DNA of 64,000 nucleotides from a virus, in IMG/VR virus record IMGVR_UViG_3300028844_005756, positions 21,834-85,833 of that record; one strand, given 5' to 3'. Below, piece after piece: positions 1 through 64,000 of this stretch. Under the pieces are notes generated by a model. It was given only the letters and a program-made list of their open reading frames with translations, did not search any database and had not been told where the DNA came from. Each line of letters starts with the position of its first letter. Position 1 is the first letter of the stretch. The translations under genes were made by a program, and so were the position numbers.

Positions 1-2
1 CC

Positions 3-2357
3 TCCCGTGAACTCCTCATGTTGCATGAAGCATCACATGCTCTCCACACACCTGAATTTGGTACTCATGAAAAAGCCAAAGAATATGAGCAAGTTTTCAG
101 AACTATTCTAAATGTTTTGGAAGACAAACGCATAGAAGATATGATGAAAGAAAAGTTTCCCGGTTCAAAAGCCACATTTATTCGTGGATTTTTTGAGCTT
201 GTGAACAAGAACTTTTTTGGCATTCGTTTTCATGACAGTACAGAAGAACTTAGTTTAATTGATAGAATGAATCTACATTTTAAAGGTGATTATTACTTTG
301 AATGTGAATTCACAGAAGAGGAGCAATATTGGGTAGACCGCGCCGTACAAAATAAGACCTTTGAGGAAGTGTATCAAAATGCTCTAGAATTGTTTGAGTG
401 GATTAAAAAAGAATACTCTAAAGAAGTGTTGGAAAACATCAAATTCAATTTGGATGATTTGCAATTTGGTGATAGTGATTATGATGTTGATGGTAATCCA
501 ATTCAAATGGATTTAGACAAAGTTAAAGAATCTATTGGTGAAGAAGCATTTGAAGAATTGATGAACGCAATTGAAGAGAATAGAAAAGAAGATGCGGAAA
601 ATATTATCAATCAAAATCTAAAGGATGATAGACTAGATTTTGCTGAGAATAATTCTGCGAAAACAGATCAGAATTGGGAAAAGAACCAAGAAAATTTCAT
701 GAAGGATAGAGAGAATCAATACAATTCTTTCTCATACCGACATCCGCTAAATCTTAATATTCCAAGAAGAATCAATTGTGATGATTTTATTGTTAAAAAT
801 AGAGTTGTCACTGAAACATTAACAGAAAATTTTTCATATCTTTCCGATACAGAAAGAGAAAGTTTTCAAAACTTTATGAAAAAGCATAAAGATTCTATGC
901 GACAGATTCTCTCTCATATGGTTAGAGAATTTTATCGCAAAAAAGCTGCAGAAGATTATCGTAGAACGCAAGAATCTAAAACTGGTAATCTTGACTTGCA
1001 CAAATTACCACATTACAAATATAATTCCGATTTGTTCCTAAACAAGTCTGTGATAAAAGATGAAAAAAATCATGGGTTTGTGTTGCTTCTAGATTGGTCT
1101 GGCTCCATGAGTTCAATCATGACCAATGCAATTTTACAATTAATCAATAAAGTTACTTTCTGTAAAGCGATTGATGTTCCATTTGTAGCATATGCATTTT
1201 CATCCGAAGCAGGAAAAAGCTATGATACTCCACAAGATATTGTGGTACATGCAACAGATGAAAATGATTTAAGAATCGGTTATACTTATAAACTAATAGA
1301 GTTGTGTGATTCTACTAGAAAGAATTATGAAGAACAACTCCGAAATCTATATTATCTTGCATATTGCTTCATCAATAATAACATGATACCAGTTCATAGA
1401 TATACATCAATGAAAAATTCTTGTGATGAATATCTACGCATACATGGTAATGAAAAAGTAGATTCATTTCCTCAACAAAATTGGAGAGTAAGACAATTAG
1501 AACAATCTGTTGTTTTGAGTGATTTGTTTGAATTGGGTTCTACTCCACTGAACGATAGTTTAGTATTGATGAACCACGTATTACCCAAAACACAACAACG
1601 TATGAATGTGGATATCATGAACTTCATTACCATTACAGATGGTGATAGTGATTTTATTCAATCCCCAGCAAAGGTTAGCGATTCAAAGACATACAAACAA
1701 AATTGTCATCCGAAGAAAAATACCGAAACTTATACTGAGGACTCTATTGAAATTGATAAATTATATACAATTTTTGGAAGAAATGGTACAGCATCTAATA
1801 GACGGGGTGATAACACAATTTTCTTACGTTCACTGTATTCAGATAAGATCTATGATTTAACAATGCCAGAAATGAAAGATGGTGGATATGGCCATTCAAA
1901 GAGCAGAGAACGTACACGTACATTTGCTAAAGTATTGAAACAAGAAACCGGTGCGAATGTTATTAGCATTGAGTTGCTACCTAATAACAACAACTCTTTC
2001 AAAAAAACCATCATGTCAATGTATAACACTGATGATTTTGAAAAAATTGAAAAAATCTCCGCTGATTATCGCAAGAATGGTTTTGCAGTAATTGAAAATG
2101 GCTATGACAAAATCTTTGCAGTGAACACAAATGTAATCTGTGAAGAATCATACAATCGTAATTACTATTACGATGTTTCTAATCTAGATGAAGAACGTGA
2201 TTATTTTGATGATATCACTCAAACTAAGGATGGTAAATATACTACCAAACAATTGAAGAATGCACTTGTGAAAAATTCTTCTCAAAAAGCAAAACGGAAG
2301 TTCCTTGCTTCCAGAATTGTTGATATTATTTCCGATAAACAGAAAATTTCTGCTTGA
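3..2357 (+). CDS. HExxH metallopeptidase-like + VWA domain protein (CobT-like partner of CobS); 5'-truncated by window edge
   Basis: Frame open to window start; HEASH motif; VWA MIDAS DWSGSM, TP and TDG motifs; lies directly upstream of a MoxR/CobS ATPase as in T4-like marine phages. Confidence 0.8.
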   Translation, partial: SRELLMLHEASHALHTPEFGTHEKAKEYEQVFRTILNVLEDKRIEDMMKEKFPGSKATFIRGFFELVNKNFFGIRFHDSTEELSLIDRMNLHFKGDYYFECEFTEEEQYWVDRAVQNKTFEEVYQNALELFEWIKKEYSKEVLENIKFNLDDLQFGDSDYDVDGNPIQMDLDKVKESIGEEAFEELMNAIEENRKEDAENIINQNLKDDRLDFAENNSAKTDQNWEKNQENFMKDRENQYNSFSYRHPLNLNIPRRINCDDFIVKNRVVTETLTENFSYLSDTERESFQNFMKKHKDSMRQILSHMVREFYRKKAAEDYRRTQESKTGNLDLHKLPHYKYNSDLFLNKSVIKDEKNHGFVLLLDWSGSMSSIMTNAILQLINKVTFCKAIDVPFVAYAFSSEAGKSYDTPQDIVVHATDENDLRIGYTYKLIELCDSTRKNYEEQLRNLYYLAYCFINNNMIPVHRYTSMKNSCDEYLRIHGNEKVDSFPQQNWRVRQLEQSVVLSDLFELGSTPLNDSLVLMNHVLPKTQQRMNVDIMNFITITDGDSDFIQSPAKVSDSKTYKQNCHPKKNTETYTEDSIEIDKLYTIFGRNGTASNRRGDNTIFLRSLYSDKIYDLTMPEMKDGGYGHSKSRERTRTFAKVLKQETGANVISIELLPNNNNSFKKTIMSMYNTDDFEKIEKISADYRKNGFAVIENGYDKIFAVNTNVICEESYNRNYYYDVSNLDEERDYFDDITQTKDGKYTTKQLKNALVKNSSQKAKRKFLASRIVDIISDKQKISA

Positions 2358-2382
2358 CATTTCTCCACAACACTGATATACT
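2354..2382 (+). promoter_or_regulatory. sigma70-type early promoter TTGACA-N17-TATACT
   Basis: TTGACA 2354-2359, TATACT 2377-2382; related copies at 14823 and 15290. Confidence 0.8.
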
Positions 2383-2424
2383 ATTTCAGTGTTGTGGATT
2401 TCCCCTATAATCAAGGAGATTATT

Positions 2425-3753
2425 ATGAGCCGTGAGATTGAACTTGTACGTGAACACCTGAATAATGACGTTGCTACTCGCAAAGAGATTGTTGTTGCTG
2501 CTAAAGAACTTGGAATCAAACATGGTCCTGTGTTGCGAAAAGCAGAGAAAATTTCTCATGGTGTTTATAAATTGGAGACTGTATTGAAAAAGACCCCACC
2601 TGTTAAAGAAAAAGTTGTAAATTTTCGGCCTAAACAAGAAGAGGTGAGTAAAGGTTATATACCTGAAAAAGACCCTTGCTTTGTTGCTTTTGGAGACTTC
2701 AGCGTAGTAGATGCCGTAATTGCATCCAAACGTTTCATGCCTGTCGTAATTACTGGCGATTCTGGTAATGGCAAGACTAAAATGGTAGAGCAAGCTTGTG
2801 CCAAAAACAAGCGTAATTTCTATCGTATGAATATTACTGTTGAAACAGATGAGATGGATATTCTTGGCCACTACAATCTGATTAATGGTGAAACAGTATG
2901 GGAGGACTCCCCACTAGTGGAAGCCGCTAAAGTTGGTGGCATTGTATTACTAGATGAAATCTTTGCTGGCAATCCAGCACGGATGTTGGCATTGCAAGGT
3001 ATTCTAGAAGGCAAGCCATTTCTAATCAAGAAAACTGGTGAACGTGTTATTCCGGCAGAAGGATTCAATATTATTGCAACTGACAATACAAAGGGGAATG
3101 GTTCTGAATCTGGACGTTACATCGGAACTAACATTCAAAACACCGCATTTCTTGAGCGATTTGTAATGTGTATTGACCATGACTATCCACCAAAAGCTAA
3201 AGAAATCAAGATGTTGGATAAGTACATTGAAGTATACAATATCAATATTGATGATAAGGATTATACAAATAAACTTGCGCAATGGGCAGAAGTCACTCGC
3301 AAATCTTACAAAGATGGTGCAATTGATGAACTTGTAACAACACGGAGATTGTTTCATATTTTGAACATTTATTCCGTATTGAACGATAAAGAAAAAGCTA
3401 TTCAATACGCAATCTCTAGATTTGATGAAGAAGTGCGAGATTCCTTCTTATCACTTTATAAAAAGATTGATGAAACTGTTGTTGACCCTAATCATCAACC
3501 AATTGAAAAGGAAAACCTAGTAACATTAGACCAACTTATAGATGAAGTTTTTGATGAGAAAGAAAAACAACATTATTTATTAGATTCTGCTGATTATGAT
3601 GAAAGGCATAAGTTGTTCAAATTATATCTTGAAACTTTGGAAGAATATACAGAATTAGAGCAATCTTATGATAGAGTTTTGCAAGCCGATTTGATTTATC
3701 AACGAAAACTTTTAATTGAAAAATTGTGGAATATTTTTGATTCCGCTTCTTAA
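2425..3753 (+). CDS. cobS: CobS/MoxR-like AAA+ ATPase
   Basis: Walker A GDSGNGKT, Walker B LLDE, NT-G-G and FLERF, TTRRL motifs; AAGGAG SD before ATG 2425. Confidence 0.85.
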   Translation: MSREIELVREHLNNDVATRKEIVVAAKELGIKHGPVLRKAEKISHGVYKLETVLKKTPPVKEKVVNFRPKQEEVSKGYIPEKDPCFVAFGDFSVVDAVIASKRFMPVVITGDSGNGKTKMVEQACAKNKRNFYRMNITVETDEMDILGHYNLINGETVWEDSPLVEAAKVGGIVLLDEIFAGNPARMLALQGILEGKPFLIKKTGERVIPAEGFNIIATDNTKGNGSESGRYIGTNIQNTAFLERFVMCIDHDYPPKAKEIKMLDKYIEVYNINIDDKDYTNKLAQWAEVTRKSYKDGAIDELVTTRRLFHILNIYSVLNDKEKAIQYAISRFDEEVRDSFLSLYKKIDETVVDPNHQPIEKENLVTLDQLIDEVFDEKEKQHYLLDSADYDERHKLFKLYLETLEEYTELEQSYDRVLQADLIYQRKLLIEKLWNIFDSAS

Positions 3754-3761
3754 AACATCCT

Positions 3762-3805
3762 AAATAGTAGAGAAACAGTGGTAGTGTAAGTGTTCTCTAC
3801 TATTT
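3762..3805 (+). terminator. 13-bp stem-loop (probable terminator) overlapping a CTAAATA late-promoter-like motif
   Basis: AAATAGTAGAGAA / TTCTCTACTATTT perfect inverted repeat followed by a T-rich tract. Confidence 0.5.
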
Positions 3806-3830
3806 TATTAATTTATTTTGGAGTATATTA

Positions 3831-4730
3831 ATGGCTGAAGCAGAAAATACTGGTAATGTGTCCCCAGGTATGAAAACACAATTAGAACCTAAAGACTTTG
3901 AAGGTAAAAGTTTGATGGTTTGTATGCCTTGTTATGGTGGAATGATGGTAGCTGAAACAGCATCTCGCCTAATTGACCTCAACACTCTTTGTTCTTATTT
4001 CGGAATTAAACTTCAGTGTAAATTTATTATGAATGAAAGTTTGATTCAGAGAGCCAGAAACTATCTCACGCATTATTTTGAAATTTCCGATTTCACTCAT
4101 ATGATGTTTATTGATGCTGATATTGTTTTTGATCCAAGAGATGTATTACATTTATTACATCTTTCAGATGAAGACCATCAAGTCATTGGTGGACTTTATC
4201 CTAAAAAACATATTCTTTGGCCGAGAGTAGATAAGGCAGCAAAGGTTCCCGGATTTTTAGATGATCCTAATAAATTATCAGAATTTGGTGGGGATTTCGT
4301 TTTTAATCCCGCACATAGAGGTGAAATTGAAATTTTTAAGCCTGTAGAAGTTTTAGAAATCGGAACTGGTTTTATGATGATTAGTAAAACTGCACTAGAA
4401 ACATATCGTAATGCATATCCTAATTATGAATATAGACCAGACCATAATCATTCAAAAGATTTTAATGGTTCAAAAAATATTACTGCATATTTTCATGTAG
4501 ACTTCGACAGACCAGATACAACTGGTGGTGAAACTAATCGTCTTCTTTCTGAAGATTATTTCTTTTGTCAAATGTCACGTAAAGCAGGAACTAAAATCTG
4601 GGCATGTCCTTGGATGCAATTGAGTCATGTAGGAACTTACGTATATCGTGGTTCTGTACAAGCACTTGCTGCAATGGAACAAGTGAGTACAAGACAACAA
4701 GAAATTCCTACAATTGATATTAAAGGTTAA
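3831..4730 (+). CDS. GT-A fold (GT2-like) glycosyltransferase
   Basis: PCYGG, ESLIQRARN, FIDAD (DxD), GTGFMMI, LSEDYFFC motifs. Confidence 0.75.
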   Translation: MAEAENTGNVSPGMKTQLEPKDFEGKSLMVCMPCYGGMMVAETASRLIDLNTLCSYFGIKLQCKFIMNESLIQRARNYLTHYFEISDFTHMMFIDADIVFDPRDVLHLLHLSDEDHQVIGGLYPKKHILWPRVDKAAKVPGFLDDPNKLSEFGGDFVFNPAHRGEIEIFKPVEVLEIGTGFMMISKTALETYRNAYPNYEYRPDHNHSKDFNGSKNITAYFHVDFDRPDTTGGETNRLLSEDYFFCQMSRKAGTKIWACPWMQLSHVGTYVYRGSVQALAAMEQVSTRQQEIPTIDIKG

Positions 4731-4763
4731 AAAAACTTTACTTTTTTAAAATTATATGGTATA

Positions 4764-5018
4764 ATGTTGATATATATTCAACCACATGAATTATTAGGAC
4801 GGTTTAAAAATAATCAAGAATTAATTGAAAGTATGTATAATCTTGGAATAGATTATGAGACAAACACATTAGATTGTGTATTTGAAGATGAGTGTGTTCC
4901 AGTTTTTAGTTTTAAGAAATATGGTTTTCTCCAAGATAATCGTTGGAGTACTTACGAAATTTCTAAAGGTTCGGCTGGTATTTTAATTGAAATTGTGATC
5001 TCAAAAGAGGAGTATTAA
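4764..5018 (+). CDS. hypothetical protein
   Basis: ORF in operon context; start overlaps a TATAAT box, so the start is uncertain. Confidence 0.5.
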   Translation: MLIYIQPHELLGRFKNNQELIESMYNLGIDYETNTLDCVFEDECVPVFSFKKYGFLQDNRWSTYEISKGSAGILIEIVISKEEY

Positions 5019-5020
5019 TT

Positions 5021-5722
5021 ATGATGAAACTTTCAAAATCAGACCTATTGTTCTTATCTAACTTTGCTTCAATCAATGAATCAATTCATATCTATGAAGG
5101 AGCAATGCAAAGTACAGTTGCCAATTCTGGAAATTTATTTGCATTTGCCTCCTTTGATGAGGATTTTCCAAAAGAGTTTTGTATCTTTGATTTAAATCAT
5201 TTTATTTCTGTGTACTCTTTAGTTTCATCTACAGGAGATACAGTTTTAGAATTTCCAGAAGATAAACAATATCTGGTAATTAAATCAGATAAAACAAGCC
5301 AAGACATTCGCTTTTGTGATGCCAAACTTGTAGAAGAATTAGATAGAAATAAAAAGTATGTAATTGAAAAACCAGATATTGTATTTACAATTAGTGAGTC
5401 ATTATTAGAGTATGGTAAAAAATCTGCCGCTATTAATGGTTTTACTAATTTAGTTTTTGAAGGTGATGAAACTGATATCTATATGGTTTCTGAAACCATT
5501 ACAAATAATAGTAATAATTCTTCTGAAAGACATCGTAGAAAAATTGAACAATCAAATACATCCGGACAATCATTTTCTGCTGTATTTGAAGTTTCTAAAT
5601 TAAAAATGTTGAGTGATGATTATGAAGTGAGAATTGCTGCAAAGGGCGGAGCACAGTTTACATCAAAAAATCGTGATTATAAATTTTTTGTAGCACTTCA
5701 ACAACCCGTAACTTTTGAATAG
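5021..5722 (+). CDS. gp45: DNA polymerase sliding clamp (T4 gp45-like)
   Basis: MKLS..L.NFASIN, FP.EF.IFDL..F, LKML.DDY.V motifs; size; synteny cobS-gp45-gp44. Confidence 0.9.
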   Translation: MMKLSKSDLLFLSNFASINESIHIYEGAMQSTVANSGNLFAFASFDEDFPKEFCIFDLNHFISVYSLVSSTGDTVLEFPEDKQYLVIKSDKTSQDIRFCDAKLVEELDRNKKYVIEKPDIVFTISESLLEYGKKSAAINGFTNLVFEGDETDIYMVSETITNNSNNSSERHRRKIEQSNTSGQSFSAVFEVSKLKMLSDDYEVRIAAKGGAQFTSKNRDYKFFVALQQPVTFE

Positions 5723-5729
5723 GATTAAT

Positions 5730-6038
5730 ATGTCTTATAATGTTTGTTCCTGTAAACTTTCTACAGGTGAAGAAATTATTGCTAAAATAGATGAAGGTCA
5801 AAATTTTTTAAACCAATCCGGCATTATAGAACTAAAACAACCTTTTGTGTTAATACAAACACAGCAGGGTATTGGAGTTATGCCTTGGATAAACACAGGT
5901 TCAACAGAATCGGTAACAATTAAAACAAGTCACGTTGTTACAATTGTTAAGACTAAATCAGAAGTAGAAGCTATGTATGTTAAAGCAACTTCAGGTATTG
6001 ATATTGCAACAACAGATGCATCCTCTATTATCATGTAA
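5730..6038 (+). CDS. Sm-like-fold conserved phage protein
   Basis: KLSTGEEIIA...PW...Y..TSGI pattern common in T4-like phages. Confidence 0.6.
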   Translation: MSYNVCSCKLSTGEEIIAKIDEGQNFLNQSGIIELKQPFVLIQTQQGIGVMPWINTGSTESVTIKTSHVVTIVKTKSEVEAMYVKATSGIDIATTDASSIIM

Positions 6039-6039
6039 T

Positions 6040-6612
6040 ATGAAAAACACGATTATAAGCTTGAGTGTACTTATGATATCCTCTATTACCATAAGTGCAA
6101 ATGAAAAAACATCTAACATGTTTTATGATAACTCAAGATTTGAAAGAAGTGTAAAATATTGCATACTAAAGGCGAATAAAAAACAATATTTTGACTTTAT
6201 AAAATCTATATTTTTGAAATATAATTTACCAAATAAATTAATTTTTATTCCTGTTATTGAAAGTTGTTTTAACCCCTATGCTAAATCTTCTCAAGGTGCA
6301 TTAGGAATGTGGCAAATCAATGATATTACTGCCAGACATATTGGACTAAGAGAAGGTTTTTTCACAGATGAAAGATATAACTGGAAAAAATCTACAGTTG
6401 CTGCAGCAAAATATTTATTATTTTTAAAAGAAAGATTTGATAGTTGGGAATTAGTTCTTGCGGCATATAATGTAGGCCCAACTTTTTTGAAAAGTCAAAT
6501 TGTAAAACATAAAACTTCTAATATTGAGAAATTGAAATTACCTAAAGAAACCAAAGATTATGTTTATAAATTTAGAGCATTATTTAAATATTTAAAATTA
6601 TCAAGGAGTTAA
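6040..6612 (+). CDS. SLT-domain lytic transglycosylase with N-terminal signal/SAR segment
   Basis: IES.FNP.A.S..GA.GMWQ, AAAKYL, LAAYN.G, ET..YV motifs; hydrophobic N-terminus. Confidence 0.88.
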   Translation: MKNTIISLSVLMISSITISANEKTSNMFYDNSRFERSVKYCILKANKKQYFDFIKSIFLKYNLPNKLIFIPVIESCFNPYAKSSQGALGMWQINDITARHIGLREGFFTDERYNWKKSTVAAAKYLLFLKERFDSWELVLAAYNVGPTFLKSQIVKHKTSNIEKLKLPKETKDYVYKFRALFKYLKLSRS

Positions 6613-6616
6613 TAGT

Positions 6617-6928
6617 ATGAGCAGCAATCAACCTAATAGTTTAACATCTGTTGTATTACCATCAGCAGAAGCAGATATTAAGGCAATTCAAAGAGTGTTA
6701 AAAGAAGTTTCTGATTGTATGACAAGAATTGATTCAGAAAAAGATTTTATTAAAGATGCTTTAGGTGATTTATCAAAGCAATATCAAATTCCAAAAGTAA
6801 TGTTAAATCGTGTAGCAAAAGCTTTTCATAAAAGAAATATTGCTGAAGAACGTGCAAAAACAGAGGATGTTTTTTATTTGTATGATGGAATATTTTCTAC
6901 CATAAAACAAGTAGAGAATGAAACATGA
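6617..6928 (+). CDS. T4 DsbA-like double-stranded DNA-binding protein
   Basis: LKE.S..MTRI..E..FIKD, K..LN..AK.FHK pattern; ~100 aa. Confidence 0.65.
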   Translation: MSSNQPNSLTSVVLPSAEADIKAIQRVLKEVSDCMTRIDSEKDFIKDALGDLSKQYQIPKVMLNRVAKAFHKRNIAEERAKTEDVFYLYDGIFSTIKQVENET

Positions 6929-7017
6929 CTTCAATGATTTTATTTGCTATCGGACTTGGATTGGGTTTTGGTGCTGGCATTTACCTGTCAAAAAATGTGT
7001 TGACAACTAAAGAATAA
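6925..7017 (+). CDS. small single-pass membrane protein (30 aa), not in ORF track
   Basis: ATGA overlap with upstream stop; MTSMILFAIGLGLGFGAGIYLSKNVLTTKE. Confidence 0.5.
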   Translation: MTSMILFAIGLGLGFGAGIYLSKNVLTTKE

Positions 7018-7028
7018 TTTGTTATAAT
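7000..7028 (+). promoter_or_regulatory. sigma70 consensus promoter TTGACA-N17-TATAAT
   Basis: Perfect consensus hexamers at 17-bp spacing, TG extension. Confidence 0.8.
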
Positions 7029-7037
7029 GGAGTTGTT

Positions 7038-7232
7038 ATGAGAAGTAATAATAGGTTTGCAAAAGGAATTCGTAGAAAAGGAGCAATTGAGCGACTTGAA
7101 AAGAATATTGCAGACTATGTGACTCTTATGAAAGAGACTAAAGACAAGGATACTTTGAAAAAATATGAGCAAAAAATTGAAAGGCATCGGACTGCCGTTG
7201 AGAATACAAAGAAGAATTTGAAAAATATTTAA
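7038..7232 (+). CDS. small basic coiled-coil hypothetical protein
   Basis: GGAG SD, ORF downstream of promoter. Confidence 0.6.
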   Translation: MRSNNRFAKGIRRKGAIERLEKNIADYVTLMKETKDKDTLKKYEQKIERHRTAVENTKKNLKNI

Positions 7233-7362
7233 ATGGAGTTATATTTTGAACTACCTAAAAATAAACAAATGTCTTTAAACCTGGAGTATGCAGATGCCAT
7301 ACAAAAAAATGAATGAATAATTAATAGAGTGTAAATGCATAAATTTATATAATGGTATTATT

Positions 7363-8310
7363 ATGATTGTACGTGATGAATTTTTATGGGTACAGAAGTA
7401 TCGCCCTAAAAGTGTTAATGATTTAATTTTACCAGAAGATATTAAAAATACTTTAATATCTTTTGTTGAACAAGGTAGTTTGCCTAATTTTTTATTTCAT
7501 TCGCAATCAGGCGGTACTGGTAAGACTAGTGCCGCTCTCGCTATAGCTCATCAATTAAACCTAGAAGTAATGATGATCAATGCTTCTGAAGAAAGAAGTA
7601 TTGATATTATTCGTACAAAAATGACAGATTTCTGTTCTGCTATGTCTGTTGATGGCAGAAGAAAAATGTTAATTCTTGATGAGGCAGACCATCTTCCTGA
7701 TTTAAGTCAAAACGCTTTGAGAAACTTTTTTGAAAAGTTTTCTTCAAACTGTTCATTTGTTATGACTGCAAATCAAGCACAAAGAATTATTGCACCACTT
7801 CAATCAAGATGTGCAGTAATTGAATTTAAATTTCCAAAAGAAGAAAAACCCAAACTTGCTGGTGAGTTTTATCTAAGAGTGTGTCATATTCTTGACAGTG
7901 AAAACGTATCTTACGATAAAAAATTAATTCAACATGCAATTGTGCATTTCTTTCCGGATTTTCGCAGATGTATAAATGAACTCCAAAGATATAGTGCAAG
8001 TGGAGAATTATCAAATAATATTTTATCAAATGTTCAAAATGAAAGTATTGAAAACTTATTAGAGGCTATTGAAAATAAAAAATTTCAGTTAATAAGAAAA
8101 TTCATACTTGAAAATTGGCATGGTACTGAGCAAGAACTTTATCGTTCTCTCTACGAAGAACTTCTAAAAAATGCTAAACCAGAATGTATTCCCGATATTA
8201 TATTAATACTTTCTAAGTATGGATTTGAATCTACATTTGCTGTAGATAAAGAAATACATACATTAGCTTGTATGGTTGAACTAATGACATTACCTATACA
8301 ATTTAAGTGA
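7363..8310 (+). CDS. gp44: clamp loader large subunit (T4 gp44-like)
   Basis: LWVQKYRP, GTGKT, ILDEAD, LQSRC, FPDFRR.INELQRY. Confidence 0.95.
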   Translation: MIVRDEFLWVQKYRPKSVNDLILPEDIKNTLISFVEQGSLPNFLFHSQSGGTGKTSAALAIAHQLNLEVMMINASEERSIDIIRTKMTDFCSAMSVDGRRKMLILDEADHLPDLSQNALRNFFEKFSSNCSFVMTANQAQRIIAPLQSRCAVIEFKFPKEEKPKLAGEFYLRVCHILDSENVSYDKKLIQHAIVHFFPDFRRCINELQRYSASGELSNNILSNVQNESIENLLEAIENKKFQLIRKFILENWHGTEQELYRSLYEELLKNAKPECIPDIILILSKYGFESTFAVDKEIHTLACMVELMTLPIQFK

Positions 8311-8316
8311 GGTAAT

Positions 8317-8754
8317 ATGTCAACAAATGTTTTTGGTTTAGAGAACCATGAAGAAGTTGAATATGAATTAGAACCGCCCAAGAAAATAAATTTGTTTGAG
8401 TATGTAAAATCAATTAATACTAAAGAACAATATCTCGGAGATAATTTAGAAAATTACTCATCATATATAGTTAACAAGGCTATTGCCAGTTATCAAGATT
8501 GTATTTTTTTTGTAAAAGAGATGAATCTTTATCCTGCACTTAGTGATAAAATGGAGTATGACTTTTACTATTATAGTATTAGTAAAAGAAAAAGATTCGC
8601 TGAGTGGATGAAACGTGACCAAGATAAAATAGAACTTGTTAGCAAGTTTTATAATGTTTCTCTTAAAAAAGCTGCGGAGTTTCTGGATATACTATCCGAT
8701 AGTGAATTAAAAGACATAGAAAAATCACTAACTTATGGTGTTACAGAAAAATAA
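8317..8754 (+). CDS. gp62: clamp loader small subunit (T4 gp62-like)
   Basis: F.Y..SIN, YIVN, EMN, YDFY, KRKRF..W.K; follows gp44. Confidence 0.9.
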   Translation: MSTNVFGLENHEEVEYELEPPKKINLFEYVKSINTKEQYLGDNLENYSSYIVNKAIASYQDCIFFVKEMNLYPALSDKMEYDFYYYSISKRKRFAEWMKRDQDKIELVSKFYNVSLKKAAEFLDILSDSELKDIEKSLTYGVTEK

Positions 8755-8759
8755 AAAAA

Positions 8760-8767
8760 TATAAATA
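8760..8767 (+). promoter_or_regulatory. T4-type late promoter TATAAATA
   Basis: Exact motif in intergenic region upstream of regA. Confidence 0.5.
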
Positions 8768-8813
8768 TATTTGATGAGAATTATATGTTAAAATAAATTA
8801 TTAAGGAGATTTT

Positions 8814-9236
8814 ATGTTATCCGAAGATACTATGAACGAAGATATATTTCGTGGCGTTGGAGTGGAAGTAGATTTAAAAAGTCAAGATGATTTTTTAAAA
8901 GTTAGAGAAACATTAACTAGAATTGGAATAGCTTCTAAAAAAGAAAAAAAATTATACCAATCTTGCCATATACTACATAAACGTGGAAGATATGTAATTT
9001 TATCTTTTAAAGAACTTTTTAAATTAGATGGTAAAGAAAGTAACTTTACTGAATCAGATTTAGCTAGAAGAAACACAATTGCTAAATTACTTCATGATTG
9101 GAATTTAGTTGAAATTAAAGATTTAAATCAAGTAGAAGAACCTTTGGTTCCAATTTCTCAAATAAAAATAATTCCACATAAAGAAAAGATTCAATGGGAA
9201 TTGGTAGCTAAGTACCAAGTTGGTTCTAAAAATTAA
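8814..9236 (+). CDS. regA: translational repressor RegA
   Basis: DDFLKVRETLTRIGIAS...LYQSCHILHK.G.Y...FKELF.LDG; RRNTIAKLL.DW. Confidence 0.97.
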   Translation: MLSEDTMNEDIFRGVGVEVDLKSQDDFLKVRETLTRIGIASKKEKKLYQSCHILHKRGRYVILSFKELFKLDGKESNFTESDLARRNTIAKLLHDWNLVEIKDLNQVEEPLVPISQIKIIPHKEKIQWELVAKYQVGSKN

Positions 9237-9258
9237 TACCATTTACTAGTGATTTATT

Positions 9259-9453
9259 ATGAAAAAAATGACAGCATTCAAAAAAAGAACTAACATTAAA
9301 TTAATTGTTAGTTCTTTCAACACAAAAAAATTCATAAAAGAATTTATGAATTTAATGGATAATAAAGGTTTGAGTGAAGAACAAATAGATAAATTATTAT
9401 ATAATCATTGTCTATATGATAAAAATAGTCCATTAAAATTGAATAAAGGTTAA
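9259..9453 (+). CDS. hypothetical protein, paralog 1
   Basis: 64 aa; shares SFN.KKFI.EF and identical C-terminus with the next ORF. Confidence 0.65.
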   Translation: MKKMTAFKKRTNIKLIVSSFNTKKFIKEFMNLMDNKGLSEEQIDKLLYNHCLYDKNSPLKLNKG

Positions 9454-9663
9454 TTATGGAAAAGGTGGTAGGTTTTAAACACCTAAAAGATAAAGAAAAT
9501 ATTCATACTAAATCTTTTAATAGAAAAAAATTTATAAATGAATTTGTAGAAGTCATTAAAAATGAAAAATTATCAAAAGAACAAAAAGTAGAAATACTTT
9601 CTAATCATTGTCTATATGATAAAAATAGTCCATTAAAATTGAATAAAGGTTAACTATGGAAAA
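9402..9663 (+). repeat. 62-bp direct repeat (9402-9463 and 9602-9663), 1 mismatch, 200-bp period
   Basis: TAATCATTGTCTATATGATAAAAATAGTCCATTAAAATTGAATAAAGGTTAA(T/C)TATGGAAAA. Confidence 0.95.
9456..9653 (+). CDS. hypothetical protein, paralog 2
   Basis: 65 aa; identical C-terminus NHCLYDKNSPLKLNKG. Confidence 0.65.
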   Translation: MEKVVGFKHLKDKENIHTKSFNRKKFINEFVEVIKNEKLSKEQKVEILSNHCLYDKNSPLKLNKG

Positions 9664-10195
9664 CTGGAGAGTAGTGAATGATAATAATGAACCTGTTAAG
9701 TTAGGTGTTTATAGAATATATGAACATGCCATGTTACCTACTTTTGCTACAGATGGTTCAGCATGTTTTGATGTGTATGCTTCTTTACCAGATGAGTCAA
9801 CAGTTAAAGTATATAGCAGTAACTTTCAAGACTATGCTAAAGTACTTGTACGTTCTGATTGCATAACAATTTATAATGGTCATCGTGCTATGATTCCAAC
9901 TGGAATCATTTTTGATATTCCCCAAGGATACAGTGTACGCCTACATGCAAGATCTGGTTTAGCTTTAAAAAATGGTATTGTTTTAGTTAATCAGGAAGCC
10001 GTTATTGATTCTGATTATGTACAAGAAACATTTGTTTTAATTGAAAATACATCATTAGTTCCTTTTGAAGTGACAGATGGAATGAGAATTTGTCAAGGTG
10101 AACTAGTTAAAAATATACCAACACTCATCAATGAATCCGTAGTGCCACCGGAAGAACGCAATCGTAAAGGTGGCTTTGGTTCAACTGGTGTGTAA
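9656..10195 (+). CDS. dut: trimeric dUTPase
   Basis: SACFD, RSGLA, VIDSDY, RICQ, R.GGFGSTG motifs. Confidence 0.95.
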   Translation: MENWRVVNDNNEPVKLGVYRIYEHAMLPTFATDGSACFDVYASLPDESTVKVYSSNFQDYAKVLVRSDCITIYNGHRAMIPTGIIFDIPQGYSVRLHARSGLALKNGIVLVNQEAVIDSDYVQETFVLIENTSLVPFEVTDGMRICQGELVKNIPTLINESVVPPEERNRKGGFGSTGV

Positions 10196-10608
10196 TGAAA
10201 TTAGAACATAAACACTTTATAGTTAGAGCAGAAGTAGCAGGTACTCCTAAACTACAAGATATATCTTTTGTTGAAGATTGGATGTCACGTTTAATTAAAA
10301 GTGTTGGTATGGTTACTTTAATAGAACCTAAAGCGGTTTATTGTGACAAAGAAAATAATCGTGGAATTACGGCAATTGCCGCACTTACAACAAGTTCAAC
10401 AACATTACACATATGGGATGAGAAACCACCATGTTATTTACAATTTGATTTATATTCATGTAAATCATTTGACTATGAACATGTTTTACACGCAATCAAT
10501 GAATTCGGAATGACAAGATATGAATATTATATGTTAAATCGTGAAACTCCGTTTTCTCATATACACGCAAAAGGCCATGGACTCTTTGAACCGAGCATCT
10601 CTAAATGA
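10195..10608 (+). CDS. speD: SpeD-like pyruvoyl-dependent decarboxylase (S-adenosylmethionine decarboxylase family)
   Basis: H.H.IVRAE, GIT, T.S...LHIW.E, LQFDLYSCK motifs; cleavage-site region atypical. Confidence 0.8.
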   Translation: MKLEHKHFIVRAEVAGTPKLQDISFVEDWMSRLIKSVGMVTLIEPKAVYCDKENNRGITAIAALTTSSTTLHIWDEKPPCYLQFDLYSCKSFDYEHVLHAINEFGMTRYEYYMLNRETPFSHIHAKGHGLFEPSISK

Positions 10609-11041
10609 TGCATCTGATATAATTAAAATATTTTATCTTTATCGTGATATATTTCCCCACATCAGAAAAGACTACATAGATAGAAACCTTGAAAAAGGTA
10701 ATGTTATATATGAAAATGATGTTATTATAATATATAATAAGTATTTGAAAAAAACACGATTAGGCAACATACATGCTTTAAAAGGTAATTTTATACTACA
10801 TCAAATAGTAACAAAATATAGAGATGGAAGAGCAACACAAATATTTAAAAAGTTTTTAAATGAATTAGATGATAAATTGTTTTTAACTGTAAGAAGCAGT
10901 AACACTAAAGCTATTAATTTTTATGAAAGGAATGGTATGAAATGTGTAGGGGATATTGCTTGGAAAAACAATACACTTCCAGGTAAAGTATTTTTATATA
11001 CTACACCAAATAATTTATATGAAAAATTTGCATTACTATAG
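10577..11041 (+). CDS. GNAT-family acetyltransferase
   Basis: LHQI...G.A and LTVR.SN..A..FYE..G motifs; AAAGG SD before ATG 10577. Confidence 0.8.
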   Translation: MDSLNRASLNDASDIIKIFYLYRDIFPHIRKDYIDRNLEKGNVIYENDVIIIYNKYLKKTRLGNIHALKGNFILHQIVTKYRDGRATQIFKKFLNELDDKLFLTVRSSNTKAINFYERNGMKCVGDIAWKNNTLPGKVFLYTTPNNLYEKFALL

Positions 11042-11210
11042 AAGAACTTTTACATTTTTTGTTATTTTTTATGCAATGTGGTTGATACTATTTTACGGCA
11101 GTTGGAATGTTGAAAATGAGTATTCTAAATTTCATCATGATAATTTCGTAAGATTATGTAAAACTAATTATGAGAATATACATGAAAATGTACGAAGGTA
11201 TTGTTCATAA
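11019..11210 (+). CDS. small single-TM membrane protein upstream of endolysin
   Basis: TFTFFVIFYAMWLILFYGSW hydrophobic segment, two C-terminal Cys. Confidence 0.55.
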   Translation: MKNLHYYRRTFTFFVIFYAMWLILFYGSWNVENEYSKFHHDNFVRLCKTNYENIHENVRRYCS

Positions 11211-11228
11211 TTTATAGGAGAATAATAA

Positions 11229-11678
11229 ATGTTTAAACTATCACAGCGGTCATTAGACAAACTAGAAGGTGTAAAACCTGAATTAGTAGATGTTGTTAAA
11301 AGAGCAATTGAGTTAACAACAGTAGACTTCGGAGTTATTGAAGGTTTACGAACAGAAGAACAACAGAAGGCACTTGTAGAAAAAGGTGCATCACAAACAA
11401 TGAAATCAAAACATCTCACTGGCAATGCTGTAGACTTAATGGCATATGTTGGCGGAAGAGGATGTTGGGAATTAAATGTATATGATGAAATTGCAGATGC
11501 TGTGAAAGCCGCTGCAGAAGAACTCGGAACTCCGATTCGCTGGGGTGCTGCATGGACTGTCAGTGATTTGCGAAATTGGGAAGGAACAGCAGAGGAAGCT
11601 ATGAATGCGTATATAGACATTCGTAGAGCAGAAGGAAGAAGACCTTTTATAGATGCTCCACATTTTGAGCTTGTATAA
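11229..11678 (+). CDS. endolysin, M15-family L-alanyl-D-glutamate peptidase
   Basis: LS.RS...LEGV, EGLRT...Q, S.HLTG.AVD, RWG, D.PHFEL. Confidence 0.93.
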   Translation: MFKLSQRSLDKLEGVKPELVDVVKRAIELTTVDFGVIEGLRTEEQQKALVEKGASQTMKSKHLTGNAVDLMAYVGGRGCWELNVYDEIADAVKAAAEELGTPIRWGAAWTVSDLRNWEGTAEEAMNAYIDIRRAEGRRPFIDAPHFELV

Positions 11679-11686
11679 AAAAATCC

Positions 11687-11714
11687 TTGACTTTTCAGAT
11701 AGTTTTGATATGAT
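11687..11714 (+). promoter_or_regulatory. probable early promoter TTGACT-N16-TATGAT (TG extended)
   Basis: Same CCTTGAC context as other promoters, intergenic. Confidence 0.55.
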
Positions 11715-11759
11715 AGATGAATATTCACCGCTAAGAAAAATTTTAGTTAAAAAGCTACC

Positions 11760-12296
11760 ATGATTACAAAGCAAATCATAGATAGACTGACAGATGAGGT
11801 AAAGGAATTATTTGATTTTTACGACAAAAAGAAGTTAAGAAAATCTGATAAGCAGAAATCTGAAGATATTTCTGGTTTGCTTGAGACAGTGATGGAAGAA
11901 ATGATTGAAGGTGCGATTGCTCCAAAAGTTGATAGTGAGCCAGATATTCGTTTGAATGGTGAGCCTGTTGAGATTAAAACAACATCTGGTGATTCTTGGA
12001 GAGGTGGAGAATACTCTAAGCGAGGTGGATATTTCATTTTTGTTTCATGGAAATTGAATGAAAATAATGTCCCATCATTTTTTATAGCTGGATTAAGTTT
12101 ACAAAAAGATGATTGGATTATTAGTAAATCTAAAAATTATTATGCAACTACTTTTAATAAAAAGCAATTATTAAAAAATCAAGATAGAGTAGATTTTTAT
12201 AGTGGTAAACTCAAATCATACATGCGAGGTTCACAACAATGTATTTCTTTAGTATATGATAATACTAAAGAGTTTGATTTAAAATCTTTATTTTAA
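11760..12296 (+). CDS. PD-(D/E)XK restriction-endonuclease-like protein
   Basis: EPDIRLNGEPVEIKTT catalytic-type motif. Confidence 0.65.
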   Translation: MITKQIIDRLTDEVKELFDFYDKKKLRKSDKQKSEDISGLLETVMEEMIEGAIAPKVDSEPDIRLNGEPVEIKTTSGDSWRGGEYSKRGGYFIFVSWKLNENNVPSFFIAGLSLQKDDWIISKSKNYYATTFNKKQLLKNQDRVDFYSGKLKSYMRGSQQCISLVYDNTKEFDLKSLF

Positions 12297-12301
12297 AATA
12301 C

Positions 12302-12377
12302 TCCTGATTAGCTCAGTTGGTAGAGCAAATGACTGTTAATCATTGGGTCGCTGGTTCGAGTCCAGCATCAGGAGCCA
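12302..12377 (+). tRNA. tRNA-Asn(GTT)
   Basis: Canonical cloverleaf, acceptor TCCTGAT/ATCAGGA, anticodon loop CTGTTAA, TTCGA T-loop, encoded CCA. Confidence 0.97.
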
Positions 12378-12394
12378 AACCTTATGGAGTAATT

Positions 12395-12580
12395 ATGGCT
12401 AATGCTAAACAAAAGAAAGTTGTACGTAAAATGCTTTCGCAAATTGAAGTGATGAAAAAGAAAGCAACTGAAAAAAAGGAATCTGCTGAAGTTATTGCAA
12501 GAAAAGAACAAAATATGTTGAATTATTATAAAGATAAATTCGGAAAAAGGTTTGATGAATTTGCTGATATGGTAAGCTAA
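12395..12580 (+). CDS. small basic hypothetical protein
   Basis: GGAG SD before ATG 12395; lies between tRNA genes. Confidence 0.65.
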   Translation: MANAKQKKVVRKMLSQIEVMKKKATEKKESAEVIARKEQNMLNYYKDKFGKRFDEFADMVS

Positions 12581-12588
12581 AGAGATAT

Positions 12589-12675
12589 GCGGGGTGTTCC
12601 ATTCACATGTCTTATATACATGCGGCAAAACAGAGTGGCGGTGCCAATGAAGTTCAATTCTTCCACCCCGTACCA
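12589..12675 (+). tRNA. non-canonical tRNA-like RNA, anticodon TAT (Ile), 8/4 fold, no local D-stem, long variable arm
   Basis: GCGGGGTG/CACCCCGT acceptor + A-CCA; CATGT-CTTATAT-ACATG anticodon arm; GAAG-TTCAATT-CTTC T-arm. Confidence 0.75.
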
Positions 12676-12707
12676 CATTTAAAAAAAATATATTTATTAT
12701 GTAATTA

Positions 12708-13088
12708 ATGGAAAATAATACAAATAATGAAGATTTAAAGTTCAATGAACCTTTTCTTGAAAAAAAAGAAGTAACTGCAATTTCATATGATAGTTCCGTA
12801 GTAGATGAAATTGTTGAGAATGAACCGCAAATCACAAAAATTGTAACTCCTGTTGATGATTGGACCTATTGGGCAAAATGGATTGGTAATGCGTTTCTCA
12901 TTGTTGGTACATTACTTACTAATTTAGCATTACTTCCAATGAACTATATTTTTAGTTTGATTGGTTTATTTTTATGGGCTATTGTTGCAGCACAATGGAA
13001 TGACAGAAGTTTAGTTGTTTTAAATGTTTTTCTATTAGGTACAGTTGCAATGACTTTAGCCCAGCATATTAAAGAATATTTTTTATAA
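12708..13088 (+). CDS. multi-pass membrane protein
   Basis: Three hydrophobic segments in the C-terminal half. Confidence 0.7.
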   Translation: MENNTNNEDLKFNEPFLEKKEVTAISYDSSVVDEIVENEPQITKIVTPVDDWTYWAKWIGNAFLIVGTLLTNLALLPMNYIFSLIGLFLWAIVAAQWNDRSLVVLNVFLLGTVAMTLAQHIKEYFL

Positions 13089-13095
13089 GGTAATT

Positions 13096-13253
<158 letters not shown>

Positions 13254-13404
13254 GTTTTTTTAGGTGTTTTTAGTAAAAAATACCTATATATGATCAGAAA
13301 AAAACTATAAAGACTGAAACGTTTTTTCTGTTTTGTCACCTGTCTAAACAACAGGGTTGCTGATTAGCAGCAACAATTCTATAACTAACCATAGGATAAG
13401 TATT

Positions 13405-14775
13405 ATGCAAACTATCAATACCCCCAGTGTAAATCTACACACAACAGAAGCTTTCACCGCAACAGAACAAAATATTCTCAAAGAATATCTAGAAAAGAAA
13501 GAAAAGAGATTTCCTCATAGATATGATGAAACATATCTTCAAAAGAGCGGATTGCGACTTTCTGAACATTGTGCTATTTTAAATAAAGAAGATATTGTTG
13601 TTGAGAAACCAGGTCATTTCACAAACAATTTAGTTTGGGCAGGTGGAATCAATAATAAATTTAATGATATTAAGAAAAGTTTAAGTGAAGATGGTTATGA
13701 ATTATCACATATACCACCTGCAGTTTATTTTGATAAAAAGGAAAAAAAATATCAACTAGTTGATGGAAGAACTAGATTTAAAATTTTGGAAAATTATGAT
13801 ATTAGTAATATTATAGTAGATATCTATGAGAAAATTGAAGGGGCATCAGAAAAAACAGTTGAATTAGGATGTGGTAGACTACAAACACAATCAAATTTAG
13901 GAAGGGAAATTGCTGGTAAAGTTACTGATAAGGATATTATTTCAAATGTTCATTCATGGATTGAAAGTGGGTTTATCAAAAAAGAAGACTCGACTACTAA
14001 AAAAGAAGAAGATAAACAACCTGATTTGACTAGTATAATAGAGTTTATTAATGATTTTTATAATCCATTACATGTTAAAAGTTCTAAAAAAATAAACAAT
14101 TTAGCAAATGCCGCCAGAGATACATATGGACAAAATACTAAACGAATAGTTTGGATTGATGTTAAAGATGTGCAGACTTGGTTGGGTGTAGATAAAAGAA
14201 CTAATACTAGAATTCCAAATAGTCAAAGACCACCAGAAGACCTTGACAACCCTATGGATAATAAGAATTCTTATGTTGATTCTTTTCCAGATGGAGCAAC
14301 ACATAGCAGGGGTACTTGTTATTTAGAAATTGATACAACTCAAGCAAGACGTGCCGTTGCTGCAGCAGCAAATCATGCTAGATTAAATCCTAACTGCGAC
14401 ATTAGAATTATTATATATGTTAAACAAATAACAGATAATGAAAATCCTGCAATTGCTTATAATAGAGAAATTACTAGGTTTGTTAGAACTTTTTATGGTA
14501 CTCTAAATCAAATTTCAGAATGTTATTTTAATAAGGTAACTCCATTAGTTGATGTGGTTTCTATATATGGTGCTGTACCAAGTTTAAAAGAGTATCATAA
14601 TACTAAAGAACTTATTCTTCTTAATTCAGCTTCGGTTGGAACTACTGGGTCTAATCCAAAATGGTTTCAAAAAAATCCCTTAAAGTTAAATGGAATATCA
14701 TCATATGATTTATTAAATACTATTTCTATCAATAATAACGAAGAAGAAGATGATGATGATAGTTGGCTTGATTAA
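13405..14775 (+). CDS. ParB/Srx-like N-terminal domain protein
   Basis: IKKSL...GY, PP.V, YQLVDGRTR motif; AGGA SD before ATG 13405; acidic C-terminal tail. Confidence 0.6.
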   Translation: MQTINTPSVNLHTTEAFTATEQNILKEYLEKKEKRFPHRYDETYLQKSGLRLSEHCAILNKEDIVVEKPGHFTNNLVWAGGINNKFNDIKKSLSEDGYELSHIPPAVYFDKKEKKYQLVDGRTRFKILENYDISNIIVDIYEKIEGASEKTVELGCGRLQTQSNLGREIAGKVTDKDIISNVHSWIESGFIKKEDSTTKKEEDKQPDLTSIIEFINDFYNPLHVKSSKKINNLANAARDTYGQNTKRIVWIDVKDVQTWLGVDKRTNTRIPNSQRPPEDLDNPMDNKNSYVDSFPDGATHSRGTCYLEIDTTQARRAVAAAANHARLNPNCDIRIIIYVKQITDNENPAIAYNREITRFVRTFYGTLNQISECYFNKVTPLVDVVSIYGAVPSLKEYHNTKELILLNSASVGTTGSNPKWFQKNPLKLNGISSYDLLNTISINNNEEEDDDDSWLD

Positions 14776-14785
14776 ATAAATATGT

Positions 14786-14810
14786 TGGGGAGATTTTTCT
14801 CCCCATTTTT
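14786..14810 (+). terminator. rho-independent terminator
   Basis: TGGGGAGA-TTTT-TCTCCCCA-TTTTT. Confidence 0.8.
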
Positions 14811-14822
14811 CAAAAAAATCCC

Positions 14823-14850
14823 TTGACATTTCCCCACAATCTGCTATACT
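14823..14850 (+). promoter_or_regulatory. early promoter TTGACA-N16-TATACT (TG extended)
   Basis: Similar to promoters at 2354 and 15290. Confidence 0.7.
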
Positions 14851-14852
14851 TT

Positions 14853-14929
14853 GGCCTGTTAGTTCAGTTGGTTAGAACGCTTGCCTGTCACGCAAGAGGT
14901 CACCGGTTCAAGTCCGGTACAGGTCGCCA
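14853..14929 (+). tRNA. tRNA-Asp(GTC)
   Basis: Canonical cloverleaf, anticodon loop CTGTCAC, G73 discriminator, CCA. Confidence 0.95.
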
Positions 14930-14949
14930 CAACTCTTTAGGAGATTCAT

Positions 14950-15255
14950 ATGTCTGAAGAACATCCATTCGGTCGACAACTAGAAGTTATCAGTGGTTTT
15001 GAATTAGAAGACGGTTCAGCGATTAGATGCTGGAAAGACTTTGATAACGGATATTCTATTTCTACTATCCGACATAACATGTCATATGGCGGAAAAGCAG
15101 GTCTGTATGAGATTGCCGTATTCTACAAAAGAGTAGGTAGAGAAGTAGAAGGCATCACAGATGAAGGTGATTATGTTGCTGGTTGGTTGACTTATGAAGA
15201 TGTGCTTGAAAGGCATGAGAAAGTCAAGAACCTTCTACCTAATCTTCTAAACTAA
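14950..15255 (+). CDS. conserved phage hypothetical protein
   Basis: F.NGY..S.I....SYGG..GLYEIAV...V.GWLT pattern; AGGAG SD. Confidence 0.75.
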   Translation: MSEEHPFGRQLEVISGFELEDGSAIRCWKDFDNGYSISTIRHNMSYGGKAGLYEIAVFYKRVGREVEGITDEGDYVAGWLTYEDVLERHEKVKNLLPNLLN

Positions 15256-15259
15256 TCTC

Positions 15260-15317
15260 GGATATTCCTGGTAAATCCAGGAATATCCCTTGACATTTTC
15301 CCTCAGTCTGCTATACT
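15260..15317 (+). promoter_or_regulatory. 12-bp perfect stem-loop (15260-15288) abutting early promoter TTGACA-N16-TATACT
   Basis: GGATATTCCTGG-TAAAT-CCAGGAATATCC then TTGACA 15290, TATACT 15312. Confidence 0.8.
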
Positions 15318-15362
15318 ATTTCTATTGAGTGAGACAACTCTCCACACTAGACAAGAGGCATC

Positions 15363-16898
15363 ATGACCCCTACAGCAGAACAACAAGCAATCCTAAATGG
15401 CTTCAACACTGTAGAAGGCAACATCAAAGTTCTTGCTCTTGCAGGAACAGGTAAGACCTCCACACTCTTGGAATTGGTACAGCAGAATCCAACCCAAACT
15501 TTCCTCTACATTGCTTTCAATCGTGACGTTAAGGAAGAAGTTGAGCGCAAAGCCCGTGCCAAAGGCATGAGCAACCTCAAAGTCAAGACTCAAAATGGTT
15601 TTGCTCTTGAGCTTGCAAGAGGTGCAGGTCTTAACTGCAACAACATCAAAGGCTACATGTCCGTCAAGGATATCATCGCCCGCCTCAACTTGACTGGCAA
15701 TGACAAGTTCCTTGCATACCATGCATTTCAAGTCATGACACGTTTCATGGTTTCCCGTGATACCACAATTGCTATGAAGCATGTACCCAAGGATGTTGAA
15801 GAAAAAATCTACAACAACATCCGCCGCTACACCAACATGACTGAAGATAAAATTCTTCAAGAAACCGATAAGCGCAAAAAACGTGCAGTACAAATTGCAC
15901 AACGTCTGTTCTCTTCTTTTGACTTCAACAGTGACGTTATGCTGCATGATGTATACGTCAAGTTGGTTCAAATGCACTACAATGAAATCCCTGTTACAGA
16001 AGACGTTGTTCTTTCTGATGAATCACAAGATGTAAATCCAGTATTCTCGGATATTATCTCCCGTGTAACTGCCCGTGTGATTGCTGTAGGTGACAACAAC
16101 CAAGCAATTTACCAGTTCCGTGGTGCAGCAGACTACCTGAAAGAAATGCCTTCAGAAGCTACATACACTCTGACACAATCATTCCGCTTCTTGCCAGAGA
16201 TTGCAGACAAGGCAAATGAATTGCTGCAGCATATGACAGACCTGCGCATCAAAGGTTTTGAAGGTGTGGAAGAAGAGAATACTTCCGCTGTACTGTGCCG
16301 CACCAATATGGGTTGTTTGACAGAAGCAATCTCAATGTTGGATCAAGGTGTTTCATTTTCTCTTGAAGGTGGAGTTGACAACGAAGGATTCCGCATGATT
16401 GAGGATTTGGTTTCTCTTTCAGATGGCAGAACATACGATGTACGACATCCTGACCTCAAAGGATTGCGCTCAATTGAAGAATTCAACAAAGAGTTGGAAG
16501 AGGATTTGCTAAATAGAGAGTGGAAAACTTCCTTGCGTGTAATTGACAAGATGGGAGGTTTTGACAATGCATTAAACATCATTCAGCAAATCAAAGATTC
16601 TCAGCGCAAAGTTCCTGCTGATGCTGTAGTCATCACCACTATGCACAAATCAAAAGGTAAAGAGTGGAATAGTGTGCGCATTGCTGATGATGCAGAAATG
16701 GTATTCTACAAGTCTGATGTTGATGCAATGGGCAGAAGAACAAGAGTTGCCATTGAATTCAAAGATGCTCCTGTGATGGAGAAAAACCTCTTCTATGTTG
16801 CAGTTACCCGAGCAAAAAGAAACTTGGAACTCGGACTTTCTCAGCGATTGTTCTATGTTGAGAAGTCCGCAAATACAGTTATTCCAGAAGCCGCATAA
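15363..16898 (+). CDS. UvrD/Rep-like SF1 helicase
   Basis: AGTGKT, AFN, DESQD, VGD.NQAIYQFRGA, L.QSFRF, TMHKSKG.EW, YVAVTRA. Confidence 0.93.
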   Translation: MTPTAEQQAILNGFNTVEGNIKVLALAGTGKTSTLLELVQQNPTQTFLYIAFNRDVKEEVERKARAKGMSNLKVKTQNGFALELARGAGLNCNNIKGYMSVKDIIARLNLTGNDKFLAYHAFQVMTRFMVSRDTTIAMKHVPKDVEEKIYNNIRRYTNMTEDKILQETDKRKKRAVQIAQRLFSSFDFNSDVMLHDVYVKLVQMHYNEIPVTEDVVLSDESQDVNPVFSDIISRVTARVIAVGDNNQAIYQFRGAADYLKEMPSEATYTLTQSFRFLPEIADKANELLQHMTDLRIKGFEGVEEENTSAVLCRTNMGCLTEAISMLDQGVSFSLEGGVDNEGFRMIEDLVSLSDGRTYDVRHPDLKGLRSIEEFNKELEEDLLNREWKTSLRVIDKMGGFDNALNIIQQIKDSQRKVPADAVVITTMHKSKGKEWNSVRIADDAEMVFYKSDVDAMGRRTRVAIEFKDAPVMEKNLFYVAVTRAKRNLELGLSQRLFYVEKSANTVIPEAA

Positions 16899-16956
16899 TT
16901 TATTGGTAATAATATGATAAATATAAAGAAATATAAAACTTATTCAGAGAAAATAA

Positions 16957-17451
16957 ATGAAAAAATTTCTAGCGGCACTTGCTTGTGGTGCGTTCATAAT
17001 TGCCAGCACAGTGCCCGTTCAAGCAGACCCTCTTTTATTTGGTAAAGAACTTCCTCCTCCTCAACAACAGGTAGTTCCAAAAGGAGTACAACCAAATGTA
17101 GATTATCCTACGGTAATGATTGGTCAATTCATGTCATTCTGTATTAATATGATTATGATGAAATTATCCAGCGAAGGTGTACCAAGAAATATAGCTGCGG
17201 AAAATGCTGGATATGTATGTTCTTGTATTATGGATAGTTATCGTGAAGAAAATCAGCAAGCTGAATTTCAATTTGAATTAACAAGAAAAAATGAAGGTGA
17301 TGTTCCATTGTTTAAAAAACATTATACTAACTGTAGTTTATTGAATGCTGAACGAACTGGAAATATGAACATTAACCCAAGAAAAAGCATTTGGGTTAAT
17401 CAACTTAACAAACCAGAAAATATTTTAATAAATTTTAAAGAGAAAAAATGA
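16957..17451 (+). CDS. exported Cys-containing hypothetical protein
   Basis: Signal peptide MKKFLAALACGAFIIASTVPVQA; C..CSC..C pattern. Confidence 0.65.
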   Translation: MKKFLAALACGAFIIASTVPVQADPLLFGKELPPPQQQVVPKGVQPNVDYPTVMIGQFMSFCINMIMMKLSSEGVPRNIAAENAGYVCSCIMDSYREENQQAEFQFELTRKNEGDVPLFKKHYTNCSLLNAERTGNMNINPRKSIWVNQLNKPENILINFKEKK

Positions 17452-18020
17452 GTCGTTTAACATTTCCAACTGTTTTTGCTAAAGAGCAAAATACATATTT
17501 TATTAAAGATAGAATGAGAATGTATTTGTTTGACCACACATCGCAATACATATTTCAACTTTCTTTTGTGTTAGGAGAAATAACTTCTACTGGTCTAGAC
17601 AAGTATGTTTATGAAAAATATTCTGCAAGAGAAAAATTACAAGTTTTTTCAAACGAAGAAATAGTTTTTTCAAGAAGAACATATACTGATTCCAATGGTG
17701 ACACCGTAAATCAGGTTGGTACTGATGGTTATACCTTTTTAAATGATCAACTATTGTATGATGCACAATTAGGATATGATGCTTTTAACATTAATAAGGA
17801 TTTAATTACAGTATCTGCTGGCGGTACATATTCTACATATCCAGAACAATTGGCAGCATCAAAATATATAATGAGAGACAAAGAATGGATAACTAAATTT
17901 GCACAAAAACACTTTTTATTAATATTTAAAGCTAATAATCTAAATCAGACACCAAAAGTTTTATACGGATTTCGTATGAGAGATTTGCGTGACCATCCAT
18001 ATGATAAATTTAAATATTGA
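17448..18020 (+). CDS. hypothetical protein
   Basis: ATGA-coupled ORF, 190 aa. Confidence 0.65.
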   Translation: MSRLTFPTVFAKEQNTYFIKDRMRMYLFDHTSQYIFQLSFVLGEITSTGLDKYVYEKYSAREKLQVFSNEEIVFSRRTYTDSNGDTVNQVGTDGYTFLNDQLLYDAQLGYDAFNINKDLITVSAGGTYSTYPEQLAASKYIMRDKEWITKFAQKHFLLIFKANNLNQTPKVLYGFRMRDLRDHPYDKFKY

Positions 18021-18055
18021 TTAAAAGATTTTTATAATATGAAAGAGATGTTTTT

Positions 18056-18364
18056 ATGAAAGTAGAGAAACTTAAAGAATTAGTTTTTGAAGTTGCGAAC
18101 TGTGAAGAAAATAATAAAAATGGTGGTGTTGGTGGATTATATATATTATTTTCTATGTGGAGAGAAGATAGCACATGGTCTTTTGTGCAGTCATACATTA
18201 CCAAAGAGGGAGTTCACCATATGACCAGAACAATCTCTCAAGAATTGTTGGATAGGCAATATCTTAAATTAACTTATGTAAATGGAAATACAAATGAAGT
18301 TAATATATTATTGAATACAAAAGAATATTATTATATGGAGTCTGAAGATGAAAAAGAAAGTTGA
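18056..18364 (+). CDS. hypothetical protein
   Basis: ORF in operon. Confidence 0.6.
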   Translation: MKVEKLKELVFEVANCEENNKNGGVGGLYILFSMWREDSTWSFVQSYITKEGVHHMTRTISQELLDRQYLKLTYVNGNTNEVNILLNTKEYYYMESEDEKES

Positions 18365-18563
18365 GTTAGATTTTGATATGCCAGAATGGGCAAAATATCA
18401 TGCTGTTGATGAGAATGGTGATTTTTGTGTTTTTGATGAAAAACCTTTTCTAGTTGATAACATTGTAGGTGAAGGGATTTTTGAAACAAAAACTAATTTT
18501 ATGATTTTAGCAAAAAATTGTGTAGTTGATAATTGGAAAGCCTCATTAACTCCTCTTGATTAA
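18348..18563 (+). CDS. hypothetical protein (PEWAKY.AVD..G family)
   Basis: Recurrent phage motif PEWA.Y.A.D..G...W..SL. Confidence 0.65.
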   Translation: MKKKVELDFDMPEWAKYHAVDENGDFCVFDEKPFLVDNIVGEGIFETKTNFMILAKNCVVDNWKASLTPLD

Positions 18564-18577
18564 AAAAAAGGTTTATT

Positions 18578-19654
18578 ATGAAAAAAAGGCGAAAACACTC
18601 TATCATTTCAATGGAACCCCATTCTGTTGAACAACTTTCTGAATTTGATATAGCCAGATATTATAATTATTATCGTATTAATTATACAGAAAAAGATGCT
18701 AGAAATTTTTTATGTGAATTTGTCAAATCAACAAAGAAGCAAGCAATAATTAATAGTCAATCATATATTCCATTGGCATATGGATGGTTGGCTAGAATTA
18801 TTACAAATGGCAATAAAGTTCCTGTTGAGTATGTTGATAAACTCAATCATTATATTGAGAGTATTAAACTACAAAAGAGAAAGGTTGAAAAGCCCACACT
18901 TCTACCAACAATTTCTGCAGAAAGGAAAAATAAAAATAAAGAAAATGATGCATATTCTTTTTTAGAAACACTGATAGATAAATTATACGACACAAAGGGT
19001 AAACACACTATAAGTGCCGAATCTACTATTTTAATGTATGGTTTAAGTAAATCAAATACACAAGTTTTAGCTGAAAATTTAGAACAAGATCATCTAAGAG
19101 ATTTGCGAAATATTCCAAACGATGAAGATCTTCAAGAAGGTTATTCTTTTCTTACTAAAAGACAATTAAACATAATTTTTAAAAATCTAAAGCAAGTAAA
19201 AGAAGAGTTACTATCTGTTAAAAATATTGTAACTTCAGAAAATAAGAAAACACGGGCTATTAAACTTAAACCTATTTCTGAAATTATTAAAAATATAAAG
19301 TTTAAAAATGAAGTTTACGGTCTTTCTACAGTAGAAATAAAGCATCTATTAGGCAAGCGAGTTGCGTATGTAGTGTCTGATGCGAAACGAACTATTCTGA
19401 GATTGGAGTCTAAATCTGGATTTGATGCGAGATCTTCTTTTCTTACAAATGTGGATTCTGCTGAAAAGATTATTGTATATGGTAGATATCAAGAAAGTGC
19501 TGCAATTTATTTGGCAAAAGCAAAAACTGAAAAAGACGCAAAGAATTTAAAAAAGCACATTCGGGTTCGTAGGTATGAACCTATAGAAATTAAAAACAAT
19601 GAATATCGCACTACTGATAAATTCTGTGTTATTCAAAATTATTTAGATTTATGA
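18578..19654 (+). CDS. conserved T4-like phage hypothetical protein
   Basis: YNY, GWLAR, DLQEGYS motifs. Confidence 0.65.
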   Translation: MKKRRKHSIISMEPHSVEQLSEFDIARYYNYYRINYTEKDARNFLCEFVKSTKKQAIINSQSYIPLAYGWLARIITNGNKVPVEYVDKLNHYIESIKLQKRKVEKPTLLPTISAERKNKNKENDAYSFLETLIDKLYDTKGKHTISAESTILMYGLSKSNTQVLAENLEQDHLRDLRNIPNDEDLQEGYSFLTKRQLNIIFKNLKQVKEELLSVKNIVTSENKKTRAIKLKPISEIIKNIKFKNEVYGLSTVEIKHLLGKRVAYVVSDAKRTILRLESKSGFDARSSFLTNVDSAEKIIVYGRYQESAAIYLAKAKTEKDAKNLKKHIRVRRYEPIEIKNNEYRTTDKFCVIQNYLDL

Positions 19655-19664
19655 GGTAACAATT

Positions 19665-20093
19665 ATGTCTTTGAAACCAATTCCTATTATCTTTAAAGAA
19701 ATATCAGATGCTAAAACACATCTAGAAAAAGTTAAAGTTTTAAAAAATAATCGCAATAGTATGGTTGATTTACTATTGGAATTAGCATTTAGTAAAAATT
19801 TAAAAATTAATTTGCCCGATGGTGAACCACCTTATATAAAAACGGGAGAAGCAGATTTATTTAATGCTACTCTTTTATATGCTAACAGAAAGTCAATTGA
19901 ATTGTTTATAAATGAAAATACAATGCATATTCCTCAAGTCAAACGTGAGCAATTATTCATAGATTTATTAGAAAATTTGGATATCAATGAAGCAAAACTT
20001 TTATGTGAAGTTAAGGATAAAAATTTAATTTCTTATCCCGGTATTAAAAAGAAAGTTATAGAAAAAGTTTATCCCCAATGGGAACTTATTTAA
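19665..20093 (+). CDS. conserved T4-like phage hypothetical protein
   Basis: LP.GEPPY, KRE.LFI.LLE.L...EA.LL..VKDK pattern. Confidence 0.75.
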   Translation: MSLKPIPIIFKEISDAKTHLEKVKVLKNNRNSMVDLLLELAFSKNLKINLPDGEPPYIKTGEADLFNATLLYANRKSIELFINENTMHIPQVKREQLFIDLLENLDINEAKLLCEVKDKNLISYPGIKKKVIEKVYPQWELI

Positions 20094-20094
20094 A

Positions 20095-20805
20095 ATGACT
20101 CTTTATATTGCAGCACCTTTTGGAAATTATATTAAAACAGCAAATATTAGAAGTGTGGTAGGTTCTTTTACTGTAGAAAAAAGAACTGGATTATTAAAGC
20201 AGATAGCCACTACGCTAAGATACCATGATGGTGTATGGTATAATGCAATAGGATTAAGAAATCCTGGCATAGAATATGGGTTGAGAAGATATAATGAGTC
20301 AACAGGAGATATATTATCTGTAGCCGCTATCAAATCCGGAGATTGGGAAATCTTAAACAATATTATACCTTTTAATACAGATATTGAATTAAATTTAAGT
20401 TGTCCTAATATAGAACATTTTGATGATTATAATCAAGGCATTGATAAGTTTTTAAATGGAGATAGAAAGGTAATTGCTAAACTATCACCTTTAACAACAA
20501 AAGAAACTATTGTAAGTTTAATTAATCAAGGATTTGATAGTTTTCATTGTTGTAATACATTACCAACAGAAAAAGGCGGTATGAGTGGAAAAGGCCTTTA
20601 TGTTCATATAGAAAGATTAATAAGGATCATAAAGTACTTTAAAAAAGATGCGGATATAATAGCGGGAGGAGGTATTGAAAACATAGAAGATATAAGAAAA
20701 TATAATAAATTAGGAGCAACCTCATTTTCACTCGGTACTGTATGTTTTAATTTGTTTAAACTATTTAATGTGATAAAAGAATATAAAAAAAGTAATCTTG
20801 ATTAA
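20095..20805 (+). CDS. dihydroorotate dehydrogenase-like FMN TIM-barrel enzyme
   Basis: NAIGL.NPG, ELNLSCPN, KLSP, NT, GG.SG, IAGGGI motifs. Confidence 0.8.
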   Translation: MTLYIAAPFGNYIKTANIRSVVGSFTVEKRTGLLKQIATTLRYHDGVWYNAIGLRNPGIEYGLRRYNESTGDILSVAAIKSGDWEILNNIIPFNTDIELNLSCPNIEHFDDYNQGIDKFLNGDRKVIAKLSPLTTKETIVSLINQGFDSFHCCNTLPTEKGGMSGKGLYVHIERLIRIIKYFKKDADIIAGGGIENIEDIRKYNKLGATSFSLGTVCFNLFKLFNVIKEYKKSNLD

Positions 20806-20809
20806 AAAC

Positions 20810-21550
20810 TCACCTAATTTTTCTTGCTGATTTTAATTTTTTCTTTCCTTGGCAATGTGCACGTTGGCTAAACCCCTTGGGGTTATTACAGTCAATGGAC
20901 TTTTTGTATTTCTTAGTCCATTTTTCAGCAATGTCATAAAATTGTTCTCTCAGAGCTTCAGATGCTTCGCCAGTAGGGTTTACATACCAACCATAAAACT
21001 TAGCATTAGGATAATCTTTTTTCAAAGAAACAAAAGAATTTAGATTTGCTTTTGAATCATCGTACATAATGACCTTATCGTAAGTATCCTTGTTCATCAG
21101 AGAAAGAATGATTTTTTTCTTGTTTTCCTCAATAGTTCCACCCTTCATGTTACCGGCACGGTATACATGAACTTTTTTCATATCAATTCCGTACTTACGA
21201 AAGGTATCTAAAAATAATTCTTTATCATCAAAGTCCGCTCTGGCAGTAACCATTACAACTTTATTCCCACGATTGATATCTCTCTTCAATTGTTTCATCA
21301 TAGGAATGATCGGTTTTGCATTATCAAAAAATTCTTTTGCATTGCGAAAGTTCTCAAAATCAAATTCTTCACCGTCCTTGAGTTTATAGTTGGTGAACTC
21401 ATGACTGTTCAGTTCCCTTATTTTTTTCCCATCTTTCATTACTCTAACTTTTGTTGATGTGTGAACCAACGTATCGTCAATATCAAAGACAACTAAAATT
21501 TTAGTGAGTGCCTCTTGCAAATTTAAAAAGAATTGTTTAAAGTTTTTCAT
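20810..21550 (-). CDS. HAD-superfamily phosphatase with capsid-targeting-like N-terminus and basic Cys-containing C-terminal module
   Basis: FDIDDTL, VTAR, K, YDD motifs; MKNFKQF...LQEA. Confidence 0.8.
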   Translation of the reverse strand: MKNFKQFFLNLQEALTKILVVFDIDDTLVHTSTKVRVMKDGKKIRELNSHEFTNYKLKDGEEFDFENFRNAKEFFDNAKPIIPMMKQLKRDINRGNKVVMVTARADFDDKELFLDTFRKYGIDMKKVHVYRAGNMKGGTIEENKKKIILSLMNKDTYDKVIMYDDSKANLNSFVSLKKDYPNAKFYGWYVNPTGEASEALREQFYDIAEKWTKKYKKSIDCNNPKGFSQRAHCQGKKKLKSARKIR

Positions 21551-23439
21551 GTAAAATTGTATACACGGTTATTTAAATGTATTGCACCTTTCGGTGTAAG
21601 TTTTCTTCTGAAAATAGTAAATGCTATGTAGTTTAATTGTTCATCTAGTTTATTCTTTCGTACTTCTTCTGTTTCTTTTTCCAAGTCTTTAAAGAATCCA
21701 GGACCTAAATCTTTGAAATAATCATTCACTATTATATCTATAACTTTTGTTTCAAATTTAGGTTCTTTACTAAAATCGGTTATTGATTTAGTAGAATTAT
21801 GCATAAAGAATCCTTTGATTCCACTCGGCTCATCACTCTTCAATATCTTTTCAAATACTTCCAATTCTTTAGAATCTCCAAAATATTTTGCCATACCAGG
21901 CCAAATATCAACTGCAGCTAATTGTAGTTTCAATGGAACTTCTTTTTTAAGTTCATACCATCTATTTACCCATCTACCTAAGTCACGGACACTTGTATTC
22001 TTTTCTTTAGCTTCCTTTAATGCGAATATAAATGAATCAACATCTAGTTTAGAGTTTTCAAGTTCCATTAATACACGCACATGCATCGGCTCTTTTATGA
22101 ATGCCCACTTATAAAAATAGTTTAGAAATTTAGCATCATCAGTATAATGATGCATTCCAACGGCAGCATCTGGTTCCTTCTTGATTACTTCTTCTAGAAC
22201 ATCTTTGTCTAATTTAACATTGTAATCCTTACATGCTTTATAGAAAGTAGTCATTCTTGTATGCATTGCTACATTTCCTTTTGCATACAAAGGCCTAGTT
22301 TCTTTCATTGGATCGTATTTGTTCCTAATAATATCTTTTAAAATATAGTTAATCTTTTTTTCTTTAGAATCTAGTTTCTTATATTCAATTGCATGTGGTG
22401 TTTTATCCTCATATGTTTTATTATCAATGATATCCAATACTTTATAACCTGCTCTGGATAAAAATACTGCTTGTACAGGCTCTGCCTCATGAATAATTCC
22501 ATAACCACTTCTATCACTAATAGAATCATATCCAATATTAATCAACAAATTAGCCCATGCGTTAGCCGCTGGTTTTGCACCTTTCTTTTCATTTGGTGAT
22601 GGGTCTTTCATTATTACCAAATCAAATTTAAAATCTCTAGATTCTTTTTTAATAAATTTATACGGGTCAGTTTTCATTTCTGCTGGAACTGATTCAACTT
22701 TATCTGGTAAAAAATCTTTTATTTTATCTTTTTCTGTTAAGTCTACTTCTGCATTAAAGCTAGTTGGACCTTCAGCATCCTTTAAAGTATAAACCATATT
22801 GTATGTGTTATCCTTGTCATATTCTTTTGAAGTTGCTGTAAGTTGTTTTACTTTCCTTGCTTGTGCAATTAATCCAGAAACTGTTCTAGTTATGTTCCAA
22901 AATTCAGCACCACGATTTTCAGCCTTTGCACCTTTCATTGAATGCTCAATAACAGACAACATCATATAATACATTAGCTTTTCATTTTTAATATTCAATA
23001 CATCCATCAATTTTTTAGAGGCATACTCAATTATTTTTCTCACATCCTTTTCTAGCATAGCTTGCTTATAATCTCTACCAACATCATTAATATTTTTATT
23101 ACCCTTTCTTTTAAGAATAGCTATTTTAGGTTTTTCTTTTACAAAAGGAACATTAAATCTTTTATATTCTTTACCACCACTATACATTAAATAAACTTCT
23201 TCTAGAGGATATGTGTATACACCATTCGGAGTGTTGAATTTTGATTTGGTGTTCAATCCTACTTGTGCTGATAGTTCACCGCTTTTACCTGTTTCTGTAA
23301 ATTCTTTTGCATTAGATATGAATGAAATAAAAATATCTGGGTCCTTCTCATATTTTAACAATGCCTCAACAGGAAATTGTTTTACATTCAATTCTGGATT
23401 TCTTCTAGCTTCTGTTAAAATAGTTGTAAATGATTTCAT
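21547..23439 (-). CDS. putative internal head protein with ADP-ribosyltransferase-like N-terminal domain
   Basis: MKSFTTILTEA; TPNGVYTYP and GYD...D..G.GIIHEAEPVQAVF motifs. Confidence 0.5.
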   Translation of the reverse strand: MKSFTTILTEARRNPELNVKQFPVEALLKYEKDPDIFISFISNAKEFTETGKSGELSAQVGLNTKSKFNTPNGVYTYPLEEVYLMYSGGKEYKRFNVPFVKEKPKIAILKRKGNKNINDVGRDYKQAMLEKDVRKIIEYASKKLMDVLNIKNEKLMYYMMLSVIEHSMKGAKAENRGAEFWNITRTVSGLIAQARKVKQLTATSKEYDKDNTYNMVYTLKDAEGPTSFNAEVDLTEKDKIKDFLPDKVESVPAEMKTDPYKFIKKESRDFKFDLVIMKDPSPNEKKGAKPAANAWANLLINIGYDSISDRSGYGIIHEAEPVQAVFLSRAGYKVLDIIDNKTYEDKTPHAIEYKKLDSKEKKINYILKDIIRNKYDPMKETRPLYAKGNVAMHTRMTTFYKACKDYNVKLDKDVLEEVIKKEPDAAVGMHHYTDDAKFLNYFYKWAFIKEPMHVRVLMELENSKLDVDSFIFALKEAKEKNTSVRDLGRWVNRWYELKKEVPLKLQLAAVDIWPGMAKYFGDSKELEVFEKILKSDEPSGIKGFFMHNSTKSITDFSKEPKFETKVIDIIVNDYFKDLGPGFFKDLEKETEEVRKNKLDEQLNYIAFTIFRRKLTPKGAIHLNNRVYNFT

Positions 23440-23484
23440 AATACTAAAAAGATTTTTTGATAAATAAATGTATTGGTTATGTTA

Positions 23485-23492
23485 TATTTATA
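23485..23492 (-). promoter_or_regulatory. T4-type late promoter TATAAATA driving the 23439/21550 operon
   Basis: TATTTATA on + strand, 46 nt upstream of the minus-strand ATG. Confidence 0.65.
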
Positions 23493-23513
23493 AAATTTAA
23501 AATGGAGTATCTT

Positions 23514-23765
23514 ATGCCAAGCTATGATTATCACTGTGATACCTGCGAAAATGATTTTGAAATTTTTATGTCAATTTCAAAAAGACATGAACCTATTAAT
23601 GAAGAATGTTCAAAAAATAACTGTTCTCTTAAATTAAAAGTTTCATCACCAACTATCGGTTACGATAATTTTTCTTTAACTGGTAAAAAACCAGATGAAG
23701 GCTTTCGGGATAAGTTAAGAGAAATGAAAAGAAACATTCCTGGAAATACAATTAATGTGGATTAA
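23514..23765 (+). CDS. FmdB-family zinc-ribbon protein
   Basis: MPSYDYHCDTC...C...C; GGAG SD; typical position before phoH. Confidence 0.8.
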   Translation: MPSYDYHCDTCENDFEIFMSISKRHEPINEECSKNNCSLKLKVSSPTIGYDNFSLTGKKPDEGFRDKLREMKRNIPGNTINVD

Positions 23766-23875
23766 TTAAAGGAGGTTTCTAATAGAGAGATATTAAATAG
23801 CTCACTCGGGTTTTATATTCTGAGTGAGTGATAGCAAACCTGAGTAATTCTTGTTAAAACAATACGGAGTTACTT

Positions 23876-24670
23876 ATGTCAAGAAAAAAGACACAAACTT
23901 CTAACCAAAACCGCGGATTGCAATTAAGAGAAATTGAGCCGATGACTAATGCTCAAAATTTATTATTCAATTCTTTTTATGATGGTCATCATGTAATTTC
24001 AATGGGAACGGCGGGTACAGGTAAATCTTTTTTATCTATTTTTCTTGGGTTAGAAGCAGTGTTTGACCCACATTCTCCATACAAAAAAGTTCTCATATGT
24101 AGGTCTTGTGTGCCTTCTAGAGACATTGGTTTTTTACCAGGAACTGAAGAAGAAAAAATTTCTGTTTATAAAAGACCATATCAATCTATTGTGCAAGAAC
24201 TTTTTAAAAGAGATGACGCTTGGGAAATTCTTGAAAAGAAGGGAGTAGTGGAGTTCTGTTCTACTTCTTTTTTAAGAGGAACAACTATAGATAATACAAT
24301 TATCTTTGTTGATGAAATTCAAAATTTAGCTTATAACGAAATTCATAACGTAGTCACTCGCATAGGAAAGGATTCGGCTTTAATTTTGGCAGGAGATTTT
24401 GGACAAATGGATTTAGATATGGAAGAAAGTGGGATTAAAGATTTTTTTGAAATAGCTAAAAAAACAAAAGGTTTTAAAATCGTGGTGTTTCAAGAAAAAG
24501 ATATTGTCCGAAATGATTTTATTAGAGATTATATTATAGCTAAAAATCAATATGATAAAGAGAAAAAAGAAAGGATATTATACAATGGTCACAAAGTACA
24601 AAGAGAACCTTTTAATAATATTGTAGTTGCTGGTCAGCGATATTCTATAGAAGCAACCCCCGTAAATTAA
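23876..24670 (+). CDS. phoH: PhoH-family ATPase
   Basis: GTAGTGKS, IGFLPG, SFLRG, VDEIQN, TRIG, GD..Q.D, DIVR. Confidence 0.95.
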   Translation: MSRKKTQTSNQNRGLQLREIEPMTNAQNLLFNSFYDGHHVISMGTAGTGKSFLSIFLGLEAVFDPHSPYKKVLICRSCVPSRDIGFLPGTEEEKISVYKRPYQSIVQELFKRDDAWEILEKKGVVEFCSTSFLRGTTIDNTIIFVDEIQNLAYNEIHNVVTRIGKDSALILAGDFGQMDLDMEESGIKDFFEIAKKTKGFKIVVFQEKDIVRNDFIRDYIIAKNQYDKEKKERILYNGHKVQREPFNNIVVAGQRYSIEATPVN

Positions 24671-24723
24671 TCTAAATACACAAGGTAGGGGAATTTTAAT
24701 ATTCCCCCAAAACGAGAAAGTAA

Positions 24724-25128
24724 ATGCAAGAATATGAAGACATAGTAAATGATGTTTTAGATTTTTGCAAATCTAGAAAGTATACAGTAGCAGGCATAGA
24801 CAAATTATTTGAACATGAAGATTTTAATATACATAATGATGAAGTTATAGCAAGAATAATGCTTTATAACCATGCTCCATTAATGCTTGAAGTTTATAAT
24901 ACAAATACATTAGGATTGTTTTTTAATCTTTTTGAATGTGATCCATTTTCAGCAAGTTTATTTACTAAAGAATTTTTAGAAAAAAAAGTAGATATAATTT
25001 CTGCATTTGTTGAAATGAAAAATTCAGAAGGAAAAATAACTAAATTACTTTTTGGTGAAAAAGCAGTAGAACAATATGCAAAAGAACGTAAAACTAAATC
25101 AGAAACACCATTATTATTTTTAAATTAA
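24724..25128 (+). CDS. hypothetical protein
   Basis: ORF after CTAAATA motif and GGGGAAT/ATTCCCC hairpin. Confidence 0.6.
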   Translation: MQEYEDIVNDVLDFCKSRKYTVAGIDKLFEHEDFNIHNDEVIARIMLYNHAPLMLEVYNTNTLGLFFNLFECDPFSASLFTKEFLEKKVDIISAFVEMKNSEGKITKLLFGEKAVEQYAKERKTKSETPLLFLN

Positions 25129-25129
25129 A

Positions 25130-26518
25130 ATGCTACCATTTAAAAGTTTTTTAACTGAAGGTATTAAAAAAAATCAAATAGATCAAGTCTTCAGCAACAA
25201 TGATTTCAAAGTTGGTCTTGAATTTGAATTTTACAATGAAAGATTCTTAGAAGATAGCAATCGTCCGAGCGCAGAAGAAACATTACTACTTGGTACACTT
25301 TCTGATTTACTCACTGGTGCAAAGAAAAAAAATAGAAACATATTGAATAATAATCGTAATGTTGAAAAGAACAAAAGAAATAAAATCATAACAGATGATG
25401 ATATTTTAAATGATTTTCAGACAAGAGAACGTAAGATATTATTAGGATATTTCAAAAGACAAGGATTAAATGAGAAAACTGTTGCGGACTACATCTACTA
25501 CATTGTAGCTCAAGCAGGCTCTAGATTTAAAGAGTTGTATTATCCTCAAAATTATAAACAAGATGTATTTGACAGAGTGAAAAGACAACTAAGAAAGTTG
25601 GAAAAATTTATGGATTTGCTGAACGCACAAACAGATGAGAATGTTCCATTTGCAGACGTAAGAAAATTCTATAAGCAAGAAAGAAATTTACCACCATTCA
25701 TCAAGAATCCATTGATATCTAGTAAGCATGGTGCTACTGCAAAAGCAAATAGATGGGCAATTGTAATTGACCAATCAATTTCACCAGCACTCGGTGGTAT
25801 AGAGATGGTAAGTCCTGTGATGAGACCGCAAGAGGCATTAGAAGTAACTGATAAAATGTTCAACTACATTAGAAATGTTGGTAATACAAAATCAATGGCA
25901 TCTGCAGATGAATTTGAAGAATCAGACCCAGATTACAATGTAAGGGATGTGCAATGTGGATTACACATCAACATATCATTTACACCAGAAAGAATGAAAA
26001 AGTTTGATGCATTAAAATTTTTACTCTTCTCTCATGAATCTCAAGTGAATAATAAAAAATTATTTGGAGATAGAAAAGATGCTGAATTTATAGATGGTAC
26101 TTTAAAAGAAATAAAAGATAATTATTTTCGTACTGCAAAAACAGTAAATTTGTCACCAGAATCTTTAGGAAAATGGTTAGATGAAAAAGTAAAAAAGAAC
26201 AATATGAAAACAGGTATAGCAGTATTAGTAAGCACATTACAGCTTTTTGATAAGTATACCAATATCAATTACTCTCACTACAAATTCAGTAATAGAACTA
26301 TTCGCAGAGCAGGTTCAGAACGTATTGAAATTCGTTACTTTGGTGGTGAAGGATATGAGGATAAAATTATGACTTTCAGAAGAGTTCTTGGTGAGTTGTT
26401 ATATGCTCTGGATGTAGCTACAGATCCTGAAAAAGAAAAAGATAGATACTATAAGAAAGTTTATAAAATTTTAAATAGTATAAAAGAGTTTGATAAAGAA
26501 AAATCAAAGCGAAAGTGA
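25130..26518 (+). CDS. putative amidoligase (COOH-NH2 ligase) with capsid-targeting-like N-terminus
   Basis: VGLEFEF, D.SI, GIEMVSP, CGLHINIS, KY..IN, IEIRYFGG; MLPFKSFLTEG. Confidence 0.8.
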   Translation: MLPFKSFLTEGIKKNQIDQVFSNNDFKVGLEFEFYNERFLEDSNRPSAEETLLLGTLSDLLTGAKKKNRNILNNNRNVEKNKRNKIITDDDILNDFQTRERKILLGYFKRQGLNEKTVADYIYYIVAQAGSRFKELYYPQNYKQDVFDRVKRQLRKLEKFMDLLNAQTDENVPFADVRKFYKQERNLPPFIKNPLISSKHGATAKANRWAIVIDQSISPALGGIEMVSPVMRPQEALEVTDKMFNYIRNVGNTKSMASADEFEESDPDYNVRDVQCGLHINISFTPERMKKFDALKFLLFSHESQVNNKKLFGDRKDAEFIDGTLKEIKDNYFRTAKTVNLSPESLGKWLDEKVKKNNMKTGIAVLVSTLQLFDKYTNINYSHYKFSNRTIRRAGSERIEIRYFGGEGYEDKIMTFRRVLGELLYALDVATDPEKEKDRYYKKVYKILNSIKEFDKEKSKRK

Positions 26519-26558
26519 AATTATATGCCAATAAAAACTAATGTAGGTAATAAGAGTT

Positions 26559-26828
26559 ATGAGTGAAAATAAGTTAAACGAATATAATAGTTGGCGAGTA
26601 TTATTTTATGAAAGTGAGGATGAACTTTATGAAGGATATTTGTTTAAATCTAAAAATGATGCTTTAGAAGCAGCAATGCAGTTTTGTAGACAAATGAGTC
26701 CCAATGAGAGAACAAAACTTATAAAAGCTAATGCTAAAGGTATGATATTAGGCGCCAGAAATTCTAATGAATTTACTATCATAAAACCCCCCGAAAACGA
26801 AAAATTTAAAAAAAGTGAAAAACAATGA
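26559..26828 (+). CDS. hypothetical protein
   Basis: ORF in operon. Confidence 0.55.
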   Translation: MSENKLNEYNSWRVLFYESEDELYEGYLFKSKNDALEAAMQFCRQMSPNERTKLIKANAKGMILGARNSNEFTIIKPPENEKFKKSEKQ

Positions 26829-27262
26829 AACATCTTTTGAGTTTATTTTTAGTATTTTGTTTATTAATAATTACTAATATTTCATATGCAGAAGATTTAG
26901 AATTTCCTATATTCAAAAGTTGCTATGATGGTGACACTTGTAAGTTTGATATACCAGATGTGCCAGATGTTTTTGGTAAAGGTCTTTCAATAAGAATACG
27001 TGGTATTGATACACCAGAAATACGTGGCAAATGTGAAAATGAAAAGGTTCTAGCAAAAAAGGCAAAGGAATTCATTAACTTTCTAATGAACAAAGCGACA
27101 ACAATTGAAATTAAAAATGTGGAAAGAGGAAAATACTTTAGAGTAGTTGCTGATGTTTATGTTGATGGTAAATCAATTGCGGAATATATGATTCAAAACA
27201 ATTACGCATTACCTTATGAAGAAAACATTGATTGGTGTAGATACAGGCGCATAAGAAAATAA
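26825..27262 (+). CDS. thermonuclease (SNase) with signal peptide
   Basis: YDGDT, IR..GIDTPE, GKYFR.VADV; hydrophobic N-terminus ending SYA. Confidence 0.9.
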   Translation: MKHLLSLFLVFCLLIITNISYAEDLEFPIFKSCYDGDTCKFDIPDVPDVFGKGLSIRIRGIDTPEIRGKCENEKVLAKKAKEFINFLMNKATTIEIKNVERGKYFRVVADVYVDGKSIAEYMIQNNYALPYEENIDWCRYRRIRK

Positions 27263-27381
27263 CACATTACCTGAAGCTTTATATTAGACACCAGTTAATT
27301 TTTATAATCAAGATAAGCTTAGTTATAGCAAAACATTTAAAAAAATAAAAAAATAATTTACACCTCTCATATATTGAGTGA

Positions 27382-27389
27382 TATAAATA
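27382..27389 (+). promoter_or_regulatory. T4-type late promoter TATAAATA
   Basis: Exact motif upstream of a structural gene. Confidence 0.65.
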
Positions 27390-27446
27390 AATAAAACACT
27401 TCTATCGTATTTGAAATATTTAAACAAAAGAATTTTTTAGGCAACT

Positions 27447-30350
27447 ATGAGTTATATTCCCCAATTATTATTAGCTAATACATTTGGCGAATGGTTGAAT
27501 ACAATAAATGATGTTATAGCTGAAAATAATAATTCAACAGCAAATGGCACACCAAATACATTAACAAGATACGATGCTAACGGTTCGCTAGAATTTAATG
27601 AGTTAAAAGTCTTTGATTTACAGCTAAAATCTGGACCTGTAATACAAGAAATCAGAACAGATTTTACACAAAATAATGATACGTCTTTATGTACAACTAA
27701 ATCTGTATATGATTTAGTTTCGGGCGCAACTTCAGTAATTGTTCCTGTAAAAGCCAAGACATTAACTTTTGGAACAAGTGGATTATATGTAAATACTATT
27801 TCCACATCTTTCGGTCCATTAGATAACAAAACTCTAGTAACTTCAAATGCAGTTTATAATTTATTAAACGGAATCAGAACTGTACCTATTGCATTTAATA
27901 CAGACACACTTCAATTTGGTACCGGTCTTGTTATTAATGCAATAGCAGATGATTTTAGTACTATTGATAGTAATACTGTTGCTACAACAAATGCTGTATA
28001 CAATTTACTTACTGATGGAGCAATAAGTTTAAATACAGTGTTTAATAACTTAAAATTAGGAAGTGGTCCTAATATTGATAAAATTGTTACTAACTTTACA
28101 AATACACCACCTGATGATACAAGTTTAGTAACAGCACTTGCTGTATATAATCTAGTTGGTGGACCAGATAATAATATCACTACACTAGAAGGTGTAAGCT
28201 TAGAATTATCATCTGGCAATAAAGTGACGGATATTGTACACAATTTTATGTTTATTAATAATGATTTATTACCAACTACAAAAGCCGTTAACGATAGAAT
28301 TTTTAATGTTCTCACTAGTGGAACACATACAATAAATCTTATAGCGAATACAGGTAATTTTACCGAAAGCCTAACTGCTGATGATATACACGCAAATACT
28401 GCAAATGTTGATGTATTATTAATTGCAAATAATATTAATGTTACAAACACACTATCAATAAATAACCTAACTGCTAATTATATCACTGCAAATGTAGTAG
28501 ATATGCAAACAATGATTTTTGATGATTTAGTAGTTAATAATGTTCACACAGATTTTTCAACAATAAATGATGAAACTTTAGTAACATCAAATGCAATTTA
28601 TAATCTTATAACAGATGGTGATGTTTCTATAAATTCAGTGTTTAATAGTACAGAAACACAAACATTTATATTAAATGGAAACACTGTAACTAATGTTGTT
28701 AGTGCAATAAACAATACAAATATAAATCAAAATACTTTAGCAACAACAGTAGCCATTTATGATTTGATATCAGGTAATAATACGACATTACCTTCAGTAC
28801 CACTCTCAGCAAATACACTTCAATTTCCTGGTGGTGATCCTAATGTATCAATAAATTCTATATCTACAGACTTTTCAACTATTGATGACAATACTTTAGT
28901 TACTGCGAATGCTGTATACAATTTATTAACAGATGGTCAAATATCAATTGATTCTAAATTTACATCATTAACTCTTGAAAATGGTGTAACTGTAAATGGA
29001 ATTTTTGATTCTTTTACAACTGCAAATATTAACAGCTATTCTATTGCTACAACAGCAGCAATAGAAAATGGATTGACTAATGGTTCTATTGCTGCTTATT
29101 TTAGAGAAATAGAAGTTGATAATGTTTTTTGTCAATTTATAAGTGTCAATAATTTAAATTATCTAGACTCTATTTCACAAAATACATCTTCTGAGAGATT
29201 ACAGGGATCAATTGTTACTCCATATGTTTATACTTCAGCTATTGAAGCATATAATGAAAAAGATGCAACAAGCACAGGCATATTATTCGGTGATAGAGGA
29301 GCATCTCCCGCAGGTGAAACTATTTCTTCTACAACAACTGCAATATTTGCGAATGGTAATATTCAATTAAAAATTGAAGATGGTAGTATAAATGCAATAA
29401 GCAATCCAATCATAACAACAAGTAATGTTGTAAGTGATCATATTGACTCTGATTATGCAAAGATAAATTATATTGTTAATAAAGCAACTGCAAATACACT
29501 AGTGTTTCCTGATTTTGGAAATCAGGAATTAATTGGTAATACAGCCACTCAAACATTAACAAATAAAACTTTAGGTAAAACAGACATATCCGGAGATATT
29601 GTACCTACAGTAGATTCAATATACAGTCTAGGTTCGCCTGCTAATAAGTTTAAAGATTTATTTTTATCTTCAGCTACATTGTGGATTGGTGATAACATAA
29701 AATTGGATGCCTCTTCAGGTGTTGTAAAATATCTTAAAAGAGATGTCAATGCAGTACCATTTATAATTTCTTCGTTGGGAGGTAACGGACCTAATGCGAT
29801 TGCATATGTGAATACAACATTTAATTATAATCCAGCAAAAACTACTCTATCAGAATTAACATTAAATGACCATTTAAGTTATCTAAACACTTTTGCAGGA
29901 TATGAAACATCTGATGTAGGTACATTACTACCTCCTGAAGTAGATAGTAATGGAAACATTAGCTATTATTATAATATTAATGATTATGATGAAATCATAT
30001 ATTCAGAAACTCCTGGTAAAAATGCTTCTGAAGTTTTAACTGATGATTTAAATGCAACTATTGATTATCATGAAACTGATAATGTTGTTTTCAAAAAACC
30101 ATATGGTGATTTTTTCTTAATAGTAAATCGAGTGTCTGAGTTGGAAGGTGTAACGGTTCATGCAAAAGTGCATGTGTTGCAAAATACAACACCTTATACT
30201 TTAAGCAATATAGTGATAAATGGAAATACAGTCTCTTCAATGAATATGTCTGGTAATTTAGAAATGCAAGTAGCAAACACTTATAATACTTACGATATTG
30301 ATGCTGTTTATCTAGACAATCAGTGGTATAGCACGGTTATGGTAAAATAA
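27447..30350 (+). CDS. virion fibre-like structural protein with ~9 internal repeats
   Basis: NTF.EW...IN N-terminus; repeats of I.TDFSTID.NTLVT.NAVYNLLTDG; TQTLTNKT and YSLGS..NKFKDLFLS fibre motifs. Confidence 0.7.
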   Translation: MSYIPQLLLANTFGEWLNTINDVIAENNNSTANGTPNTLTRYDANGSLEFNELKVFDLQLKSGPVIQEIRTDFTQNNDTSLCTTKSVYDLVSGATSVIVPVKAKTLTFGTSGLYVNTISTSFGPLDNKTLVTSNAVYNLLNGIRTVPIAFNTDTLQFGTGLVINAIADDFSTIDSNTVATTNAVYNLLTDGAISLNTVFNNLKLGSGPNIDKIVTNFTNTPPDDTSLVTALAVYNLVGGPDNNITTLEGVSLELSSGNKVTDIVHNFMFINNDLLPTTKAVNDRIFNVLTSGTHTINLIANTGNFTESLTADDIHANTANVDVLLIANNINVTNTLSINNLTANYITANVVDMQTMIFDDLVVNNVHTDFSTINDETLVTSNAIYNLITDGDVSINSVFNSTETQTFILNGNTVTNVVSAINNTNINQNTLATTVAIYDLISGNNTTLPSVPLSANTLQFPGGDPNVSINSISTDFSTIDDNTLVTANAVYNLLTDGQISIDSKFTSLTLENGVTVNGIFDSFTTANINSYSIATTAAIENGLTNGSIAAYFREIEVDNVFCQFISVNNLNYLDSISQNTSSERLQGSIVTPYVYTSAIEAYNEKDATSTGILFGDRGASPAGETISSTTTAIFANGNIQLKIEDGSINAISNPIITTSNVVSDHIDSDYAKINYIVNKATANTLVFPDFGNQELIGNTATQTLTNKTLGKTDISGDIVPTVDSIYSLGSPANKFKDLFLSSATLWIGDNIKLDASSGVVKYLKRDVNAVPFIISSLGGNGPNAIAYVNTTFNYNPAKTTLSELTLNDHLSYLNTFAGYETSDVGTLLPPEVDSNGNISYYYNINDYDEIIYSETPGKNASEVLTDDLNATIDYHETDNVVFKKPYGDFFLIVNRVSELEGVTVHAKVHVLQNTTPYTLSNIVINGNTVSSMNMSGNLEMQVANTYNTYDIDAVYLDNQWYSTVMVK

Positions 30351-30369
30351 TAATTCACAGGTGAATAAC

Positions 30370-30404
30370 AAAAAAGCCGAGGTTTTTACACCTCGGCTTT
30401 TTTT
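30370..30404. terminator. bidirectional rho-independent terminator
   Basis: AAAAAAGCCGAGGT...ACCTCGGCTTTTTTT between convergent genes. Confidence 0.9.
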
Positions 30405-30425
30405 ATTTAAACAGCGTTTGCACTA

Positions 30426-32765
30426 TCAGAACTGAATACTAATCTTCAAGTCTTCAGTTTGATTTTGTGAACGAGATACCATACTTCTGTTCTCAACGTA
30501 AAGAATTTTACCAGAACCAGGTAACATGCCTGGTGTATTTGCTGTATTAGCAGTAACAGTAAATGCCTCTACATTTTGAGCATCAGCAGAATGATAACCT
30601 AGTGATTTAATTTTAAAATCACCACTTGCTAAAAGTGTACCAAAATCTTTTCTTGGCTTAATTACACGGATTCTCTTAGAGAATACATCATGATCTACAA
30701 TTCTAGCAGTAGCAACTAATAGACCTGTTGAATTTGCATAAATTCCTACATCCATATCAGGTTCAAAGTTTAATGTATTACCATTCAAACTTCCTAAAGA
30801 AGCAGATGTTAAATTAATTCTATAACATTGGTCAGTTTTATAACCTCTAAACAATTCTGTATATGCACTTGGATTCATCCAGAGTCTTGTTTGATCTGAA
30901 GAATAGGTTCTTGGATTTTTAAGAATACCAATCTTTCTGAATTCGTTACCAACTGTAAATTCATCAGATTCTGTACCTTCAAATCTAGCATTAATCATAA
31001 CATTATGACCACCTAATTCTTCTACAGCATCAAATCCATGTCCTCCTACGGGTGGAATATGTGCATGTACTGTAGCGGTAGAATAATTATTTGCAGTACC
31101 AGTAACCATAGCACTATCTACACGATAATGATATTTACCAGGATTTGTTACTCTTACATCAAGTACTCTACCCGGTCGTTCTCTATGATATCCAGGTGTT
31201 GTTGTATTAAACAATGGTTCAACAATTCCATATGCATTAAATCCATCAATAGGATCTGTTGTCGTAGTACTTTGATGATTCGCTTCAATTTTTACTCTTG
31301 GATGAATTTCAACTACAGCATCCTCATTTACTATCTGTGTTGCTGCAGGAAGACCGGCAACACCAGTAACACTTGTTCCTATCAAACTTTCTATGGTTGC
31401 AGAATCAATTGTAAATTCAATTGTGCCATCTGTAAAGTCAGAACCACTTGTTAATTGTACACCGCTGATTGGGAATACATATCTTTTGAATGCATCTCCA
31501 TTTAGAGTACTATCAGTAGAAGATTTAATTACAACACCATAATCTAACCAAGTATCTAATCCTTTATGACCCATGGCTACTAGTCCTGCATCAGGAGTGG
31601 CCGTCCATGTTCCGCCAGCATGACTTAAATTATTTGCAAAACTAAACATATTGTAGTGAGTGTTAGAACTTAAATCTAGTCCAGCATTTGTTCCTGCTTC
31701 TGGATCTGGAAAATCACAATTGTTAACAGTATTCCATACTATTTGGAATGTCAATGAATTTTGAGAATCATCGTAATTTACTTGTGCAGAACTTGAACCA
31801 AATTGATAATATCCATCTCCACCCTGCATTTCATATCCCTCAACAGTTGAATCATTGGTTTCAACTGCATACTTATCTACTGTAACATTTAAGATACCGC
31901 CTGGAATAGCAGTTGTTTCAACTGTATATTGATCTGAGAAATCATTTTCAATTGTTCCATTTTCTTTACGTATTCTTCTTACCGGAATATAAGAAGTGGT
32001 AACAAATTTTAATGCTTCTCCAGCATCAATAGTATAGTAATATTTCCATTGATATCCGTCATTATCGTCATCACCCAAAACCATATAATCTTCACTGATG
32101 CCACCATCAGTTACAAAGTTTAAAGGTTCTTGATATGATTTGTGATCCCACAGGTAAACAGTATTGCCGTTAACACCATTGAAATTTTCAACTTTTCTAA
32201 ACTTACCAACACCTTGCTTTAAACACTTGTAAATTCTAAATCTTCTATTCACAGTGTGAATCAACATGTCATCATAAAATAAGAAAGCAGAACGGTCATC
32301 GTAACCATCATATCTTGTACCCAAAGTCCAGTTCCTAAGGCCTGATTGGATCTCTACAGTTCTTTCACGCTTAATAACGTGTGATACTTCGCTATCGGAA
32401 ACTTTCTTAGCAGCAATCATATCATCCCAGTGATTAAAGTGTGAATCTTTTACACTATCAACTGGAAATGGAGGATTGTTTTCGTTTAAATTCGGATCAA
32501 TAGAACCATCCGGTGTATCAGAAGGATTCCACGGAGATACTCTACCTATAAACAAATACATTTGGTCATCCAATGCATAGTAAGGTATAGCATTTAGGTT
32601 ATTAACTGAAGGAGCAGATGTGACACTCAAATCACCATCTAGTCCAGGAGTCATGTCTTCTATTCGTATATATCCACCAACACCATGTTCTGATTTTTCT
32701 TCAAAACTTTCTTTAAATTGTTTTGCATTACTAACACGAAAAGTATTATGCACTAGTGCGGGCAT
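30426..32765 (-). CDS. gp8: baseplate wedge subunit (T4 gp8-like, with insertions)
   Basis: FR..NAKQF, YLFIGR..PW, WDDMIAAKKV, YKCL, DGYQWKY, PP.GGHG...EELG, GSG.ILYVENR...R...Q.ED.K..IQF. Confidence 0.9.
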   Translation of the reverse strand: MPALVHNTFRVSNAKQFKESFEEKSEHGVGGYIRIEDMTPGLDGDLSVTSAPSVNNLNAIPYYALDDQMYLFIGRVSPWNPSDTPDGSIDPNLNENNPPFPVDSVKDSHFNHWDDMIAAKKVSDSEVSHVIKRERTVEIQSGLRNWTLGTRYDGYDDRSAFLFYDDMLIHTVNRRFRIYKCLKQGVGKFRKVENFNGVNGNTVYLWDHKSYQEPLNFVTDGGISEDYMVLGDDDNDGYQWKYYYTIDAGEALKFVTTSYIPVRRIRKENGTIENDFSDQYTVETTAIPGGILNVTVDKYAVETNDSTVEGYEMQGGDGYYQFGSSSAQVNYDDSQNSLTFQIVWNTVNNCDFPDPEAGTNAGLDLSSNTHYNMFSFANNLSHAGGTWTATPDAGLVAMGHKGLDTWLDYGVVIKSSTDSTLNGDAFKRYVFPISGVQLTSGSDFTDGTIEFTIDSATIESLIGTSVTGVAGLPAATQIVNEDAVVEIHPRVKIEANHQSTTTTDPIDGFNAYGIVEPLFNTTTPGYHRERPGRVLDVRVTNPGKYHYRVDSAMVTGTANNYSTATVHAHIPPVGGHGFDAVEELGGHNVMINARFEGTESDEFTVGNEFRKIGILKNPRTYSSDQTRLWMNPSAYTELFRGYKTDQCYRINLTSASLGSLNGNTLNFEPDMDVGIYANSTGLLVATARIVDHDVFSKRIRVIKPRKDFGTLLASGDFKIKSLGYHSADAQNVEAFTVTANTANTPGMLPGSGKILYVENRSMVSRSQNQTEDLKISIQF

Positions 32766-32793
32766 ATTTTTTCTCCTATTTAAATTTTCTTAA

Positions 32794-35700
32794 TTAAACT
32801 TCAATTCGTACAGTCTCTAAAAACTCTTTTCTATTTATGTTCGGATCATTATATTCTGTTTCAAATGTATTTAGCGCACTAATATTCCAAGTATAAACCT
32901 CACTCACAGTATAATTCATTTTTAATGTGGCATGTAAATACGTCTGTTTATCATCACCTTTTCTTTTTAAATGTTTTTCAATTTCAAATCTTATATAGTC
33001 ATCAGTAAAAGGTCTAATCACAGTATTTAATAAAAAATTGTCATTCGTTATTCCATTATTTATAGTGTTTATTTGACTCTCTTTAAATCCAAAGGTGTTA
33101 TTTATATTTCCTTCTGAATCAAAACTTAAAATTTTCTCAAAATCTACTAAAGATATATCATCTGGAGTTGTTGAAAATGAATAATCAAAAATTTCTTTTG
33201 CAAATAATTCTGCTTGAACTGTAGGTATATTAGATTCTAAAATATAATATTTTAATTTTAAAGGAACTTTTTCTGTTATTTCTTCTTTTAAAAAAGTATC
33301 AACTTTTTTATCTAATTGAAATAAAAAATTTCTATCTTCAATTTCATTAAATATTTTTGTTAGATTTTCATTTTGAATTAATTCTATAGTACCATCAAGG
33401 ATCTTTTCAGTACCAATAATATTTGATACAGTTTCTTTAAATTTAGATTTTCCATCTTGTATATCAACAGTTGTGATAGAATATTGAGTTTTTGGAGATA
33501 CAATAGGTATTGTATTAATAATATCATATCTTAATTTAGTAAGAACTTTTGGTCTTATTTGCTTTTCTAAAAAGGATTCTGTTATTCTATCATTTAGCGA
33601 TATTGCACTATTTTCATTATAGACATAAGATTCACTAAAAAATTCAATTTCTGTAGAGTCCATAAAAGATGTAGAATCTATGAAAGTATGCTTATCATTA
33701 TACAATATAGATATTTCATCACTAGTTAATTCTTCCATATCAGATATAATGACATATTCTATTTCATCATTGTTTGTCAAACCTACATCTACAGTCTTCA
33801 CAGTATCATATGTGTGTTCGGCTATTTGACTATTTAAATAATTACCAATAATTTCATTTTGTTTATTAATAATAAAATCTTTTCTTCCAATTTTAGATTT
33901 ATCAGAAATAAATTCTACAAGATTTTCAAATTCAAGAACAACTTCTTCTGTTGCTATTGTATTATCTAAAATAGTTGCTTGCTTATCATATACAGTAGTA
34001 CTTGATGTAATTGCAGTATGTATTAAATCTAAAGTAGGATTATATGTGAATTCTAATTCATTTAGAACAGAAACTGTTGGAATATAATCTAAATTATAAG
34101 GAACGAGTTTAAACGGTAAATAGTCATCAACAAAATTATTAAAGTATGAAGTAATTCTATCTTCATAACTTAATGTGACATTTCTGTCAAGTAATTTGGG
34201 ATTATGTTCGTATTCATCAATTACAGAGTAAATATCTGTAGTTGCATCTGCAAATGCTGTGTTACCGTATAATGTTGTAAACGGAACTATATTCACATCA
34301 ATAGGTACTTTTGGATTGTATGTTATTTCTGGTTCATTCAGTACAGTAGCCGTTGGTACAGTCTCACTTTCAAAATCCACAAAAATCTTAGGTATCATAT
34401 CTAAAGAAAATTTTGTATCCACCCATCTACTAATGACTCTATCTTCTGCAAAAGTTTTGTTTCTATCAACTATTATAGTATCATCTTCAAATCCATATTC
34501 AAATGTTACATCATGAGTTGCGTCCGCAAATGCCGTGTTTCCATATAATGTTGTGAACGAAACTATTTCTGTATTTGCAAGAACAATTGGATTATATGTA
34601 ATTTCAGGCTCAGAATGAACTCTTACAGTAGGAATATCACTTAAATTATAATACTTTAATTGTAAAGGTCTATAGAAACCAAAGAGAGTATTATCTGTCC
34701 AGGGTCCTATAATATCACTTAATGAAAATGTTTTATGTCTATCAAGTATTAAATTTTCGTTTTTAATTTCAAATTCAAAATCAATATCTTGTGTAGCATC
34801 TAAGAATGTTGTATTTCCTGTTAATATTCTATTATCAATATTAATGACTTCCATATTTTCAACATAATCTGTAATCGGCACTACTTCAAGATATGCAGTT
34901 ACAGATGGTAATGTATCTTGACTATATTCACGTATAACCCATGGTCTCATAAAATGTTCTATGATTGTAAATTCATATGGGTAGATATAATCACTTCTAA
35001 TTATAAGTTTATTTCTATCAATAATATTGTTTTCAATGTCTTCTTCTATTTCACCCATGATATCAAAACTAGAATCTAAAAATGTTGTGTTTCCATAAAG
35101 AGATGAAAACAATTCAAAATTAGTGAGTAATTCTGTATTTGCTTGTCTCTCATTTCTTATGTAAGTACCATCTATTCTTACTGAAGGTAATTTATCCAGA
35201 ATATAATCATCCATTTTTATTCTAGAATAATCCTTAATTAAAATAGGAGTCCATGGTAAAATGATATCTCCTAAATCTACATACTTATTTCTATCTTCAA
35301 TTATAATAGGAATTTTTATTTCGGTTTGTGCTTCTGCAAGTTCTAATTCAAAATAAATAGCTGGAGGCGCTGCATCTGAGAATATGCTGTTTGGATGTAC
35401 GAGAGGACTTACATCCTCATTTGCTGTCCGTTTACTTATAATAATCGCATCTTGAATAAATGCACTTGGTATTTTATCTAAAACATAATCTGAAAATTTA
35501 ACAGGAAGATATCCAGCAATAAATTGCCTTTTCCAATTCTCAAATTGAGTATCTAATGTTATGTATTTTCTTCTATCTTCTATCTCAAAATGATTTTCTA
35601 TATCTGTTTTACTAATGACTTCCGTAGAAGAATCTAAAATAACAGTGTTGGCAAAATAAATAGTTTCTTTGTCTAATACTGTAGATAAATCCTTTGATTT

Positions 35701-38700
35701 AGGACTTGTATACAAAAAGGGTTCTGACAATGCGCTTGTGGCGGGCATTGTGTCACCCAAATATGGTTTATATTTTTTATGGAGATTATAAACTATAAGA
35801 TTGTTTTTGTAATCAACAATTTTTTCATCAAAATTAAAAAATAAATTTCTATTTAAAACATCAACAAATATTTTACGATTTACATCTGTTTCTAAAGGTG
35901 TTACATCAGTTACTGCAGGGTTATCACCTCCACTTACTAGAGTGGACAATGGATCAAATCCAGATTCTGATATACCAACAAATTTATGAACAGGTGGGGG
36001 TATTACGGTAAAGTCTTGTTGAATTGATTTGCTAGGTAATGATGGGTCTAAACTGAAAGGTTCAAATGCAAAATTATTAATGTGATTCACATGCACACTC
36101 ATAAAATCAATATCACCAGAATTTACATCATTAGCAACTATGGTTGACCAAATTATAAAATTATCTTCGTTGTATATTGGTTTTAAGTTATCCAAGTCTT
36201 CAATATTTTCAAAAGTAACTAGAGTATCAACATTAAAATTTTCGCTTTCTTGAAATAATTTTCTTTCAGGTAGTAAACTATCTTCATCAAATGTAAAATT
36301 ATCATAACTATCAAAAGTTAATTCATCCGAATCAAAATAAGAAGATGGTTTTATACCATATGCGCTTTTGTTTGTAGAATTCACAAAGGTATAATATATA
36401 ACAGGGTCAGTATCACTACTTGAATCTGCAAAATTTAATCTTGTAATTACATATCTTAAATCAGGTTCTTTTAATTGTAATGAATCTATGTGGTGATAAT
36501 TTAAAATTTTATCATCTTCTACTTCAACACTTGGTAATCCAGATTCTGTTCCTGGATGCGCATTTATACTTCCTAATAATATTAGAGAACTTACTCTATT
36601 CTTTTCAAACTCCTCAAAGAAATTTAAAATTACAACTTTTGCTTTTGGTTCAAATTGATGGTCAGGACAAAGAACTGTTTCAATATCTGCAATAGATATT
36701 TGTGTTATTTTCTTATCATCATCTGAATTTATTAGAATCGCTTCTCGGAAAATCTTAGGTATTTTTCCACGTATTGCAGGTATTCTGTTTTCAAAAGACA
36801 GTGTTGATATTCTATTTTTGGGTTTATCCATAGCCGGCTGAATATCAAACTTTGCAGCAGTAGACTCAATATTTAAAAATACCGCACTATTATTTTCTTC
36901 ATCAGATGATTGAATAGAAAGTGGTAATATTTGTTCATCAATATTAATAACAACATGGAGGGGAACATCTGTTACTGAGCGTATTGCAGTATCAGTAAAA
37001 GAGTCATTGGATAATGTGCTTGTACTTTCAAAGAATAAAAAGTCTTTTATATTAATAGAAAATGAAGTAAATGTTGTCGGTCGTTCAGTTAATTTATGTT
37101 CAAATGTATCTAATACAGTTTTGAATTCTTGCTGATAAGCTAATGTTAATACTACATCTACTTCATCTGTAATTACATCACTATTCTGGAAAGTCGTCCG
37201 TAGGGGTTCCACTGTCAACGGCCCTTGGGGTGAGGGTTGTGTTGTTGGCTGTGTTTCCGCTGAAGTTAAAAAAAAAATTTCCGAAGGATTTACTATCGGA
37301 TAAGGGGTTGAATCTACTGTATTATAGTCAAATATTATTGTATTTGACCTTGGTTGCATTATACTATAACTTTCAAGGTCTATGGCTACATTTTCATAAT
37401 CTACATTAATGAATGTTTTTTCTATCTTCGTTACTTTTGGTAAAGTATAATTATTTTCAATAAATGATTGCCAACTAATTACTTCTAATATACCTTCATC
37501 TACTTCAAAAGGAACTTTAATTGTATCTTGATTATTCTTCAATGTCAGACAGTATAATAATCCTGTGTATGGAACTTCAATCTTATCTATTTCTTTATCA
37601 ATATCTCTCAATTCCATTATTGCTCTTTTACCCGTACCGGCTAATGTTTCATCAGGTACTGCTAAAAAGTCTAGTTCTGTTGGTGGTTTTGTTTTTGATG
37701 ATAGTTTTCGTCCTTTAATTATTTTATTTGATGTAACTAAAGCTAATTCTTGGTCTGGAGAAACTGTTATAGACACACTTGAATGATCTGTATACTGATG
37801 CATTATTCCATTATATTCTCTTGTTGCTATACTATCTGGCAATTGCCAAACTATAACACCATCTTCTTTCACATTAGCAACATGCATATAGGGTTCTAGA
37901 TTTTCAAAAGTTACCCAACCATAATCTCTTGTAAGTATTTCTGCATTTGGTAAATAAGAACCTTTGCCGGATAATGTATTTCCTGAAACTAATGGTAGAT
38001 ATTCATTTCTTTCTGTATCAGAAAATTCTATTTCTGCGTTGCTAAATTGTTGTAAATCAGAACTAAATCTTGGTTCATATAAATCGGTAAATGGATCTCT
38101 TACTACAATATATCCACCCTTTGCAATATCTGGCACATGTTCAAATACACGTTCTACTCTTACTCTAAAATTATAAATTGTTCTATCTGCATCTAAAGAA
38201 CCAATTGCATTTTTTCTATATCCAATTACATCAGCAATCCAGTTTGCTTCATCTTCAACATTTATAATTTTCACAAAAGATTGTACGGCTACAATACCAT
38301 CATATAGTCTTGTATCAGTGATAATTGAATTTTTCTCATTTGTTTTTCCATAATCATCAAAATCTCTAAATGAATTTTCACTAGGTTTTGATATAATATC
38401 TTCTATGAAAAAACGAAATCCTTCAAAAATCGGTGCTATTGCATTTACTTCTATTTCTGGATATTCAGATGTTGCAATCTCCTCATTGTGAATAAATTCA
38501 TTTTCTAATTCTATTTGATTAATAACATCACCAATAGTTGCATCTGCAAAATTTAATCTTTCTACTTCTATATGCTCAAATATTTCAGCAATTATGTAGC
38601 CACGGCTGTCTATTTCTATTTCATGCAATTCATGTGTTTTTATTCTAAAGTCAAGTTCAAGTTCAAATTTATTTCTTATAAAATGTAAAAATCCTGCAGG

Positions 38701-40779
38701 ATGTAATTCATCTAAAAGTAAAGGTTCTATTAAACTTGCTGGTATTTTAGTACGTATTTCATATGAATAATTTTGATAATAATAACCATCATGAATATAT
38801 TTGTTTGATGATAATTTACTTCTGTTGTCTAAGAAAGAATCAAAAGAATCAATGAACAACCCTTCTTCATATTCATATTCTGATTTCAAACCGTGTGCGA
38901 TATCATCTTGATTAAACACTCTTTCTTCTGGATTGTGAATAAATTCAAATACATCATCTGATTTAGTCATTAAACCCATTTGAAGTGTTTTAATCTGAGC
39001 TACACCATCACCTAAAACACTTTCCAACTTAGCACTATTTGCAAGAGGATTAATCTTTATTAAATCTTTTATTTCTAAATTTAAAGTTGTGCCAAAGGGC
39101 AACCCTATCTCACTGAAATCATTTAGAATTGTATCTAATTTTATTTGATTGTTATCAAATCTTTCATTTTGTCCTAATTCAATTTCAACAAAAGTATCCG
39201 TTTCTAAATCTTTTACTGACCTTAGTGTTATAAATCTTTTAACTTCTACGTCTTCACTGAGTATATCCAAGTCACTCAAATATATTTGTTCTTCATCAGC
39301 ATTTAGAGTTACATCTCCAATACAAATAGCTTCATTAAAATCTCCAGGTGTACTTGTGCCACCTTTCATATAAACTAAAGTATCATTCTGAATATATGCA
39401 GTATTTGCTTCGTTATTATCAAATATAACATCAAAATAGTTCAATAACTCTGCTTGTGGTAAAGGATTTTTTGCAACAACAGGTGGAGCAAATTCATATC
39501 CTAATCCGGAATCATCAAATGTAATTTCTTTTATACCACCCATTTGAAAATCAGTAACAACATCACTGGGTAATTCTTTTAATGGAGTAGCATCTCTAAA
39601 CAATATGGAATTTTCATAAACTTCATCTAGTAATGTTTCATCCTCATAAAAAGATACTGGTCTATTTTTTAATATATTGTAAAAAGAATTGAAATAAGTA
39701 GTAAGAGTTGGATTTACTTCAATTTCTGAAACATACGCACTTGCTGTGTATTCTGCATTTGTAAATGCATTGTCAAAAACAATCGGGTCACCCACACGAT
39801 AGCATAAACCGGGGTCATTTATTTTTATATTAGTAATAGAATGTTTTTTAAGTTTTGTAATTTCTGCTCTACCATCACCATAATTAAACATATCACCGAC
39901 TTTATGACCAATACCACCATCTGTTATTTTTAAGCCAGTAATTGAATTTTTTATTACACCTTTTACTGCTTCTAATCCTGTGGTAATATCATATCCTACT
40001 ATAATTTCATTTTCTTTAAAAGTTCCATTAATGTAAACTAAATCAAGAAAGGCCTTTGTGGTGTTGTTTTGATTTTTAGTTATGATGTCACGACATATAG
40101 CAGATGCTTTTGATTTAGGTGCATAAATGCGAGTTTGATTAAATTTACTTATGCTAGAATTATATTCAATTTGTATTAAATTTTGTTCGTAATAACCACT
40201 ATCAGAAAGTCTCAGTATATCTACTTTCGGATAATATAATTCTATAATATCATCAAAGAATATTCTAAAAAACCAATAGTAAGAATTTTCAGTATCTTTG
40301 TTTTTATAATAATCTAATATTTTTTTGGTAAGAATATTTGGGTCTAACCTACGAAAAATACTATGATCAAGAGAAACATTCTTTTTAAAGTATTTCTGAA
40401 AGACTGTGAGTGCGGTTTCGTAATTAGTATTTTCCTCTATATCCTGAGCATATTGATGTATATTCTTATATAATTTTTTAATAAAATATATTTCACCGCT
40501 AATACCATTTACTAATAATTCATTTCTATAAAAATTATTCGTTTCTGTTTCATAATCAAAATATACTCTATCTTTAGTAACTATTTTTACAATGGCTTTT
40601 GCTTTAGACAGAGAACCATATATGATGTCACCCACGGATAATTTTTTATTATCTGTAAGAAGTATTACTGATGATTCTAAAAAATTATAATATTCCTCAA
40701 TAAACTTCACAAAGTGAGGATATTGCTCTAAAAAATAATTTGGAATATGACTTTCAACCAATTCTTTAGGAGTTGTCAT
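32794..40779 (-). CDS. gp7: giant baseplate wedge initiator (T4 gp7-like) with degenerate Hint domain and C-terminal repeats
   Basis: IP.YF..QYP.FVKFI..YY.FLE, FFRIFF, YYPK.DILRLSD, IHD.YYYQ.YSYEI, LHPAG; position between gp6 and gp8. Confidence 0.8.
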   Translation of the reverse strand: MTTPKELVESHIPNYFLEQYPHFVKFIEEYYNFLESSVILLTDNKKLSVGDIIYGSLSKAKAIVKIVTKDRVYFDYETETNNFYRNELLVNGISGEIYFIKKLYKNIHQYAQDIEENTNYETALTVFQKYFKKNVSLDHSIFRRLDPNILTKKILDYYKNKDTENSYYWFFRIFFDDIIELYYPKVDILRLSDSGYYEQNLIQIEYNSSISKFNQTRIYAPKSKASAICRDIITKNQNNTTKAFLDLVYINGTFKENEIIVGYDITTGLEAVKGVIKNSITGLKITDGGIGHKVGDMFNYGDGRAEITKLKKHSITNIKINDPGLCYRVGDPIVFDNAFTNAEYTASAYVSEIEVNPTLTTYFNSFYNILKNRPVSFYEDETLLDEVYENSILFRDATPLKELPSDVVTDFQMGGIKEITFDDSGLGYEFAPPVVAKNPLPQAELLNYFDVIFDNNEANTAYIQNDTLVYMKGGTSTPGDFNEAICIGDVTLNADEEQIYLSDLDILSEDVEVKRFITLRSVKDLETDTFVEIELGQNERFDNNQIKLDTILNDFSEIGLPFGTTLNLEIKDLIKINPLANSAKLESVLGDGVAQIKTLQMGLMTKSDDVFEFIHNPEERVFNQDDIAHGLKSEYEYEEGLFIDSFDSFLDNRSKLSSNKYIHDGYYYQNYSYEIRTKIPASLIEPLLLDELHPAGFLHFIRNKFELELDFRIKTHELHEIEIDSRGYIIAEIFEHIEVERLNFADATIGDVINQIELENEFIHNEEIATSEYPEIEVNAIAPIFEGFRFFIEDIISKPSENSFRDFDDYGKTNEKNSIITDTRLYDGIVAVQSFVKIINVEDEANWIADVIGYRKNAIGSLDADRTIYNFRVRVERVFEHVPDIAKGGYIVVRDPFTDLYEPRFSSDLQQFSNAEIEFSDTERNEYLPLVSGNTLSGKGSYLPNAEILTRDYGWVTFENLEPYMHVANVKEDGVIVWQLPDSIATREYNGIMHQYTDHSSVSITVSPDQELALVTSNKIIKGRKLSSKTKPPTELDFLAVPDETLAGTGKRAIMELRDIDKEIDKIEVPYTGLLYCLTLKNNQDTIKVPFEVDEGILEVISWQSFIENNYTLPKVTKIEKTFINVDYENVAIDLESYSIMQPRSNTIIFDYNTVDSTPYPIVNPSEIFFLTSAETQPTTQPSPQGPLTVEPLRTTFQNSDVITDEVDVVLTLAYQQEFKTVLDTFEHKLTERPTTFTSFSINIKDFLFFESTSTLSNDSFTDTAIRSVTDVPLHVVINIDEQILPLSIQSSDEENNSAVFLNIESTAAKFDIQPAMDKPKNRISTLSFENRIPAIRGKIPKIFREAILINSDDDKKITQISIADIETVLCPDHQFEPKAKVVILNFFEEFEKNRVSSLILLGSINAHPGTESGLPSVEVEDDKILNYHHIDSLQLKEPDLRYVITRLNFADSSSDTDPVIYYTFVNSTNKSAYGIKPSSYFDSDELTFDSYDNFTFDEDSLLPERKLFQESENFNVDTLVTFENIEDLDNLKPIYNEDNFIIWSTIVANDVNSGDIDFMSVHVNHINNFAFEPFSLDPSLPSKSIQQDFTVIPPPVHKFVGISESGFDPLSTLVSGGDNPAVTDVTPLETDVNRKIFVDVLNRNLFFNFDEKIVDYKNNLIVYNLHKKYKPYLGDTMPATSALSEPFLYTSPKSKDLSTVLDKETIYFANTVILDSSTEVISKTDIENHFEIEDRRKYITLDTQFENWKRQFIAGYLPVKFSDYVLDKIPSAFIQDAIIISKRTANEDVSPLVHPNSIFSDAAPPAIYFELELAEAQTEIKIPIIIEDRNKYVDLGDIILPWTPILIKDYSRIKMDDYILDKLPSVRIDGTYIRNERQANTELLTNFELFSSLYGNTTFLDSSFDIMGEIEEDIENNIIDRNKLIIRSDYIYPYEFTIIEHFMRPWVIREYSQDTLPSVTAYLEVVPITDYVENMEVINIDNRILTGNTTFLDATQDIDFEFEIKNENLILDRHKTFSLSDIIGPWTDNTLFGFYRPLQLKYYNLSDIPTVRVHSEPEITYNPIVLANTEIVSFTTLYGNTAFADATHDVTFEYGFEDDTIIVDRNKTFAEDRVISRWVDTKFSLDMIPKIFVDFESETVPTATVLNEPEITYNPKVPIDVNIVPFTTLYGNTAFADATTDIYSVIDEYEHNPKLLDRNVTLSYEDRITSYFNNFVDDYLPFKLVPYNLDYIPTVSVLNELEFTYNPTLDLIHTAITSSTTVYDKQATILDNTIATEEVVLEFENLVEFISDKSKIGRKDFIINKQNEIIGNYLNSQIAEHTYDTVKTVDVGLTNNDEIEYVIISDMEELTSDEISILYNDKHTFIDSTSFMDSTEIEFFSESYVYNENSAISLNDRITESFLEKQIRPKVLTKLRYDIINTIPIVSPKTQYSITTVDIQDGKSKFKETVSNIIGTEKILDGTIELIQNENLTKIFNEIEDRNFLFQLDKKVDTFLKEEITEKVPLKLKYYILESNIPTVQAELFAKEIFDYSFSTTPDDISLVDFEKILSFDSEGNINNTFGFKESQINTINNGITNDNFLLNTVIRPFTDDYIRFEIEKHLKRKGDDKQTYLHATLKMNYTVSEVYTWNISALNTFETEYNDPNINRKEFLETVRIEV
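37528..37959 (-). other. degenerate Hint/mini-intein-like domain within gp7 (~aa 941-1084)
   Basis: Block A SYLPNAEILT..GWV.FE.L; Y.G.M; block B VSPDQEL; block F YTGLLYCLTL; no block G HN. Confidence 0.7.
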
Positions 40780-42617
40780 GTATCAAATAACTCCGCTTTT
40801 GCTAAATTAGAAGAAGTTGATGACCTATCTATAAATGCAGAAGGTGTTATATAAATGTCATCAATAGAAATTGTTAGAATTTGTTCTTTAGATGGTATAA
40901 TAATAAATTCATCACATTGAATTTCAAATGTCATTTCTGATGAATCTTCTCTTATATATGTTGGTGAAAATCCTTCTAATATAAAAATGCCAGAATCATA
41001 ATCTATTTTACCTATATTTTCTTTTAGTGTAAATTCTACGTCTGAACCGGATACGTTTATTGTGAAAACTATATCAACGCCTGTATATGTTGAATTTTCT
41101 TTTAGATAACAATTTGATATTAAATTATTATTATTATCAATATAATCAAATCTACTTGCAGTTAAAGAACCTTTTTTAATCTTGTTATTAAAATTTATAT
41201 TATAATAAACTCCAATCCCAACTTCAATATTTCTTTTTTTGTATAAATTTATAGTTAAATATGAACCCATGAAATATTGACTTATATCATCTACAAGTTT
41301 AGTAATATTTGCTAATTGAAAATTACTATAAAATTTTAATAAATTATTTTTAGAATAATCAAATATAACATTCTTCACATTATCTACAATTTCTATTTGA
41401 TTCATATTAATGTCTAAGGAATCATAAACTACATTAGCATTAATTTTAATATAAGTATATTCGGGATTAACAATTCTCGGTAGTATGGTAATTACATTTA
41501 ATTGGTCAAGTCTTGACTTTATGTAATCTATTTCATAATTAGATAACAATGCTCTATTTTTTGGTTTAATCGCACAAAATACACTACCATACAACGGAGG
41601 AGTATTCTTTTCTCCACCCCAAACAGAAATTGATTCTATGAAAGGAAAATATTTCATCAAAATAATTTGATAATCTTTTTCAGTGACTGTGCGATTTTGA
41701 CTGAAATATAATTTTCTTGCATTATTTCTTATATCATCGGCATTTTCTTCATCTTCTCCTTGTGAAGAAAATTGAATAGTTTCTATTAAAAACGTGTTAA
41801 CAAAGTCGTTTTTATTTTCAATATCAAAAGTTACACACTCATTAGCATCTTCACCTGAAGTAACCAAATAATTTAATTCAATTACATTATTATTTTTAAT
41901 AATTTTTCCTAAAATTCCATCTCCAAAAATTATTTGATATTTTCCATTATAATTTTGTTCTATGTAAAATATTTCGGAATCTTCTGTAAGTAATGTAATA
42001 TCAAATACTCTGTTGTATTTTGTGCGCAATCGTTCAAGTTCATTTTCTCTAACATGTACTGTAAGGTATGTTAAATCTATATCTTTACTAGAAATTTCAA
42101 ATTTATTTTCTAATAATAAATTATTTACAACTATTTCTTCTGATATTAAAGTGCCTTGAGTGAGTGTTATATTTGATGTGAATTGATTACTATTTGCTAA
42201 AACAATAGAAGTTTCACTAATAAATGGATACAAATTTCCATTGGCTGTTTTACCTAAGAACTTAGTTCCTGCTAATATATTTTTTGTATAATTAGCAGAT
42301 AAATTTCCAGTAAGTCTAAAATTTATTTCAGCTTTAGATGCAGTTTTTGCATTTGATAAATATCCTATTTGCTTTGCTATTGATGCAGCATTTTTTCTTT
42401 TTTGTGCTGTATCTAAAAATAATTCACTTGCTACTTGATTTAAATAATAAGATTGATATTGTGTATTATATGATAATAAATCAACAACAAAGTTCAAGCC
42501 AGATGCTTCAAAATCATAATCTTTAAATTCTGAACTGTTCTTAACATAGTCTATTAAATTTTTTCTAATTGTTAAAAAATCTAATTCGCTGATATTTTCT
42601 GATGGAATTTTTGACAT
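40776..42617 (-). CDS. gp6: baseplate wedge subunit (T4 gp6-like)
   Basis: ELDF..I, F.DYDFE.SGL, LSYNT, FLDTA, FGDGILG, QNR.VT..DY, VWGGE, G.IDY..G. Confidence 0.95.
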   Translation of the reverse strand: MSKIPSENISELDFLTIRKNLIDYVKNSSEFKDYDFEASGLNFVVDLLSYNTQYQSYYLNQVASELFLDTAQKRKNAASIAKQIGYLSNAKTASKAEINFRLTGNLSANYTKNILAGTKFLGKTANGNLYPFISETSIVLANSNQFTSNITLTQGTLISEEIVVNNLLLENKFEISSKDIDLTYLTVHVRENELERLRTKYNRVFDITLLTEDSEIFYIEQNYNGKYQIIFGDGILGKIIKNNNVIELNYLVTSGEDANECVTFDIENKNDFVNTFLIETIQFSSQGEDEENADDIRNNARKLYFSQNRTVTEKDYQIILMKYFPFIESISVWGGEKNTPPLYGSVFCAIKPKNRALLSNYEIDYIKSRLDQLNVITILPRIVNPEYTYIKINANVVYDSLDINMNQIEIVDNVKNVIFDYSKNNLLKFYSNFQLANITKLVDDISQYFMGSYLTINLYKKRNIEVGIGVYYNINFNNKIKKGSLTASRFDYIDNNNNLISNCYLKENSTYTGVDIVFTINVSGSDVEFTLKENIGKIDYDSGIFILEGFSPTYIREDSSEMTFEIQCDEFIIIPSKEQILTISIDDIYITPSAFIDRSSTSSNLAKAELFDT

Positions 42618-42619
42618 CG

Positions 42620-42997
42620 TTAGCGTATTCTTTTTAATGTTTTCTCAAACGTTATCAGTTCTTGAGGATTTGATCTTAATCGGTATTTTATGTATATTGT
42701 AATACTATTTACATCTTGTTCTATTTGAGTATCTTCAAGTACTATTCTTTTTTCAAAGTTTTCAATTTGATTTTGTATACTTGTTTTTAAAATATCTTGT
42801 TGTATAAAACTGTTTAATTCAAAGATATAATCTTGAATACCTACTCCAAACTCAGCGTTATATAATCTTTCTCCAGGTCTTGTGAATAAGATGTGATTTA
42901 ATGCACGGAATATAGTTGTTCTAGCATCTAAATTTTTTACTTTTTTAGATATGGGATGGGGTATAAATTTTAAATCTATATCTGAAAATCTTGACAT
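42620..42997 (-). CDS. gp25: baseplate wedge/sheath initiator (T4 gp25-like)
   Basis: SDIDL.F..HP, T.PGER....EFG, I.NFE.R. Confidence 0.9.
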   Translation of the reverse strand: MSRFSDIDLKFIPHPISKKVKNLDARTTIFRALNHILFTRPGERLYNAEFGVGIQDYIFELNSFIQQDILKTSIQNQIENFEKRIVLEDTQIEQDVNSITIYIKYRLRSNPQELITFEKTLKRIR

Positions 42998-43037
42998 TTA
43001 AATTAAACCTTTAAATTATTTATCAAGGTATATTTTT

Positions 43038-46000
43038 TTATTTTATTCTATAAAAGAATATTTGACTACTTGTAATGGTAAAGGTCAGTTTTTGCATATC
43101 TAAGTCACCATTATCATAACCTATAAGAATATACGGTTTTAAAACATAGGACTCTTCTTGACCTATTACAATTTCTCCAATAAATTTTTTCTTTTTTCTC
43201 CTTCCAAATTTAAAAACTTCACTAGCATCTCCATTTAATTGTTTAGCGTAACGAAATGCATTTTCTCTACCTTCAAAGAAAACTCCCATATACACATTTA
43301 TTTTATTTATCTCAGGTACAATATCATTTGTTCCTGCTTGTGTAGAATCATAAGTTACTCCTAGCTCAAACTCATAGCGATATGTAAAATCATTTGTTAT
43401 TAAATTAGAATATCTCACAAGTTCCATTGCTGAAGTTGAGGTCACTCCGTGTAAATAATTATTATTTAACTTACCGAAAAGTTTAAATTCATAATTGCCT
43501 GCGTTCAAGGTTCCTGTAAAATAATTTGGATCATTAGATAAAGCGAGTGTTTTTGAATCATTTAATTCAAAACTTTCTGTTGTTCTAAATGGGATAAAAG
43601 ATATTGTATACGGAATAGGCTCTGCCTTTATGGCCACCGAAGGATTCGTATCTTCACTCAGTTGTGATAAATCATTTTCTAAATCTTGTAACGTCTTATT
43701 AGGTAACAGGTCAAGTATCGTTTGCTCATCTAGTGGGGTTAAACCTTCTTGTGTGACCGCATCTCCTTCTTCATCTATTAATCCTAACGCATCAGCAATA
43801 AACCGTATAGGGTATACGTTCATTCCTTTTGGTAAATAGCTTAATAAAATTAAAGAAAATCCAAATTCACTTGAAAGTTTCTTTTCTATTTTTGAAATCT
43901 CTTGCCAAATCTGACTTTTATACATTTTAATACTATTATCATCTTGATTTTTTTCATATTCTTCTTTAGGAACAACACCTATATCTGTCACATTGGCGTA
44001 CAATGAGCTTCCGATATTAAGTATATTTGATGGAAGGTCTGAAAGACTATCTATCTTTTCTTGTATTGACGCTCCCAATGCTGCTGCGGCTTGAGCTTCA
44101 GATACTCTATCTGTATTTCCTACTTGAATTTGAGCATTGTCTTCTATTTGTTTGTTTTTATCGTCATGATTTGTTGTTTGCGCAAATAAAGAATTTATTG
44201 TTTTCTTAAAATTTTCCGTTTCTACAGGATCAATTTGACGCATTCTACTTAATAATGTACTAATGCTACTAACGTCACTTGGTCTAAAATTTATTCTAGG
44301 AACTTTAGAATAGCTATCAGTATTTGTTAAATCAGAAGCGAGTTTATCATAACCTTCAAATCCTGTCTCTCTACAATACTTTCCATAAATTACACCTTCA
44401 AATTCTATACTTAAACTTAATATTTCAATTAATGATTCTATTGCTTCTATTAAACTCAATAAAGAAGATTTTAATTCTTTTAATCTTTTAATCATCAAAT
44501 CAAAAAATACAGTTTCCGGCTCAAAAATATTGGCAATTTTTAAAACTTTATTTTGTATATCCTTGATTAAAGGTGTGGTTCCAATCATATCCGAAAAATT
44601 TAATTTAGCCCAATTTCCTCTCACATTACCATCTACAAATGGCTGATTAATATCACTTATGATAATACCATCTCCCAGTATATCATACTCAGTTCCATTA
44701 TATTTAACGATATGAACATACTTATCTGCATTATATAAATCAGGAGCACTGTTTATTCTACTACCAAAAGGTTCAACTTTAATGGTAAATTCATGTATAT
44801 AATTTTGAGATTCTATTGTTGCGTCAAAATTATATACTTGTTGAATATAATTTTTATAAAGACTAGTTTGATTTACAATTGGATAAGAACTATGATAAAA
44901 AATTACATTTGCAGAATTGCCTTCTGTAGAAACTGCAGAACTTTTCACTTTAAGTATATCTAACTGATTTTTTTTATATTCTATACTTTCTATAATATTA
45001 TTAGCACTTTCTCTGAATTGTTCTTTTGTTAAAGTTAATATTTCACTCTCTAATTTTATAATGTCATCTTCTTTTTCTTTCAGAATTTCTATTCTTTCTG
45101 CATTTTGAATATCTGGTGGTGTGATTGTAAATTTATCTATTAACTCAAGATTCTCATTTCTTATGACATTTCCTGCCGCAACTATATCATTAATCATACC
45201 ATCAATAACACTTCTATCAGAATTTAATTCTTCTTGCAAGAGTAATTCATTTTTATCAATTTCTGATGTGTATTCTGCTTTTAGCCTAGAAAATCCTGTT
45301 GTATGGTCATAAACTTCATTTTTTATAAAACAGCCTAAATCAGGGTCTAAGCCTGCCGCTTCTTTTACTGACCTACATTCAAGATAATTGTCTATTTGTT
45401 TTTGTGTTGAATTTAATAATGAAGTATATTTTAAAATTTCTTGTGCATAAACAGATTCATTTTCCAAAAACTCAACTTGATTTTTATAATTTTGATATTC
45501 ATCTTGAAATGTATTAATATTACTAATTAATGTTGTTAGAGTATTCCATTTAGAACTTGTATATAAATTAGATAAATCTGGATTTCCATATGTAAATAAT
45601 AAATTTTCAAATGAAGATGTATAGGTTGTTAAATTATCATTGAATGTATCAACATTTGTAATATCGGCATTTAAAACACTTGCAATTCCATTTTGAATTC
45701 CATAATATACTATTTCGCTTCTCAACTCACGAATATCTTCTTGTGTTCTTTTATATTCTATATTGTCTGAAATATTGAAATCATATACACTAGAAAATCT
45801 ACTATCTGACATATCTAAATTTTTAAGAATATCTAAATTTTGATTATCAATATATCCCTGATCTTTTAAATGTTTTTCTAATCTTTCTTTTCTTTCTGCT
45901 GGCATGTTTGCCACAGGGTCTGCAGGCACTATATAAATGTCATTTAAATTAGGATCTTCGGGATATCTCTTTATTGTATATTCATCAATTTTTTTATAGT

Positions 46001-46880
46001 TAGTAGAAGAACTTTTTTTTGAAACATCTATTCCTGTTAGAGACACATTGGATAGTATCTTTACTTTTTTTATTTTGGGTTTAAAAAGCCCATTCACATC
46101 ATCATAGACTCCATTTAATGATTCAAGTTGAAATAAATTAGAAAGAGTGGCAATTGACTGTACATATCTTAGTATGCTTTTTGCATTACTTCTGTAGTCA
46201 ACAGAGAAATATAAAAATATAGCTTCGTAAAGTCCTAGAGGTCTTGATAAATTTTCAACAGATTTTTCAAAAGTTATAAAATCACTATCAAAATGTTTAG
46301 GTTTATCTTCATCTTCAGATATTCTGTAAAAATTTTCAAGTGTTTTTTGAATCTTTTTTCCACTTTGTATTATATCTTCAGCAACATCTGTCTTGTAAGG
46401 TAAATAATATGGTATATTTGAGTCTGAAGTATCATAAAATTTCTTGTATGCAATTTCTGCTTGTTTTTCAAGTGAAGTTGTTGGTAGGCCGTTAAAACCC
46501 CAATCAGTCAAATTGGGAGGTATTACAAGTAAATGTACACCTAATCTAAGATAACTATCTAATGCATTGTATACCAAGTCTGCAATGTAGTTTGCAACAG
46601 CATTCATAAAATTAAAAATCAGAGAATAAAAATCTCTGAAGAGTGCTACTGAAGTAATAATAAAATCAAAATTATTTATAACTAAATCTCGCACGTTCTC
46701 CATATACTCTTGAGCCTCTTCCATGAGTTCTTTATTACCAGCACTCAATCCTACCAAAAATGCGTTATCTAATTTTTTCCATTCACCGGCACCTGACGGA
46801 TTATCAAATTCACTTTTTGATAATGCATCACCAAAACTGGTAAGTTCTCTACCGATAGCATAACGTTTACCTTTACTCAT
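43038..46880 (-). CDS. large putative virion protein with amphipathic/coiled-coil segments
   Basis: 1280 aa in baseplate operon just upstream of gp25. Confidence 0.6.
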   Translation of the reverse strand: MSKGKRYAIGRELTSFGDALSKSEFDNPSGAGEWKKLDNAFLVGLSAGNKELMEEAQEYMENVRDLVINNFDFIITSVALFRDFYSLIFNFMNAVANYIADLVYNALDSYLRLGVHLLVIPPNLTDWGFNGLPTTSLEKQAEIAYKKFYDTSDSNIPYYLPYKTDVAEDIIQSGKKIQKTLENFYRISEDEDKPKHFDSDFITFEKSVENLSRPLGLYEAIFLYFSVDYRSNAKSILRYVQSIATLSNLFQLESLNGVYDDVNGLFKPKIKKVKILSNVSLTGIDVSKKSSSTNYKKIDEYTIKRYPEDPNLNDIYIVPADPVANMPAERKERLEKHLKDQGYIDNQNLDILKNLDMSDSRFSSVYDFNISDNIEYKRTQEDIRELRSEIVYYGIQNGIASVLNADITNVDTFNDNLTTYTSSFENLLFTYGNPDLSNLYTSSKWNTLTTLISNINTFQDEYQNYKNQVEFLENESVYAQEILKYTSLLNSTQKQIDNYLECRSVKEAAGLDPDLGCFIKNEVYDHTTGFSRLKAEYTSEIDKNELLLQEELNSDRSVIDGMINDIVAAGNVIRNENLELIDKFTITPPDIQNAERIEILKEKEDDIIKLESEILTLTKEQFRESANNIIESIEYKKNQLDILKVKSSAVSTEGNSANVIFYHSSYPIVNQTSLYKNYIQQVYNFDATIESQNYIHEFTIKVEPFGSRINSAPDLYNADKYVHIVKYNGTEYDILGDGIIISDINQPFVDGNVRGNWAKLNFSDMIGTTPLIKDIQNKVLKIANIFEPETVFFDLMIKRLKELKSSLLSLIEAIESLIEILSLSIEFEGVIYGKYCRETGFEGYDKLASDLTNTDSYSKVPRINFRPSDVSSISTLLSRMRQIDPVETENFKKTINSLFAQTTNHDDKNKQIEDNAQIQVGNTDRVSEAQAAAALGASIQEKIDSLSDLPSNILNIGSSLYANVTDIGVVPKEEYEKNQDDNSIKMYKSQIWQEISKIEKKLSSEFGFSLILLSYLPKGMNVYPIRFIADALGLIDEEGDAVTQEGLTPLDEQTILDLLPNKTLQDLENDLSQLSEDTNPSVAIKAEPIPYTISFIPFRTTESFELNDSKTLALSNDPNYFTGTLNAGNYEFKLFGKLNNNYLHGVTSTSAMELVRYSNLITNDFTYRYEFELGVTYDSTQAGTNDIVPEINKINVYMGVFFEGRENAFRYAKQLNGDASEVFKFGRRKKKKFIGEIVIGQEESYVLKPYILIGYDNGDLDMQKLTFTITSSQIFFYRIK

Positions 46881-47026
46881 TTCTTATTGCCTGATTTTTT
46901 TGTTTTTCTTTCAAAATCCTCAACATATCCCAGATAGGTTTTCAAAGTTTCTTTTAAATTTTCAAGTTCAGTTATTCTTTCTTTAATTATTGTTTTATTT
47001 TTTTCAGTTTTTACATTCTCTTTCAT
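46877..47026 (-). CDS. 49-aa coiled-coil protein, not in ORF track
   Basis: MKENVKTEKNKTIIKERITELENLKETLKTYLGYVEDFERKTKKSGNKK; fills the gap, stop overlaps next ATG (ATGA). Confidence 0.55.
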   Translation of the reverse strand: MKENVKTEKNKTIIKERITELENLKETLKTYLGYVEDFERKTKKSGNKK

Positions 47027-49085
47027 ATATTTCTGTTCCTACTATGTGGTAATCTCTAAAGTTTTTTGTAGAAGGTGTATTCTTGAAATCATCAATATCA
47101 TCTTCTAAAAGTTTTTCATATTCTAATAAACTATTCACTGATAATCGTGTTTGCTCTACAATTCCATTTGGTTCAAGATACCATAATATAAATTGAATAA
47201 TTTTATAAGATAGATTTTTTGGTTCTCCAGAAGATAAAGTTTTGAAATAACCATTATTTTCATCACATAAAAAATTCCATGTATTTAATTTATAACCATC
47301 ATCCTGTTTAAGTATATTCTGTATAGTTACAAAGTCTCCGATTACTTCATTTATATTACTTACAGTATCTTGAGGTAGTGTTGGATATTCTGTAAATACA
47401 TTTTCATAATGAGAAAATGTTGCTGTTCCTACATTGGGTACATCCGCAACAGTAGCACCTTCAATAAAATTACCCAAAAAATTTAAATTTCCAGTTGTTG
47501 CATCATCTGGCCAACCTGTATTTTCCAGATAATTGTTCCAATTTGTTTCGTTTGTAGGAAACATTAAATCATGTAGATTAGTTTCTTGTTTTTCTTTTTT
47601 ATCTTTAGGGTCTATTGAAGTTAAGTGATCTTTTAATTTAATATTTAAATTCTTTTCGTTATTTGTATCAGAATCGTTTTTTAATTGTTTTGCCAATTGT
47701 TCATAGAATACACCAATTTTAGTTTCATATAATAAACAAAATAAACTTGGAACAAAATGTGTATATTTTTTAGATAAATGAGAATCAGATTTTGTTAAGT
47801 TATTAAAAAATCTAGAAGGTATGACTGCATTTTCTAAAAATGGTTTTTTATAATTAAAGGTAGTTGTGTATGGATATAATGGATTCTGATTGAAAAATGG
47901 ATAATAAAATTGCGTATACAAATAAGCATGATATGAAATAGGTGCAAATGTTCCGGGTGTCTGAAAATATTTATATGCTGGATGTTTTATTATTTCACTT
48001 TTATCTAAAACTGCAATTCTTTTACTGACAATTTCAGCAGATGCAGTTACTGTTGCTGCGTAATTTCTTTTGTTTCCTGTAATTAGTTCTAAAATATCAT
48101 TTAAAAATTGAAAAAATCCTGCTACAATGTTCCATAATAAAGAACCTAAAGGAATTAGAACTCCTCCAGCTGGATTGGGAATATCCAATCCTTTGATACT
48201 ACTCTCTAATCCAATAAAAGGATTGGGAAGTCCAACATATTTACCACCTCTTGCTTCAGCAACACCATTTATTCTGAGTTTAGTTTCGTATGGTTTTCTA
48301 TTTATTTTGACATTAAAAACTTTAGGACTTTTCGCACCATTTCCATCTTCTAAAAATCCTGTTGAAAAATGTTGATTATAAAAATGTTTTGTACTTACGA
48401 TCTTTCTATACTCAGTATCTGTTTTAATATCCCCATTATCTCCTAACCAAATAGTACATGTGCCGCCTGTTGGTATGAGGTCGCCAGCTAGTCCTCCAGG
48501 AACTTTTTCACAATTTATATTAGTGTTAATTTGTACATCAACTCCCGTTTCAAAACCATTCTCTATGTCACCCCATTCACCTTGCCATTCATATATACCA
48601 GTAAATCCTACTCTATCATCATAATCGTCAATTTCATTATCATCATTGTCAACATAACCACCTTTTGAATTTATTATTACTGCTGACTCGGATTTAAGTC
48701 TGAGTTCCCACGGCTGTGTGGAATCATTCGCATCATAAAAAGATTCACTAACACCCTCACTGGAGTATACTAACTCCATAGGAACTGGAGCCGGAGAGCT
48801 ATAGACTTTTTTATCAACTGCTAATCCTAAATCATTATTATAAGGTCCTAAACCTAACCCATAATTACCTTCGCCGTAAGTATTTTCATCTTTAAGTGCC
48901 GCATCTGGACACATGTATAATCCGAGATAATCATAGAAATTTTTAGAAGGAACTTTCATGATATCATTTGCTTTATCTACATTAGCATTCCATTTTTTAT
49001 TGATAACTAATTCCGGTGTTACTACTGTAGCAGTACCAATAACAGTTTCAATTATACTTTTAATTTTTCTTAAATATTGTTTCAT
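47004..49085 (-). CDS. putative virion structural protein
   Basis: 693 aa in baseplate operon; one hydrophobic stretch GGVLIPLGSLLWNIVAGFFQFL. Confidence 0.6.
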   Translation of the reverse strand: MKQYLRKIKSIIETVIGTATVVTPELVINKKWNANVDKANDIMKVPSKNFYDYLGLYMCPDAALKDENTYGEGNYGLGLGPYNNDLGLAVDKKVYSSPAPVPMELVYSSEGVSESFYDANDSTQPWELRLKSESAVIINSKGGYVDNDDNEIDDYDDRVGFTGIYEWQGEWGDIENGFETGVDVQINTNINCEKVPGGLAGDLIPTGGTCTIWLGDNGDIKTDTEYRKIVSTKHFYNQHFSTGFLEDGNGAKSPKVFNVKINRKPYETKLRINGVAEARGGKYVGLPNPFIGLESSIKGLDIPNPAGGVLIPLGSLLWNIVAGFFQFLNDILELITGNKRNYAATVTASAEIVSKRIAVLDKSEIIKHPAYKYFQTPGTFAPISYHAYLYTQFYYPFFNQNPLYPYTTTFNYKKPFLENAVIPSRFFNNLTKSDSHLSKKYTHFVPSLFCLLYETKIGVFYEQLAKQLKNDSDTNNEKNLNIKLKDHLTSIDPKDKKEKQETNLHDLMFPTNETNWNNYLENTGWPDDATTGNLNFLGNFIEGATVADVPNVGTATFSHYENVFTEYPTLPQDTVSNINEVIGDFVTIQNILKQDDGYKLNTWNFLCDENNGYFKTLSSGEPKNLSYKIIQFILWYLEPNGIVEQTRLSVNSLLEYEKLLEDDIDDFKNTPSTKNFRDYHIVGTEIYERECKN

Positions 49086-49089
49086 GAAT

Positions 49090-50595
49090 TTATTTTGTTA
49101 TAATTAAATTATGATAGTTTGGTGTAGTACCCACAACATATAATTGTCCAATTGGAGTAGAACCTGAGCCGATTGTTGTTCCTGTAATAGGGTCTGTAGG
49201 ATTTACTGTACTATTAATATCAGAATGTTTGATATTTAATGTTCTTATTTCTATTTCACCACATGAATTAAAAAATTCAATAGTAGCAATTGTATCATTT
49301 GGATCTGGAGTAAAAATAATTTGTTCAATTACTGATGTATCTATTTGTTTAATTATAGTATCAGATGAGTAATCAAAAGAAATACGATAAAATTTACTAT
49401 CAAAGTTAAATGGAGTATCGGGTGTTATCGTTGTCTCTACTCTATATTCAATTGCAATCGGATTATAGAAATTATAAATCCCTGAACTATCTTGAGCAGG
49501 ACTTAGCACATTAAAAGTAAGAACATTTGGATTGGGTAAAACACATTTTTCTTCAACAGTTAGAACAGAAGTTGGGTCTGCAACACCTATAAACATATTC
49601 ATGTTTTTATTACGATTTTGTACACCTTTTAAAAATTTTAAAGTATCATAATCGTCTATTAAATCAATTGCATCTATGTATATTGTGTCGGAACTACTTC
49701 CTCCAACCGGTGTTCTACTATAAGATACTCCACCAGAAGGAACATCCCAAGTAAGTCCACTATCTGTGAGATTATCATAAATGGTTGTTTTAAGAATTTC
49801 ACTTACCGTATTAGAAATTAAAGGTGATGAGTCAATGTAAAAATTTACATAACTTACTGCATTACCGACATTGCCTGCAGATGAAGTAATTTCAAATGTT
49901 TTAAATGTTTGTAATAAATCGCCTGTCCAATTACTCGCATTGAATTTATATGTTAAAGCTCCGGATGCATTATCAAATTCATCATATCCAATAACTTTAA
50001 CAGTATGATATCCTCCAGATGGTATACTTAGATTATATGGAAAAGTAGTAACATCTGAACCTAAAACACCATCAACTTCAATTGATGCTTTAACTGAAGA
50101 ACTTATTTCATCATATAGGTCAATTTCTAATATCGTTGGTGGACCATTAAATCCAGTTTTATTTCTTAATGTCAGTAGTGGTGGAGTATTATCCTGCAAA
50201 GGACGTAAATATATATAACTTTCACCGCCATTGCCGTCATGTGAATTTGTACCAACAAGAGAATATAGATATACAAAATCACCGATTTCTGGCCAAACTG
50301 CTGAGATGTTTACAACACGATATGGTTCTCGGTTAGTTTGATCAAAAACTGCAACAGGAGGTGAAACTGCAACACCATCTTGTTCAACTAAAAACAATTT
50401 TGCAGCTACATCTCTTGGACCTGCATCACCTTGACTTCCTCTAATTTCTCCTTCAGTATGATAACTTATCGTTGGTTGCTTAACAGTCGCCGTATACATA
50501 CGATACGATGTACTGCTATAGCTTTCTATTTTTTTCAAACCATCATAAGTCCACTCAGATGGGTTAGGAAAGAAAGGTGTTAAAGTAATTGCCAT
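49090..50595 (-). CDS. putative virion structural protein with Ig-like segment
   Basis: DNTPP...G.HTVKV.GYD..DN Ig-like pattern; S/T/G-rich. Confidence 0.6.
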   Translation of the reverse strand: MAITLTPFFPNPSEWTYDGLKKIESYSSTSYRMYTATVKQPTISYHTEGEIRGSQGDAGPRDVAAKLFLVEQDGVAVSPPVAVFDQTNREPYRVVNISAVWPEIGDFVYLYSLVGTNSHDGNGGESYIYLRPLQDNTPPLLTLRNKTGFNGPPTILEIDLYDEISSSVKASIEVDGVLGSDVTTFPYNLSIPSGGYHTVKVIGYDEFDNASGALTYKFNASNWTGDLLQTFKTFEITSSAGNVGNAVSYVNFYIDSSPLISNTVSEILKTTIYDNLTDSGLTWDVPSGGVSYSRTPVGGSSSDTIYIDAIDLIDDYDTLKFLKGVQNRNKNMNMFIGVADPTSVLTVEEKCVLPNPNVLTFNVLSPAQDSSGIYNFYNPIAIEYRVETTITPDTPFNFDSKFYRISFDYSSDTIIKQIDTSVIEQIIFTPDPNDTIATIEFFNSCGEIEIRTLNIKHSDINSTVNPTDPITGTTIGSGSTPIGQLYVVGTTPNYHNLIITK

Positions 50596-50596
50596 A

Positions 50597-51454
50597 TTAA
50601 TACATATTCTTAATAAATTGTTTTAAAAATCCTATTGGGGAACAATACATTTCCCATATGTACCTATTATTTTTTTGAATTTCTTTTAAATTTTTACTAG
50701 TAATAAAATTATCAATTTTATTTTCTATATTTTGTATCTCATCTTCTTTTTGTATGACTAAACAAATATCATTTATATCATATTCTTTTTCAAAAATAAA
50801 ACATCTATCACTATCAATTAAAATCGGGATTCTCCCCATCATTAATGTTTCATAAAAACGATAACAATAATTACCTGCACCTCTATAACAAAGTGTAAAT
50901 AAATTAGTATCTATATTATGAATAAATTCATTTTTTAATTCAATATCTGTAGTGCCTGTGAGTAACTCATTTCTTATAATAAAATTTTTTTCATATTTTA
51001 ATAAATTGAATTTATTAATAATATTTTTACGTCCATAAAATAAATGTCCGCAATAGCCTATACTTATATTATTTACGTAATTATTTTTAAAAGAATCTTC
51101 ACAAAATGCTGGAAATGAATATTCAGTTTTCTTTTGTAGTGATTTTAATAAAGCCGTTCTATATAGTATAATATTTTCATTATAATTATAGTGTTCATCT
51201 ACAATATCATTAGAAAATCCATAGACCAAATCATATTTGTTTAATGAATTTAAATATAAATCAGAGACTTCATAATTTAATTCTTTAGGAAATACTACAA
51301 TAGCATCTCTACTATTAGTATATTCAAATTTTTTTAAGCAGAATTCTTGAACTCCTTCAAATTTTTTTACTGTATGAATTATATTTTTACCATAAAGAGG
51401 TAAAACAAGTCTATTAAATTCTGAGAAATCATCATTATATAAGATTGGTATCAC
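50597..51454 (-). CDS. exostosin/GT47-like glycosyltransferase
   Basis: GYCG...R, FTLC.RGAGN...RFYETL..GRIPILI, N.R.IWE.Y motifs. Confidence 0.8.
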   Translation of the reverse strand: MIPILYNDDFSEFNRLVLPLYGKNIIHTVKKFEGVQEFCLKKFEYTNSRDAIVVFPKELNYEVSDLYLNSLNKYDLVYGFSNDIVDEHYNYNENIILYRTALLKSLQKKTEYSFPAFCEDSFKNNYVNNISIGYCGHLFYGRKNIINKFNLLKYEKNFIIRNELLTGTTDIELKNEFIHNIDTNLFTLCYRGAGNYCYRFYETLMMGRIPILIDSDRCFIFEKEYDINDICLVIQKEDEIQNIENKIDNFITSKNLKEIQKNNRYIWEMYCSPIGFLKQFIKNMY

Positions 51455-54400
51455 AACTCTTTTTCTTCAAAATCAACAATACGCAATAAATAACTATCCA
51501 TAAGATTAGGTGGAGCAGTAAGAGGAGTTTTTAAACTTAACAAAAATGTGCCATCCTCTGTTGTTCCTCCGCCATCTTGAATCTGAACTTTATTGCCATT
51601 CATTTCAATATTCACTGCCGTTGAGCCTAATTTATACTCAATACTTGTAGATACTGCATTGTAATTGAAATAATAATCAGAAGCTGAATTATCTTTTGAA
51701 CATAACGACAGTGTTCTACTGACGTTGCCTGTACCCACAGGAGCAGCAGCATACTCATTTTCACTGTTTGCTGTCACTGTCCCATCCATAAAGACAGGTT
51801 TGAAATACTTAGACCAATTCTCTAAAGCATTACCATTTGTAGCAGTTAAATAATGAGTTGTATTTTTATCATAATTATTGAAAAATATATTTGTTTTAGA
51901 GAGACCGTTTCTACCATTTTTCAAAATTTTAAATCTATGTGGATTTACAACATCAGCTACTTCTATTTCCAACCCACAATGACTATAATCAAATTCATTC
52001 AATAGTGTACTTTCTGAATAAGAAACTAAATCACCATAAGGGTCATCCTTGTCGGCTGGTGTAAATTTTGCTTTTCTAATAGAAAGAATGTCTCCAGCAG
52101 CAAATCCATGAGAAACTGGATTATTATCTAAAATAGTTTCTAAAATAATGTATGGGTCCTCTCCATCTGTAAAATATAGCTTACCAACTGAAGATGATGA
52201 TAATATATTATCAAACTCTTGAAATCCATCAACTAAACTTGGATATAAAGGAATTCCTTTAGAAAATGAAAATAATTGATAATTAAATACATTGATGTAT
52301 GAATTTAAACCCTGTGTGATATTAACAACATCTTTTGCGGTCATTGATTTTAGTGCGGCATTGTTATTTCCATCTTGAATAAAATCTTCTCCTCTATACA
52401 AAATAACTTTATTTGTAGCTGCCGCCGGTACAAAGAATGTTGGTGAATTTCCATCGTCACTACCTGTTGATGCGCTTTTCATCAAAAATTGTCCTACACC
52501 ATCTTCGTCAAATCCACTATTTTTTAAATCTGGTGATTCAGAATTTGATTTTATATTAAAACCAATTCTTTGTATTTTTCCTTCAAACTCGGAACTCTGA
52601 AGATATGGTGGGTCAAGTGTTATTTCTGTATCACTTACAATAGATTTAACTTGATGATACATTCTATAGTTTGTTAGAAGACCGCCTTGAATTGATTCTA
52701 ATGCTCTTGTTGTTTTTGCTGGTCTTGAGAATGTGGTAGCATTAAATCCATTATCAATAAGAGTATTATCAATTCGATATGCACCTTCTAAACGATTGCC
52801 ATTTATTAATTGAAAACGATATTTCTCATCATCTACATAAACTACATCTCCTATTTCAAATGTAGTATTTGCTAGATAATTTGGATTTCCAAATTCAATT
52901 GTAGCTATTTTTCTATTCGTTGGTGAAGGTATTACTGCTACTCCACCAACATCAATTTCTGTTATACTTTTGAATAAATTAGCTTTAGTTCTTACTTGCT
53001 CAGAAAAAATTTCAGTTTTTGAAGAGTCTATTGAATAAAGTGCTGTATAATTTATTCTCAATCCATCATAATCTATAGAATTTGCAGTGATATTTCCGCT
53101 ACTATCCAAAGTGCCGAGATGCGTATTTTTAGTGAGTGTGTATTGAACACCGGATAGTAATATTCTAATGTTATCTTGATAATATTTTGTAAAATCTGTT
53201 CCCATATAATAAACATCTGAAGTGCCTGTTGTGAAGAAACTTCCTCCCACTGCACGATTTGGGAAATTCAATTCTATAATATCATCTTTCTCCAATTCTT
53301 CTGTGAATATACTACCTTCTCCCTTTATGGGGTCACGTAATGCCAATGCTCTGCCGGTATAATTTATAGGAGTAGTTACTGATGATATGAATGGTGGATC
53401 AAGGTCTGGATTTAAATTAATTGGAAATTCAATATCAAGTTCAGGAACTATAATTGTATCACCATCCTCAAGAGAAGTACCGTTAATTGGAGTAACACCT
53501 CCTATCGGTCCGTTTATTTCAACAAATACTTCATCTCCTGGTGAAATTTTTACCGCACCTGTTAATTCAAATTTATTTTGTAATATAATTTCTTCACCCT
53601 CAATAGGGGAACCATCCATAATCATTCTTAATGGTTTAGGTTCAGGATTCACTACTTTAGAATATGGGAAACCTGCATTTGGTGTAATGTAAGGAAATTG
53701 ATTAGAGTTGACTGGTATCAATAAGTTTGTATCTGGTAACTCATTTGCACTAGATGAAATATCTATTGTTGAAACACAATTTTCTGTATCCGGTACATTG
53801 TTCAATAAGCTACATTTCATAAATGGAAGCCACGGAACATCTTCATCAAAGCCAGCTTCTCTATATTTTGGTATAAATGCTGTAAGTGGCAATGTCCTTT
53901 CGGATGGGTTTTCAAGAAAATCAACTGTGGAATTGGCACATCTAATAAAATTATTACTATCTGTAGTTAAACATTGTAATAAAATTGTATGAGTTTTTTT
54001 CTTGTCATCATCTGCCGTATCATTATAATAAGCGAATGCTTTTTCTGCAAAGAACCCTCCACCTATCCAATTTTCCTGTTGGGGTTCATTTTGGTCTTGA
54101 AATGGTAAAGCACCTCTTAAATTAAATCTGTGAATATATCTATCAATATCTTCTTCAGATGATATAGACTTTTTAAGACCTCTGAGAAATGCTCTTTTGA
54201 TTCCTAGTGCTGTGCAGACTCTTACAATTTCAGAGTACTCAACAAAATTATATTTTTTCATTTCTTCAATCATTAAGTTTGCATTTTCAATTATTTTTTT
54301 TCTTAATGATTGTACTGCTAATGGTGCTGTTGATAATCGCAAACTTAAAGTTTTACGTTTTTGTATATCATAAACATCATTAGTATTAAATCCAGATGGT

Positions 54401-55884
54401 GATGTTGGTGTAATTGGTCCCGGCGGCTGTACAGAACCTCCAGAGGTAACGTATGCTTGACTGAAAATAAAACATACTTCATCTCCAGTATTAACAGATG
54501 CTGTGTATTCTGTTGTAGAACCACCAACAAGACCAATTGAACCGCCTAACAAATCAATAGTAAAGGTATGTTCTCCTGCATCTTTAGAATTTTTTGTTAT
54601 TGATTGTACGACAACAATAGAATCACCAACATTATAAGACGAAAGGTTTGGTAAGGTATTAGTGTTACCATCAAAAGCCCAAATGCTTCTATAAACATTA
54701 TCTACAAAATATCCTGCATTACTTAAATCTAATAATTTTTGATTATTAGTAGGATTCTGTGAACTAAAAACAGTCTCACCTTGATTATATTTAACGTTTG
54801 GTAGAATAGGAGTAGCTGAAGTATATTTTCCACAATAAGTGATTGGATTTCTTATTTCCCATTGTTTCTGTGTTGGTGGCGCAGGTGGTACTATAATGTT
54901 TTCTTCATATGTTGTAGCATCAACAGATGTAATATGAACTAAATGTATTGGCTCATAATCATTTCCATTTAATATTGGATTTGCGCTTACTTTATCTTGT
55001 CCATAATCATTATTTTGTAATTCATTTAAACTTGATATGAACTTGCCTTTATGTGAATCATAAAATACAAAATAAGGTAGTGTAGAATGTTCCGTAAAAT
55101 CTGTTAAGATATTTCCAACTACACTGTTATTCAGTGTTTTTACATTAACATTAATTACATCCAAGTCACTCATTAAATTTACACGGGCATAATTAGGCGG
55201 TGACCAATTTAAACTATAATAGTGGAAATCTCCACTAGTTGTTATTTTATTACCTCTGGTATATGTTACACCGTCTGAACCTGTAACAATGTTAAATATT
55301 GTAGAAAAGTCATAATATTTTACACCATCTCTCCAAACTTCTTTTGGATAATTCTGAAAAGGATTACCAAATCCACCTGAAATTGGACTTCTATATTCCA
55401 TCCAATATGTTTCAGCACCTGCAGTTCTATCGTATGTATTTGTACTTTGTGCTGATACGATAGTTGGATCATTAGCAGGATTAATATAAATAACGTTTCC
55501 TGTTCCTGCAGCAAATTGGTTGGAATTTCTTTTCCAATTAAACAAAACACAATATTCATCTACTTGTGGAAAAAATACATTTTTAAAGGGAGCAGTGTAA
55601 ACATATCCACAGGGAGGAGACGTAAAATCGGAAGAATATGTGTTATGTCCGATTGTTAAATTACTTGTTGCTGAAGATTTAAGTGTCAATACATCTATAA
55701 TTTCTGGAGACGGTCCTGTTAAATATAACCATTCGGTTTTAACGTCTTCCCAAATAAATTCATTGCTACTTGTATTAACTTTAGTAGTTGATGTGATAGA
55801 ATATTTAATTCTTATTCTAGCATTCCAATTTGCTGGTTCATTTCCTAAACTTACTGAACCTGCTGATGATGTAATTAATGCCAT
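51451..55884 (-). CDS. large putative virion structural protein (baseplate/fibre associated)
   Basis: 1477 aa, beta-rich, G.G..FT.EL...D and VKSIVSDT.ITL tail-protein-like motifs; downstream of gp5. Confidence 0.6.
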   Translation of the reverse strand: MALITSSAGSVSLGNEPANWNARIRIKYSITSTTKVNTSSNEFIWEDVKTEWLYLTGPSPEIIDVLTLKSSATSNLTIGHNTYSSDFTSPPCGYVYTAPFKNVFFPQVDEYCVLFNWKRNSNQFAAGTGNVIYINPANDPTIVSAQSTNTYDRTAGAETYWMEYRSPISGGFGNPFQNYPKEVWRDGVKYYDFSTIFNIVTGSDGVTYTRGNKITTSGDFHYYSLNWSPPNYARVNLMSDLDVINVNVKTLNNSVVGNILTDFTEHSTLPYFVFYDSHKGKFISSLNELQNNDYGQDKVSANPILNGNDYEPIHLVHITSVDATTYEENIIVPPAPPTQKQWEIRNPITYCGKYTSATPILPNVKYNQGETVFSSQNPTNNQKLLDLSNAGYFVDNVYRSIWAFDGNTNTLPNLSSYNVGDSIVVVQSITKNSKDAGEHTFTIDLLGGSIGLVGGSTTEYTASVNTGDEVCFIFSQAYVTSGGSVQPPGPITPTSPSGFNTNDVYDIQKRKTLSLRLSTAPLAVQSLRKKIIENANLMIEEMKKYNFVEYSEIVRVCTALGIKRAFLRGLKKSISSEEDIDRYIHRFNLRGALPFQDQNEPQQENWIGGGFFAEKAFAYYNDTADDDKKKTHTILLQCLTTDSNNFIRCANSTVDFLENPSERTLPLTAFIPKYREAGFDEDVPWLPFMKCSLLNNVPDTENCVSTIDISSSANELPDTNLLIPVNSNQFPYITPNAGFPYSKVVNPEPKPLRMIMDGSPIEGEEIILQNKFELTGAVKISPGDEVFVEINGPIGGVTPINGTSLEDGDTIIVPELDIEFPINLNPDLDPPFISSVTTPINYTGRALALRDPIKGEGSIFTEELEKDDIIELNFPNRAVGGSFFTTGTSDVYYMGTDFTKYYQDNIRILLSGVQYTLTKNTHLGTLDSSGNITANSIDYDGLRINYTALYSIDSSKTEIFSEQVRTKANLFKSITEIDVGGVAVIPSPTNRKIATIEFGNPNYLANTTFEIGDVVYVDDEKYRFQLINGNRLEGAYRIDNTLIDNGFNATTFSRPAKTTRALESIQGGLLTNYRMYHQVKSIVSDTEITLDPPYLQSSEFEGKIQRIGFNIKSNSESPDLKNSGFDEDGVGQFLMKSASTGSDDGNSPTFFVPAAATNKVILYRGEDFIQDGNNNAALKSMTAKDVVNITQGLNSYINVFNYQLFSFSKGIPLYPSLVDGFQEFDNILSSSSVGKLYFTDGEDPYIILETILDNNPVSHGFAAGDILSIRKAKFTPADKDDPYGDLVSYSESTLLNEFDYSHCGLEIEVADVVNPHRFKILKNGRNGLSKTNIFFNNYDKNTTHYLTATNGNALENWSKYFKPVFMDGTVTANSENEYAAAPVGTGNVSRTLSLCSKDNSASDYYFNYNAVSTSIEYKLGSTAVNIEMNGNKVQIQDGGGTTEDGTFLLSLKTPLTAPPNLMDSYLLRIVDFEEKEL

Positions 55885-55918
55885 AGTTTAAACTCTTTAT
55901 CTTCTTATTTTCATAGTG

Positions 55919-56386
55919 TTATATAAGTGGTCCATAAATAGGCGAACCTAATAATTTTGGGTCTGATACTGATAGTACTATTGAGCGACATTCTCTATCA
56001 ATTGCAACTGCTAAATCTGTTGCCATAATTTCAGGAACAGGCTGTGGTGTACTGACTATTCTTACTACATCACCTAACATTAAGCCATATGGCACACTAA
56101 TTGATATTTGATAAAGTGTATAAATTGATGATAATCCACTTTCTATAGCACTTACTAATTTTGTAGCAAATATTTGAGGTACAATATTAGGAGTACTAAA
56201 AACTCCAATAATTTGAGTAAGAGGTGGACTCCAAGCTAAAAAATTACCAAATGCTACATTCATGCCTGAACGAACATAATTATCCAATCCTTGCACAAAT
56301 TCAGTTGCTGCTATGGTGGGAGAAACATTAATTTGGCGAAACGTTTTTATAAAGGGAGGTATCAAAAGACCAGCACTTAATGCCAT
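55919..56386 (-). CDS. gp5-adjacent protein with three internal ~50-aa repeats
   Basis: SPTIAATEFVQGLD / VPQIFATKLVSAIE / VPEIMATDLAVAID. Confidence 0.6.
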   Translation of the reverse strand: MALSAGLLIPPFIKTFRQINVSPTIAATEFVQGLDNYVRSGMNVAFGNFLAWSPPLTQIIGVFSTPNIVPQIFATKLVSAIESGLSSIYTLYQISISVPYGLMLGDVVRIVSTPQPVPEIMATDLAVAIDRECRSIVLSVSDPKLLGSPIYGPLI

Positions 56387-56395
56387 AATTTATCC

Positions 56396-58477
56396 TTAAA
56401 ATACGAATGTTTTTTTACAATAAGAATCAAATATAAAATTACTTACATATGGATTTGTGACTACATCTAATGGACCTGTCGGACCCATTGGAGTCAAATG
56501 TTGATGACTTAACAACAATGTCATAAATGTTAAACCTTTAAGAGCGGGCTCAACTGCAGCAAAATCTCCAACTTGAACTACTCCTGTATTAGTATGTATA
56601 GTAGCTCCTGTTTCGGCCATAGCATTGAACCGAGTACCTGCCTTTACGAATACTTCAGTACCTGCCTGTATGAAAGTTCCAATTTTTGAATTAGTATTAA
56701 GACTTAACCCTGCATTTATTAGCACATTCATTCTGGCCAAAGCATGAATATCTGTAGCAGTAGATACCATTCGTATAAAACCACCCGTTTCTTCTACTGT
56801 ACCTAATTGTGTAGCTTTAATTTTTATACTGTTTACTGTCTGAGTTTCTAAAACAATATTACCCAATCTAGACAGAAAATATATATAGCCAGTTTGTGTT
56901 TGTCCTATAATGCTAGCTGGATGTGTATAGTGATCTTCAAACTCAGGTGAAGGCTGAAATTGCTGGAGTGTTGCTATTGAAGTAGGTAATGGAGATGTAA
57001 CTGTAAGAGAGGCAAGGTCAGCTATAAACCCTTTCGGTCTTGAGGATATTCTAGTATCACCATCTTGAGCATTCAATTCTATATGACCGTGTCTGGCCTT
57101 TACCTCTACACCAAGTGGTCTTGGAGCATAAATTGGTAGCATAAAGAAATTATTTTCAGCAATCATAGAAACAGTATGACCAGCGTTCATAACTATATTG
57201 TCAGCAACACCTAAACTATAATGTGCGCTAGATGCAACTTTAATATTACCACCAGATAAATTAAGCATACCTCTCGCATTGAGTTCATACTCATTTTGTA
57301 TTGTATGTTGATGATTAACAGCATTAGTCTGCATCAATGCGGTAGATTGAATAATCTCATTCATTCCCATTTGATTTACAGAAGAACTAATAATGTTCAC
57401 TCTACCAGATGATGCTAATATATTAAAGTCACCTTGTTCAAGTGTCAAATTATAATTACTAGAACCGCAAACTCTTAATTCATAATCTTCACCAGACACA
57501 CGGGAAGAATTAATCATTAAAGCATAGCCACGCTTAAATGTTGAGTATTTTGAACCCTTTACATATTCAAATTTATTAGCTTCGTTAAAATCATATCTTT
57601 CAGAAACAGTTTGTGTTACTAATTTACCATCAGGATGTATTTCTCTGAATGTACCTGAACGATGATACTCATGTATTCTTTCTGCTCTTGGTGTGTCATC
57701 AAATTCTAATATATGACCAGATTCAGTTTCCCAAACATGATTAAATGGGTAAATAGCAGCATATGGAGATGACGGTTGGTCAAACTTAAAAGATTTTCTA
57801 GCAGTGGATACATTTTTAGTTTCATTTAAATATCTTGACATCATAGGTTCTTTAAGAACCCTTGTATTTGTTTCAAATGTTGATGCTGATGATATAGCAG
57901 GGTCATTAAATATTCCTAGATCAAGAATACCTCTTGCTAGTTTAGGTGTTGTAGATTGATCTTGTCCTTCTAAACGAGGATATCTTTGAACATTCTGGTC
58001 TTCAACAATTTCAACGCCTAATTCATCCTCTTCATTTTTTCTTACAGTTATCGGGGGAGATGGGTATCCTCTTTGCTCTAATAAAGAGTCGGTTCTCACA
58101 TCTTTAAATCCATACATAAACCAATCAGGATCATCGGAACGATTTAATTTATCTGGTTTTGTAGCATATCCTCCTAACGCACCTATAACTAAAGGTTGTT
58201 GAGCATCAGCCCCATCAAGATAAAATCCAACAACCCAAGAACCCTCAACAAGTCCTGTAGGACTTCTACCAACATCTGTTTGTGCACCAGAAGTAGTCGG
58301 TTGCATAACCATTGCCCAAGGTAGGTCTTCCGTAGGTAAATCCACATTATCATTCGTATGATCTCCAACACAACGAACTTGTACACGCCCTAAGAAGTTG
58401 GGGTCCATGCGATTTTCAACAACACCAATGAACCATCGTAAATTTGAACCAAAATTTATATTATTTAAATCTAACAT
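56396..58477 (-). CDS. gp5: baseplate central spike (T4 gp5-like, no lysozyme domain)
   Basis: WFIGVVE.R.DP..LGRV.VR, LPWA, G.WVVGF.LDG..QQP; YP.NHV.ETESGH..EFDDTP..ERI..YHRSGTF.EI.PDG; C-terminal HQH. Confidence 0.93.
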   Translation of the reverse strand: MLDLNNINFGSNLRWFIGVVENRMDPNFLGRVQVRCVGDHTNDNVDLPTEDLPWAMVMQPTTSGAQTDVGRSPTGLVEGSWVVGFYLDGADAQQPLVIGALGGYATKPDKLNRSDDPDWFMYGFKDVRTDSLLEQRGYPSPPITVRKNEEDELGVEIVEDQNVQRYPRLEGQDQSTTPKLARGILDLGIFNDPAISSASTFETNTRVLKEPMMSRYLNETKNVSTARKSFKFDQPSSPYAAIYPFNHVWETESGHILEFDDTPRAERIHEYHRSGTFREIHPDGKLVTQTVSERYDFNEANKFEYVKGSKYSTFKRGYALMINSSRVSGEDYELRVCGSSNYNLTLEQGDFNILASSGRVNIISSSVNQMGMNEIIQSTALMQTNAVNHQHTIQNEYELNARGMLNLSGGNIKVASSAHYSLGVADNIVMNAGHTVSMIAENNFFMLPIYAPRPLGVEVKARHGHIELNAQDGDTRISSRPKGFIADLASLTVTSPLPTSIATLQQFQPSPEFEDHYTHPASIIGQTQTGYIYFLSRLGNIVLETQTVNSIKIKATQLGTVEETGGFIRMVSTATDIHALARMNVLINAGLSLNTNSKIGTFIQAGTEVFVKAGTRFNAMAETGATIHTNTGVVQVGDFAAVEPALKGLTFMTLLLSHQHLTPMGPTGPLDVVTNPYVSNFIFDSYCKKTFVF

Positions 58478-60025
58478 TTAACCAATTATATTATTGAATT
58501 TATATTGCAATCTTAATTTTCTAGATTCATCATGTATATCATTTACTATTTCTGAAGAAAGTACTGATGTCTTTACAACAGTTCTATCTGGTTCTAAAAA
58601 TATATCTGATGAATCAGTTGCTGTAGCAAACTCACTACCATCTAAATTATAAGATTCGCTGATAGTATCTGTTACCATTTCTATTAATAATTTATATTTT
58701 TCACTTAAATCTACAGAATGATGTATTCTTGTCACAAGATAATTACCAGATACATAAGTATCTCCTTTTTCTTGATCTCTAGGTACATAAAAATTGATTA
58801 TATCACCAACTGCTATATTACCAGAACTATCACCAGCCATTTCAACTTGTACAACTAATGAGTCAATCTGAGATTGCATACTCATTCGTCTTTGATATAC
58901 TTCTGATTTGTGGTCAGAATAATCTTGGGATTCTAAATCGCCCTTATGAGACATCACTGTTGAGCTTACTGTCAATGGTTTTTCATTGCCAACATCATGA
59001 GTAATATCACTATATTCTGATGTTAATAAAAATTTATTGTTATTGATATGATAATATTTTTTAGCATCTTTTTGATAATAAAATTGTTTTGTTTCTACGT
59101 TTCTTTTTTCAATATCTACATAATTAATTTCCGAAGAATACATTCCTTTTGACATATTTTTAAAAACATCAAATCTTTTAACTATTTTATAATCATAAAC
59201 TACATTCCACTGAACTTCTTTATTTTCCGACACATCTTTTGGTATATAAACTATAGTTTTAATTTTATTTGAATTTTTTCTATTTTTGAAAACATCTTCT
59301 AAATTTACAAAACGAAAACGATTAATGTCTTGAAAAAAGAAAAATAACGCTCCAGTTGTAGAACTTGCTCTCACACATAATTTATTTAAAAGACGAAATG
59401 GTGAAAAATTCGGAACAACATACTTTTCTATATGTCCTGAATTTGTTTCAATACCATAATAATTTAAACTTACATCTTTTTCTTTTACATAATATTCGGA
59501 TTTCTCAACAACACTTACCGATTTTTCATTTATTAAACCTAAATATTTTTCACAAATAATACTCACAATATCAGACAAATACCCTTTAGAAAAAGACCTT
59601 GATATTTTTTGTTTTTCACTTCTAATTGCAACTTCAGATGTTAATAACAATGTATAAAGAACAGAATTTTCATTTATTTTTTCTATTTCAGAAATACCTG
59701 TAACTCGCATTCTAAGTTCTATTGCTATTTTAGTATGCATAGAACGAAAACATAATTGTACTGTTTCTTCACCTATAATTGGAAAATCTGTAAGTAAATG
59801 ATTTGTATCTAATAAACTTAGAGAGCCTGTTAAACAATTAGAATACAAATCTTCAAAAATACTAAAATTAGTATAGATTAGGTCTAATTTATATTGTTTA
59901 AAAATAGGGTCTTTTCCCGCAACTGGTATACGAGGAGATTCTAAAAGTAGTGATAATAATTCATAATCACCAATTTCGCTTGGATAAAATACTGTCTTTA
60001 CTGACTTATCAAAAACTCTTCTCAT
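58478..60025 (-). CDS. baseplate hub protein (gp27-like)
   Basis: FSIFEDL....LTG.L.L.D......PIIGEE, FFFFQ, SG.YLVT.I.H; between gp53 and gp5. Confidence 0.75.
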   Translation of the reverse strand: MRRVFDKSVKTVFYPSEIGDYELLSLLLESPRIPVAGKDPIFKQYKLDLIYTNFSIFEDLYSNCLTGSLSLLDTNHLLTDFPIIGEETVQLCFRSMHTKIAIELRMRVTGISEIEKINENSVLYTLLLTSEVAIRSEKQKISRSFSKGYLSDIVSIICEKYLGLINEKSVSVVEKSEYYVKEKDVSLNYYGIETNSGHIEKYVVPNFSPFRLLNKLCVRASSTTGALFFFFQDINRFRFVNLEDVFKNRKNSNKIKTIVYIPKDVSENKEVQWNVVYDYKIVKRFDVFKNMSKGMYSSEINYVDIEKRNVETKQFYYQKDAKKYYHINNNKFLLTSEYSDITHDVGNEKPLTVSSTVMSHKGDLESQDYSDHKSEVYQRRMSMQSQIDSLVVQVEMAGDSSGNIAVGDIINFYVPRDQEKGDTYVSGNYLVTRIHHSVDLSEKYKLLIEMVTDTISESYNLDGSEFATATDSSDIFLEPDRTVVKTSVLSSEIVNDIHDESRKLRLQYKFNNIIG

Positions 60026-60531
60026 AAATCTATTATCTCTGTAGATAAATCTGCTTGAACACGATTAATAATAATGTTATCAAAAACTTTTATATGTTTC
60101 TTTTTTTCATTTTCTAGAATTGAATGTTGGTATGCAGATACAGATTTTACTGCAGTGGGTGATGTTCTACCAACTTCATAACCAAATTTATCATAATATG
60201 CGACAATTTTTTTATTTGAAGCTTCTATTGACCCATATTTTTTAATCAACTCTTTATCTAAAATTTCTGAAGGCTTAACCCAATCGGAATAAATGCTGTA
60301 TATATCATTTAATATTAAAATAGTCCAAGTGAAATCATAACTTTCGTATATTTCATAAGAAACCTCTTCCGGTCTTTTTTCATTTTCTATTTCATAATTG
60401 TTAATAATTAAACTATCCCGATTATTTTTTATATAATCTAGTAGCTTAATACGAACTGTTATGTCTACTAAGTTTACGGAATTATTTTTTATATTATATG
60501 AAGTTTTTGGAAATTCTTGAAAAAAATACAT
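60022..60531 (-). CDS. gp53: baseplate wedge subunit (T4 gp53-like)
   Basis: YFF..FP...Y, DIT.R, RPE.VSY..Y....W.IL.LN.I, ENEKK..IKV. Confidence 0.9.
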   Translation of the reverse strand: MYFFQEFPKTSYNIKNNSVNLVDITVRIKLLDYIKNNRDSLIINNYEIENEKRPEEVSYEIYESYDFTWTILILNDIYSIYSDWVKPSEILDKELIKKYGSIEASNKKIVAYYDKFGYEVGRTSPTAVKSVSAYQHSILENEKKKHIKVFDNIIINRVQADLSTEIIDL

Positions 60532-60544
60532 TTATTTTTTTATG

Positions 60545-61399
60545 TTATTGATGAACTGAATCAACATCACTTCTTGTGAATACTTTAGTTTCTTGTAAAG
60601 TTAGACTTATTGAAGTAGATGTGTAATATTTTGCAACACCATCTTCACCTTCAAAAAATGCCATTTCATTTTGGTCTTGCACATCATTATGAGAAATATC
60701 AAGCTTAGTGACTACTGTAGGTAAAAATTTAAATTTATTATATATCTCATCATTTACATATATCTCTAAGTGTAAATTACTTGGATATTTGTAATGATTA
60801 TTATAGTTTATGGTTGCTGCTATATTTCTATTTATTGTAGTAGGTAACACATTCTTACGAAATGTATTTTCTATTGTAATTAAATTTTTTGCTTCAATTT
60901 CATTTTTAGCAAATAAATTCCAAGTAAAATAGAATAAACGATATGCTTGGTTTTGTCCTTGAAAAAAAGTAGTTGTATTTGGATTATATGCTACACCTTC
61001 GGCATAGGTGCCTGCCTTTATAGCTGCATTATCTGCTCTTAATATACCAGAGGTGACAAAAGCTTCAAGTGCTTCAGTTGCTTTAAAATTATCTATAGTA
61101 TGCGCCATTGCACCTTGAACACCTTCTGGAGTCATGCCATATTCTCTTATATTAGAAAATAATACATTACCCAAAACTCCAATATTTTCAGTATTGTAAT
61201 TTGCAGATACAGATTCTACTAATAATCTAGGAGCAATAGGTAAAAACATAACAGGATGTTGTATTTCTGTTATTTCAAGATTTGCATTTTTATTAGAAAC
61301 CTTATGCTTAGTGAAGACTAATTTCAAATAATTTTTTTGATAACCTGTTTTTCTTAACTCATTTGGAAAAACTATAGGTTCTATAATACTTGATGCCAT
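60545..61399 (-). CDS. baseplate tail-tube cap/initiator (gp48/gp54-like)
   Basis: NPN...FFQG...R.F.FTW.L..KN..EA, YP, SL..QE. Confidence 0.75.
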   Translation of the reverse strand: MASSIIEPIVFPNELRKTGYQKNYLKLVFTKHKVSNKNANLEITEIQHPVMFLPIAPRLLVESVSANYNTENIGVLGNVLFSNIREYGMTPEGVQGAMAHTIDNFKATEALEAFVTSGILRADNAAIKAGTYAEGVAYNPNTTTFFQGQNQAYRLFYFTWNLFAKNEIEAKNLITIENTFRKNVLPTTINRNIAATINYNNHYKYPSNLHLEIYVNDEIYNKFKFLPTVVTKLDISHNDVQDQNEMAFFEGEDGVAKYYTSTSISLTLQETKVFTRSDVDSVHQ

Positions 61400-61401
61400 G
61401 T

Positions 61402-62397
61402 TTATCCTACGTCATCTGCTGTATAAATTTTGTTTTCCATCATAATAATTGTTATATCATAAGAGTGATGGTAATAACCCTTTTCACCTTTAATAAAAGT
61501 TTCTGTATCCGAACTAACTCCATAATAAGCAGATATATCACGTATTACATACTTATGCGGAAAATTCATTAAGTAATTTACATCTCTCATTGTATTATTG
61601 TATTTTTCTACAATTTGTAGTTCAAATTCAAAAGGTATTTTAAATGTGGAACTAAACAATGTATCGGCAACTTTCTTGTCTTTTTCAATAACATCTAATG
61701 AATCTTGAACTTCTTGTGGTGTTGAATCAAATGTAAGGGCATTTGATATTTGCGAGAGTTTAGTTTGTACGTACTCATCTAAATATTGAAGTCCATTTTG
61801 AAATAAATTGAATTGTGTAAGTTTAGGTAATGTAGCTTTCTGTAATGATTTTATGATTGTTTCTAATTCTAAAGCATCTTCCTCATTTTTAGGAGAAATT
61901 TTCCATTCAAGTGTAAATTCTCTAACTCTACTTACACCATCAAATAGTAAAGTAAAGTTCGGTGCTCTTGAATATCCTGAAGCTTGTGCTCCTATTTTTA
62001 AAAAATAATTATCAGTCTTAGCTATCTGCTGTTCTATAAAAGTATCTATAACTGATAATCCATTATCTAAAACTTCTTGTTTTACACTATCATATGCATC
62101 TCCCAAAGAAAGTCTCTCTCCTTTGACAATATTACGTATGCTTCTATTCACCGCATCATATTTGTTTTTTACTAATTCTCCCAAAACACCCAGTTCTTCT
62201 CTATTATAATCTAATTGAAATTCTTCTCTTAGCAAACCTTTTGGTAAAGGTAAATATATTATAGATTCTAATTTTCTTTTGTTTTTATTTTCGGCAGTAG
62301 TCTTCGTAGTTGAAACATCATATATCATCATTTTAAGAAAAAACTTTTGAAAAGTTTCTAAATGTATTTTTTTAGGATAAATCAAACTATTAATCAA
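61402..62397 (-). CDS. second gp48/gp54-like baseplate protein (TTG start)
   Basis: IYLPLP, PN..LLFDG...REF..EW...PKN..DA; AAGGGG SD before TTG. Confidence 0.7.
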   Translation of the reverse strand: MINSLIYPKKIHLETFQKFFLKMMIYDVSTTKTTAENKNKRKLESIIYLPLPKGLLREEFQLDYNREELGVLGELVKNKYDAVNRSIRNIVKGERLSLGDAYDSVKQEVLDNGLSVIDTFIEQQIAKTDNYFLKIGAQASGYSRAPNFTLLFDGVSRVREFTLEWKISPKNEEDALELETIIKSLQKATLPKLTQFNLFQNGLQYLDEYVQTKLSQISNALTFDSTPQEVQDSLDVIEKDKKVADTLFSSTFKIPFEFELQIVEKYNNTMRDVNYLMNFPHKYVIRDISAYYGVSSDTETFIKGEKGYYHHSYDITIIMMENKIYTADDVG

Positions 62398-62408
62398 AAA
62401 TACCCCTT

Positions 62409-62843
62409 ATGAGAAAAACTAATTATCGTCAAGGAAAATTTTATATTAAAAATGAAGGTAAGTATCGTGGAAACTCACGTAATATTATTTATCGTAGTTC
62501 TTGGGAAAAGAGAATTATGGCATTTTTTGATCAATCATCAAATGTTGAGTGGTGGAATTCAGAAGGAATGATAGTTCCATACTTAAATCCAATAGATAAA
62601 AAAATGCATTCATATTTTCCAGATTTTATTTTCATGAATAAAAGTAAACAAACCTACATGATAGAAGTTAAACCGTATCGTGAAACACTACCTCCATCAA
62701 AAAAATTAAAAAATTATAGAAGTGCTGCGATTACTTACATAATCAATCAATCAAAATGGAAGCAAGCGCAAACGTTTTGTGAGAAACAAAATTGGAAATT
62801 CATAGTTTGGACAGAGAATGAAATGAAGAAAATGGGAATCTGA
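62409..62843 (+). CDS. gp4: head completion nuclease-like protein (T4 gp4)
   Basis: KY.G....I.YRSSWE, W.SE...PY..P.D...H.YFPDF, IEVKP, N..KW..A. Confidence 0.93.
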   Translation: MRKTNYRQGKFYIKNEGKYRGNSRNIIYRSSWEKRIMAFFDQSSNVEWWNSEGMIVPYLNPIDKKMHSYFPDFIFMNKSKQTYMIEVKPYRETLPPSKKLKNYRSAAITYIINQSKWKQAQTFCEKQNWKFIVWTENEMKKMGI

Positions 62844-62862
62844 GTAATATCAATTACTTAGC

Positions 62863-62904
62863 AAAATACTAGACATATCTAATAAAAATACTAGATGAAT
62901 CTAG
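62863..62904. repeat. two 22-bp-spaced AAAATACTAGA-N3-ATCTA units, each with dyad TAGA-N4-TCTA
   Basis: Units start at 62863 and 62885. Confidence 0.65.
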
Positions 62905-62926
62905 TGAAAAAACTTTATTATATTAC

Positions 62927-62955
62927 TTGACATTTTATTTTATTTTTGATATATT
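62927..62955 (+). promoter_or_regulatory. early promoter TTGACA-N17-TATATT
   Basis: Intergenic, upstream of GGAGG SD. Confidence 0.65.
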
Positions 62956-62996
62956 ATAAGAGATATTTTATTTTCTAATCATCATTATGGAGGACC

Positions 62997-64000
62997 ATGC
63001 AAGAGATTGAAATCAATAAGTATATTAGTGAGTTGAATTCTGATGCCTTCTTTTGTCATAAAAATTATACTTCTCTGATAGACTCGCCAACCGGTTCGGG
63101 TAAAACAGAACTAATCTTCAAGAGGTCAAAAAACACTGACAAAATTATCATTGCATTTCCATACACTTCTCAAGTCATTCAACAAAGAAAAAAATATCCA
63201 TCATATCAATATCTTTATGATGATAAACAGTTTGATGAAAAGTTATCTAACAGAATAGTTTGTACATATGATAAACTTGTTTCACTAATCACAAGAGACC
63301 TAGATCTAAATGAATATGAATTACACGTAGATGAAGTACACAATCTATATGTCTCTGCAAACTATCGTGACCGTGTCATGTATTATATCTCACGTTCCAT
63401 TCGCAATCAAATCTATAAAAAAATATATTTGTATTCAAGTACATATGATACAAAGTATTTGAATAACTATTTGATTATCAACGAACACTTTAAAGTCAGA
63501 AGAAGGAAAGATGTTAAGGATGATGTGACATGTATTCATTTAGAGAATAGTCAAAAGATTACAATGAATGAAGCCATGATTTACCATTTTCAACATAATG
63601 TAAAGCCAGATGAGAAGGCTTTAATTTATCGCAATAATAAAAGTGAAAATATAGCACTTAGGAATTCATTGCAAGACATGGGATATAAAGTTGTTGTAGT
63701 TGATAGTGACAGTAAAAATGAGGAAGAGTCCATTAAGATATTGGAAACTGAAAAACTATCTGGCAAAACGGATGTTCTTATCACAACATCAATGTTGACA
63801 GAAGGTATCAACTTGTTAAACAAGAACATCACTCAGATTCATTACATTGATAAAAAGAAAAGTGCTACTACTATTCGCCAGTTTGCAAGCAGAGCCAGAA
63901 ATGGTAAACACAAAACATTTGTCTGGTATAAAAAAGAAGAAACCTTCAAGTTAAAGAAAGATATATTTGATGAATGGTTTGACTTTACCGAGAATGCTAA
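62997..64000 (+). CDS. SF2 (DExH) helicase, origin-binding-protein-like; 3'-truncated by window edge (absent from ORF track)
   Basis: SPTGSGKT, TYD, DEVH, SST, TTS.LTEGIN, QFASRAR; GGAGG SD; frame open to end. Confidence 0.85.
   Translation, partial: MQEIEINKYISELNSDAFFCHKNYTSLIDSPTGSGKTELIFKRSKNTDKIIIAFPYTSQVIQQRKKYPSYQYLYDDKQFDEKLSNRIVCTYDKLVSLITRDLDLNEYELHVDEVHNLYVSANYRDRVMYYISRSIRNQIYKKIYLYSSTYDTKYLNNYLIINEHFKVRRRKDVKDDVTCIHLENSQKITMNEAMIYHFQHNVKPDEKALIYRNNKSENIALRNSLQDMGYKVVVVDSDSKNEEESIKILETEKLSGKTDVLITTSMLTEGINLLNKNITQIHYIDKKKSATTIRQFASRARNGKHKTFVWYKKEETFKLKKDIFDEWFDFTENA

Follow-up and report, generated by a model that had tools for sequence, protein, structure and literature searches.

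An 87-nt stretch of phage DNA raises the question of whether an RNA without the D hairpin of a tRNA can be a tRNA and, if so, what such an RNA would be used for. The RNA gene lies on the plus strand at 12589-12675 of the window, that is, the whole 64,000-nt stretch of DNA analysed here, which comes from an IMG/VR virus record of 85.8 kb with a CheckV completeness of 34%. The ORF on its 5' side has its stop at 12580, 8 nt before the RNA gene, and a DUF6552-like ORF begins 32 nt after the gene, at 12708. The window has a G+C content of ~30% and encodes T4-like baseplate and tail genes with less than 30% identity to those of marine cyano-, pelagi- and methylophilales myophages, a distant kinship. 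Inspection of the sequence showed that the D hairpin is absent, its position being occupied by 9 nt only (UUCCAUUCA, 12597-12605), and that the variable region of this copy is 26 nt long. An earlier note on this DNA had described an 8-bp acceptor stem, an A-CCA end, a 9-nt D region, an anticodon arm, a T arm and two complementary hexamers; all of these were found where the note had placed them (Table 1).

Table 1. Parts of the RNA element in the window and their conservation among its homologues
Feature	Positions	Strand	Pairing and conservation
Acceptor stem, 5' strand GCGGGGUG	12589-12596	+	Pairs with 12664-12671; 8 bp in 15 of 15 homologues; compensatory change in three pairs; pair 1 is G-U, A-U in one sequence
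UU linker, acceptor stem to P2	12597-12598	+	U10 invariant; U9 replaced by A in one sequence
P2, 5' strand CCAUUC (D-replacement strand)	12599-12604	+	Pairs with 12633-12638; covariation in four of six pairs
Anticodon arm, 5-bp stem and 7-nt loop CUUAUAU	12606-12622	+	Perfect stem of 12606-12610 with 12618-12622, covarying in three of five pairs; anticodon UAU at 12613-12615
10-nt strand CGGCAAAACA, anticodon stem to P2 3' strand	12623-12632	+	From the alignment; possible P3 5' strand at 12624-12626; AAA at 12628-12630 invariant
P2, 3' strand GAGUGG	12633-12638	+	Compensatory partner of 12599-12604; followed by CGG
10-nt junction CGGUGCCAAU, P2 to T stem	12639-12648	+	GGUGC invariant; C51 replaced by U in two clades; GG at 12640-12641 invariant, candidate for the elbow contact; possible P3 3' strand at 12643-12645
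T arm, 4-bp stem GAAG/CUUC and loop UUCAAUU	12649-12663	+	Stem 100% paired, one compensatory pair
Acceptor stem, 3' strand CACCCCGU, discriminator A and encoded CCA	12664-12675	+	A-CCA invariant; discriminator at A12672, CCA at 12673-12675

A search with neighbouring proteins led to one syntenic homologue and was followed by scans of IMG/VR and of JGI/ENA metagenomes with IUPAC patterns. This yielded 15 distinct homologues of 86-90 nt, in ~50 marine or estuarine viral or metagenome contigs that fall into at least five clades. BLAST of two element variants against cultured phages returned chance fragments only, the matches from a pattern scan of 185,579 bacterial and archaeal species genomes were all GC-rich and due to chance, the 5' half being absent from every one, and the neighbouring gene at 13357-14775, used as a query, led to no related loci. 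Patterns in which the anticodon was left free returned UAU members only, and searches with covariance models found neither second copies nor divergent paralogues, each phage record carrying one copy. Across loci the mean identity of the element is 89%, as against ~58% for its 87-nt flanks. Identical copies of the element occur in differing flanking contexts, and the neighbouring genes vary by clade, with no conserved adjacent partner gene, while the element itself stays nearly identical. As judged from these comparisons, the element is real, conserved and under selection at the level of RNA. The phage that carries it is widespread in seawater, since the stretch 12250-13300 is almost complete in 18 marine DNA runs from 10 studies, with 93-95% of its sampled words present.

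The same set of homologues was used to establish the fold. In a MAFFT alignment of 12 sequences, 96.6% of base-pair cells are paired and 11 pairs are changed on both sides, a level of pairing and covariation that none of 500 shuffles matched; with slid partners, pairing falls to ~50%, and over the two alignments such controls pair in only 50-60% of cells. In an alignment of all 15 homologues, divergent members included, 99.7% of cells are paired, all four helices are kept and 11 pairs again show compensatory change, with 0 of 500 shuffles as good; this count is to be read in the light of the covariance-model fitting, which leans toward the proposed structure. RNAalifold, run without a hint, returned the same nested fold, consisting of the acceptor stem, a helix that we call P2, the anticodon stem and the T stem, and compensatory changes are present in each of the four.

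P2, formed by alignment columns 11-16 with 45-50, is the helix on which the architecture turns. Of its cells, 98.6-98.9% are paired. It occurs in five sequence versions (CCAUUC/GAGUGG, CCUUCC/GGGAGG, CCGGCC/GGCCGG, CCCUCA/UGGGGG and CCCGGC/GCCGGG), all of them fully paired, and pair 13:48 is seen as UA, AU, CG, GC and UG. P2 contributes 1.9-9.7 kcal/mol to the stability of the RNA (3.6 in the window). Given the five versions that are always paired, the compensatory changes in four of the six pairs and this gain in stability, we take the long-range helix to be real. The earlier note had proposed that CCAUUC in the D region pairs with GAGUGG in the variable region and that this helix stands in for the D stem, and had looked to covariation among homologues to decide the matter; the compensatory versions bear the proposal out, and all 15 homologues keep the helix. 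Folding of the window copy alone (z = -1.5) is not informative; its minimum free energy structure has a GGCA/UGCC hairpin instead of the long-range helix.

The GGCA/UGCC pairing had itself been put forward as a stem within the variable region. Three of its base pairs are kept in every sequence (12624-12626 with 12643-12645; here P3), but the fourth is broken in most sequences, and P3 shows one covariation event only, a single change of pair 36:57 from G-C to A-U. Should P2 and P3 coexist in one molecule, the RNA would be pseudoknotted. The pseudoknot of the earlier note therefore survives in part: its long-range helix is strongly supported, but the knot itself depends on a 3-bp stem with one covariation, and a nested three-way junction fits the data equally well. 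We regard simultaneous formation of P2 and P3 as a possible but weak proposition. The invariant GG at 12640-12641 and AAA at 12628-12630 may make tertiary contacts with the T-loop or with helix grooves; they are candidates only, since invariant positions cannot covary. In its dimensions the fold resembles a tRNA: the 6 bp of P2 and the 5 bp of the anticodon stem make 11 bp plus a bulge, which is about the length of the normal stack of D stem, 26:44 pair and anticodon stem, and the 8-bp acceptor stem and 4-bp T stem make up the standard 12-bp branch.

Beyond this branch, the element has many of the sequence-level features of a canonical tRNA, including a 7-nt T-loop that reads UUCAAYU in all sequences, with a G:C closing pair (the G53:C61 equivalent) and equivalents of U54 and A58. 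The 15 homologues likewise share a 7-nt anticodon loop, U33, a purine at position 37 and an N73-CCA end. The anticodon UAU, flanked by U33 and A37, is unchanged in every homologue, as are loop positions 32-37 as a whole. Sequence comparison thus indicates that the hallmarks of a tRNA are under selection here, the anticodon loop C-U-UAU-A being invariant despite a covarying stem, and the T-loop and A73-CCA being invariant as well. The combination that defines an AUA-decoding tRNA-Ile, an anticodon UAU or LAU together with A73, is present in the form of UAU and A73, both invariant. There are also tRNA-Ile identity elements in the D stem, such as U12:A23, and these cannot be mapped onto the fold of the element.

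As the earlier note had anticipated, standard tRNA finders miss the element. Default ARAGORN is silent, the mitochondrial modes of ARAGORN make no call, and the Rfam tRNA model makes none even at E<=10; a four-arm cloverleaf with a D stem-loop that scores above threshold was found neither with RF00005 nor with ARAGORN. The permissive -ps setting of ARAGORN proposes a 96-nt cloverleaf starting from 12580, which we rejected: it has three acceptor mispairs, and its D stem is made from the true acceptor strand, which covaries. The tRNA-like domain of tmRNA, characterised by the alanine identity pair G3:U70 and a tag frame, does not describe the element either, as pair 3 is G-C and neither ARAGORN nor Rfam calls a tmRNA. 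The best-scoring Rfam model is that of tRNA-Sec (RF01852), to which the acceptor stem, anticodon arm, variable region and 4-bp T stem can be aligned. The scores of 20.1 bits in the window and at most 25.6 in the homologues fall well below the gathering score of 47, however, the alignment lacks the D-arm of the model in its entirety, and the anticodon is UAU, not UCA.

The architecture is better described by two other classes. All homologues have the 8-bp acceptor stem and 4-bp T stem of the (8/4) tRNAs, with compensatory changes. The covariation of P2 in addition places the RNA with the D-armless tRNAs of the mitochondrial type, in that there is no D hairpin and the anticodon stem is lengthened by the pairing of a replacement strand with the variable region; this membership is of an architectural class and does not imply common descent. 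In topology, the nearest precedent is a mitochondrial tRNA without a D-arm, tRNA-Ser(GCU). The human molecule has its D-replacement loop paired with its variable loop and stacked on the anticodon stem (PMC9427863), and in animal mt-tRNA-Ser(GCU/UCU) generally there is no D hairpin, pairing between the replacement strand and the variable region extends the anticodon arm, and the whole forms a three-way junction or Y. The phage RNA differs from these tRNAs in having a robust 6-bp Watson-Crick helix where they have loose pairs, in its two long conserved junction strands (10 nt each), and in keeping a canonical T-loop, an encoded CCA and an 8/4 rather than a 7/5-like branch. It is also longer, at 86-90 nt compared with ~60 nt, and comes from bacterial viruses rather than organelles.

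The discriminator of (8/4) allo-tRNAs is G73. Together with the (8/4) tRNA-Ser and tRNA-His of phages, allo-tRNAs share with our element the 12-bp 8/4 branch, a long variable region and a place in phage tRNA clusters, and UAU is their commonest anticodon (PMC5389517). Compared by description, they have a tRNA-Sec-like D stem-loop with a long stem and a tetraloop, a free V-arm and Ser identity (PMC5389517). The phage RNA, in contrast, has no D hairpin, carries A73, and has no free long V-arm, its variable region being consumed by P2; it is thus not an allo-tRNA as that class is defined. A further likeness, this time in coding, is to the tRNA-Ile2 of Mycoplasma mobile, which also has a UAU anticodon for AUA and is independent of TilS and lysidine (PMC3575796). 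That tRNA is an ordinary cloverleaf, however, and both the IleRS (Arg865) and the ribosome that use it are adapted (PMC3575796); no such adaptation of IleRS or ribosome is known for the hosts of these phages. The novel topology claimed in the earlier note must be narrowed accordingly: the principle is known from human mitochondrial tRNA-Ser(GCU) (PMC9427863), and what is new is the combination of a stable 6-bp replacement helix, long conserved junctions, a canonical T-loop, an 8/4 branch and an origin in bacterial viruses. No report of that combination was found in the literature searched.

The genomic surroundings are those of a tRNA gene. In nearly every locus that has tRNA genes, the element lies among them on the same strand, the neighbours including tRNAs for Asn, Asp, Arg(UCU), Leu(UAA), Thr and Glu and a tRNA with the anticodon CAU; all of these encode CCA, as the element does. 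In one clade the element adjoins a phage tmRNA. This tmRNA, at L205:2297-2663 (also L204:1-339), with the tag ANDNVENYNYALAA, and the most divergent family member share one tRNA cluster. A near-consensus TTGACA-17-TATAAT promoter stands ~10-20 nt upstream of the element in most clades, the same layout as is seen for genuine phage tRNA genes. Near-consensus sigma-70 promoters (TTGACA, 17 nt, TATACT or TATAAT) were also noted directly before single tRNA genes with very short leaders, at 14820-14852 in the window and in L013, L040 and L002; for the tRNA-Asp of the window, 2 nt only separate the -10 box from the first base of the tRNA. The own promoter of the window copy is weak, and this copy may be co-transcribed from a promoter-like site upstream of tRNA-Asn. 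Two metatranscriptome runs contain short contigs (12470-12620 and 12651-12838, at a depth of 2-4) that cross the two ends of the element; these show neither RNA ends nor strand, could be precursor RNA or DNA carry-over, and speak neither for nor against expression.

Several observations concern the neighbouring genes themselves. A tRNA-Arg(UCU) within 13096-13253 of the window (58 bits with Rfam, missed by default ARAGORN) is mispaired at acceptor positions 2-4 and fused to a small ORF. Between 13180 and 13181, two other marine runs have DNA contigs with 75 extra letters, and the relative L014 has a complete small ORF followed by an intact tRNA-Arg, so the window version looks like a deletion of ~75 nt or an assembly collapse. 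Small ORFs of the same family, which begin MT(E/S)..L(K/E)TI(E/K)FYQ, lie beside different tRNA genes in several clades (in the window from 13096 onward, in L014 at ~5940 and in L017 downstream of the element), which suggests mobile small genes interleaved with tRNA genes. The nearest large relative of the window also has a tRNA with the anticodon ACC, assigned to Gly by ARAGORN (L199:99-174; G001:C1:101098-101173); except in Arg(ACG), A34 is an unusual base for tRNAs of the bacterial type.

The premise that AUA codons are frequent in this AT-rich phage is correct. They number 31.9 per 1000 codons in the window, where they make up 39% of Ile codons; the figure is 22-29 per 1000 for four other clades and 12 for a small sample from the L204 clade. 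In four of the five clades the AUA share of Ile codons is 29-39%. The other tRNAs carried (Arg-UCU, Leu-UAA, Asn and Asp) likewise serve AT-rich codons. An AUA decoder is probably already present, however. Related phages, including the nearest large relative of the window, carry a canonical CAU tRNA (L013:13334-13410; L199:4130-4206, that is, G001:C1:105129-105205), which in one clade lies ~316 nt upstream of the UAU element. ARAGORN calls it tRNA-Met, but it has C4:G69 and C5:G68, and its best match in E. coli, over the full length at ~80% identity, is a gene annotated as tRNA-Ile; from its sequence it is probably a lysidine-dependent tRNA-Ile2. A simple need for an extra AUA decoder is a weaker argument for this reason.

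We consider a working, AUA-decoding tRNA-Ile(UAU) of non-canonical architecture to be the best reading of the element, and put its chances at about even. The RNA folds as a three-way junction in which the 8-bp acceptor stem stacks on the 4-bp T stem, giving the 12-bp branch needed by EF-Tu, RNase P and the CCA end, and in which P2, made of the D-replacement strand and the long variable region, is followed by the 5-bp anticodon stem to form the second arm. The core would be built by the conserved junction strands AAA and GGUGC, perhaps by way of the 3-bp pseudoknot and a contact of GG to the T-loop. Transcription would start from sigma-70-type promoters, either its own or that of an upstream tRNA, the ends would be trimmed like those of the tRNA neighbours, and the host IleRS would charge the product, which could then read the frequent AUA codons without lysidine, alongside the tRNA-Ile2(CAU)-like gene of the same phages. 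Two precedents favour decoding: 8/4 tRNAs take part in translation in E. coli (PMC5389517), and mitochondrial tRNAs that lack a D-arm can be charged and bound by EF-Tu (PMC4013460). Against it, an IleRS of the E. coli type is ~360-fold poorer at charging a UAU anticodon than at charging LAU, and on E. coli ribosomes unmodified UAU reads AUG as well (PMC3575796). Acidobacterial allo-tRNA(UAU) species of irregular fold, a comparable case, failed suppression tests, and their authors suggested a non-translational role (PMC5389517). It also counts against decoding that no D-armless tRNA is known to work on a bacterial ribosome. The literature searched contained no report of a D-armless tRNA in phages or bacteria. 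Neither a phage IleRS nor a TilS was found in five partial phage records, which as fragments are not evidence of absence. The fuller proposal, that this is an Ile-charged D-armless phage tRNA with an 8/4 acceptor branch and a core supplied by the variable region, perhaps in the form of a pseudoknot, that it reads AUA on bacterial ribosomes free of lysidine, and that it is possibly invisible to host defences that target tRNAs, we hold more tentatively, at somewhat less than an even chance.

Some of the points that weigh on decoding lend themselves to the main rival, in which the RNA is a tRNA mimic that takes no part in decoding, and is instead a decoy or sponge for a host enzyme directed at tRNAs, a regulator, or an aminoacyl donor outside the ribosome. 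The candidate targets of such a mimic would be a nuclease that cuts the anticodon or the CCA tail, or a modification enzyme, and its odd core would bar it from the ribosome or confer resistance. Defences that target tRNAs and the tRNA countermeasures of phages are an active theme, which counts in favour of a mimic, and so do the missing canonical core, the poor handling of UAU by typical IleRS and ribosomes, the coexistence of a tRNA-Ile2-like gene in the same phages, and the judgement that irregular 8/4 UAU tRNAs are probably non-translational (PMC5389517). It is not obvious, however, why a decoy should combine an exact 12-bp branch with a canonical T-loop, A73-CCA and an anticodon arm of full length; the flanks vary by clade and hold no conserved partner gene next to the element, and the demand for AUA decoding is high. 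On balance we think such a mimic less likely than not, though it is the rival to be taken most seriously.

The remaining alternatives fare worse. That the element might act in cis, as tRNA-like punctuation for RNase P or as a protector of the 5' or 3' ends of neighbouring mRNAs, is suggested by its position close to both neighbouring ORFs in the window, by the contiguity of promoter, element and next ORF in the L009 clade, and by the RNA contigs that cross both of its ends; but the neighbours differ across clades while the element stays nearly identical, and punctuation needs neither an invariant anticodon loop nor an encoded CCA, which makes this improbable. It seems no more plausible, and if anything a shade less so, that we are dealing with a recoding or missense tRNA that carries Ser or Met rather than Ile and partly reassigns AUA during infection. 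In its favour are the nearest Rfam model, tRNA-Sec (20-26 bits), and the 8/4 architecture in common with allo-tRNAs, in which Ser is inserted at codons for other amino acids; Ser would be a candidate by way of the long variable region, as in allo-tRNAs. G73 marks Ser identity, however, and the discriminator here is A73; the variable region is tied into P2 and forms no free hairpin; and with AUA at ~3% of all codons, spread across structural genes, wholesale missense would be very costly. The silence of the tRNA finders and the poor cloverleaf given by permissive ARAGORN might, finally, be taken as signs of a decaying tRNA pseudogene or a chance fold. This idea is effectively refuted by the covariation data, with strong purifying selection and compensatory changes in four helices across at least five clades and ~50 contigs, and we give it almost no weight.

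If the AUA-decoding tRNA-Ile is what the element proves to be, it would be the first D-armless tRNA at work outside mitochondria; in architecture, it would be the first D-armless tRNA shape seen outside them. Its use in translation would mean that the RNase P, IleRS, EF-Tu and ribosome of bacteria tolerate loss of the D-arm, a tolerance so far known only from co-evolved mitochondrial systems, and that the natural range of tRNA structures in the bacterial world is wider. Were it a decoy instead, it would represent a new class of phage tRNA mimic. The family shows that standard finders under-count the tRNA repertoires of phages, and the element offers a compact, naturally evolved scaffold for the engineering of orthogonal tRNAs. 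It also raises the idea that phages reshape tRNAs in order to escape the tRNA-directed defences of their hosts or to bypass the dependence on TilS for AUA.
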